Virus record (IMG/VR): IMGVR_UViG_3300048576_000022
Span: 1 to 39,782 of that record
DNA from: a virus
Lineage: Duplodnaviria; Caudoviricetes
DNA length: 39,782 bases
Strand: one strand, 5' to 3'
Shown here piece after piece: positions 1 through 39,782 of this stretch; the stretch's first letter is position 1, and each line of letters starts with the position of its first letter. The notes below the pieces were generated by a model that was given only the letters and a program-made list of their open reading frames with translations, had not been told where the DNA came from and ran no database searches. Both the position numbers and the translations under genes were made by a program.

Positions 1-170
1 TCCGCGCTACGGAGGTCCGCGCTACGGAGGTCCGCGCTACGGAGGTCCGCGCTACGGAGGTCCGCGCTACGGAGGTCCGCGCTACGGAGGTCCGCGCTAC
101 GGAGGTCCGCGCTACGGAGGTCCGCGCTACGGAGGTCCGCGCCGCAGAGGTCCGCGCCGCAGAGGTCCGC
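1..170. repeat. 15-bp tandem repeat (tccgcgctacggagg and tccgcgccgcagagg variants) encoding pentapeptide units
   Basis: Nine perfect copies at 1-135, then variant copies; 1-127 is identical to 39656-39782. Confidence 0.97.
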
Positions 171-269
171 TTTTGCTGCAATCGCAGCCGCAACTGCGCC
201 GCCAATTGATTCAGCGTCAGTCTCGAAAACTACGGCATCTGTGTATCTGTTTTTGATTTGGATTTTCAT
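1..269 (-). CDS. Pentapeptide-repeat protein, N-terminal part (continues across the window junction into 39034-39782)
   Basis: ATG at 269 reads [43 protein letters not shown]-(ADLRS)n to the window edge; A(D/N)Lxx pentapeptide pattern; not in the ORF track because it has no stop before the edge. Confidence 0.9.
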
Positions 270-298
270 AAATAGACCCGGCTTGGCTGAGTTGTGGT

Positions 299-472
299 CT
301 ATGTAGATTTTGAGTGTTCACTGCACTCCGTAGATTTGGAGCAGCCTGCCGGGAGAAAGTGTTCGCGGATGAATTCGCAAATCCCCGTCGCAGCCATCCG
401 GTTAAAATCTCCGTTCGCGTAACGCTCGAAGGCGTCGTAGATCTCCTGCCATGCTTCTTGTTCTGTTAGCAT
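299..472 (-). pseudogene. 57-aa ORF, internally deleted paralog of 2079-2543 (C-terminal part) and 34323-34601
   Basis: MLTEQEAWQEIYDAFERYANGDFNRMAATGICEFIREHFLP; joins GIC directly to EFIR, lacking ~52 aa present in the 2079 paralog. Confidence 0.65.
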
Positions 473-562
473 ATTATTGAGTGATGACGATGATTACCGA
501 GACTGTTGCGAGTCCAAATGTCAACGCAAGAAACGCCGCGTAGGTAACGCGCATCCACAATG

Positions 563-751
563 TCATTCAAGTATCCTCCCAATGATTGAGCGCATAGAGG
601 CTCGGTTATTGCTCCGGGAAATCTGGGTCAACTCTTCCGCGTCGATCTCGCCTTGTATCATCCGGTCGCCGTTTTTTGCAGCTCGGCATAATGCGAACAC
701 AAGGAACGAAAGGCCGAGAATGATTAGCGCGATTGATAATGTGAGGATCAT
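563..751 (-). CDS. Small membrane protein
   Basis: N-terminal hydrophobic helix MILTLSIALIILGLSFLVFALC; ATGA overlap with the upstream gene. Confidence 0.65.
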   Translation of the reverse strand: MILTLSIALIILGLSFLVFALCRAAKNGDRMIQGEIDAEELTQISRSNNRASMRSIIGRILE

Positions 752-924
752 AGGAAGCGGGTGCGGATGGTTAAGTGAAATCGCAGCGGGAAAACGATTG
801 AAGTCTCAATCAGCGTGCTAAGCTCACGCTTTCCATTTTCCGAAGCCCTGCGATAAAGCCACGCCTCAGTTGCTCCAGCAGTCCATGTTTCAGGCAAATA
901 ATACTCTACGTCCACGTAATCCAT
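748..924 (-). CDS. Hypothetical protein (58 aa)
   Basis: ATG at 924 lies just after the stop at 926; its stop overlaps the next start. Confidence 0.55.
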   Translation of the reverse strand: MDYVDVEYYLPETWTAGATEAWLYRRASENGKRELSTLIETSIVFPLRFHLTIRTRFL

Positions 925-925
925 A

Positions 926-1576
926 TTAGCTCTCCTTGTTCTTCGCTTCCGCCTGATACTGCCGGACGACCATCCCAACCCGCGCCGCCTCGCGTTCAAG
1001 AAACAGCTTGAACGCCGACATCTCACCTTTCGGCGCGTAGTGAATGACGTTCGTAACCGTGGCCTCGATGTTGGTCTTGATACACGCGAGATCCAGGTCG
1101 CGCTTTTGGCCTTGGTCTGAGTAGTCTTCCATCGGTGGCTTTTCCGGCTCCAGTCCTGATTTAACTCCGGATTCGGAGCGCGGGAACAGATTCTCTGAGG
1201 CTCCTTTGATGTCTTCCGCAGTAACCTTGCGATCCTTAGACTTCGCTTCAACCTGTGCGGCTTTAACAACCTCTTCGCGGTGCTCTGGCTTCACCCGTGA
1301 CAACTCCCTGGCTTTACGCTCACTGTCTACCACGGTAGACATTTCGGACGGCAACCCGAGGCAGATCTCGGCACTATCCATGAGCTGATACGCACGACCC
1401 CTTGTCCACCCCCAGCGCTCTTTACAATAGGCCTCAAACGTATCGTGAGTCTCGCGATAAAGCTTGTTGTTTCTTATCTCTGCGAGCGCAAAACCGACTT
1501 CGACGAATGTGCGCTGGCCATTATGTATCACCTCTTCTAACGCAGAAAGCCGATCCTTAATTTCAGTGGTACTCAT
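926..1576 (-). CDS. Phage HTH-type DNA-binding protein (DUF3102-like N-terminus)
   Basis: FVEVGFALAEIRNNKLYRETHDTFEAYCKERWGWTRGRAYQLMDSA motif; start at 1576 overlaps the upstream stop (ATGA). Confidence 0.75.
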   Translation of the reverse strand: MSTTEIKDRLSALEEVIHNGQRTFVEVGFALAEIRNNKLYRETHDTFEAYCKERWGWTRGRAYQLMDSAEICLGLPSEMSTVVDSERKARELSRVKPEHREEVVKAAQVEAKSKDRKVTAEDIKGASENLFPRSESGVKSGLEPEKPPMEDYSDQGQKRDLDLACIKTNIEATVTNVIHYAPKGEMSAFKLFLEREAARVGMVVRQYQAEAKNKES

Positions 1577-2067
1577 AGCGATTGAATGTAAGAAAGGAGT
1601 TCTTCTGTAGCCTCGAACCATTCTAAATGCCTCCTGAGATGCTTAAAACGTTTGTGCAGTTGTTTCTCAGTCTTAAAGTCACCAGGAATGATTTTCAGCA
1701 CGTCGAGCGGAAACGGGCAGGATGTTGTGTGATTTTTAAGCCTCGCTTTGTTGTTGTCTGAAAATCCTATCTTAACCCTATTAGCTTCCCGGCAATACAG
1801 AAAATACACGGAAGGCTTACGCAAATCGGTTTTAGCGAAGTAGCTTGCGACTTGCTTTTTGTACACAGAGTCGGAATGGTGCAACGTATGCCAAACAAGC
1901 CCGAACTCAGGGTGTGAACCAATATCAGCTAAAGCGTGGTAGTAGCAGCAATGCTCTATAATCCTGCGTTTAGTCTGCTCGTCTTTAACAAACGTGATGT
2001 CGCTAAATAGCGCAATCGGGGTTATCTTTCCAAAATGAGCAGTTCCGTAGTAATTGCTGAGTGCCAT
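1573..2067 (-). CDS. GIY-YIG superfamily (T5orf172-like) domain protein
   Basis: VYFL...VKIGFS...RLKNH...E..LHKRF....LEWF motifs; AACTTATG start at 2067. Confidence 0.8.
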   Translation of the reverse strand: MALSNYYGTAHFGKITPIALFSDITFVKDEQTKRRIIEHCCYYHALADIGSHPEFGLVWHTLHHSDSVYKKQVASYFAKTDLRKPSVYFLYCREANRVKIGFSDNNKARLKNHTTSCPFPLDVLKIIPGDFKTEKQLHKRFKHLRRHLEWFEATEELLSYIQSL

Positions 2068-2078
2068 AAGTTTTACTG

Positions 2079-2543
2079 TTAAAGAACCTCCTTGTGTAGG
2101 ATTGGAGGGAGAAAATGTTTGCGGATGAATTCGCAGCGCGAGGCCGCGCCTTCTGGGGTGGTTGGCCAGCAAATTACAAGCGGTTCAAATCCTAATTTGA
2201 TAAGATCCGCACAGAGCTTTTTGTCCATTGTCCAATAAGTCTTATCTGATATTACACGATTTTCGCGCTCAAGCTTGTGAAGAGCGCCGCAAATCCCAAA
2301 CGACGCGAGCCGGTTATAATCTCCGTTCGCGTAACGCTCGAACGCGTCGTAAATTTTATCCGTGTTCTTGGCGTCCCTATTTTTCTTGCTGGAAGATGCT
2401 TTGCCTTCTTCCATTTTCTGTTTCATCTGGTTCTTGACCTTCGAACTGAACCGATGAATAACCAGCGGTGCTGCGCCTACGATTTTGAACGTTGCCCGCT
2501 GAAAGTTAGGGGGCTTGATTGTTACTGTTGTTGTGTCGCTCAT
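2079..2543 (-). CDS. Chimeric hypothetical protein
   Basis: N-terminal ~63 aa (FKIVGAAPLVIHRFS) is unrelated to the paralogs; C-terminal part IYDAFERYANGD..GIC..WP..R.EFI is paralogous to 299-472 and 34323-34601. Confidence 0.65.
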   Translation of the reverse strand: MSDTTTVTIKPPNFQRATFKIVGAAPLVIHRFSSKVKNQMKQKMEEGKASSSKKNRDAKNTDKIYDAFERYANGDYNRLASFGICGALHKLERENRVISDKTYWTMDKKLCADLIKLGFEPLVICWPTTPEGAASRCEFIRKHFLPPILHKEVL

Positions 2544-2590
2544 GTTTTTGCGTTTGTTAACTAAAATCGAAACCGGAATTCGCTGCTTGT

Positions 2591-2667
2591 AAATGACTCC
2601 TCCGTAGAGTTTCCTCCATCCCACGACCTGACAGCCGGGGTGTGTGTTACTTCTTCATGTGTCATCC
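2591..2667 (-). ncRNA. Candidate small structured RNA immediately 3' of the tRNA
   Basis: Closing stem GGAUGAC/GUCAUUU encloses hairpins CCCCGGCU-GUCA-GGUCGUGGG and UGGAG-GAAA-CUCUA (GNRA loop); G.U pairs work on the minus strand. Confidence 0.3.
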
Positions 2668-2673
2668 TAAAAC

Positions 2674-2747
2674 TGGGAGCAGGGGAGGGAATCGAACCCC
2701 CTAAAGCGAGTTTATGAGGCTCGCTCAGACAACCAGTCTTCCCTGCA
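2674..2747 (-). tRNA. Atypical tRNA with CAU anticodon (Met/fMet-like)
   Basis: Acceptor TGCAGGG/CCCTGCT with 1:72 mismatch, anticodon loop CTCATAA, T arm GGGGG-TTCGATT-CCCTC, encoded CCA; D arm is short and non-canonical. Confidence 0.75.
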
Positions 2748-2751
2748 AAAT

Positions 2752-3381
2752 TCACTTTGCACCTCCGTTTGCCTCAAAAACAGCTTTTGCGAATCCGGGC
2801 GGGGTCTCACTCCTAAAGTCGGCCCTGTCATCAGACGGCGAAGCGAGCCAGATCTTTTCGGTTACTCCCGCTGGCTGCTCATTGTGGATCGGAGCAGGCA
2901 TCCGAAATCCATTTCCGGTCCATAAGCACGTCTTTTTTGTCCACAGATCTCCGTATTGCCACGGCTGAAAAATGTAATCCGGTTTGCGGCGGTGCGATGA
3001 CAAACGCCCCACCGGATTTTCCAACATGTAAGGGAAGCCTCCAAACGTGAACGCGACCTCAACAGAGTCGAAAAGCTGAAGCGCATCCGCGAGCATCCAT
3101 CCGGCTTTCTTTTTGTGGTCTCTCGCTCCGCTCACGCACAGGTGAGTGCAAGGCGTGAACCCAAATCCGATCTTAACGCGGCCGCGTGCTGACTCTGGTA
3201 GCCTCCACGATCTACAGTCACCCCAGACGTAGTGAATCAGGCCAGCGCCGACAGCTTCCGTCCTGTCCCTGCGGATTGAGTGCTGAACGTCAACACACCA
3301 GCATTCATACCCAGCCTCAGCCCACGGGCGAACCATGTTCCCGGTGCGGTCGCAAATTGAAATGACAACATCAGGGCTCAC
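2752..3381 (-). CDS. Short phage DNA cytosine methyltransferase-like protein
   Basis: FTPCTHLCVSGAR (catalytic PC), MLENPVG (ENV-like motif VI), FQPWQYGD..TKKTCLW, RSETPPGFAKAVF. Confidence 0.8.
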   Translation of the reverse strand: MSPDVVISICDRTGNMVRPWAEAGYECWCVDVQHSIRRDRTEAVGAGLIHYVWGDCRSWRLPESARGRVKIGFGFTPCTHLCVSGARDHKKKAGWMLADALQLFDSVEVAFTFGGFPYMLENPVGRLSSHRRKPDYIFQPWQYGDLWTKKTCLWTGNGFRMPAPIHNEQPAGVTEKIWLASPSDDRADFRSETPPGFAKAVFEANGGAK

Positions 3382-3590
3382 TTGGCGCCTCCTGATTTCC
3401 TCAGACCGGCATACGGTGCGCGTGAGTGAGCCCGATAGAACTGCTCTCGCTGTTCTGGGGAGTAGGCAGTAAAGAAATTCTCTAACGCAACCTCGACAAT
3501 TATGTCGTTGGTCTTTCCGGTTCGGAATCTGTCCTTGGCGACCTTCTGCTTGAGGGTTTTTGCTACTCGCGTGTTTAGTTGCGTCGTCAT
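3378..3590 (-). CDS. Ribbon-helix-helix DNA-binding protein (Cro/Arc-like position)
   Basis: N-terminal strand TQLNTRV followed by two helices; first gene of the leftward operon, divergent from 3713. Confidence 0.7.
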   Translation of the reverse strand: MTTQLNTRVAKTLKQKVAKDRFRTGKTNDIIVEVALENFFTAYSPEQREQFYRAHSRAPYAGLRKSGGAK

Positions 3591-3712
3591 AGGTTGCTAA
3601 CTTACTAGCATCCTAGCAACAAACTACAATCGCACAACTATTTTTTAATTGAGTTGCTAGCAACCTGTGATATTATGGCGTCTAGCATTGTGTGTTATGT
3701 GATTTAGAAATT
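3591..3712. promoter_or_regulatory. Divergent promoter/operator region with CTAGCA boxes
   Basis: Perfect palindrome GTTGCTAGCAAC 3653-3664; CTAGCA at 3605, 3613, 3682; GTTGCTAA at 3593; rightward TTGAGT-16-TATTAT (3649-3676). Confidence 0.7.
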
Positions 3713-4015
3713 ATGAAAAAACCACAAAAAGAGCAGTTCAACACGCGGTTGTCTGGCGACCTGAAACGCGCAATGCGAATCATGTCGGCAGTAATGGACA
3801 CCTCGACAGAGGAACTGACAGAGGTGTTGCTAGCCGCATCACTCGGAAGCCGCGACCCAAAGATACGCGCAAAGCAGGAGCTGGTATTGCTTTTGGCTGG
3901 AATCCAGAAGGCGCACAGGGAAGCTCAGACCGAGAACGCGAAAAGATTTGATCAGATAATCTACATCATGAGCAAATACGATAGGCGTGACAACTTAAAG
4001 TCAAGCGATCAATGA
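3713..4015 (+). CDS. Ribbon-helix-helix protein, putative repressor
   Basis: KEQFNTRLSGDLKRAMRIMSAVMDTSTEELTEVLL: RHH pattern sharing QxNTR with the divergent gene. Confidence 0.7.
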   Translation: MKKPQKEQFNTRLSGDLKRAMRIMSAVMDTSTEELTEVLLAASLGSRDPKIRAKQELVLLLAGIQKAHREAQTENAKRFDQIIYIMSKYDRRDNLKSSDQ

Positions 4016-4155
4016 AGGCCCCCGCGAACGGAAGCCCAACGCGCTTCACACCGTGGGTGGATGCGATGCTGGAGCCGCATAACGGCCCCGTTACTCCTTC
4101 CGCGCATGGCGGATGAGCTGGTCAACTATACACCCCATGTCAATAACAGCACCTT

Positions 4156-4251
4156 ATGAAACTGAAAAGACTCGCTAAAGCTCTGGTATTTGTCACCGCA
4201 ATTATCGCACTACTAGCCTTTTCCACGCTCATGTTGTGGCTGTTTTGGTGA
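4156..4251 (+). CDS. 31-aa single-pass membrane peptide
   Basis: MKLKRLAKALVFVTAIIALLAFSTLMLWLFW*; CTTATG start context; below the ORF-track cutoff. Confidence 0.55.
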   Translation: MKLKRLAKALVFVTAIIALLAFSTLMLWLFW

Positions 4252-4257
4252 AACTCG

Positions 4258-4340
4258 ATTTCACTACACATCAACAACTTACGCAGAATCTGAAAAATAG
4301 TTCTGGACTGAGCGCAACGTTGCGCTAGAATGGCGACATG
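4258..4340 (+). promoter_or_regulatory. Duplicated promoter module, copy 1 (IHF-like site, -35, palindromic operator, -10, leaderless ATG)
   Basis: ATCAAcaacTTA 4270-4281; TGGACT 4304-4309; palindrome AGCGCAACGTTGCGCT 4311-4326; TAGAAT 4326-4331; ATG 6 nt later. Confidence 0.8.
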
Positions 4341-4667
4341 GTGAAACTTACAAAGCAAACAAGTCGCGGTGAAGCGGTGATCGAAGTAAGCAACGGAACA
4401 GCTTATGTCTCGCTGAATGGTCAGCAAATCGGAACGAGCGGCATGGTTAACAGGACAAAGCCGTTCGGCCCCGGCAATGCTTATGTCGGTGGAATCTGCA
4501 AGATCGCACTAACGGAATCCGAAGCCTCGGAAGTCGAGAGAATGCTCAAGGCCCGCGACTTCAACGAGGAAGAAGTATCCAGCAAAGACTCACGCGCTAA
4601 ATACATTCAAGTGATGCGCGAAGTCCACGGCAATGTGAACCAGTTTGCGAAAGGCGGGGCGCTGTAA
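4338..4667 (+). CDS. Hypothetical early protein
   Basis: 109-aa ORF starting directly at promoter copy 1. Confidence 0.75.
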   Translation: MVKLTKQTSRGEAVIEVSNGTAYVSLNGQQIGTSGMVNRTKPFGPGNAYVGGICKIALTESEASEVERMLKARDFNEEEVSSKDSRAKYIQVMREVHGNVNQFAKGGAL

Positions 4668-4688
4668 ATCAACAACCCACACAATAAT

Positions 4689-4943
4689 ATGAAAACCAAA
4701 GACCAAATCACAACTCAGATCGCAGGCGGAATCTTTGTCTGTTGGGTGATAGGTAGTCAGGCTCGCGACGGGTTCATCCACGAGGACATAACGCTCGACT
4801 TTCGGCAGGACTTCAAAACCAAGGCCGATGCCGAAGCGTGGGGAGTGAATCGAGCGGCTGAACTCAAGAGTAATACGAGCTTCCCGTCTCAGATCCGCGT
4901 GGGAGTCGAGGGTGGCAGTGCCCGATGGATCACAAACATATAA
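4689..4943 (+). CDS. Hypothetical early protein
   Basis: 84-aa ORF with A/C-rich leader, in operon order. Confidence 0.7.
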   Translation: MKTKDQITTQIAGGIFVCWVIGSQARDGFIHEDITLDFRQDFKTKADAEAWGVNRAAELKSNTSFPSQIRVGVEGGSARWITNI

Positions 4944-4978
4944 CAACACCCCATAGGAGGCGGCTAACCCACAATCTG

Positions 4979-5062
4979 ATTTCACTACCCATCAACGACT
5001 TACGCAGAATCGAAAAAATACTTCTAGACTGAGCGCAACGGTTGCGCTAGGATGACGACATG
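4979..5062 (+). promoter_or_regulatory. Duplicated promoter module, copy 2
   Basis: ATCAAcgacTTA 4991-5002; TAGACT 5025-5030; AGCGCAAC-G-GTTGCGCT 5032-5048; TAGGAT 5048-5053; ATG at 5060. Confidence 0.8.
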
Positions 5063-5299
5063 ATGAATACAGAAACAAACAAAACGGAACTCGTAATCGA
5101 CTCAATCAGCAACGTATTCGGAGGCTGGGACAGTGGCTATTATGTCGAGGTATCGTATCACTACAATGTTGACGGTAGCGCCGATGGTTACACTCGTGAC
5201 AGGCTGGCGATCAACCGCGACATTGCGAACGATGCAAACGCTGTCCGTGAATACGTCGAGAGTGAACTGTCTCCGGCGGAAGCCGACTACAGCGAATAA
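5060..5299 (+). CDS. Acidic hypothetical early protein
   Basis: 79-aa D/E-rich ORF starting at promoter copy 2. Confidence 0.75.
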   Translation: MMNTETNKTELVIDSISNVFGGWDSGYYVEVSYHYNVDGSADGYTRDRLAINRDIANDANAVREYVESELSPAEADYSE

Positions 5300-5335
5300 C
5301 CACACAACCGGGAGATCCCAACAACCAACGAAAAT

Positions 5336-5536
5336 ATGAAAAACACGAAAACAATCATGCAAGAAGCCGAGAGCCTATCAGACGAGTATGAGTTTTACGC
5401 CGACGCTGAGCGACGCGGCGAGATTAGCAGGCGCGTCTATTATTCGGCCTGCTCAAAGTCTGGGTTGACGCGCAAGGAGGCAACAGAAGTCCTGCGCGAA
5501 AACTATCAGCGCGCAGGGATCGCGCATTTGTTTTAA
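5336..5536 (+). CDS. Hypothetical early protein
   Basis: 66-aa ORF with A-rich leader. Confidence 0.7.
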   Translation: MKNTKTIMQEAESLSDEYEFYADAERRGEISRRVYYSACSKSGLTRKEATEVLRENYQRAGIAHLF

Positions 5537-5558
5537 CCAAACCGACATGGATGGACGC

Positions 5559-5744
5559 ATGAACTGCCCCAACTGTAACACCCATATACCGGACGACCTG
5601 GTCCGGCGAGAAGGTGCCAGGCTCAACGGTCAGGCCGGACGCGGTAAGTCGAAGGCCCGAACCAGCGAGCAGGCGCGAAAGGCGGCTATGGCCGGAGTGC
5701 GTAAGCGGTGGGCGAAGATGAGGACGTCCGGGACGTCCAAATAA
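5559..5744 (+). CDS. Small basic protein with CxxC and a G..G.G.SKART.EQARKAA....W motif; candidate DNA-binding regulator
   Basis: MNCPNC...GQAGRGKSKARTSEQARKAAMAGVRKRWAK; last gene of the plus-strand island. Confidence 0.65.
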   Translation: MNCPNCNTHIPDDLVRREGARLNGQAGRGKSKARTSEQARKAAMAGVRKRWAKMRTSGTSK

Positions 5745-5805
5745 ACAACTAAACCAGAAATCTAGATAAAATAATAGAATGAAAGAGCGAACACGACAGA
5801 ACGAG

Positions 5806-6112
5806 CTCGCCAACATTGGTTGGCGGGGCACACAAAACGAGCGCATGCTGGCGTCGGTTGTAGACCGGCCCCACATCCCGCACGCGGTCGCCGCTGCGGG
5901 ATGCCCGCGGGAGACAACCAGGGCAGTCGCCGCCAGATTCGGGGCGACTAATTTTCGCATGGTGCGGAATGAGGACGGCGGCGCAAGGTGCGTCGCCGAC
6001 TGGCCGGCCAAATATTTGTCAGGTCACTGATCGGCAGGACGGAGTTCTGCTGCTTGTGTCCGCGCTGGTGCCTGGCAGCCCGTTGGCTGTTCCGGGTGGG
6101 ACAGCGGCACAG
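5806..6112 (+). ncRNA. Candidate large structured RNA (or ssDNA structure)
   Basis: Eight or more closely packed stem-loops with G.U pairs consistent with the plus strand (listed in findings). Confidence 0.45.
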
Positions 6113-6748
6113 TTCATACGCTTTGATTATCCGGTGAATCCGCGCAAAAGTTTCGCTAATGTTCTGCGGAGTAAAATATGTTGAGTGCCCGCCGTAGAGC
6201 CAGACGGTCTTGTATGGCATCGACGCGTCAAAATTCTGCCACCCGACGCGGCCAAGGTCGCCATAGGGCCAGGCCAACATACGGGCGAAGCGGTTGCCAA
6301 CCACGCCCAGGACTGCGTCATCGTCCGCGCAGAACGCGACTGCGCGGCGCAGCGAGCCATCCCTGATCCATTGAGCGACTCCGTTTTTCTCAACATCCGC
6401 CTCGCAGGCCGCTCCGGTGAGTATCAGACCAGCGATTCGATAGCCGCGGTCAATTAGTATCTTCGCCGTCTTCAACGCGATGACGGCGCCGTTGCTGTGA
6501 GCTACTAGCCACACCGGACAACCAGCGCGCTCGCAACATGCGTCAATGATCTCAGCCGCGAGACCGCGAGCGATCACAGGATCTTTGAGCAGGCAGTTGA
6601 TTTTCGGAAACGGCCCGGCGCGATACTCCTTCTTGATGACGAGCACTCCGGGATCACGCTTCCACATCCATGATGCCAGCTTGTCAGGCCACGAAACCGT
6701 GGTCTGCTTTGTCATGATTCCGTGAATGGCTGCTACGATGGCTCGCAT
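5948..6748 (-). CDS. Alpha/beta-hydrolase (lipase/esterase fold) at the end of the late operon
   Basis: IHGI oxyanion motif, VWLVAHSNG nucleophile elbow, DDAVL acid, GGHSTYF His; the last ~55 aa look like a read-through tail. Confidence 0.85.
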   Translation of the reverse strand: MRAIVAAIHGIMTKQTTVSWPDKLASWMWKRDPGVLVIKKEYRAGPFPKINCLLKDPVIARGLAAEIIDACCERAGCPVWLVAHSNGAVIALKTAKILIDRGYRIAGLILTGAACEADVEKNGVAQWIRDGSLRRAVAFCADDDAVLGVVGNRFARMLAWPYGDLGRVGWQNFDASMPYKTVWLYGGHSTYFTPQNISETFARIHRIIKAYELCRCPTRNSQRAARHQRGHKQQNSVLPISDLTNIWPASRRRTLRRRPHSAPCEN

Positions 6749-6749
6749 A

Positions 6750-7076
6750 TCACTTTGCCGCTGCGGCAGCTTTCAACCCAGCCTCAGTAGCTTTGCTTAC
6801 AGCCTCGGCAGTTGCGTTAATGATCGCAGCCTGAGCGGCCCCGGTGTTCGTGATGTTCTCTGGGTTCATCTTTGCTGTGAGCTTTTGCAGCTTGACTGTC
6901 ACTGTTCCATTGGTTTCAGCGCGAACCTCAAAGCCTTCCAGGTCGCTATCCTTCGGCGTTACAACCGCGAACGGCTTGCCTCCGATGCTTCCGGTGATTT
7001 TGGTTTGCGGGACAACCTTCCCTACGCAGCCGGTCATGACGAGCGCGAGAGCTGCAATAAATGCGAGTTTCTTCAT
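6750..7076 (-). CDS. Lipoprotein, possible spanin-like lysis component
   Basis: MKKLAFIAALALVMTG-C lipobox; Ala-rich C-terminal helix; lysis-cassette position. Confidence 0.7.
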   Translation of the reverse strand: MKKLAFIAALALVMTGCVGKVVPQTKITGSIGGKPFAVVTPKDSDLEGFEVRAETNGTVTVKLQKLTAKMNPENITNTGAAQAAIINATAEAVSKATEAGLKAAAAAK

Positions 7077-7092
7077 AAGTTTTCCTTTCGTA

Positions 7093-7338
7093 TCAAGGCA
7101 ACCGTTTCTTGATCGCCTCAAGTTCGGACCTGATCTCTGACAGCGCTAAATCGGTCGCGGTGAATTTACGAGATAGCCACCATGTAGCAGGAGCTACCAC
7201 ACCGATAACCGCGACGGCTGCGCCGATGGGTATATTCGTCTCTGAGTCAATGGCAGGTGCTGCTGCGGTAGCGGCTCCGCATGTTCCCGCTGTCAGAAAG
7301 ACAAATGCAAATCGCGATAAGAGTTTCTTCATCTTCAT
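7093..7338 (-). CDS. Small membrane protein, holin candidate
   Basis: Signal-like N-terminus, TM helix IPIGAAVAVIGVVAPATWWL, coiled-coil C-terminus. Confidence 0.6.
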   Translation of the reverse strand: MKMKKLLSRFAFVFLTAGTCGAATAAAPAIDSETNIPIGAAVAVIGVVAPATWWLSRKFTATDLALSEIRSELEAIKKRLP

Positions 7339-7342
7339 CGGT

Positions 7343-7657
7343 TTATTTCCTCACCCTAAACCCTGTCCTGCGGCCCAACCGGCATTCATTGCTCGGGTCA
7401 GACTCCACGCCATCCGCATCCACCGCAGTAGCGCGAAACACCCACTGGCCAGGCGCAACCTGCACCACAAACCCGCGATTCGTCCCACCGTCATTTGTCG
7501 CCAGTAGCTGCCAATCTCCACCCGGTCGAGCACCGTAGAGCCGGAACGCTGACATGCTGTCGCCCTCGTAATCATACGCGAGTGACACCGGCCTCTCCAC
7601 AGCGGCCAGCGCGGTCAGGCACAGCAGGAGGAGAATGGAGATGGTCATGTGCATCAA
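7343..7657 (-). CDS. Signal-peptide protein with fibronectin type III-like domain
   Basis: ISILLLLCLTALAA leader; VSLAYD..FRLYG...WVFRATAVDADGVESDPSNE. Confidence 0.7.
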   Translation of the reverse strand: MMHMTISILLLLCLTALAAVERPVSLAYDYEGDSMSAFRLYGARPGGDWQLLATNDGGTNRGFVVQVAPGQWVFRATAVDADGVESDPSNECRLGRRTGFRVRK

Positions 7658-8424
7658 TAAACCCCGTAGATTGAGTTAAGCTGAGCAATGACAGCAGCCT
7701 CGTTTTCTGTGGTCATGGTGCCGTTGTACCACAAAAATTTTGCCAGACCCATCGTCCCAAAATTCGCAAGGTTGTAACGCGCTCCTATTGTCAATCCTTT
7801 TTGCGCACTTGTTCCAACGTTGCCAGATGCAGCGATGACTCCATTCGTTTTCAACGTTGATGTCGCGCCAGAAAACCTCACAGAAACAATAAACCAATCT
7901 GACTCATTGACGGTACTCGTTGATTGCACCTCTAGATTACCTGCGTAGAAAGTCCATTTATCTAGCGATCCAATATATACCGCATTGCGGGCGCTATCTC
8001 CTCCACTGTCAAAAATGTAACAATTTTGTAGCGGTGGTTTTACTACCACAAATACAGTGCTGGGTTGGGTTATGGATGCGGTCGATGGGTTGCGGAGATA
8101 TGTTGATCCGCCAGCCCGGAATTGCAGCCACGGAGATCCCATGATCTCGGATGGATTATTTGTCCAGTATGGTCCAAACGCGCTGGTAAGATCGTATGCG
8201 CCAGAAGGTGACAAATCCTCAACAGAATTGATCTGCTGCCCGACTATAGCAGCGATCGCACTTGCGTCGTAATGCATCACCAGCGTTCCGTAAGATGACC
8301 AATTCACAGCGCCACTGGTAGGCGCCGGAGTAGGCCCCTGCATTGCCGGATCGAAAATGCTGAACGCCTGGCCCCACGCTGAGGCGCACGTCAACACCGT
8401 CAAGAATGTCAATATCGCCATCAT
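7654..8424 (-). CDS. Signal-peptide protein with LamG/concanavalin A-like domain
   Basis: MMAILTFLTVLTCASAWG leader; HYDAS..VEDLS, TVFVVVK, LTIGARY, E.AAVIAQLNSIYGVY pattern; ATGA overlap at 8421-8424. Confidence 0.75.
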   Translation of the reverse strand: MMAILTFLTVLTCASAWGQAFSIFDPAMQGPTPAPTSGAVNWSSYGTLVMHYDASAIAAIVGQQINSVEDLSPSGAYDLTSAFGPYWTNNPSEIMGSPWLQFRAGGSTYLRNPSTASITQPSTVFVVVKPPLQNCYIFDSGGDSARNAVYIGSLDKWTFYAGNLEVQSTSTVNESDWFIVSVRFSGATSTLKTNGVIAASGNVGTSAQKGLTIGARYNLANFGTMGLAKFLWYNGTMTTENEAAVIAQLNSIYGVY

Positions 8425-11261
8425 GGTAGTGCCCTCGAAATCGCGTTGGTGAAATTGAGCAAGCCGCCGATCGAGATCACGCGCACCCCTCCATTCGTGC
8501 AATACAGCGTCGTCCCATCCGGACACCTGGTCCCGTCAGGAAGCGCCACGGTGCAGTTGCTACCAGCCGTATTCTGCACCCACAGTTGGGCTGTTCGAAA
8601 CTCGCTCGCGTGCATGTTGCCGAAATTCCCCAGCGTCGTGTTGGTCGTGATTGACAACATGTAGATTGCATTCGCTGCCGGGTTGCTCAGATTGATCCCG
8701 CCCAAGATGGCGTTCGTCGTGGCTGGTGGCAACCTCGCAGCGTCAATCGTCCCCGTCAGGTTTGCGGCACTCACACTGCCAATAAACTCCGGAGCATGCA
8801 CGATCTGACCAACGTGCCATTCCTCTGTTGTCTCCCAAAAATCGATCCACCCGCCAGCGACCACCGATCCCGCGATTATCGGCTGCATTCGCACGATATC
8901 GTAGTCTGATGGGTCTCCGGGGTTCCAATTTGTCCATGTGAGGAATGAGTTAGCGGAATACGCTGACAGGTTGGTTAGATTTGCGCTCCCTACCTGCGGG
9001 ATAAAATCCAGCGTCGTATCCGCGATTTCCTGCCTGAGGTCCGCGATGATGTTGGTTGAGATCGAGGCCCAGTTGGTTCCGTTCGCGGTCGCAGGTTGCG
9101 GCGCAAATCCAAGCGCTGGCTCAGCCCCAACATCAGCAGCATCCAGCGTGACAGCGCCCGTGAGCCCGTTGACCGATGAGACCGCGCCTGTGCTGCCGCC
9201 TCCAATGTTATTCGTCAACCATGCGAGAGCAGCTGGAAGGCCAGTCACACCCGATATCGGGATCGCTGGGAGCCGCGCAATGTCAATCGTTCCGGTCAGG
9301 TTCGTTGCTTGCACGAGCGGGTATCGCGGCTTCATATATGGTCTCCACTGGATGATATCCAGGAAACGGCCAGGTGTGGCTGCATTGACGGTGTTTGTCA
9401 GCGGCAGAGCGGCCGTCTGATACTGATAGTGGTACCGTAGCTCACCCCCAAGTGCGCCGTTGTCGTCAAGCAGATAGCCGGGAGCCCACCAGCCTGCCAG
9501 CGAGTTCTCGATTGACAGCTCCGCGTCGATAATAGATGCGTAGTCACGAGATATCATCTGGTATTTGCAACCCTCGGCGTTGCAATTCACCATTTTCATG
9601 CTGTGCCCGCCGAAGGCCGGGTAGTATCCATACCAGCACCCATACGTTGTCACATTCTCGATGAGTGAGTGCTCCTGAAATTGGATGCCTGTGTAGAATC
9701 CACCAATGATCGTGTTGCGTGTTACCATCGATCCCCCGCCTGCATTCGAGGTGTGCGGCATCCAAATCCCGCGTGATGTTGTGTTGGTTGGCTGCGGACC
9801 CGCATACTCCTGCCAACCCGTATCCACGACCACATTTTCGATGTGCGATGTTACCGCACCAGTGAGATCCAGCGCTGTCAGTCCTGGATTCGGCACCACG
9901 CGAAAATGCAAATTGCGAATCTCCACCGTGACCGCATTGAACTTCACCGTGGAGTCTGTCGGGCTGGTATAGCTTGATGCTGTATAATTTGCGCAGTGCA
10001 TCATCCGTCCGTTTGTCGTGACGAGTGTCGACCACAGCACCGCAGCGCCTGGGACGATGCCCCACCGCTGAGACGGCACCACAGCAAATTGCCTGAGCGA
10101 AGGACTGATTGGGCCAGCCAGCTTGATTCGCGTCGAAGTCTGTCCAACCGGCGGCAGTTCGGGAAACCACAATTGCGCATTGTGATGCAGGCCGGCCCCG
10201 ACATCCCGCAGCGCACCAGCCACCATGTAGATACCCGCCGGAAAATAGAGAGTCCCGCCGCCATTTGTGCCTGTTGTATCCATACCCGCTTGGATCGGCA
10301 GCGTATCGTCTGTCCCGTAAACTGAAGTCCTGTCGAGCACTGCGCTGTAAGCCGCATCCGCTATTGTGATCGCAGTTGGACCGCTCACTGACTCAATAGT
10401 GGTTGTTAGGTTCAGACCATCGGCGCCAGCCTCAACGATTGAGATAGTTTTCCCAATATCGTTCGGCGTAAATGCCGCCGCATTAAATGTCACATACTTT
10501 GAGCCCGCTATAGTAGCTGTCTGATTCACGAGCACCCCGTCACCCTTCGCGCCAAACTGCTTTACATTCCACTCCCGCGCATCGCTGCGGAGAGTCGAGA
10601 TCACAGCGTTGCTGGCGGTGTATATCTCCGCTCGCCTGGCCGCGTCCAGTCCAGATGCAACCCCAGCCGCAGCCGTATAGGCCGCATTACTTGCGGTGTT
10701 GATCGAGGTGAGAAGCGCTGTATTGGTGTCGGATGCGATGGATACTGCAATGTTGGTTGCGGTGGTGGCGGTAACGCCGTTGGTTGGACTCGTTGCCTCC
10801 TGAGCGTCTATATATACTCGTCCGGCATTTGTTCGGTATGTCAAATTGTTACCAGCTCGAAGACCGTCCTTTGACCAGTAACGTGCATCGGCTTGCGTCT
10901 TGGTGTATCCTGTTGTTGAACCAGGAGTGGAGTTGCTTGAGACTCCGAAGTCCTCAGCACGAAATACACCGTTGGTTTCCGGAAACTCGTAGTAGCGGGT
11001 TGTCACTGTGAACGGGCCGCGCACCTGAAGAGCGTAAGCACCTTGCACCACATTCGACGCGTAGAATTTCCCATTAGTGTCGGTGATGTACTCCAGCCGG
11101 TCTGCTGTATTCAGCGCGTTGTCATTCGTGCTGGCGCCGCCCGGTAGTAGGTAGCAAGTCGCGTTCGTGATCGGAACCGAGGCGGACGTGCGAACCGTAA
11201 ACAGCGCGGTCCCGGCGTAGCAGTTGACCGATAAAAGCAGAGTTGCTAATAGGTATTTCAT
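8421..11261 (-). CDS. Tail spike/fibre-like protein with pectate-lyase-superfamily beta-helix (polysaccharide depolymerase); carries a signal peptide
   Basis: NVKQFGAKGDG, DDTLPIQAGMD, GGGTLYFPAGIY motifs; YTKTQADARY and VSSVNGLTGAVTLDAADVGA fibre motifs; MKYLLATLLLSVNCYAG leader. Confidence 0.8.
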   Translation of the reverse strand: MKYLLATLLLSVNCYAGTALFTVRTSASVPITNATCYLLPGGASTNDNALNTADRLEYITDTNGKFYASNVVQGAYALQVRGPFTVTTRYYEFPETNGVFRAEDFGVSSNSTPGSTTGYTKTQADARYWSKDGLRAGNNLTYRTNAGRVYIDAQEATSPTNGVTATTATNIAVSIASDTNTALLTSINTASNAAYTAAAGVASGLDAARRAEIYTASNAVISTLRSDAREWNVKQFGAKGDGVLVNQTATIAGSKYVTFNAAAFTPNDIGKTISIVEAGADGLNLTTTIESVSGPTAITIADAAYSAVLDRTSVYGTDDTLPIQAGMDTTGTNGGGTLYFPAGIYMVAGALRDVGAGLHHNAQLWFPELPPVGQTSTRIKLAGPISPSLRQFAVVPSQRWGIVPGAAVLWSTLVTTNGRMMHCANYTASSYTSPTDSTVKFNAVTVEIRNLHFRVVPNPGLTALDLTGAVTSHIENVVVDTGWQEYAGPQPTNTTSRGIWMPHTSNAGGGSMVTRNTIIGGFYTGIQFQEHSLIENVTTYGCWYGYYPAFGGHSMKMVNCNAEGCKYQMISRDYASIIDAELSIENSLAGWWAPGYLLDDNGALGGELRYHYQYQTAALPLTNTVNAATPGRFLDIIQWRPYMKPRYPLVQATNLTGTIDIARLPAIPISGVTGLPAALAWLTNNIGGGSTGAVSSVNGLTGAVTLDAADVGAEPALGFAPQPATANGTNWASISTNIIADLRQEIADTTLDFIPQVGSANLTNLSAYSANSFLTWTNWNPGDPSDYDIVRMQPIIAGSVVAGGWIDFWETTEEWHVGQIVHAPEFIGSVSAANLTGTIDAARLPPATTNAILGGINLSNPAANAIYMLSITTNTTLGNFGNMHASEFRTAQLWVQNTAGSNCTVALPDGTRCPDGTTLYCTNGGVRVISIGGLLNFTNAISRALP

Positions 11262-12565
11262 GGCTCCAAGAAAATCAAAACCCAGCGTGAGATAGACGCG
11301 TTGTAAATCAGCATCGCGGACCCGTCTACAGTGGTCGCGCGGTCTGCTCCTGTCATTGTCACTATTCGATTAGATGCGGTTGGGTCAACGCCGGAATCGT
11401 GCGCGATTGTCATGTTATTTCCGGTGCGGTTGACTAGGATTATAAGCTTTCCGTCGCGGTTTGGAGAAGCGTTGATGCCGTTAATCGTAAACGCTCCTGT
11501 GGGTCCAGACACATCAATAAATACGTTGGTCCCTACAGCCACGGCTGCGTTGTTTCCATTTGCTAGAGACGAGACAGCGTAGCGCGGAAAGGCTAAGTCA
11601 CCAGTGACATTGTTAGTCCCGGACAAAGTGATTGCATTAGCATTTGTGATGAACTGGCTTGGGATGTGTCCAGAGCCTAGTAACGTTGATGCATTCGCGT
11701 TTGTCGCGCCTGACACGTCTCCATTTAGTGCGGAATCGTAAAGCACTAGCGGACCTTGAATCTGGATTGACAGATCGTCTGGACTGCTAATCACAGCAGA
11801 TGTGTTTGATGTTCCAAGCCCGAAAGTGGAAGCAACCCGAATTGACTGGAACCAACCAGGCGGGTAAGTAAACACAACAGAAGGGTCATTTGTCCCGGAG
11901 TACGCGAACCCAACACCGTAGTCAGGTCCAAGCGGATTATCGTCAAACGCGAGCAACCCGCTAACTGATCCGGAGAAGTTGCCGACAAATTTGTTTGCCG
12001 CATTCGTGAGCTGCTTTATCCCGCTGACGGTCTGGTTGTTTGTCAACCCAACAAGCCGAGATACCGAAGGGGCGGCTTCGTTAATCGAGTTTGTTGACGA
12101 GTCAGATCCAACCGCCGCAACCAAAGCCGATACAACATTGGTCTGTTGCGGAGCAGCCTCTACTGTGTGCGGCAATCTGAGAGCGACAGCCGATACAACC
12201 TGATTTGTTGAAAGAGAGACCGAGCCGTAACCATCTGAAAGCGTCACGGAAAGCGGAACTCCAGGCGCAGTTTTTATGACGATTCCGTTTGTGCTACTCC
12301 GAGACAGAGACAGCCCGGTAAATGGGTTTGCGGCGAATTGCAGAAAAAGATTATCAACAGCCGACGCGATCACGCTATTCGTCGCAATCTGGGTTGCTGA
12401 ATCTGATACGCTCGCTTTCCATGTCCGCGTGATTCCGTTGACGGTAATCGTCGCATTGTTCGTTATGCTCGCCGTGTTCGTGACGGTGACAGTCGCGGTT
12501 ACAATTTCAGCAGCCGATGCCGAGAATGCCAGCAGGAAAAGAGCTATAAGAAGAAGTTTTTTCAT
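11258..12565 (-). CDS. Beta-rich tail-module protein with signal peptide
   Basis: MKKLLLIALFLLAFSASA-AE classic Sec leader; T/N/S-rich; coupled to both neighbours by ATGA overlaps. Confidence 0.75.
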   Translation of the reverse strand: MKKLLLIALFLLAFSASAAEIVTATVTVTNTASITNNATITVNGITRTWKASVSDSATQIATNSVIASAVDNLFLQFAANPFTGLSLSRSSTNGIVIKTAPGVPLSVTLSDGYGSVSLSTNQVVSAVALRLPHTVEAAPQQTNVVSALVAAVGSDSSTNSINEAAPSVSRLVGLTNNQTVSGIKQLTNAANKFVGNFSGSVSGLLAFDDNPLGPDYGVGFAYSGTNDPSVVFTYPPGWFQSIRVASTFGLGTSNTSAVISSPDDLSIQIQGPLVLYDSALNGDVSGATNANASTLLGSGHIPSQFITNANAITLSGTNNVTGDLAFPRYAVSSLANGNNAAVAVGTNVFIDVSGPTGAFTINGINASPNRDGKLIILVNRTGNNMTIAHDSGVDPTASNRIVTMTGADRATTVDGSAMLIYNASISRWVLIFLEP

Positions 12566-13182
12566 GGTGTGATCGGGTCAACGTGCAAAGCTCCATCAGC
12601 GCCGAGGTAGAGGTATGCTTTGACTGTCGAATCAGTTGGGCAGGCGATAACAAATCCAGTGTTTTCCTTGCGTAGATAAGTCGCGCTTGCTTCTTCCGCA
12701 GAAAGAGCAGTTAATCCTTCAGGAACCGATATTGATCCAGTCTCTATAACCTCAGCTTCTATTGTGACCTGCTGCTGAAAGACAGTCGTTGGAAATCCGC
12801 CCTGCGTCATCTCAATCTCAAACCAAGCAGAGCCGGAGCTTGCGGCGCCAATAAGCGTCTCGATCCCAGCAGTGTTAAGCGGAAGGTCAGCGTAAAAATA
12901 GTTGTTCGTCAGATCCTTCGCCCAGGTGAACTGCTGAGTCACGAGCGCGGTGCCGGAAGTCCCAGTCTTTTGCCCGATGCCGACGCGCAAGGAAATGTTG
13001 CTGATGTTGATGACGGAATAAGGGGCGCTTACAGGATAGGTGCTTGTGCGCTCAAGCAGGTAGACGCGAAGCGAAATTGTATCTCCCTGCACAAGCTTCG
13101 GCATCACACCGACGCTGGTTGAAATCGTTCCGGAAACGAGCGTCCCGGAATTAGTATCTACGTATAGAGAATACTGCGCCAT
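12562..13182 (-). CDS. Tail tip/baseplate adaptor (BppU N-terminal-like)
   Basis: LVQGDTISLRVYL and WFEIEMT strands; sits just upstream of the fibre genes. Confidence 0.55.
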   Translation of the reverse strand: MAQYSLYVDTNSGTLVSGTISTSVGVMPKLVQGDTISLRVYLLERTSTYPVSAPYSVINISNISLRVGIGQKTGTSGTALVTQQFTWAKDLTNNYFYADLPLNTAGIETLIGAASSGSAWFEIEMTQGGFPTTVFQQQVTIEAEVIETGSISVPEGLTALSAEEASATYLRKENTGFVIACPTDSTVKAYLYLGADGALHVDPITP

Positions 13183-13209
13183 AGTCTCTCCTTTTGGGAT
13201 GTGTCAACG

Positions 13210-14718
13210 TCACTCGATTAGCTGCAACATGTTCATTGTGTCGTTGTAATGAGCCGCCAGAACTGGGAACGTAATGTCACCTTGACCAAATCTTCCAAGC
13301 TCCCAGCTAACATAAGCAAAGACAGCAAGCCTTTCCGTGCATTGGTAGACGAGCGGCGACTGGTGAAATACCGGCCAGATTACATCCAGTGTTGCTCCAC
13401 CAGGACCAACGCTGCTAGCCCCGTCCGGGAACGGCTCATAGACGCCATTCCGAAAACATCCGAGCGAGAACGGAACTGCGCTGCTTGACTGTGACGCGAT
13501 CTTCGTTTTCGGGTCAACAACAGGAAGCTTTCTCACAACCGCTTTGCGTATATACCAGAATGGATTCTGGTATCCGTTGAACGGCAAAAGTGGGTCAGTG
13601 TCGCGCTGGCAGTTGTGACAGGCTATCCGGTAGGTGATGGCTGGTGTCGCGTTGAGGATCTTTGGATTAGTTGCTTTCGACTCCTCTTTAGCAGGGTTAA
13701 TGGTCCTGTACAAATCTGTGATCGGTCCATACCACGGGCCAGGCGGCGGCGGTGTGTTTGGGTTTATGTAAGCCTGAAGCTGGACCTCGCGGCTTCTGAT
13801 TGGTTGAGTTTTCGCGAACCACCTACCAACAGACCCAGTGACAGTCCACATGTCTGTGGTTAGTTTGTGATATGGCTTTAGTGATTGCTTTACAGAATCC
13901 CAAACATAGCAAAAGACACCAAACGGAAGAGGAACGTCTAGGTCGACTCCCGCCACTGGGGTTTTTGGGGCGTCCATTCTAACAATTTTTTCGTAATCAT
14001 TAATGCCGCCATGCGGTGTCTGTTGAGTCGACTCTACAGCTACCTCGATGCCGAATTTAAGCTGGTCTAACTGGAGAGAATAAATAGCATCTGTAATTGT
14101 GATTTCTATGTAGTAGAATCCTGGGGCTGATTTCGAGTCGCAATTAAACCTAAGCTCATACGTGTCCGGGAATCCACTCACGTAAACAATGCTGTGGTTT
14201 AGCCCTGGAATGTTAGTATATACAGAAATAGAAGGGGGCGAGGTTGTTGGAGGTTTATCATAATTTTCAACAGTCGCAACAGCTATTCCAGCGATGCCGT
14301 GATCTCCGGCCCTTACAATCACACCTTCATCTCCTCCAATCCAGAACTCCCACCGGGCCGACTTCTGGTTTGGGTTGTGGTAGTTAACACCGTTGTATCC
14401 TCCGCTTCCGTATGAGTTGTAAAGCCACGTAAATCCCGATGATTTTGACTTTATTATTCTTCCTTCCTCGCGCGGACCAATCCAAAAAACATCTGTATAG
14501 TCTCCAGCGAGGTTATTCGATCCTCCTAGAACTCCCCATGGGCCGCTAGTGATTAGCTTGTAATGATCTATTCCTGAAAGCTTCTCGTATGCATCCCTTC
14601 GGATGTCGTTCAGTTTCTTCAGCCATTTCCCGGAATAGGTTTTTTTCAGTTTTGTTTGAGCGTACGCAACGAGTGCGTTGACCTCATCTCCGCTGATTGG
14701 TTGGCCTTCGGTGACCAT
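13210..14718 (-). CDS. Tail tip protein, function unknown
   Basis: 502-aa ORF in the tail operon; Y/G/P-rich beta character. Confidence 0.65.
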   Translation of the reverse strand: MVTEGQPISGDEVNALVAYAQTKLKKTYSGKWLKKLNDIRRDAYEKLSGIDHYKLITSGPWGVLGGSNNLAGDYTDVFWIGPREEGRIIKSKSSGFTWLYNSYGSGGYNGVNYHNPNQKSARWEFWIGGDEGVIVRAGDHGIAGIAVATVENYDKPPTTSPPSISVYTNIPGLNHSIVYVSGFPDTYELRFNCDSKSAPGFYYIEITITDAIYSLQLDQLKFGIEVAVESTQQTPHGGINDYEKIVRMDAPKTPVAGVDLDVPLPFGVFCYVWDSVKQSLKPYHKLTTDMWTVTGSVGRWFAKTQPIRSREVQLQAYINPNTPPPPGPWYGPITDLYRTINPAKEESKATNPKILNATPAITYRIACHNCQRDTDPLLPFNGYQNPFWYIRKAVVRKLPVVDPKTKIASQSSSAVPFSLGCFRNGVYEPFPDGASSVGPGGATLDVIWPVFHQSPLVYQCTERLAVFAYVSWELGRFGQGDITFPVLAAHYNDTMNMLQLIE

Positions 14719-14721
14719 AGA

Positions 14722-15105
14722 TCAAAGCCACTCACCAACAGTTGAGCCGATAGACAATGAAACCCAATAGCCGCCAGCGTCAGGATTTCTCGGTGGGTTG
14801 CTCGCCGCGTTTGGTTTGCTCTTAACGCACACGAAAGTACCAGAATTAGGACCGCTTCTCACAACCACAACGTCCTGCTCAGCGTAATCACCTGGATATG
14901 TCGGGCTGTATTCACCGCGAAAACTCATGCCGCCTGACCTTGGAGTTGATTGCGCTTGAGCAGCCGGTATATACTGCACTCCTCGGCTACTGACCACCAT
15001 TGATTGGTTCGGCGCGTGGCATGGGCGCTGAGCCATCAAAGTGTCGTAAACCCACTGCATGAACTCAGCCTGTGCGCCGCTGCCTGTTGGTCTTCGCGGT
15101 GTCAT
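14722..15105 (-). CDS. Tail protein with short carbohydrate-binding-like motif
   Basis: FRGEYSP...YAEQDVVVV...TFVCVK...PP....YW; ATGA overlap at 15102-15105. Confidence 0.6.
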   Translation of the reverse strand: MTPRRPTGSGAQAEFMQWVYDTLMAQRPCHAPNQSMVVSSRGVQYIPAAQAQSTPRSGGMSFRGEYSPTYPGDYAEQDVVVVRSGPNSGTFVCVKSKPNAASNPPRNPDAGGYWVSLSIGSTVGEWL

Positions 15106-15872
15106 ACAGCCTCGTAGAGAGTTGATGACCACTGCTCCAGCCAATATTCGGTTTGAATGTCAATACGCCCTTTGGCGTTGCTGCGCTCAGTCGATGCGAG
15201 CTTGCGCCATCCCCAGGAGTAGCCATCAACGGCAGTCGGAGTGTAATTCGCTTTAATGCTCAACAGTTTTGCCTTGAGTCTCCCGGGTATTGGGTTGACC
15301 CACAGGGACGCGTCAGAAGCCTCTGCAATTAGCTGGTCGAATGTGTAGAGCTTTTCGACGTTCTTGTCTGAGACGTTGGTTTGATACCTGTCCGACACGT
15401 TAGTTGTGTGCTTCAGGACAAACTGCGAAACGGCGTAGTGCGTCGTCCCGCTCTTCATCAGCTTATAAAAACTCACTGCGTTCCCGGTGAGCGGCGGGGA
15501 GATAGTCGATAACTCCGCACTCTCTTTTATGTTCGCGTTGATTGAAGATTGAACAGAGTCAGATAACTGCCGAAATTTCCAGTGCTCGCGAATGTCCTTC
15601 TGCAACTCGTTAGCGGTTATCTCCCATGTGTCTGTTACCGTCTCATCTTGCCCATCATCAGCGGACGGCGCAGATGCAACGATTGTGCCGTTTAAGCCAG
15701 GCTCGAATGTGTATTTGTAACCAAGCTTTTCGAACGATGCAGCTATTGAATAAAGCCCGTTTGGGTCTGGGCATTGCCAAACGATTTGCCGCTCGATCCC
15801 GTTTTTTGGATCATAAGTTATCCGGTCCCGCTGGCGAACTGGTGCTCGTGTGCCTGTTATGATTGTGGACAT
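15102..15872 (-). CDS. Tail protein following the tape measure (distal tail-like position)
   Basis: TAATG coupling to the tape-measure stop; synteny. Confidence 0.65.
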   Translation of the reverse strand: MSTIITGTRAPVRQRDRITYDPKNGIERQIVWQCPDPNGLYSIAASFEKLGYKYTFEPGLNGTIVASAPSADDGQDETVTDTWEITANELQKDIREHWKFRQLSDSVQSSINANIKESAELSTISPPLTGNAVSFYKLMKSGTTHYAVSQFVLKHTTNVSDRYQTNVSDKNVEKLYTFDQLIAEASDASLWVNPIPGRLKAKLLSIKANYTPTAVDGYSWGWRKLASTERSNAKGRIDIQTEYWLEQWSSTLYEAV

Positions 15873-17104
15873 TAGTATGACGTGCCCCATCCGTTGTTAG
15901 CGTTTCGAGATTGATCCTCAAGAACGCGGCGAATTTTTTTCAACTCTTCGTTGCTGGACTTTTGAATTGTTATAGTTGTGTCTTGCATCGCCGAGTAAGC
16001 ACCGATCTTTTGAAGCTCGTTTCGGCTGCCGGTGATTTGGAGTTTATTCTCCTTTTCGGCTGACTTTACTAATGCGGTGCGGTCTTGACCTAACTTCTCA
16101 AAGGCAAGTGCAGCTTCCAACTTTTGCGAGTCTGTGCCGGTCGCCATTTTCTTGCGGAGCTCTGCGCGTTCGCGGTCGATAAAAGCAATGCGCTCCGCTG
16201 TAGTCATTGACGCCAAATCCGATTGCCGTTGCTCTTCCGCCAATTTCTTTTTCAGCGTTGCAATGCGCGTTTCGATGCGTTCGCGTTCCTGGGTGGACAT
16301 GCCTTCAACCTTGGCTTGCGACTTCATGTCGACCGGAGCGCCTTCGTTTACAGGCTTCACTTTCCAGAGGAAACGGATTGCGTCGGCGTTGGCTTTGATA
16401 ACGCGACTAATAATTCCTCCTTCGTTTGCAGCCGGGCTTAGAGCATTGTCTATAATTTTGCGAACCCCGCCGCGAATCACCTGCATGTCGTCTGAAAACC
16501 TCTTATTCGACTTCACATCGGAAGCATCGTCAGCGAACGGGTCACGCGCATTCGCAAAGGCTCCGCGCTGCAATCCAGGTGTCAGGTCTTGATAGGTTTT
16601 CCCGAGCACTTTGTTGAGCGCGACAAGTTGCTCTGTTGAGAGCTTTGCGCCTTCAACGGACTTTGAAATCTCAGAGAATATCTGATCTGGAGACTTTGAC
16701 TTAATGTCGTCGACCTGCACGCCGATTGCTTTAAGCGAGTCTATCGCCTCGGCGTTTCCTGATTCGGCTTCGATTGCTGATTTTGCAATATTGCGATAGG
16801 CCGCAGTTACAGTGTCTATACTGGCCCCGGTTGTTTCAGCCGCGTATTTAAGAGCCTGGAATCGCTCAACTGATACATCGAGCTTTTGTGCTCCGTAGTC
16901 GATCTCTTTAGCCTCGTTGGCTAGCGACTCAACAAAACGCGATGCGCTCGATAGTATCGCAGTCCCTGTAAACGCGGAACCGATAGAGGTTGCGAGTTCT
17001 CTTGCGATGTTGCCGCCGCCTGCACGCGCAACGCTTTTTGCGTCTTCCATCCCGCGCTGGAATCGCGATATATCAACACCAAGAATGGCCATCAGTGACG
17101 GCAT
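15872..17104 (-). CDS. Tape measure protein (short, 410 aa)
   Basis: LGVDISRFQRGM N-terminus, QALKYAAETTGAS, KSPDQIFSEIS; helical A/K/E-rich; synteny. Confidence 0.85.
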   Translation of the reverse strand: MPSLMAILGVDISRFQRGMEDAKSVARAGGGNIARELATSIGSAFTGTAILSSASRFVESLANEAKEIDYGAQKLDVSVERFQALKYAAETTGASIDTVTAAYRNIAKSAIEAESGNAEAIDSLKAIGVQVDDIKSKSPDQIFSEISKSVEGAKLSTEQLVALNKVLGKTYQDLTPGLQRGAFANARDPFADDASDVKSNKRFSDDMQVIRGGVRKIIDNALSPAANEGGIISRVIKANADAIRFLWKVKPVNEGAPVDMKSQAKVEGMSTQERERIETRIATLKKKLAEEQRQSDLASMTTAERIAFIDRERAELRKKMATGTDSQKLEAALAFEKLGQDRTALVKSAEKENKLQITGSRNELQKIGAYSAMQDTTITIQKSSNEELKKIRRVLEDQSRNANNGWGTSY

Positions 17105-17676
17105 GCTGCCTCCTTCGCTTCTTCTTCCTCAATGTATTTCCGGAATGCTTCATTTGCGCTGTTCCAGACTTTCATTGCGCCATCGCTCTCGAGGTGCGCT
17201 TGGTAAATCATTTGAGCTAATCCAAGAGGGAAATCGAATACCGTTGACCATGTCTCGCTGTGCTTCGTGACTAGCAGTGATGCGAGGCGCAAAAGGAATG
17301 GAGCGCCCGGTTGCCTGCCATACTCGAACCCGCTTGACAAGCTGTCATCTACCTCAAAAAACAGCGACCCGGCAGCGCGGTATTCAAGGAATGCTTTTGC
17401 TTCCAGGGAGAAGTCTGCCTTGCGAGTCTTCCACCTCCAAAGCGTTGTCTTCAGAAATAGCAGCTTGTCGCATGACAGCTTTTGAATTCCGCCCCATGAC
17501 TCAGAGCACGCCAGCGCAGCGTCGTAAACATCGCGCTTTGTGAACCCGCCAGACAGCAGGAGATTCCCGCGTCGTATCAACCAAAGCTCATGACCAATAG
17601 AATACGGCCTCATTCTGAGGCCGATGACATAGACCGGATGCGGCAAGGCCGCTTGCGCCAAAGCGGCTTCGTGCAT
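17092..17676 (-). CDS. Probable tail assembly chaperone
   Basis: Lies between tail tube and tape measure; GLRMRPYSIGH motif. Confidence 0.6.
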   Translation of the reverse strand: MHEAALAQAALPHPVYVIGLRMRPYSIGHELWLIRRGNLLLSGGFTKRDVYDAALACSESWGGIQKLSCDKLLFLKTTLWRWKTRKADFSLEAKAFLEYRAAGSLFFEVDDSLSSGFEYGRQPGAPFLLRLASLLVTKHSETWSTVFDFPLGLAQMIYQAHLESDGAMKVWNSANEAFRKYIEEEEAKEAACRH

Positions 17677-17679
17677 AAG

Positions 17680-18132
17680 CTATCCTGTTATCTTTGTGGT
17701 GAGAGACGCATTTTGTGTGGCGTCAACGTACTTGCGCACAGGCAGCGTGACTTTTGCGGCGGCTCCGTTGGAAAAATCCATTTGCTGATCTCCGACGTAG
17801 AGCCAGTCTCCGTTCAGTGCGGCAACCTGGAAGTTTGCTGTCGTGACTTTTGACAGAGGGGAGAGGAACACAGCAACACCGGCGGCGGCGGCGCGGGTGG
17901 CACCGGATGGAACAAATTCAAGCGTTGCTTCGATGCGCTCGTTGACAGCCTGGAGAGACACATCGTTGTTGTTTGCGTCTTTCGTCTCAGACAAGTCAAA
18001 CTTATGCGTAGGCTTCACGCCCTGGAGGATGATGGTTGCGTAACCGGAGATAGTAAAGTCGGTCCCATTATCCCTGATGCCATACAGGACTGCTTTACCG
18101 GTCTGAATTTCCGCTATTTGAGACGATGCCAT
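17680..18132 (-). CDS. Major tail tube protein
   Basis: 150-aa beta-rich protein two genes upstream of the tape measure, with its own GTTGAC motif upstream. Confidence 0.65.
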   Translation of the reverse strand: MASSQIAEIQTGKAVLYGIRDNGTDFTISGYATIILQGVKPTHKFDLSETKDANNNDVSLQAVNERIEATLEFVPSGATRAAAAGVAVFLSPLSKVTTANFQVAALNGDWLYVGDQQMDFSNGAAAKVTLPVRKYVDATQNASLTTKITG

Positions 18133-18165
18133 AAATTAGCCTTTGGTTTGTGGATAGTGTCAACG

Positions 18166-18624
18166 TCACTCTATTACCGACGGGTAACAGCGTGCCGTCA
18201 TTGTGATTGTGTCGCGCCAGTGGTTTTCTGCGGGCTCAGCCTCGATTGATTCGATCGTGACTTCTTCGATTGTGATTTCGATGTTGTTCGAGTGCGCCTC
18301 AGCTTCGATTGCCCTTGCAACCTGCGTGCCGTCGCGGTGATTGTTTCCACCTGGGACAAGCAGATCGGCCACAGTGTCAAATAGCTGGTTGCTTGCGTCA
18401 ACTGCGCCGTCTTCGTTAAGTATTTCTGATTTCACTGCGACCGTTAAAGTCACATCGTAGCAGCCAGCAAACGGCGCATCTTTGATCGGAGTCGCCTTGC
18501 TTGAGAATACAACAGCAAACGGCAATTCCTTTTGCGAAGCGCGTTTCGCCGGGTATGCCGTCACGTCGTTCGCGGACAGGAAAGCGGCAACGGAGTTATC
18601 GAACTTGGATAGGATGTTGTTCAT
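18166..18624 (-). CDS. Tail terminator-like protein
   Basis: Acidic 152 aa, ELPFAVV motif, synteny. Confidence 0.55.
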   Translation of the reverse strand: MNNILSKFDNSVAAFLSANDVTAYPAKRASQKELPFAVVFSSKATPIKDAPFAGCYDVTLTVAVKSEILNEDGAVDASNQLFDTVADLLVPGGNNHRDGTQVARAIEAEAHSNNIEITIEEVTIESIEAEPAENHWRDTITMTARCYPSVIE

Positions 18625-19361
18625 TTTTGCTGCGCGTTGAATTTTGCTACCTCTGCGTCCATGTCTTTCTGCAACTGCTGCGCAAAGTGCTGTTTCTTTG
18701 AGAAAAACGCGTTGCCGACAGCCCAGTCGTAGGCATGCTGGATCTTGTCGCCCTGGCCCTTTCGTGCGTGGTAAAACAGCTTGAATAGTGCGCGTGGGTT
18801 GCTAGAGATCTTAGCGAGTTGCGCCTCACCGCGTCCGCCGTAGCCGGTGCTGCCGGGCCATTGTGAGATGCCTAGAAAAAGGCGATTAAACGATACGCGG
18901 TATTTAGAACCAGCGTTTAAGGCTCTGATCACAGGCATTAGAACAGCTTTAACCGAGCCGACGCCTTTCTGCCTATTCTGTGACATCTTTCCTGAGTACC
19001 GCAGCATCTTAGTTCCATATAGGCCGGTACCACTGCGTTTAGCTACCCAGTATTGAGCTATCAAATGTTTTCGCTGTAGCTGTCTCCGTTTAGCGACGCG
19101 AGGCAAATACATGCCTTTGCGCTTCCCGCTATGTGCACGCTTTATCAGTGTTGAAAGAGGTTCATTCATCAGCCTCTTAATGGCCGCACGACGCCGTTGG
19201 GCTTCTGTGTCGCTTTGCGGTCCTAGCTGCTTCCAACTATCCACAGCTATGTCAAGGAGCGCCTGGTTGACCGCCGTGGCTGTATCAACCTTTTTCTTGG
19301 CGGCAAACCGGTCTATTCCGCTGCGGAAAACAGAGTCATTCCATTGGACGGTATTTGCCAT
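18621..19361 (-). CDS. Basic neck/tail completion protein
   Basis: K/R-rich 246 aa between head closure and terminator positions. Confidence 0.5.
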   Translation of the reverse strand: MANTVQWNDSVFRSGIDRFAAKKKVDTATAVNQALLDIAVDSWKQLGPQSDTEAQRRRAAIKRLMNEPLSTLIKRAHSGKRKGMYLPRVAKRRQLQRKHLIAQYWVAKRSGTGLYGTKMLRYSGKMSQNRQKGVGSVKAVLMPVIRALNAGSKYRVSFNRLFLGISQWPGSTGYGGRGEAQLAKISSNPRALFKLFYHARKGQGDKIQHAYDWAVGNAFFSKKQHFAQQLQKDMDAEVAKFNAQQK

Positions 19362-19684
19362 TAAACTCCCTTATCGACGCAGTCACATTCGAGCCGGTAG
19401 AATGCATTCAGAGTTTTGCGCACTGAACCAATGACGTATCGTTTACCGTCAAACTCAACAGGCGATTTTGACCGCGGCTCTTCACCCGCGGCAAAAACAG
19501 CACAGCGCACCAACAGCACGATGGAATCAGACGGTGACAGCCCACCTTCTGTAAGAGTCATCATGTCCGCAGTCTCGTTCTTAAGGCATTGATACGGCTT
19601 CCCGGAGATCGTAGCCGTCATGTTTCCTGCGTCTGATTCGAGTTGCGCCAGGCCCCTCGTGAGTGCATTTCCTATTCTGCTCAT
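19361..19684 (-). CDS. Head-tail joining (closure) protein
   Basis: TISGKPYQC..EGG...VEFDGKRYVIGSV beta-barrel pattern; start after the terminator. Confidence 0.6.
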   Translation of the reverse strand: MSRIGNALTRGLAQLESDAGNMTATISGKPYQCLKNETADMMTLTEGGLSPSDSIVLLVRCAVFAAGEEPRSKSPVEFDGKRYVIGSVRKTLNAFYRLECDCVDKGV

Positions 19685-19691
19685 AGAAATG

Positions 19692-19726
19692 AAAAAGGCC
19701 GGGTCGGATGCATGTCCGCCCGGCTT
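19692..19726 (-). terminator. Rho-independent terminator after the capsid/decoration genes
   Basis: Minus strand AAGCCGGGCGGA-CATGCA-TCCGACCCGGCC-TTTTT. Confidence 0.85.
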
Positions 19727-19749
19727 GATGAACAACACAACAACCAACC

Positions 19750-20166
19750 TCAGAAGCGAGCCGTCAGGGTGCCAGAAATCGAGGATGCGTCGCCAGTTGA
19801 AGCTCCGAGAGTCACCTTTGCGCGGACATAGCGAGCGGAGTTGCTCGGGATGCGCACTCGCGCGGAATATGCCGCAGCACCAGCGGAGCTTGCCCCGGCA
19901 ACCTGATCGTTCAGGATGGTTTTGGCAACAGCAGAGAAAGCCGAAGTCGTGCTAGTCTCGATGATGTAATTGACCGTCCTGGTATCGGGCACCATCGTCG
20001 CATTCAGCGCCGGAACGTCAAGTTGCAACTCGATAGAGTCTGGCTTGTAGGTATCGGCCCCGAGGTCGATGACGGCGGACTGGGTTGAGCCAGCACCGTT
20101 ATTAAGCGCGAACGCAGCGGGGTTAAGGCTTGCGTCCTGAATGTTTCTCGCAAATTCGTTAGCCAT
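19750..20166 (-). CDS. Capsid decoration/cement protein
   Basis: 138-aa beta-sandwich directly after the capsid gene; VIDLG and RYVRAKVT motifs. Confidence 0.65.
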   Translation of the reverse strand: MANEFARNIQDASLNPAAFALNNGAGSTQSAVIDLGADTYKPDSIELQLDVPALNATMVPDTRTVNYIIETSTTSAFSAVAKTILNDQVAGASSAGAAAYSARVRIPSNSARYVRAKVTLGASTGDASSISGTLTARF

Positions 20167-20190
20167 AATTCGTGATCCTTTCTTTGGGGC

Positions 20191-21111
20191 TCAGAGCGTC
20201 AAAGCCTCGGTGTTGAGCAGGGAATCCGTAACGACAATCGGGATGCCGAAAGCGTCGGTCGGCAGCGGTGCTGGTGCGCCTGTCGGGTTGGTCGCCGTTC
20301 GGCTGGCTCGCAACTGTTCGCGGCTTCGAGATGTCATGAACCAGTAATCCGGCTGCATGCCAACGGGCAGCTTGGCCAGGTGCGTGCCGAGCAGGGTATC
20401 AGTCAGGCCCTTGCCGGAATCAGCGGTCAGCTTCTTAATCCGGCTGACAGCGTGCTTGTTGACCCACTGGGCGCCGATCCAGCCCTCAAGGCTGTTCTTG
20501 TAAGCCGTCAACTCCTTCGAGCTGCGCGTGATGGTCTGCTTGCGCCACTCGCCAATGCTCATAACGCGGTCGCGACCGAAGATGATTCGACAGAACTGGT
20601 TCCCAAGCTTGACACCGTAAACACTGGAACCAGTCGTGGCTGTGGTTCCGCCCGCGTCGGTAACGTAGCTGGAATCGACGATCTGGACAGCGCCAGGGAA
20701 GCCGCTGGAATTTCCGCCGGTTCCGCTGCCGTACCAAATCTGTTTGCCGATTGTCTGGACGTAGGCCATGCCGTGGCCGGTCGCCTCAAGGGCTAAAGCG
20801 TAGTCCTCGCCCTCATCGCAAAGCTGGGCGGCGGCGACATCCATTTCCATCTGGCCGTCGTAGTAGAAGCACTCAACGAGCTTTTGAGCGTAGGTGGATT
20901 TCGTCGGCTCGGTCCCCTCGTTGACTTTGCGGAATGCGCCGGTAGGAATCGCCGTGCGCAGCAAAGTAGTGAAACTGATTTTGCCGATAGTGGCCGCAGG
21001 GAACATTGCCAGTTCCGGGGCTGCGTTCAAGTTTTCCTCGATAACGCCGATTTCTTTGTCGGTGCCGTTAATTTTCGCGAGGTCGAGAGCTGTCAAATAA
21101 GCGTAGGCCAT
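20191..21111 (-). CDS. Major capsid protein (HK97 fold)
   Basis: 306 aa; FRKVNEG, IWYG...FPG, DAGGT...GSSVY, FGIPIVVTDSLLNTE; follows protease and scaffold. Confidence 0.88.
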   Translation of the reverse strand: MAYAYLTALDLAKINGTDKEIGVIEENLNAAPELAMFPAATIGKISFTTLLRTAIPTGAFRKVNEGTEPTKSTYAQKLVECFYYDGQMEMDVAAAQLCDEGEDYALALEATGHGMAYVQTIGKQIWYGSGTGGNSSGFPGAVQIVDSSYVTDAGGTTATTGSSVYGVKLGNQFCRIIFGRDRVMSIGEWRKQTITRSSKELTAYKNSLEGWIGAQWVNKHAVSRIKKLTADSGKGLTDTLLGTHLAKLPVGMQPDYWFMTSRSREQLRASRTATNPTGAPAPLPTDAFGIPIVVTDSLLNTEALTL

Positions 21112-21123
21112 AAAGTTTGTTGG

Positions 21124-21582
21124 TTAGGAATTCTTTTTCGATTCAAGACGTTGAGCGGCAAGCACGCGGGCGAAACCGTGCAGTTGCGGCTCGTCCTTTT
21201 TTGCGCTGTGCGGGTTGCTGTCAGGGAGTGCGGCAAGCGGGGGCTGGCCCTGCTGTGCGGTGATCTCAAGTGCCTTCTGTGCGGCCTTCGCCTCAATCTC
21301 TTTCGAGGCCCCGGCGATCTTAGCTTTCAGGTCGGCGCACTCAGCGGCGAGCTTTTCGTTTTCAGCCTTGAGCTTCGCGGCGGACTCGTTCGCGGCTTGG
21401 AGATCCGCGTTGGCCGTGGTCAGCAAATCAGCGGACGTCTTGAGTTCGGATTGCAGCGCGGCAATGGCTTCAGGCTCAGAATCGGCCTGGGCTTTGATCT
21501 GCGCTTGGAGGTTGGATACTTCGGCTTTAAGCTCTTCGATTTGAGCATTCGCCTTTCCGATGTTGAAAACTGTCCATGCCAT
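21124..21582 (-). CDS. Coiled-coil scaffolding protein
   Basis: A/E/K-rich heptads; lies between the S49 protease and capsid genes. Confidence 0.7.
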   Translation of the reverse strand: MAWTVFNIGKANAQIEELKAEVSNLQAQIKAQADSEPEAIAALQSELKTSADLLTTANADLQAANESAAKLKAENEKLAAECADLKAKIAGASKEIEAKAAQKALEITAQQGQPPLAALPDSNPHSAKKDEPQLHGFARVLAAQRLESKKNS

Positions 21583-21608
21583 ACGCACCTGGCATGGTGT
21601 CAACAAAA

Positions 21609-22403
21609 CTAATCGTCCATGAGGTCGGAAAGATCGTCTAGAATCCCGTCAACCAAACCAGCCTTTACACCATCTTCGCCATCGAATATCTGGCCCTGCA
21701 TGTATTCGTCAGGAACTTCGCGCCGGGAGTTAACGGCTTGCTTAAACTGCAAGTAAATCTTATCAACCCTTGCCTGAACCATGGCTTGCTCTTCGGTGGT
21801 TAGAGGCTTCCACCATGCACCAGCGGTCTTGTATTTCCCGGCGTGGAATTCCTGCATGCGCTCGCCGTTCTGCGCCATCTGCGCGGATAGATCCATGTAA
21901 GCGCACCAGACGCCGATTGATCCAACACAGGCCGACGCTGCCGCGTAGAAATACTGGCACTGCATGCCTAGCCACATACCGCCAGAGCAGCACTCGCTCG
22001 ACGTGTAACCAACAGTAGGCTTGCCGATGGAAAGGATCTTTCGAGCAACTTCCGGCGTGCCGGTTACCTCACCACCGGGAGTGTTGAAATCGAAAATGAT
22101 ACGCTTGACTGATCGGTCAGACTCCGCAACGTCGATCATTGCAGATACGTCATCAAGCCCGCACCCGCATGCGCTCATTGGAATGTCGGAAGCGTGCCGG
22201 ACAATGGTGCCGTGAACAGGGATTACGGCGGTATTGCCAACCTGGTAATAGCCGCATTTCTCCTCCATCTCTTCTTTGGCTTCGCCAGACTCAACCCGCG
22301 CCATATGCGAGTCAACGATTTTGCAAATGGCAGCATGCCTGGCCCTGGTGACAATCAGCGGCTCGTAATACAGCTTTGAAACGATGTGCGGATATTGCTT
22401 CAT
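21609..22403 (-). CDS. S49 family (SppA/lambda gpC-like) prohead protease
   Basis: AVIPVHGTI, DFNTPGGEV, CCSGGMWL, VGSIGVW, AGKYKTAG, GLVDG. Confidence 0.92.
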   Translation of the reverse strand: MKQYPHIVSKLYYEPLIVTRARHAAICKIVDSHMARVESGEAKEEMEEKCGYYQVGNTAVIPVHGTIVRHASDIPMSACGCGLDDVSAMIDVAESDRSVKRIIFDFNTPGGEVTGTPEVARKILSIGKPTVGYTSSECCSGGMWLGMQCQYFYAAASACVGSIGVWCAYMDLSAQMAQNGERMQEFHAGKYKTAGAWWKPLTTEEQAMVQARVDKIYLQFKQAVNSRREVPDEYMQGQIFDGEDGVKAGLVDGILDDLSDLMDD

Positions 22404-23926
22404 GACTCGATTGGTTTTGCTGCCGGTTTGTCTTCTGGTTTTGCCGTGGTGTTCGTAATCGTGCTGTAGCTTCCAGTCTCGCGGAATAGCGTTACGGCCT
22501 GCTCAATCGAAATGCCGAACTTGTCAGACTTTTCCTTTGCGCGGGTTAGCAGGTCTTCAATCTCAACATCCTGTTGTTTCCGGACATCGTCTCGCCAGTG
22601 GTCGCCGCGCTTTGCCGCAACACGTTGAAGCGTTGTCGCGCCTGCCCCGAGTTCCTGTAAGTCAACGTCGCTTTCGTATTTGCGATCGGCTGTAATGTCT
22701 CCGGGTCCGTAGTGGTAAATCTTATACCACTCTTTATTCTCAGGAAGGAACCCGCTCTTGATTGCTTTCGCAACTCCGTATGTATCGACGCGAAGGCATG
22801 TCTTGCGGGCAGCTTCCCGGCGCTTGTTGAGCACGCGGTTTATTCGGTCCACAATGACGCGCATAGGAGCGCCTCCAACCGCGGAAGGATCGAGTGAAAA
22901 GAACGAATCCCATTCAATACCTCGGAAGGCATCGCGCACCAGCATTTCCTGGAAACGCTGAGAGTTTGCGCCGGGACGGTCATAGTGAAACGGCTCAAGT
23001 TTGCTGTTGGTGTTTGCCTTAAAATAGCGATAGATGCCGCCGTCCAGCATCTTCATTTCCGGGGCTCCGCTTGCTGTCGCTGACGCTGCAGAGCTTCCGG
23101 TGACAAAATCCTTTGCTGAATCAGCCTCTCCGCTCTCGTTGTGCTCAATCAGCGCATTTGCCGCGCAAGCCTTCTGAGCCATCATCTCAAAACGCTTTGA
23201 CTCTCGCTTGTCCTGCCAATCAAAAGCCGACGACGCCAAAAGCGACAGCCCGCGAAGCTGACCTGGGAACACGGGGTAAAAGTGCAACACCATATCCCGC
23301 GTGGAAATGTCGCGATATTCTCCGTTGGAGTCATCCGACATGAAAACCCGGTAAGCAATCGGGCGGTAGTAGTCGTTGACGATTACTCCGTCAATGATCC
23401 TCGCGCCATCGTATAGCCCTCCTTTGACCACGCTTTCTGTCTGCGACCTGGATCCGATGCGGTGCGACGGGATCAGTTGAATCATCGGGTAGCCGGACTC
23501 TCCTTGCGTTAGTAAAATGCCCATGTCTCCCACCACGATCGGAAGCAGTGTAAGTGATTGACGGAAGAACCTGCCGTCATACGGTGGGCCAGCAACGTCA
23601 AAAATGTTGTGCCACGATTCCAGCCATTGCTCCTCTTGATATCCCCAATCTTGGTCCTCGCCGTAAAACTGCGGAGCAAAGCTTGACAATGCGAGGTCGG
23701 CTTGCTCCAACACTGCCCCTTGCAGCTCCGGTATATTCCAAAACATCCATAGGCCAAGGCTGGCAAGGTTACGTCTGCCGCTGGTGGAAATCGTGCGATG
23801 GAAATCGTAATCTTGGGCCGGGATTGTCTGCCTGTCATTCTTGCTGGACGCGGCCTGGATCAGAGTGTTTTGCGCGTAGCTTCCCGTCCCGCGCCGGTCA
23901 ATGAATCTGAATGGTTGCTCAGCCAT
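22400..23926 (-). CDS. Portal protein, lambda gpB family
   Basis: 508 aa; IQLIPSHRI, IIDGVIVNDYYRPIAYRV, GQLRGLSLL. Confidence 0.88.
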   Translation of the reverse strand: MAEQPFRFIDRRGTGSYAQNTLIQAASSKNDRQTIPAQDYDFHRTISTSGRRNLASLGLWMFWNIPELQGAVLEQADLALSSFAPQFYGEDQDWGYQEEQWLESWHNIFDVAGPPYDGRFFRQSLTLLPIVVGDMGILLTQGESGYPMIQLIPSHRIGSRSQTESVVKGGLYDGARIIDGVIVNDYYRPIAYRVFMSDDSNGEYRDISTRDMVLHFYPVFPGQLRGLSLLASSAFDWQDKRESKRFEMMAQKACAANALIEHNESGEADSAKDFVTGSSAASATASGAPEMKMLDGGIYRYFKANTNSKLEPFHYDRPGANSQRFQEMLVRDAFRGIEWDSFFSLDPSAVGGAPMRVIVDRINRVLNKRREAARKTCLRVDTYGVAKAIKSGFLPENKEWYKIYHYGPGDITADRKYESDVDLQELGAGATTLQRVAAKRGDHWRDDVRKQQDVEIEDLLTRAKEKSDKFGISIEQAVTLFRETGSYSTITNTTAKPEDKPAAKPIES

Positions 23927-23929
23927 ATG

Positions 23930-24175
23930 TCAGTAGGTGATCTTGACGCGGTCATTACGCGCAATGTCTGCGTCCGGATAGTCCAGCGGGGCGATGCGGT
24001 TTAAAGCTCGTAGGATAAGCTCGATTGTCCGCTCGGTGGAATTGATTAACTGCGACTGTTGCTCAACGTCGCCGCCCTTTGTACGCACAAGGGCGCTAGC
24101 CGCTAGCAAGTCCTCTTGCCGTGCAGCCAGCGCCGATTCCAATTTCTCCCGCGAAAGACCGATAAACGGATTCAC
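23930..24175 (-). CDS. gpW-like head completion protein
   Basis: 81-aa helix-hairpin-helix pattern immediately upstream of the portal. Confidence 0.55.
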   Translation of the reverse strand: MNPFIGLSREKLESALAARQEDLLAASALVRTKGGDVEQQSQLINSTERTIELILRALNRIAPLDYPDADIARNDRVKITY

Positions 24176-24359
24176 GCCATAGGCGCGAAGTCAACGCTTA
24201 CAGCTACTGAATCTTGGTATTATAAAGCATTATCGAAATCATCGTGCATAGACAGACCGAGACAAGCCCGACCGGCCAGAGCTGGGTTAGTGCAAACAGC
24301 GATACAATCCAAAGAATTGCAGCAACTCCACAAAGTAGTTTGTAGGCCATGACGACATC

Positions 24360-24929
24360 CTACCCAAGCCGCTCGTAAAACTCAACCAGCGGGCGCAGCC
24401 TTTCGCGCCATCCGTCTTTTCTTTCCTTTGTCCAGAATTCATCTGGCTGGCCGAGCAGAAAATGCCGAACATCGTCAACCTTGTTTCCTACAGTGCGCAA
24501 AACAGGTCCGTCCGATAGCAGTGCGTTCTTCCCCGGCGTGCTGGTGCGGATCTTCTCGCGCATCGCCGCAACGCTCAAGTTCTCGCGCTCTGCAAGCTCC
24601 AGCCATTCGAGCTGCTTTGCTGCGGGAAGCTCTGAGACTTCGGAGTGATGCGACCACGACAGATTCTCGCGCCGGTTCACGCGGTCGACTTTGGATGATA
24701 CGAGCGCGTATTTGCGCAGGGTGTGCACGTTGACGTTGTTCGCGTCCGCCCATTCCTTCAGCTTGCCGAGCTTGTCGCCGTATTCCGCCCAATCACCGAG
24801 AACCCATTGCAGCGAAGACGATGCACGGAGGATTTTGTGGCCGCACGCCGCCCACTCTTCGAGCGACATGTCTTTGATTTCGCAGCCAACGGCACTGAAT
24901 TTCAAAGGTAGTTGTAGTTCGGTTGTCAT
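24360..24929 (-). CDS. LmbU-like DNA-binding protein
   Basis: SLEEW..G..I..A.SSLQWVLGDW..YG, TLRKYA.VS......RRENLSWSHH.EV, Q.EWL..A....LSV..MR. Confidence 0.75.
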   Translation of the reverse strand: MTTELQLPLKFSAVGCEIKDMSLEEWAACGHKILRASSSLQWVLGDWAEYGDKLGKLKEWADANNVNVHTLRKYALVSSKVDRVNRRENLSWSHHSEVSELPAAKQLEWLELAERENLSVAAMREKIRTSTPGKNALLSDGPVLRTVGNKVDDVRHFLLGQPDEFWTKERKDGWRERLRPLVEFYERLG

Positions 24930-25384
24930 GTTGTTTTTGTCTTCCTGACGTTTCTGTTTCGGTAGGACTGCTTCGCTTCAATGTCTTTCATCCACCGGGA
25001 AGGGGGTATTCCGAGGCGGGCGCAGATGGCGACGCACTGCTTGCTGACGGTTGCTTTGTTTACATTCCACTCTTTTGCAATATCAGTCATACTGATACCG
25101 TCTAGGTTGACATCGCCTGCTGCTACAAGGAAACACGCGAGCTGGAACTTTGCATTTCGTGATGACGTTAGCTCTCGCGCCCATTCCGCGAACTTCGCAA
25201 GCAACTGCTGTGGTGTGCTTGGGCGGAAGCCGTAGTCCTCTGTTGGTGAATCCGGGCCTAGCTCGCTGTGACAGTGCGGACATATCGCGTCACCCGGTTT
25301 GCCGCATGACATGCATACGCACTCCAGGGTTTTGTGGTGATCCTCGCAAACTGCTTCCTCGGCTGGGTCGTGTTCGTAGAGCAT
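24926..25384 (-). CDS. Zn-finger plus HTH protein
   Basis: CMSC..CPHC; SMTDIAKEWNVNKATVSKQC helix-turn-helix. Confidence 0.7.
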   Translation of the reverse strand: MLYEHDPAEEAVCEDHHKTLECVCMSCGKPGDAICPHCHSELGPDSPTEDYGFRPSTPQQLLAKFAEWARELTSSRNAKFQLACFLVAAGDVNLDGISMTDIAKEWNVNKATVSKQCVAICARLGIPPSRWMKDIEAKQSYRNRNVRKTKTT

Positions 25385-25387
25385 AAG

Positions 25388-27217
25388 TTAGGCTGCTTGT
25401 TGTTCCTGTTTTTTCTCACTGTCGGTTTTGTATTCTGCTGCTGGGTCCGGGAGGAGTTCGGCAATGATTGCGAATGTGCATTGCATGTTGGCGCAGTCTC
25501 GGGCGTGATCGTTCTTGGTCTCCTTCCAGTATGTGCGTGCGAATCCTGTGCGTTTATCGTAATCAACAACCTTGACGCGTGCCGCCATCTGCGCGGCCAG
25601 CTCAGCGGCCATTTCGTCATTCTCGTTGTGACGCTCAACCCAGCGCCCGGAGTCGATCAAGGTTTGAACGGCTCCGTTTAGCGCGTGCTTCGAGAACCGA
25701 AGGAACGGGCAATACTTGCGGCCTTCGCCAGATTTGCCAGCCTCTGGGTCAGCCTTTTCCAGTGGAGCGTAAGAGCGGTTGACGCGGCGGTTATGCTTTA
25801 AGACGTGCGTGTATCCAAGCTGCTTGTCGCCCTTCATGGCTAGCCATCCGTTGCGAACACACATCGCATAGACGCCCCTGTCTCCCTTGGCCTCAAATGC
25901 CGAATCCACAGCGACCCTATTATTAGGAACTTTGAACCGAGTTACAAGTTCCTTTATTCCATCTTCTCCGAAAACCTCGCCAAACCACAGCCCCCTTGTT
26001 TCATTCTCTGACCATGCGCGGATCATTCCCCAGTATCGGCCCTCTGATTGTTTATCAAACGTCGCGAACCGCATCCGCTCTTCCGGCCACTCGGAATTGA
26101 TCTCGTAAACCTCACGGTGGAGATTGAGCCCGAGGCGGAGCAGGGAAGCCTCGTCGCGATTCATTGCGCGGCGCTTCTGGTAGAATGCGAGCTTTGGTTT
26201 TAAGCCCCCGCGCCGTGCTGCATTGTCTGCTTCCAGCCACAGCTTGACTATCTCCTCCCACGGGTCAGCGATGATGCATTCCCAGTGAAACGTTTTGCGC
26301 TTAGGGTTGTCCTCGCCGTACGCTTTGTAGTCGCCGCAACGGTTCCACTCGGCTTTCGTTTTCGGGCAATCGAGCACGGGCTTTCCGCAGTGTGGGCATT
26401 CAAATCGGACGGTCTCCAAACAACGCGGGATGTTCCAGTCTCCATTAGCCAGCTTGTGGTGGTCCCAGGTGATGCCCCAAAATGAATTGTCTGCGCGTTG
26501 TCCGGAGAAAACCGGCTCGTATCGTTGTCCGCAGTGCAAGCATGCGGTTTCCCATTCGTGACGCTGGCCGGATTCGCAAGCGCGATTCCATCCGCATTTG
26601 TCAATCTCAACGCCCGGCGCCGGGCCTCCCTGGGAGATGCGGACGATTTTACTGCGGTCCTCGCGCTGGTAGTCACCGATACGCCCCTCAGCCTCCGTCA
26701 TGATTGCCTGATACAGCCAGCACTCGTCCATGACTAGGTGCATGACGCCCTTGGTTTGAAGGTTGTTTACTGACGGGCCATAGACCCACAGGTTATTGCC
26801 GTCCGCAAATTCAATGACTCGCTTCGATACGTCGTAACGCCCGAGGTTGGCCAGCATCTGCTTAATGCTCGGAACGCTTTGAAGCGTCGGCATTAAAATG
26901 TTTTGGAAATGCTCATCTGCTACCGGGTCGGTCTGGAGCAGGAAAAGGGTAGGGCCTGGATTGTTCTCGCGAGCCCACGCGATGTAAATGTCAGCCATCA
27001 GTGTGCCGCCGCCGCGAACGGGCTTCAATATGTTCACCTCGCGGACGCGGTCGCTTTGCAGTGCTTCGAGCGGCTTGATGAAATGGCGGGAGCGGTCAAC
27101 GTCGAAAGGACCGGTGATTGTGAGTGGCGGCTGGAGATCTGTGTTATAGCGTGACCATTCGTAGATCGGTCGGAGGTCACGGCGGCGGAATGAGGATTCC
27201 CAGGCGGAGCGGATCAT
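25388..27217 (-). CDS. Terminase large subunit (lambda gpA family)
   Basis: ILKPVRGGGT (deviant Walker A), HLVMDE (Walker B), CLHC/CPHC Zn motifs, TFDKQ, AVDSAF, NDHARDC nuclease motifs. Confidence 0.9.
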   Translation of the reverse strand: MIRSAWESSFRRRDLRPIYEWSRYNTDLQPPLTITGPFDVDRSRHFIKPLEALQSDRVREVNILKPVRGGGTLMADIYIAWARENNPGPTLFLLQTDPVADEHFQNILMPTLQSVPSIKQMLANLGRYDVSKRVIEFADGNNLWVYGPSVNNLQTKGVMHLVMDECWLYQAIMTEAEGRIGDYQREDRSKIVRISQGGPAPGVEIDKCGWNRACESGQRHEWETACLHCGQRYEPVFSGQRADNSFWGITWDHHKLANGDWNIPRCLETVRFECPHCGKPVLDCPKTKAEWNRCGDYKAYGEDNPKRKTFHWECIIADPWEEIVKLWLEADNAARRGGLKPKLAFYQKRRAMNRDEASLLRLGLNLHREVYEINSEWPEERMRFATFDKQSEGRYWGMIRAWSENETRGLWFGEVFGEDGIKELVTRFKVPNNRVAVDSAFEAKGDRGVYAMCVRNGWLAMKGDKQLGYTHVLKHNRRVNRSYAPLEKADPEAGKSGEGRKYCPFLRFSKHALNGAVQTLIDSGRWVERHNENDEMAAELAAQMAARVKVVDYDKRTGFARTYWKETKNDHARDCANMQCTFAIIAELLPDPAAEYKTDSEKKQEQQAA

Positions 27218-27696
27218 TCCGGAAACTCCTTCGAAAGTTTTCTAAACTCGATCATAAGCTGATCGTATAATCTGCGACCATAGACGCGGGCCTGCGGAAC
27301 GTCAAGACCAGCGACGGCTGACGGGTATTCGTTCACAAGTTTTGCTTCTGCAATCTGTGAGACTTGAGATAGAGCGCGTTGAATGGCTGCGACGATTTCG
27401 ACTTTTAGCACGCTTTTCCCCTGGCGCTCGTCATTGATGATTTTGAGCTTGCGGACTTCCTCGCGGTACTTCGGTCCTTTGGATTTAAAAAACTCCTCGT
27501 CTGTCATTCCGTCCTCGCTTGCGGTTGCGTGTTCTGCGATCCACTCGATAAGCTCGGATTCTCGGACGCGACCACCAGCCTTGAACGCTGGGCAGCCAGC
27601 TTTTTTAGCCGCGCTAATGATTGCTGAACTGATTTCCAGGGCTCCGGCGGCTTGGCCGATGCTCTCGAATAGGCGGTCTTTATCTGGTTTGCTCAT
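27214..27696 (-). CDS. Terminase small subunit (Nu1-like)
   Basis: Winged-HTH pattern SIGQAAGALEIS...KAGCPAF..GGRV...LIEWI plus coiled coil; ATGA-coupled to the large subunit. Confidence 0.8.
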   Translation of the reverse strand: MSKPDKDRLFESIGQAAGALEISSAIISAAKKAGCPAFKAGGRVRESELIEWIAEHATASEDGMTDEEFFKSKGPKYREEVRKLKIINDERQGKSVLKVEIVAAIQRALSQVSQIAEAKLVNEYPSAVAGLDVPQARVYGRRLYDQLMIEFRKLSKEFPE

Positions 27697-27811
27697 AGTG
27701 AATGGTTATGCATCATGTGTGCTTAAAGTTTTTTGACCCCGCGTGGCTTAATGACGCGGTGCATCGGTAACCAGTTTCCCGTATGGCTAAAAGATTCCTT
27801 TAACGTTATGC

Positions 27812-27879
27812 GGCAATTTTTGCCTACCGGCAGAATTTGCCTAGTGAATATTAATGCGTTACTAGGCAATTTTTGCCTA
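27812..27879. repeat. Three palindromic GGCA-N5-TGCCTA boxes upstream of the small terminase (candidate packaging or late-control sites)
   Basis: ggcaatttttgcctac 27812-27827, ggcagaatttgcctag 27829-27844, taggcaatttttgccta 27863-27879. Confidence 0.7.
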
Positions 27880-28134
27880 CCTCTCCTTTGCGCGCATTTG
27901 CCCCAGGATGCGTCGCAGCATCGTTCGGCATAGATTTACCATCCTCCCTTCCTTAGCCTGCTCAGCGGCCACGCTGCGCACAGTGGATAACGCTTGCTTG
28001 ATGCTGTTGACCTTGTCCATTTGCGCGGCGAGTTCACGCTCCAGCACTTCAATAGCTGCATTAGCTCCACTTGTTGCCAGTGTCGCAACCTGGTTCGGCT
28101 CATTGCTACCGGTGCATAACATGCTCTTATCCAC
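27877..28134 (-). CDS. Hypothetical coiled-coil protein
   Basis: 85-aa ORF, last gene of the early/middle operon. Confidence 0.55.
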   Translation of the reverse strand: MDKSMLCTGSNEPNQVATLATSGANAAIEVLERELAAQMDKVNSIKQALSTVRSVAAEQAKEGRMVNLCRTMLRRILGQMRAKER

Positions 28135-28150
28135 AGCATGCGGGCAGCGC

Positions 28151-28369
28151 TTATTGCCGCAGATCCGGCATGTTTCGAAGCATTGCGTCTGCGTGCATCC
28201 ATTTTATCCTGGCCTCAACTTCGATCTGCCATCGGAAGTGTCCAGCAATTCCGCCTTCGTACGGATACTTTACGCCTGTGATTTCTTCGCAGGCTTGAAC
28301 CGATAGCCCTTGGAGGTCATACGACGAAGCAAACTGCGCTCGCAACAGTTCGATCTGTTCTGCTGTCAT
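28151..28369 (-). CDS. Hypothetical phage protein
   Basis: R..FA...EARIKWMHADAML pattern; ATGA-coupled. Confidence 0.6.
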   Translation of the reverse strand: MTAEQIELLRAQFASSYDLQGLSVQACEEITGVKYPYEGGIAGHFRWQIEVEARIKWMHADAMLRNMPDLRQ

Positions 28370-28983
28370 ACCTTCCTCCTCCTTAAATTCCAGTCCTCAA
28401 CCTGTGTCTCCACAACCACGCTCTCACCCCTGATCATGCGTGAGGTGATGCGGGTGTCGATTTTTTGCAGGTGCTCCATGCCCAGGTTGCTGGTAATCAC
28501 CGTCCATTTTCGACACCTGGAGTCGAGTAAATCGTAGAGTTTCTCATTCGCAAAATCAGATCCGCTTTCCGTTCCGATGTCGTCAATCACCACAAAAGGA
28601 GTTTCGCTAATACTGATTATCTCCCCGCGCTGGCCGTCTCTGAGCCGGTTGAGGTATTTCAACCATGAGACAAAGCGCGAATCACCAATGGTTGTCAGGT
28701 TTCCGATAATCCCGTTTACGTGCTTCCACCTTCCGCGAGCCCGCCAGAATTCCAAGATCTTTTTCGCGAGGTGCGTTTTCCCCGACCCGCTCCTGCCCAA
28801 CAGCGTAAGCCACCTCGGCGACTCATCAAGCAGAATTCCTGTGGAGAACCGCTTTGCAGCAGTCAGCATGCGGTCGATGTCCTTGTGATCGTTTACCAAC
28901 CCCCAATCGTACGCATCGGCTTTCGGGTCGATTGTGACAGACGGGCGATTGGTGAGCAGGCTGTTGATTGTGGTTGTGATCAT
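28366..28983 (-). CDS. DnaC/IstB-like AAA+ helicase loader
   Basis: GRSGSGKT Walker A, VVIDDIG Walker B, TVITSN, RITSRM. Confidence 0.9.
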   Translation of the reverse strand: MITTTINSLLTNRPSVTIDPKADAYDWGLVNDHKDIDRMLTAAKRFSTGILLDESPRWLTLLGRSGSGKTHLAKKILEFWRARGRWKHVNGIIGNLTTIGDSRFVSWLKYLNRLRDGQRGEIISISETPFVVIDDIGTESGSDFANEKLYDLLDSRCRKWTVITSNLGMEHLQKIDTRITSRMIRGESVVVETQVEDWNLRRRKV

Positions 28984-29528
28984 TGGCACACCTCTGTTTC
29001 TACCTGCTCTCCAATAATCGGAGCGCTTCCTTTGTATGTCGCTCGAAGAAATCTCCAATATCCTGACGCATGTATCGCGTTGCAAAGCTCAGCGTCGGCC
29101 TTGGTGGTGTGAAGCACAGGCGCCTTTCGAACACGCAATAGCCGCACATTAAACGGCGCTGCGCGGCCCTGGCGTTCGGTCGCGGTGTAGTATCCAGCCC
29201 ATTCGGGAATCTCGTTGTCTGTGATCAGTCCTAACGGGAATACGAAGTAGAACTGCTTTGGTCCACGGGAGTCGCGAGAAGCAAGCAAATCGTGCTTCTT
29301 TTCTATCTCGAATGTATGCGTTTCTCTGTTCCACTCGCGCGTTGACTTTTCTCGGTCTGCAAAAAAATCAGACCTGCTAACCTTGATTTCGTACTCCCTC
29401 AGGAAACCAGCCTTGGTAAGCTCGGCAACGTCGCACTCCCACCAGTTATTCGGAGTGAATCTCGGCATGACAGTCGATCTTCCCATTAGGTCAAACACCA
29501 GTCTCCTGGTGATGTCGTCGGCTGTCAT
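28980..29528 (-). CDS. PD-(D/E)XK nuclease-like protein (MmcB-like)
   Basis: ECDV...EYEIKVSRSDFFAD, FYFVFP.GL...EIPEWAG. Confidence 0.75.
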   Translation of the reverse strand: MTADDITRRLVFDLMGRSTVMPRFTPNNWWECDVAELTKAGFLREYEIKVSRSDFFADREKSTREWNRETHTFEIEKKHDLLASRDSRGPKQFYFVFPLGLITDNEIPEWAGYYTATERQGRAAPFNVRLLRVRKAPVLHTTKADAELCNAIHASGYWRFLRATYKGSAPIIGEQVETEVCQ

Positions 29529-29890
29529 GGGCACACCTCATCAAGCCACTTTTGGCAGGTATCGCAGCGGTGCGGCTTCTTGACTTCGAGCCCCATTTCT
29601 TTGAGCCATTTTAAGAACGCCTCTTCAGCTTTGATTTGGGCCTCTTCTTGGGACTGGCATAGCAGCATACTCAATGCGCCCCCGCAGTCTGTCCAATTTT
29701 CTCCAGCAGCATTAGTAAGTGTTGTGAAAAGTTCGACACCATAAGACTCGATAGTTGTCCAAAAAACCTCTTTCCCGTTAATGCGGCCAGAGAAAGCCAG
29801 CGGTGCTGATTGCTTCCAATTAATGTTTCCCGCAGTCTGCATATGCTCCTTCCGTTCCTGAGTTGAGGTTGTTGTTTCGGTTGTCTCCAT
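29525..29890 (-). CDS. Hypothetical protein (start uncertain: 29890 or 29842)
   Basis: Overlaps the 3' end of the initiator gene; its stop overlaps the next start. Confidence 0.5.
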   Translation of the reverse strand: METTETTTSTQERKEHMQTAGNINWKQSAPLAFSGRINGKEVFWTTIESYGVELFTTLTNAAGENWTDCGGALSMLLCQSQEEAQIKAEEAFLKWLKEMGLEVKKPHRCDTCQKWLDEVCP

Positions 29891-30698
29891 CTCGTTTCCA
29901 TGTTTTTGGGTCATCGTTGTATCGCTCCTGCCCGAACCACGTCGCCGGGTGCGGGACAAATTGAGGGTCTGTTCCTTTAACCGCATCGCTGTAAGCCCTG
30001 GTTAACTCCAGGAGCTTTCCGCCGTCGATCTTCGATAGGGCGCGCCGGATCTTAACCAGAGCCGCAGGACGGCCTACCTTGCGAGGATAAGCGGCGTAAA
30101 TCTCCTCGATGAGTTTCCCTATTTGCGGCTTCGATTCCTGGACTTCTAGCGCCAGGTCTTTTTGAGCCGGTTTTTCATGCTTAGCGTCAACTATACTTTG
30201 CTCTTTTTTGGCAGACACGTGCGGTTGAAAACCGCACATCACTGTAGTACATGCTTCTGCCTCTGCCTCTGCCTCTGCTTGGGCTAAACAAAGTTTAACA
30301 TGTTTAACATGTCTAACATCGGTGTGTTGACTTCGCTTTTTGCGCATGTAATCCCGCATGTATCCCCGCATGTAATCGCGCCGCTGCTCCTCGTCTCTCA
30401 TGTTCCGGTAGGTCAGGTAATTGACAAGCCGGTATCCGCGCCCGCAATCGGATTCGACCACGCGCCGCCCTTCCATCTCCGGGCTGTTGCTGTCCGCGTC
30501 GGGTGCCATTAGCGCTTGTAGGGCTTCAAGGAATTCGTCAGGGCTCACGTTCAATCGGCGGGCTATGGCGACATCCGTCCCGATCACATGGCCCTGAGGA
30601 TCGGCAATAGCGAGCAGTCCGACGAATACCCAGCGAGTCATGACGGGTTGCTCCATGAGGCTGGATTCTGTGATGCGGGAAAAGAGTTTGGCGAACAT
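29820..30698 (-). CDS. Phage replication initiator/replisome organizer
   Basis: MFAKLFSRITESSL winged-helix N-terminus, AEAEAEAE linker, YPRKVG and PHPATWFGQERYND C-terminal motifs; upstream of the DnaC-like gene. Confidence 0.82.
   Translation of the reverse strand: MFAKLFSRITESSLMEQPVMTRWVFVGLLAIADPQGHVIGTDVAIARRLNVSPDEFLEALQALMAPDADSNSPEMEGRRVVESDCGRGYRLVNYLTYRNMRDEEQRRDYMRGYMRDYMRKKRSQHTDVRHVKHVKLCLAQAEAEAEAEACTTVMCGFQPHVSAKKEQSIVDAKHEKPAQKDLALEVQESKPQIGKLIEEIYAAYPRKVGRPAALVKIRRALSKIDGGKLLELTRAYSDAVKGTDPQFVPHPATWFGQERYNDDPKTWKRDGDNRNNNLNSGTEGAYADCGKH
30255..30378. repeat. Short repeats inside the initiator gene (candidate origin iterons)
   Basis: gtttaacat-gtttaacat-gtctaacat 30293-30319; three 12-bp-spaced cgcatgta units 30343-30378; tctgcc repeats 30256-30278. 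Confidence 0.55.
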
Positions 30699-30703
30699 AA
30701 TCT

Positions 30704-30919
30704 CTAATAATACGGCCCAATACTCGGTGTTGCGTGAGCCATCGTGTTTCTGTGGTTACGGTAGAACGGGCCTCTAAGTTTTTTGGGTCTGCTCTTCGCT
30801 CTGCATTTCCGGCACTTTACGCCATCGAACTCAACGCGGTCTTTGTCGAGAAAACTGCATAGGCAGTGCCCGGTGATGCCTTCGCACTCCGGGCACTTTG
30901 TCGTCAGATACGCACTCAC
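30704..30919 (-). CDS. Small Cys-rich (Zn-binding) protein
   Basis: CPEC..HCLC..CRKC; overlaps the upstream stop. Confidence 0.5.
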   Translation of the reverse strand: MSAYLTTKCPECEGITGHCLCSFLDKDRVEFDGVKCRKCRAKSRPKKLRGPFYRNHRNTMAHATPSIGPYY

Positions 30920-31320
30920 AGGCTGGCGACCGCGACCCAGGCGTCTGATTGAACCTTCTTTGCTGGATCAGCTCGGAACGCATCCCAGTCAGGAAGCGGC
31001 TTTCCGTCAAACGCCTTTCCGCCAACGTTGGCGCAATAGGCTTCGTAAAGCACCTTTGCACGGGCCTCTTTGTTCTTAAGCGCGGTGAAGTGGACATAAA
31101 ACTCCTGTCCCTCGTAGATCTTGCCGTGCAGATTAGGGTTTGTGATGCACAGCTTCAGCTCTCCGCTGGGTGTGTAACGCGAGAACGTATTGTCTTCGTT
31201 CTCCCCGTTTGGTCCGAACGGCTTATTGCCGCAAACCGGCATCATTACGACGTGCTGCATTGGTGTTGTTTGGTTTGACTCAACACACGTTACTCTCATT
31301 TTTGCTGTCATTAGGTGCAT
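30916..31320 (-). CDS. Hypothetical phage protein (two-part)
   Basis: AKMRV...EDNTFSRYTPSGELKLCITNP...GQEFYVHFT OB-like part plus YEAYC..VGGKAFDGKPLPDW part. Confidence 0.7.
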   Translation of the reverse strand: MHLMTAKMRVTCVESNQTTPMQHVVMMPVCGNKPFGPNGENEDNTFSRYTPSGELKLCITNPNLHGKIYEGQEFYVHFTALKNKEARAKVLYEAYCANVGGKAFDGKPLPDWDAFRADPAKKVQSDAWVAVASL

Positions 31321-31359
31321 ACTGTTTTTCTGTAAGTCCGCCTTACTGGGGCGGCAAAT

Positions 31360-31392
31360 TTAAGTGATCCGGGAAAATAGTTTGGCGAACAT
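31360..31392 (-). pseudogene. 10-codon duplicate of the replication initiator start (MFAKLFSRIT*)
   Basis: ATGTTCGCCAAACTATTTTCCCGGATCACT vs ATGTTCGCCAAACTCTTTTCCCGCATCACA at 30698: three synonymous differences. Confidence 0.8.
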
Positions 31393-31401
31393 AAGAACGG
31401 C

Positions 31402-32177
31402 TTAAATACCACTCAACGTTTCCCATGCGAGCTTAACCACTGCTGGAACTTGTCCGTTTCCAATGGCTTTAAGGCGGTCCAATTGATCGGCCACCCCATC
31501 AGCCACTCTGTCCAATCCGGATTCATCCATTTTACGGTTACGGGCGCACGCATATTCTCTGAGGTTTCTGCAACCCCCGCCGTGCCCAGGAGAGAACCCT
31601 GCTTCAATTTCTCTGATTCGCGTTTCATTAGGTTTCATTACTCCATCCATCTTCGTTGGTGTTGGCCAGTAGGAACATTCTTTCGCGTGAGTGTGAGAAA
31701 CCAACGGAGCAAGCCGAAAAAACTCCCCATTTCGCATCATACCCCATCTCGGCAAAAGCACACGTGACGCTGATAAGTCCGCTTTGCAAGCAGCGGTGAG
31801 TTTTCAACGAGCGCAAAACGGGGTCGTATCTCATCAATAATTCTTCGCATCTCCCACCAGAGACCAGATCTTGAGCCTTCGAGCCCAGCGGCTCTTGAGT
31901 TTGCCGCACTAATGTCCTGACAAGGAAATCCTCCGCACACGACATCGACTTTTCCTCGCCATGGTCGCCCGTCGAATGTTCGAACGTCATCCCAGATTGG
32001 GAATTTTGGCAGGATTCCGTCTCGCTGACGTTGCAACAGGACTCTTCGGCAGTAAGGTTCAATCTCGACAGCACATACTGTGGTATGTCCGAGAAGGATT
32101 CCGCCGAGGATTCCGCCTCCTGCCCCGGCGAACAGGTGCAGCTCTCGGAGTGGTCTGTTAGGTAATGATACATCCAT
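31402..32177 (-). CDS. C5 cytosine DNA methyltransferase locus with overlapping alpha/beta frames, split into four ORFs (frameshifted; possibly a pseudogene)
   Basis: LFAGAGG, GGFPCQD, ENSP in 31737-32177; MGYDAKW..HSRERMF in 31628-32173; WPTPT and RLKAIGNGQVP in 31402-31740; MNPDWTEWLMGWP in 31413-31628. Confidence 0.85.
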
Positions 32178-32185
32178 AAGACTTT

Positions 32186-32869
32186 CTAAAGTGCCAAGAC
32201 CTCCTGCCGCAACCGCCTGGCCGCGATCTCACAGTAACGCTCTTCCAGCTCAATACCGATTGCGCGGCGTCGCAGGTCTTTCGCGGCTCGGATCGTGGCT
32301 CCAGAGCCCATGAATGGGTCGAGAATGGTTTGAGGATTATCGGCTAGCGAAATACACCATGCCATAAGCGCGACCGGCTTTTGTGTTGGGTGCAAAACCT
32401 TTTCTCCAACTTCACTGTCTCGCTGGTATCCGATCCATAAATGATGAAACATCCTTACTGACTTGAATTTTACACCACTGCACCAACAGAGTTCACAGTC
32501 TCCAAGGCTGCAATCTGCACCTCGATTGTCGCGCTTATCCCACGCGAGCCATGAGTATTTATCAGGAAGCCTACTCGCGTAGTTTTGAGCGCCCCAAAGC
32601 ATTAGTTGCGACGATACGCCAAGTAAAAACGCAGGGTCAAAAGGCTGATCGTCTCCATGAATTGACGGAAGGTGCTTTCTTGAATTCCACCCGTGCCTGC
32701 GCTTATCAAGCATGTCCGTTCTTATCCTTGTCTCAGCGTAATCAGTATCTAACCCAATGCCATACGGCGGATCAGTCAGCACAAGATCCACCTTCGGCAG
32801 CGTCGGCAGGATCTCGCGGCAGTCGCCGTGATAAATCGTGCAGTAGTCGTCCTGATAGTATGGCTTCAT
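32186..32869 (-). CDS. N6-adenine/N4-cytosine DNA methyltransferase (beta class)
   Basis: TDPPYG, HPTQKPV, ILDPFMGSG, IGIELEERYC. Confidence 0.93.
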   Translation of the reverse strand: MKPYYQDDYCTIYHGDCREILPTLPKVDLVLTDPPYGIGLDTDYAETRIRTDMLDKRRHGWNSRKHLPSIHGDDQPFDPAFLLGVSSQLMLWGAQNYASRLPDKYSWLAWDKRDNRGADCSLGDCELCWCSGVKFKSVRMFHHLWIGYQRDSEVGEKVLHPTQKPVALMAWCISLADNPQTILDPFMGSGATIRAAKDLRRRAIGIELEERYCEIAARRLRQEVLAL

Positions 32870-32871
32870 GC

Positions 32872-33165
32872 TCAAAACGGCACATCGTCATCGTTGCAAG
32901 GTTTGCTGGCTGGCCTCTCCTGCGCCGGTGGTCTCTCAGACTTGACCTGTCCTTTCCTCCTATCCGCGCTGACCTGATCCTCGAAGCGCAGGGAGGTGAA
33001 ATCTCCGCTGTTGCCCTGCCGAGTCCAGCCGGAGATTGCAAAAGCCGACTCCTTCTGGCAGCACGGGCAGGTGATTGCAGCCTTACCGCGAAAGTCCGCC
33101 TGATTGGTTCCGGGCTGCTTGTATTTATTGGCGCCTAAAGTGCCGCTGTTTGGGTAATTGCTCAT
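32872..33165 (-). CDS. Small ssDNA-binding-like protein with Zn-ribbon insert
   Basis: NSGTL...ADFRG...ISGW...SLRF, acidic tail DDDVPF; CPCC insert. Confidence 0.6.
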   Translation of the reverse strand: MSNYPNSGTLGANKYKQPGTNQADFRGKAAITCPCCQKESAFAISGWTRQGNSGDFTSLRFEDQVSADRRKGQVKSERPPAQERPASKPCNDDDVPF

Positions 33166-33575
33166 AAATCAAGATACTTTTCTCGATCTTCCTCATCGCG
33201 AATCGCGAACTGGTGGACGCGCACAGCGAGGTCAATGATGTCGTCAAGCTCGGAGTCAATCAGCGTCAAGTTGTGCTCGCTTGACATGTGAGACCACAGC
33301 TCAAATCGGGCATCGCTAAAGGATTTGCTTTCGAGTTTGCTGTTCCTCGCGCATCTCTCGATCTCGATTGCGATTCGACCCTTAATTGTCTCAACGTTGT
33401 TGACGGGGCTGTCTTGTGCCATTGATGGCACTCGGGACGCGATATCGGCGGCTAAAAGTTCAATGTTCATTGGTGGTTTCTTGGACATGCGGAAGGATAA
33501 ACCTGTTGATGAACTCGACGCGCTCCAGAAATTAATTGTGCTGTCGCACCAGTCTATTTTTGTTTTTTCACTCAT
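33162..33575 (-). CDS. Hypothetical protein whose first ~18 aa resemble a Gp37/Gp68 (DUF5131) N-terminus; alternative start 33488
   Basis: MSEKTKIDWCDSTINFWS, but no following GC..SPGC..CYA radical-SAM motif. Confidence 0.55.
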   Translation of the reverse strand: MSEKTKIDWCDSTINFWSASSSSTGLSFRMSKKPPMNIELLAADIASRVPSMAQDSPVNNVETIKGRIAIEIERCARNSKLESKSFSDARFELWSHMSSEHNLTLIDSELDDIIDLAVRVHQFAIRDEEDREKYLDL

Positions 33576-33733
33576 GATTGCCTTAATTTTTTGCACTCTG
33601 TTTTAGCCGCGTGGCACATTCCGCCAAACCGCTTACACTCAACCGGACGGTAGACTACGTGCTTAGTGAAACCGTCTTTGACGCACTCGGTAAATTGAAC
33701 GCGAAACGATTTTATTTTTGCTTTTTCACTCAC
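33572..33733 (-). CDS. 53-aa basic Cys-containing protein
   Basis: GTG start, MSEKAKIKSFRVQFTEC...; fills the gap; TGA overlaps the next ATG. Confidence 0.45.
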   Translation of the reverse strand: MSEKAKIKSFRVQFTECVKDGFTKHVVYRPVECKRFGGMCHAAKTECKKLRQS

Positions 33734-33736
33734 AAT

Positions 33737-34003
33737 TTATCCTTTCAGCGCCTTGATCCTCTCAGCCTTTTTGCTCTCGATAATCAGATGTGCTTCAGGG
33801 GTCAGCTCCCAGACGCCAAGCTCCGTGTCGAACTTAAGCGGAACCTGGACCTCGACAGTCTCCACAACGAAGCCGTCTTGACCTGGAACATAGACGGTGT
33901 AGGGGATGACTTTATGTTTTGCCTGTCCGTCGCGATCTAGCCTCCACGTTTCTAAATGCCTCGCAGCCTCCTCCAAAACCGCGTTTCGTTCTTCGTTTGT
34001 CAT
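33737..34003 (-). CDS. Hypothetical protein, possibly an HTH-less antitoxin-like domain
   Basis: YVPGQDG.VVETVEVQVP...D...GVWELTPEAHLIIESKKA; ATGA-coupled start at 34003. Confidence 0.6.
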   Translation of the reverse strand: MTNEERNAVLEEAARHLETWRLDRDGQAKHKVIPYTVYVPGQDGFVVETVEVQVPLKFDTELGVWELTPEAHLIIESKKAERIKALKG

Positions 34004-34165
34004 GATTCCTTTCGAGTTTCTTCTACGGCCTGCCTGAGATACATGGCCAGGTCTAAAGCTTCTTGATAAGCAAAGCGTTTCTTCCGTTGTTTGCTTTAAG
34101 CCTTTCGCCGTATTTGATTTCTCCGGCTCTTCAAGCGATATCGGCACGATTTCTATTCTGTCCAT
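34000..34165 (-). pseudogene. Fused, frameshifted gene remnants
   Basis: MDRIEIVPISLEE in one frame, GEIKYGERLKANNGRNAL in a second, AYQEALDLAMYLRQAVEE in the third. Confidence 0.6.
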
Positions 34166-34326
34166 TCCGACTCCTTTCTCTCGCACTCCTCGCACCTCAC
34201 CACGTCCCCGATCTCCAACGGCCGCTCGCCGTAGTACCACTCCCCGCACTCTTCGCACTCCAGCGGTTCAGGGCTGGATATGTCGGAGGCGGTGCAGCCG
34301 CATGGGAGATTGAAGCTGGAGGTCAT
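34153..34326 (-). CDS. 57-aa Zn-ribbon protein
   Basis: MTSSFNLPCGCTASDI...CEECG...CEEC; ATGA-coupled; below the ORF-track cutoff. Confidence 0.6.
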   Translation of the reverse strand: MTSSFNLPCGCTASDISSPEPLECEECGEWYYGERPLEIGDVVRCEECERKESEWTE

Positions 34327-34601
34327 AGAGTTTTCAAAATTTCGTCGATGAATTTGACGCGCTCGCGGGCGCCTACCTCGTCAATCGGCCACCAAAAGGC
34401 ACCATGCCAATCCGTCTCGGGGCGAATCATTTTTGATTTCATTGACTCGCAGATATCTGTTGTGATGAGGTTTTGCTTGTTGTGTAGCATGCTTATCGCC
34501 GTGCAGATTCCGTCGATTGTCAATCCGCTATTTTTTCCCGTCTCCGCATACCTATGAAACGCATCTCGTATCATTACCCAAGCTTCTTTTTCGGTCATCA
34601 T
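34323..34601 (-). CDS. Hypothetical protein, full-length member of a three-copy paralog family
   Basis: MMTEKEAW..I.DAF.RYA...GIC...WWP...GA.ER..FI. Confidence 0.7.
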   Translation of the reverse strand: MMTEKEAWVMIRDAFHRYAETGKNSGLTIDGICTAISMLHNKQNLITTDICESMKSKMIRPETDWHGAFWWPIDEVGARERVKFIDEILKTL

Positions 34602-35215
34602 AACCCAAGCACCTTTCGCAGATCCGGCGGTGAATATTTCGGCCCCTTGAGGATCTTCCCATCCGCTCTGTAGATCGGTTTTCCGTCAGCGCCAAGCTTG
34701 CTCATGTTGCTGCGGTGGACTTCTGCCAACCCGGCAGCTTTGTAGCGATGGAAGCCTAAGGCCAGGAACGCGCCGTCGAGAACAACTTGAATGTCAAGTA
34801 ATGCGTCAAAGATATTCGTGATCGCCTCCTTGACCTTTTCATCTTCCATGTCGAGATGCTGATCAAGATCTGAAAGGCTTTCGGCGGCTAGCAGCCATTC
34901 GTCAAGCTCTCCGTTTTCTTCTGAAATTAAATCCACGCGTAGCTGGTTAACTTTCTCGCTTGTGACGGAAAACTTTTCCTCTATCGGATGCCCGAAAGCG
35001 CGGTGAAACTCAGCGACCATTGAAAGCGAGCGGTCGATGGAGTTCCATTGAGCGATGGCTTCATCTTTGGAATTGCGAATTGGTCCAGTCGTCCAACACG
35101 ATTCGCAAACAACACCTCTTCGGTTATTCTCGTACGCGAATACCTGGACATTTGAATCACCGCAAAACGGGCACTGTAGCATTTTCTGATCGGTGGGGTT
35201 GTTTATCATTTCCAT
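34598..35215 (-). CDS. Lar-like Zn ribbon fused to NTP pyrophosphohydrolase (MazG/PRA-PH superfamily)
   Basis: CPFCG..CESC..GP....EAIAQWN, then VAEFHRAFG, LISEE..EL, DALLD, EVHRSNMSK..DGKILKGP.Y.PPDL. Confidence 0.85.
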   Translation of the reverse strand: MEMINNPTDQKMLQCPFCGDSNVQVFAYENNRRGVVCESCWTTGPIRNSKDEAIAQWNSIDRSLSMVAEFHRAFGHPIEEKFSVTSEKVNQLRVDLISEENGELDEWLLAAESLSDLDQHLDMEDEKVKEAITNIFDALLDIQVVLDGAFLALGFHRYKAAGLAEVHRSNMSKLGADGKPIYRADGKILKGPKYSPPDLRKVLGL

Positions 35216-35231
35216 TGTTAGTCTTTCTAAT

Positions 35232-35645
35232 TTAATCCGCCATCTTCGGCACATCCTTACCTCGCATCTCCGGGTGAATTATCGGCAGCACCCACGACAT
35301 GAATTCTTGGTATGAGTGTACGCATGTCGACCAGTGCCCTTTGCGATAGGCCCGTGCGTGCAGCGCGAGTTGTTCCGTTGTCAGCTTGCGATTCTTCGCC
35401 TTGCACTCGACAAGCAGCGTCAAGCCGTTATCCGCGAGTATCACAAAATCCCATTCCCCTGGCGTCCGCGTGGTTTTGCAGTCCATGCGGCTGTGTAACA
35501 CAATCCAGTCGCGGGAGTCGCACTCGTCCTTAATTTGCGCGTGCAGGTCGGACTCCATGTTCACCGGGTCAACGTGCTTCGCCGTGTCGCGTGTTGCCGC
35601 TTGGCGGGCTTCGTAGCTGTTGAGTTGCTCTTTGGTCCAGCGCAT
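35232..35645 (-). CDS. VRR-NUC domain nuclease
   Basis: ESDLHAQI, PGEWDF, LVECKA...LTTEQ. Confidence 0.8.
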   Translation of the reverse strand: MRWTKEQLNSYEARQAATRDTAKHVDPVNMESDLHAQIKDECDSRDWIVLHSRMDCKTTRTPGEWDFVILADNGLTLLVECKAKNRKLTTEQLALHARAYRKGHWSTCVHSYQEFMSWVLPIIHPEMRGKDVPKMAD

Positions 35646-35646
35646 A

Positions 35647-35925
35647 TCATTCCTCCCATTTACCGATGGTGCGGAGAAAGGCCTCGGCGCGTTGTACGGC
35701 TGATGCGCTAAGGATCGGCCACACGATTGTCCAATTAAGAGTTGTTCTGTATTCGTTGTTTTGATCCGGCGTGACCAGCTCGGCAAGCGCATGAGTGTAG
35801 TCAAGCCAACGTCCGTTCGAGTCGAGATGCTTCTCCGCCTCATGCATCGCGTTTAGGTCGTTTAGAAAATCTCGATCCATTCCGCACGCTTTCGCTATCG
35901 CCATTCGTTGTTTGAGTTTGTCCAT
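35647..35925 (-). CDS. Hypothetical phage protein
   Basis: AIAKACG..DFLNDLNAMHEAEK...ASAVQRAEAFLRTIG pattern. Confidence 0.7.
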   Translation of the reverse strand: MDKLKQRMAIAKACGMDRDFLNDLNAMHEAEKHLDSNGRWLDYTHALAELVTPDQNNEYRTTLNWTIVWPILSASAVQRAEAFLRTIGKWEE

Positions 35926-35926
35926 A

Positions 35927-36826
35927 TTATTCTGTTGTTGCCGCGAGCTTCGACAGCCACGCGGAATGAGCCTTTTCGATCACCTCGTTTTGCATCCAAT
36001 CAGCTATTCCAACCTCGGAGAATTTGTCCGCGTATCCCGGCCACTTGCCGGTTGCGGAGCACTCAGCGTAGCTCGCAACGTCAAGTGCGTTCTGCGATGA
36101 CCCGATTTCCAGCGTGCGCGGCGCTACCGGGTGAATTCCGATCAGGTAAGGCGGTTCTTTCTCAACCGCGATGAAAATGAACTTTGGTCGCACGCCATCG
36201 GGGTTAAGCTGGTTCCACCCGTCGCGATACCATGATGCCTGGGTCCAGTATCGCTGATCCTTCATGACCTTCTCAAACCCGCGCTTTGACGCGTGTCCTT
36301 TTTGGACGGTCTTTATGTCAATCAGGTAATTCGCAGGGTTTCCCGGAAGCCAGTCGAGGCGCATCTTGCGCATGATTCCGGTTTGCTGGTCTCTGAAAAA
36401 GCAACTGACCTCGCTGTGACCGACGCCAATCAAATCGCGGCAGTCAGGATCATTTGCGATCGACGCAACCATTCCATGAACCCGCTCGTAATCGCTCTCA
36501 GTGATGATGACCTGATTTTGCGCAAGCATTGACGCACGCCACATTTTGCCTTCACGCGTGCTGAACTTCATCTCTGCCGGCTTGATCGCGAGCTTCGGCA
36601 GCGGCCTGTCAGGCTCCAGGACCATGTGATGCACCAGCGTACCCATAAGCATGTCTGCTGTTTCCTCGCGCTCTTCGGTGAGGTAAACAGGGAGACACGC
36701 GGGTGGGTCCATGTGCTTCGACATGCTGTGAGACATGCCGTGTGCTCGGTGATATTCCGAGGCCGGAAGGCCGATGAAACAGCCTTCCTTGCCAGGAGCC
36801 CATTCGGATGCTTGTAGAAGATTCAT
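35927..36826 (-). CDS. RecE/exonuclease VIII-like PD-(D/E)XK exonuclease (DUF3799-like)
   Basis: GTLVHHMVLEP, SEVS, KMRLDWL..IDIKT, YWTQASWY, FIAVEKEPPY, WPGY; adjacent to recT. Confidence 0.88.
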   Translation of the reverse strand: MNLLQASEWAPGKEGCFIGLPASEYHRAHGMSHSMSKHMDPPACLPVYLTEEREETADMLMGTLVHHMVLEPDRPLPKLAIKPAEMKFSTREGKMWRASMLAQNQVIITESDYERVHGMVASIANDPDCRDLIGVGHSEVSCFFRDQQTGIMRKMRLDWLPGNPANYLIDIKTVQKGHASKRGFEKVMKDQRYWTQASWYRDGWNQLNPDGVRPKFIFIAVEKEPPYLIGIHPVAPRTLEIGSSQNALDVASYAECSATGKWPGYADKFSEVGIADWMQNEVIEKAHSAWLSKLAATTE

Positions 36827-37617
36827 GACGCCTTTTCAGCCAGCTTCAATGACGCTTTGACTTCTTCCGGCGAGACTTCAACCTCTGTTTTGTGCGTCTC
36901 GTTGTCCGGATAAATCACTTCCTCAGCATCAACGGATTTGCGCACGGCCTGGTCGCTGGTTAGCGCACGCTGCATTTCAACGCTCATGATTCCCCAATGG
37001 CTGAGCAGCGACTTGATGACGGTCTTTAGCGCCATTGCGTCAAAGTCCGTTTTCCATGGTGTTTCGTAGCCCTTCTGGTACGCTTGGCTGTAGCGTTTGG
37101 CGTGAGCTTCCACTTCTGCGCAAGACCAGTATTCGGCATGCTCATAGCCGTTCATCAGCTTGAAGTAAGCGGCGTATCCAATAACGTTGTCAGATGTGCG
37201 GCTTTTCAAGTTAAAGACAACCTCTCCGGTAAGCTCGTTCAGCCCCTCGAGTTCTCCTTCGTGAACAATGCAGCAGTTGAGAAACTTGTATTGCCCGGTC
37301 CGGATGGCGAGCTGAATGAATCCCTTGTAACCGAGCTGAAATTGGGCCTGGTCGCCGTAAGGAACTATGTGGGCAAACCCAAGGTTTGGGTCAATCGGAA
37401 GGTCGAGCGCTGCGGCTGTAATTGCGGCGGCAAAAACGGTGTTGGGGTCGCACTTCGCCAGCTTGGTCTTGCTCGAAATGAGCTGCACAAGTGACGCGAC
37501 AAACTGCGGAGCGCGGTCGTTCAGTAGCTGCCGAAACCTGTTCATGTATGACGGGTTCTCGGCGAGCTTCCGAAATGAAACTACGTTCTGTTGGTGGACT
37601 GTTAATTCGTTTGCCAT
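36823..37617 (-). CDS. recT: RecT family ssDNA-annealing recombinase
   Basis: AAALDLPIDPNLGFAHIVPY, QFQLGYKGFIQLAIRTGQY, PWKTDFDAMALKTVIK. Confidence 0.93.
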   Translation of the reverse strand: MANELTVHQQNVVSFRKLAENPSYMNRFRQLLNDRAPQFVASLVQLISSKTKLAKCDPNTVFAAAITAAALDLPIDPNLGFAHIVPYGDQAQFQLGYKGFIQLAIRTGQYKFLNCCIVHEGELEGLNELTGEVVFNLKSRTSDNVIGYAAYFKLMNGYEHAEYWSCAEVEAHAKRYSQAYQKGYETPWKTDFDAMALKTVIKSLLSHWGIMSVEMQRALTSDQAVRKSVDAEEVIYPDNETHKTEVEVSPEEVKASLKLAEKAS

Positions 37618-37636
37618 AAGTTTCGCTTTTGTTGTG

Positions 37637-37954
37637 TTACTTCTTCCTCCGCGCAGCAACCGCCGCACGAAAATTCTGTTTGCGTTTGATCTCGCGTTCT
37701 GCCACAGCCGCACGGGCCGACGATGTGATGGTATCGCGCATGCGGTGACGTTCCTTGATTCCGCGGTCAGCCATAAACTGCTTGTATCCGCGCCGCACGT
37801 CTTTGCACATCTTCGATAGCTGCGGAAAATTGAGCCCAGGCTCTTCGTCAACGGCGATTGATTCCATGCGCTGGCCGCGAGAGTAGAGCAGTTCGAAGGC
37901 CTCGGAGGTGGGCTCGGTGTATGGCGCTTCGTCGGTGTTGATGGTGTCTGGCAT
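37637..37954 (-). CDS. Hypothetical basic protein
   Basis: 105-aa ORF, TAATG-coupled to the upstream gene. Confidence 0.6.
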   Translation of the reverse strand: MPDTINTDEAPYTEPTSEAFELLYSRGQRMESIAVDEEPGLNFPQLSKMCKDVRRGYKQFMADRGIKERHRMRDTITSSARAAVAEREIKRKQNFRAAVAARRKK

Positions 37955-38310
37955 TAGAGTCCCTCCCCAACCGTGTATTCCTGGACGATGTGGACGCAGG
38001 CGATGCGGCCTTTAACTGCGCATGCATCGGCATAATCGCGGTTGGACCAATACGAAGCAGCGCCGTCTTGGTATATGTTGACCCACGTATCCAGCGTGCC
38101 GGGAACGTTGACGAGGTCGAGGTAATTGCGTCCGCTATATGTGTCCCACTCCCCGGTAGCGCGCCACGTTCTGCAGTAAGCAATGCCTTCGAACTCCTCT
38201 TTTCCGTAAACTGTCGGGATGTCTGATGCTGTTCTTTTGAATGACGCATCCCAGATCGTCACCTTTCCTCCCCGTCGTGTCTGAACTGGTTTTGTTAAGT
38301 CTAGTGCCAT
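37954..38310 (-). CDS. Hypothetical phage protein
   Basis: DLTKPVQTRRGGKVTI...W...G......DLVNVP...WVNIY pattern; AACTTATG start. Confidence 0.7.
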   Translation of the reverse strand: MALDLTKPVQTRRGGKVTIWDASFKRTASDIPTVYGKEEFEGIAYCRTWRATGEWDTYSGRNYLDLVNVPGTLDTWVNIYQDGAASYWSNRDYADACAVKGRIACVHIVQEYTVGEGL

Positions 38311-38350
38311 AAGTTGTGTTTATTATTGGTTTGATGTGTTTTGGAATCGG

Positions 38351-38590
38351 TTAAAAAGTTATCACCGCTTCATTCGCTCCAAGCGTGAACACAAGCCTGC
38401 CGGGCTCGCTGCTTGCGAGTTTCAGCGCCTCAGTTTCGTCAGTGGTGAATGTCACCGCCTGCCCGGCTTGCATGTTGGGAATCGCAGCTTTTAGCAGCTC
38501 TACGGCTGTATCGATCTCGTTGCAGACAACCAGTGCACCGAGTAGTGCGTCGGACAGGAACGAGAGCTTGTTTAGTGGTTTTGATGTCAT
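38351..38590 (-). CDS. Hypothetical protein
   Basis: 79-aa ORF with AACTTATG start. Confidence 0.65.
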   Translation of the reverse strand: MTSKPLNKLSFLSDALLGALVVCNEIDTAVELLKAAIPNMQAGQAVTFTTDETEALKLASSEPGRLVFTLGANEAVITF

Positions 38591-38593
38591 AAG

Positions 38594-39025
38594 TTATTCT
38601 TTCTCCGGCTCGACTTCTTTGTATCCCACACTGTCCCGATAGAGCCACTTTCCGGACGGGGTATCGCAGATCAGCCAGCGCATCCCGTAGATGTTGGCGA
38701 TTGCGCTTTCAAGCATCGGAGATTCTGCTCTCGAATATGGCCCGGCAAGCAGCGTGAGCTTTCCTTGTTCCATGTGGGTAGGGGCGCTGTCAAGTTCCAC
38801 ATAGTTAGAGGATCTAATCCAGATTCCGCGCACCCAATCAGGCATGTAGTGCAGCACGCGAACACAGGCAGCGATCATCTCTCTTTTGCTTCCGTCTCCG
38901 CAGTAGTGCATCTGGTTAATTTGCTCAGGAGCGAGCCGCGCCAACTGATCGAAGCTTTCGACGCCCGCTTGGTCAAGCACGCGGGCTGTTCTGGCACTGA
39001 AGTTGTAAGTTTGGATTGGTGTCAT
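38594..39025 (-). CDS. Protein with RNA polymerase alpha-CTD-like domain
   Basis: NFSARTARVLDQAGVESFDQLARLAPEQINQMHYCGDGSKREM matches the alpha-CTD pattern LSVR..N.L..AGI....DL.......L.....G..S..EI. Confidence 0.7.
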   Translation of the reverse strand: MTPIQTYNFSARTARVLDQAGVESFDQLARLAPEQINQMHYCGDGSKREMIAACVRVLHYMPDWVRGIWIRSSNYVELDSAPTHMEQGKLTLLAGPYSRAESPMLESAIANIYGMRWLICDTPSGKWLYRDSVGYKEVEPEKE

Positions 39026-39033
39026 TGCTTTAA

Positions 39034-39782
39034 TTAATAAGCTTCAGCTTCTTCTCGCGTGATGAAAAAATGAATTCCAGACGCGCACTCAATGCGCGGA
39101 TCGTCGTTGAACGGATCAGCAGGTTTGACTGTTTCCCCGATTCTATAAATGAACCCGTCCGCGTGTTTGCTCTCGCCTTCTCCTTCGAGGACAACGGCAA
39201 ATTCTGCGCGACATTTGCGACCAATAAGCCCACCAACACGCTTTGCTTCCGATGGTATTTTTAGTTTGCAAATCACGCCGGACCGCAACTTCTTCCAACC
39301 GATCAGCTCGCCAGCCGGAAGAATTGTTCTCGCTGGAAGCAAGTGCTCCCAGTTGTCCGCGCCGCAGAGGTTCGCGCCTTCGAGGTCCGCGCTACGGAGG
39401 TTCGCGCCTTCGAGGTCCGCGCCGCAGAGGTCCGCGCCGCAGAGGTTCGCGCCGCAGAGGTTCGCGCTACGGAGGTCCGCGCTACGGAGGTCCGCGCTAC
39501 GGAGGTCCGCGCCGCAGAGGTCCGCGCCGCAGAGGTCCGCGCCTTCGAGGTCCGCGCCGCAGAGGTCCGCGCCGCAGAGGTTCGCGCCGCAGAGGTCCGC
39601 GCTACGGAGGTCCGCGCCGCAGAGGTCCGCGCCGCAGAGGTTCGCGCTACGGAGGTCCGCGCTACGGAGGTCCGCGCTACGGAGGTCCGCGCTACGGAGG
39701 TCCGCGCTACGGAGGTCCGCGCTACGGAGGTCCGCGCTACGGAGGTCCGCGCTACGGAGGTCCGCGCTACGGAGGTCCGCGC
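39034..39782 (-). CDS. Pentapeptide-repeat protein, repeat region plus C-terminal DUF5758-like domain (3' part of the gene starting at 269)
   Basis: [15 protein letters not shown] units in frame with GELIGWKK...KLKIPSEAKR...RKCRAEFA...ECASGIHFFITREEAEAY*. Confidence 0.9.
   Translation of the reverse strand, partial: ADLRSADLRSADLRSADLRSADLRSADLRSADLRSADLRSADLRSANLCGADLCGADLRSADLCGANLCGADLCGADLEGADLCGADLCGADLRSADLRSADLRSANLCGANLCGADLCGADLEGANLRSADLEGANLCGADNWEHLLPARTILPAGELIGWKKLRSGVICKLKIPSEAKRVGGLIGRKCRAEFAVVLEGEGESKHADGFIYRIGETVKPADPFNDDPRIECASGIHFFITREEAEAY
39356..39782. repeat. 15-bp tandem repeat, ~28 units, several variants
   Basis: t(c/t)cgcg + ctacgg/ccgcag/ccttcg + agg units; perfect run 39656-39782. 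Confidence 0.97.

Follow-up and report, generated by a model that had tools for sequence, protein, structure and literature searches.

The stretch of DNA analysed here (the window, 39,782 nt) is a complete virus record that has direct terminal repeats, and its ORFs include those of a terminase, a lambda-type portal, an S49 protease, a major capsid protein and a tape-measure protein. By its portal, terminase, protease and capsid, the window phage is an HK97-type tailed phage. No match to an integrase was obtained with the window's ORFs, and no endolysin was found among them. On the minus strand, from 6750 to 12565, all six consecutive ORFs carry a hydrophobic N-terminal leader once their starts are corrected, as the sequence-only reading had reported (Table 1). 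The leader genes are translationally coupled into the late operon by start/stop overlaps. The ATGA coupling described for this run was found at the adaptor/435-aa, 435-aa/spike and spike/LamG junctions, but the LamG and Fn3-like genes overlap by TGATG instead. The proposed domain labels were borne out weakly: the spike has a pectate-lyase-like beta-helix (E 6e-8) and the next protein a LamG match, whereas the Fn3-like ORF has no Pfam match; a gene placed like this ORF in the related locus L018 matches fn3. For the 435-aa protein, Pfam gave a phage-depolymerase C-terminal domain (E 0.002).

Table 1. Genes in and around the run of leader-bearing ORFs, in the order of the late operon
Feature	Position	Strand	Basis and remarks
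Leaderless variable tail-tip gene, 502 aa	13210..14718	-	length of the gene at this place varies across loci
Leaderless tail-tip adaptor, 206 aa	12562..13182	-	homologues next to 435-aa homologues
435-aa fibre with Sec-type leader	11258..12565	-	14 Thr-Asn and no Cys; cleavage predicted after about residue 18
Spike, 946 aa: leader, collar-type anchor (about residues 17-110), beta-helix, C-terminal domain	8421..11261	-	Pfam PF12708
LamG/concanavalin-like protein with leader, 256 aa	7654..8424	-	PF13385 E 0.005; start set by ATGA overlap
Fn3-like small protein with leader, 103 aa	7343..7654	-	sequence
Two-segment (2-TM) membrane protein	7093..7338	-	leader ORF; holin-family genes at this position in relatives
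Lipoprotein, 108 aa	6750..7076	-	lipobox LVMTG|C and ribosome-binding site in sequence
Alpha/beta hydrolase, last gene of the late operon	5948..6748	-	Pfam Hydrolase_4 E 5e-5; L012 homologue at same place

All six genes had been taken as one adhesion apparatus. Four of them (fibre, spike, LamG and Fn3-like) keep that assignment, but the membrane protein and the lipoprotein lie where relatives have holin families. Holin-family genes occupy the position of the membrane protein in L014 (PF23987, 1e-12) and, with a weak match, in L025; the window's membrane protein itself has no holin-family match. Moreover, lipoprotein genes are found downstream of the membrane gene in L007, L008, L012 and L017. 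The two-segment membrane protein is probably holin-like and outside the adhesion module, and the lipoprotein is probably a member of the lysis cassette; with both read in this way, membrane targeting is ordinary for these two proteins. The alpha/beta hydrolase is a possible lysis accessory.

Leaders were called with an in-house heuristic, a score for the uncharged hydrophobic core, not with SignalP, and this heuristic gave false calls for the 266-aa hydrolase and one spurious ORF. The score was 2.2-3.4 in five of the six leader ORFs and 1.82 in the membrane protein, and it reached at least 2.0 in one of the 45 other window ORFs (15102-15890, 2.08). By heuristic and conservation, the features of Sec/SPI signal peptides are present, i.e. 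a basic n-region, an uncharged hydrophobic core and, ahead of the mature domain, small residues at -3/-1.

Leaders are conserved in the homologues of relatives. In the 435-aa family (94 proteins from a family search, the window's own counted) 91 of 94 have a leader, and for the spike anchor the count is 135 of 146 among the matches listed. The spike-anchor profile found 1070 representatives at E<=0.001 (clusters at 50% identity, some repeat-protein matches among them), of which 150 matches were listed and, after removal of four repeat proteins, 146 were scored. Eleven of these listed relatives have no leader call: three fall under the threshold, and eight start at most 11 residues from the domain, which is too near to judge, or are truly leaderless. 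Leader sequences diverge within the 435-aa family, and the mature domain begins in register right after the small-residue site; the end of the leader coincides with the boundary of the folded domain. No leader was called for the adaptor in 21 locus copies or in 53 database homologues. Across 16 syntenic loci, a leader was called in 30/32 post-adaptor ORFs of at least 300 aa versus 1/93 core tail ORFs, and one of the two post-adaptor ORFs without a call has its leader hidden behind a too-early start. (L009, a duplicate of L008, was left out of the 16 loci and kept in the adaptor locus count.)

Within the window, the claim that such leaders are absent from head and upstream tail proteins is correct; it fails for some of the relatives, six of which carry a leader on a small gene of the head/neck region, and one of these, L024, also on an anchor gene in the neck region. 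Homology of the relatives' leader-bearing head-region genes to the window's leaderless gene at 19750-20166 was not shown (hhalign probability 0.4%), and there were no PDB sequence matches.

The dipeptide Thr-Asn (TN) is in excess in both large fibre proteins of the window, with 14 occurrences versus 4.1 expected in the 435-aa protein and 22 versus 7.7 in the spike (p=0.0002 each, by shuffles), and it is encoded there by varied codons. Across the 435-aa and spike-anchor families the observed/expected ratio (O/E) of TN is 2.7 and 3.0, the sequences within a family being related so that pooled counts are not independent; Asn-Thr stays below 1 and Ser-Asn at 0.6-1.0. TN exceeds its expected count in 103 of the 104 distal spike regions, and in the phage families Pro shows a depletion of about threefold at the residue after T-N. 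Known glycosylation sites likewise have few Pro at the following residue. No TN excess was seen in ten core proteins of the window, and O/E is 0.71 in the adaptor, 0.79 in core tail ORFs and 0.98 in 21 large ORFs that have no leader; these are similar in Asn/Thr content and come from four loci with the C-terminal domain in common. Three leaderless anchor-domain proteins have 6 TN versus 10.9 expected. The LamG protein of the window has no excess (2 versus 1.4), and one leader-bearing 435-aa homologue has none either (3 versus 3.4).

Homologues of the 435-aa protein lie in two Verrucomicrobiia/Verrucomicrobiae genomes and in one Terriglobia bin, whose contig with the homologue may be mis-binned. 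Judged by these relatives, the probable host of the window phage belongs to Verrucomicrobiia, and many of its relatives likely infect Verrucomicrobia too. The capsid's only GenBank phage match is Akkermansia phage Chantilly (31%), in which the 16 structural-region genes examined gave no leader call and no TN excess; cultured relatives of either fibre were not found by tblastn in 50,697 phage records. Leader-bearing proteins of the two Verrucomicrobiia genomes have TN O/E of 1.80 and 1.83, and those of the Terriglobia bin 0.87 (24 proteins in 293 kb). In G001 (800 kb of 5.9 Mb), Thr-Asn is the top-enriched dipeptide in 71 leader-bearing proteins (404 versus 224), with an O/E of 1.07 in Asn-poor proteins without leader call; in G002 (211 kb), the value of 1.83 comes from 22 leader-bearing proteins, with 1.34 in the Asn-poor class. 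Host proteins without leader call also reach 1.5-1.8, mostly Asn-rich ones that resemble missed secreted proteins. The TN excess common to the fibres and to secreted proteins of the host group suggests that the fibres evolved to resemble the host secretome, and gives independent support for export. Export of the fibre and spike proteins, as proposed before, is thus strongly supported at the sequence level by leader conservation and by the secretome-type Thr-Asn bias, and we consider Sec export and leader cleavage of these proteins to be very probable.

Disulfide folding as a general reason for export was rejected, since after residue 25 no more than one Cys is present in 69 of the 94 proteins of the 435-aa family (the window's 435-aa protein has 0). 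The 946-aa spike carries 8 Cys, so that disulfide bonds could be why it is exported, with no glycan involved. Glycosylation at N-X-S/T by PglB/STT3 was also rejected, because there is no sequon excess (spike 17 versus 11.8, p=0.06; 435-aa protein 10 versus 8.3). STT3 (PF02516) matched in 0/3 genomes, two of them fragmented bins and none the proven host. GT-C genes of the PMT_2 type are present in the three genomes (7, 7 and 4), and also in 9 of 14 controls. Thr-Asn could mark an extracytoplasmic modification by the host, a reading that we put forward tentatively; that this modification is glycosylation, most likely by a GT-C-type enzyme, is our best guess.

Predicted structures bear on whether the exported proteins are parts of the particle. 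The 435-aa model (mean pLDDT 77) is confident at both ends. Its N-domain (19-128) matches a sheath domain (Z 10.7), T7-like tail proteins (9.2, 8.7 and 7.8) and T4 gp11 (7.5), and the same fold is also found in flagellin and FliD (Z 6.4). The C-domain (325-435) matches tailspike, capsid-spike and baseplate domains at Z 8.6-6.3, among them the C-terminus of a depolymerase tailspike (8.1), a capsid spike (7.7), a protein of the baseplate (7.3) and residues 79-179 of CBA120 TSP4 (6.4); the same C-domain is present in four further phage loci (L026-L029), there in proteins that lack a leader. The mature N-domain of the spike (model pLDDT 77) is a transthyretin-like anchor whose top folds are the A-1(L) cyanophage neck fibre (Z 10.2), Ur-lambda gpStfN (9.3) and the XM1 neck protein (8.9), with non-phage domains following at 8.8 and 8.7, within 1-2 Z units. 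Foldseek gave no match to this anchor at E<=0.001, and there was no HMM match to PDB sequences. In host genomes both domains are rare: among 401 genomes of the host class only 2 have the spike anchor, and among 401 of the host order 6 have the full 435-aa N-domain, five times in a phage-like context and once on a 3.6-kb contig. Hence, being rare and phage-linked, they are not ordinary host surface domains.

In most related loci the immediate upstream neighbour of the 435-aa homologue is an adaptor homologue, and we propose the adaptor as the putative docking site of the exported 435-aa fibre. Its look-alikes in the Atlas are phage proteins; for the adaptor family, neither a PDB match nor a common PHROG family was obtained (one unnamed family each for 2 of 20 members), and the label 'BppU-like' is not claimed for it. 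The gene at the 502-aa position has a length between about 230 and about 1000 aa, depending on the locus, and the 502-aa protein has no family match and no usable fold match. This gene may be a candidate for a primary (basal) tip built in the cytoplasm; if it is, the exported parts are possibly side fibres and not the whole receptor-binding apparatus. The leaderless 502-aa protein could also account for all receptor binding.

Export to the outside of the cytoplasm leaves room for proteins that never join the particle and instead strip or mask capsule and receptors, from the periplasm, at the cell surface or after release, with superinfection exclusion, escape or decoys as the outcome. Such a role would suit the polysaccharide-lyase-like beta-helix of the spike, the stand-alone leader-bearing enzymes found here in relatives (GH27 in L031, GDSL in L010), a small exported L013 gene that ends in an FYRL-like motif as host secreted C-termini do, and the presence of a leaderless tip candidate. 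However, the collar-type anchor is retained on highly variable spikes, the genes keep a fixed post-adaptor position with translational coupling, and the exported proteins have no membrane anchor and no YadA-anchor match. The GH27 of L030 is fused to the anchor. Moreover, a leaderless copy of the anchor domain closes the otherwise ordinary tail module of a prophage (G312, E 9e-13), which ties the domain to tails, and an integrated satellite-like element of about 9.5 kb in G001 combines an integrase, a capsid gene, a leader-bearing 435-aa homologue and a tape-measure homologue, a retention best understood if the 435-aa protein is a particle part. For the fibre and spike we therefore regard export without attachment as unlikely; it may hold for the anchorless LamG and Fn3 proteins. 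With the modelled folds and gene context taken together as indirect support, the exported fibre and spike proteins probably attach to the particle, and for export and attachment as one joint claim our confidence is moderate.

The strong hydrophobic cores would also allow uncleaved signal-anchors, which would tether the fibres to the inner membrane so that tails are finished there, or so that fibres are freed at lysis like SAR endolysins; in L031 a putative major capsid gene also begins with a hydrophobic extension. The h-regions are short, though, and small -3/-1 residues fall exactly at the start of the conserved domain across many unrelated leaders, while the Thr-Asn bias would still indicate an extracytoplasmic location. 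We consider this improbable. The genes could instead serve a lysogen, as lysogenic-conversion morons or trimeric autotransporter-like adhesins sited in the tail region, of which lom and Eib are named examples. Relatives are prophages (L031), and many 435-aa homologues have YadA-head repeats (PF05658), which are absent from the window's 435-aa protein. Set against this, the window is a virus record with terminal repeats and no integrase found, its leader genes are coupled into the late operon by overlapping start and stop codons, promoter-like sites are at chance level (11 versus 9.9), and the position is fixed across loci and not sporadic. There is no C-terminal beta-barrel either: the last 110 residues of the 435-aa protein are modelled as a tailspike-like beta-sandwich without anchor-family match, and a role in the lysogen appears very improbable. 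That the leaders are vestiges of captured host domains, with a downstream start giving ordinary cytoplasmic fibres, is scarcely credible despite a few leaderless relatives (P0135, P0219 and L173), since in both large genes of the window no Met falls between the leader and the domain, ATGA coupling fixes the translation start upstream of the leader, and leaders are kept in >90% of divergent relatives.

Attachment of exported fibres to the particle, the reading that we prefer, can be compared with several known systems. According to the Ur-lambda study (PMC12617516), twelve copies of gpStfN form the side-fibre collar and wild-type lambda does without side fibres, so that such fibres are add-ons; like the spike gene, the gpStf gene lies at the end of a siphovirus tail operon, and gpStf is an accessory fibre on a collar, as proposed for the spike. 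The spike may resemble Ur-lambda gpStf (PDB 9E7M chain Ta, 94 residues, the length of gpStfN) in a predicted six-strand N-domain plus helix, the Z of 9.3 corresponding to an rmsd of 2.8 with 89 aligned. It differs from gpStf in its export leader, its beta-helix and its Thr-Asn excess, and it has no sequence match to PDB. Lambda Stf is not known to carry a leader and is made in the cytoplasm.

Virion proteins with Sec-type leaders are known from Ff phage, whose pIII and pVIII, according to PMC4823517, have type I signal sequences, are Sec-dependent and let fused domains fold in the periplasm. The proposed fibres share leaders of this kind; the Ff proteins, however, stay membrane-anchored and are added during extrusion (PMC4823517), whereas the exported proteins of the window have no downstream membrane anchor. 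Bdellovibrio MAT fibres have a similar build but, as described in PMC10769870, are chromosomal and displayed on the cell surface, which sets them apart.

Cultured tailed phages with leader-bearing fibre or spike genes, as in the window phage, are also on record. Tunturiibacter phage Tunturi_1 (PP887698) has six consecutive leader-bearing fibre/spike genes, gp12-gp17, and the four large ones among their proteins are Cys-rich (10-31 Cys). The annotation of Burkholderia phage Bcep781 gp49 (AF543311.2) reads 'possible tail fiber; possible signal peptide domain'. Unlike the window's proteins, those of both phages are Cys-rich (14 Cys in gp49), have no Thr-Asn excess and do not match the window's anchor profiles. 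Tunturi_1 is a podovirus and Bcep781 a myovirus. Cys-rich (Tunturi_1) and Thr-Asn-rich versions are seemingly independent, which suggests that phages export fibres to exploit the maturation chemistry of the host periplasm. The main text of the Tunturi paper makes no mention of signal peptides (PMC11924767). For sugar-modified structural proteins of tailed phages there is a precedent in mycobacteriophages, where glycosyltransferases modify capsids as well as tail tubes (Freeman et al. 2023, via the review PMC10877033); the review's passage on them describes no export step, and the glycosylation considered here is our inference.

In the route that we propose, fibre and spike proteins would be translated from the late operon and exported by Sec with cleavage of their leaders, and would then be modified and trimerised in the periplasm of the probable Verrucomicrobiia host. 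Modification by the host at Thr-Asn may be the reason for export, the 435-aa members being mostly Cys-poor. Holin-type lysis would mix the compartments, and the exported parts would then attach to tails already complete: the 946-aa spike as a collar of the lambda-Stf type, the 435-aa fibre by docking on the adaptor, which has no leader. Late addition of side fibres is plausible because wild-type lambda lives without them, and P22 tailspikes, as a precedent, attach to heads in vitro. Much more doubtful is the widest form of the proposal, in which fibres, spikes and some head-decoration proteins would be Sec-exported, Thr-Asn-glycosylated and snapped at lysis onto particles built in the cytoplasm, those of satellites included.

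Tailed phages are held to complete their assembly in the cytoplasm. The conserved leaders and the secretome-like Thr-Asn excess indicate that the host-recognition parts of the window phage and of many relatives likely mature outside it. A literature search, with most subscription journals outside its coverage, returned no description of exported tailed-phage fibres, nor of a Verrucomicrobia motif of Thr-Asn type. If exported parts were added in a last step of assembly, this would be a route new for tailed phages, the parts themselves being known folds, and the family concerned is large, as judged by its 1070 anchor clusters with some repeat-protein matches included. Moreover, the Thr-Asn bias suggests that soil-type Verrucomicrobiia modify proteins in a way not yet studied. 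If the widest form of the proposal is true, a large family of Verrucomicrobia phages would bear glycoprotein spikes in the style of enveloped viruses without an envelope, the Sec route would let the phage recruit secreted carbohydrate-active domains of the host as receptor-binding tips, and Thr-Asn would be a previously unnoticed motif, found as a mark on proteins that the host itself secretes as well.

Small leader-bearing genes rich in the dipeptide Thr-Asn were found in the head/neck region of six related phage or prophage loci, where the capsid gene directly precedes most of them, and Thr-Asn occurs 35 times in the six genes against 11.5 expected. The window gene at 19750-20166, which was paired with this set by position and not by homology, has no leader and is Thr-Asn-poor, as are its 20 examined family members (7 vs 19 expected). 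The six small genes are candidates for exported head decorations. In one of these loci, L031, the putative major capsid gene (470-1570) starts with ∼40 hydrophobic residues, which resemble two membrane segments.

Coordinates of features in the window and in related loci
Feature	Coordinates	Setting or match
Small leader-bearing, Thr-Asn-rich gene	L005:4624-5118	head/neck region
Small leader-bearing, Thr-Asn-rich gene	L006:1783-2229	head/neck region
Small leader-bearing, Thr-Asn-rich gene	L012:1541-2155	head/neck region
Small leader-bearing, Thr-Asn-rich gene	L021:2976-3431	head/neck region
Small leader-bearing, Thr-Asn-rich gene	L024:995-1642	head/neck region
Small leader-bearing, Thr-Asn-rich gene	L031:1926-2378	head/neck region
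GH27 alpha-galactosidase	L030:5859-8342	fused to spike anchor
GH27 alpha-galactosidase	L031:11446-14210	separate leader-bearing gene behind short anchor gene
Alpha/beta hydrolase	window 5948-6748	last late-operon gene, behind lipoprotein
Three DNA methyltransferase-like genes	window 2752-3381, 31628-32173, 32186-32875	phrog_757, PF00145 (weak), PF01555
Cluster of short ORFs	window 4338-6030	A-rich; plus strand, opposite to rest of genome
Integrated element, ∼9.5 kb	L032:3721-12759	G001:C1 about 2,314,500-2,323,600

The GH27 family is common to L030, as an anchor fusion, and L031, as a stand-alone gene, and a host secreted enzyme was possibly captured here as a spike tip. The late operon of L012, like that of the window, ends with an alpha/beta hydrolase after the lipoprotein; the window itself yielded no endolysin, and its hydrolase might be an envelope-lysis esterase. 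The short plus-strand ORFs are probably early genes. Between the head and tail genes of L004 (180-3558), our impression is of glycosyltransferase- and sulfotransferase-type enzymes.

The element integrated in G001, a genome of the probable host group, carries an integrase, HTH genes, a capsid gene (PF05065, 6e-32), a leader-bearing homologue of the 435-aa fibre and a tape-measure homologue, and we read a further gene as terminase-small-like. No portal, large terminase or tube was seen among its plus-strand ORFs. Judged from gene content, it looks like a capsid-forming satellite carrying its own fibre and tape measure.

In chromosomal stretches of G001 and G002 (L033-L072 and L093-L112), Thr-Asn was the top enriched dipeptide of the G001 leader-bearing proteins, with equal enrichment in those of G002, and many of the Thr-Asn-richest G001 proteins have an FYR-like motif at the C-terminal end. 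Thr-Asn possibly marks a site, so far undescribed, at which secreted host proteins are modified. A small phage gene with a leader call (L013:13249-13692) ends in a FYRL-like motif, as in host secreted proteins, and its product may be handled by the outer sorting route of the host.
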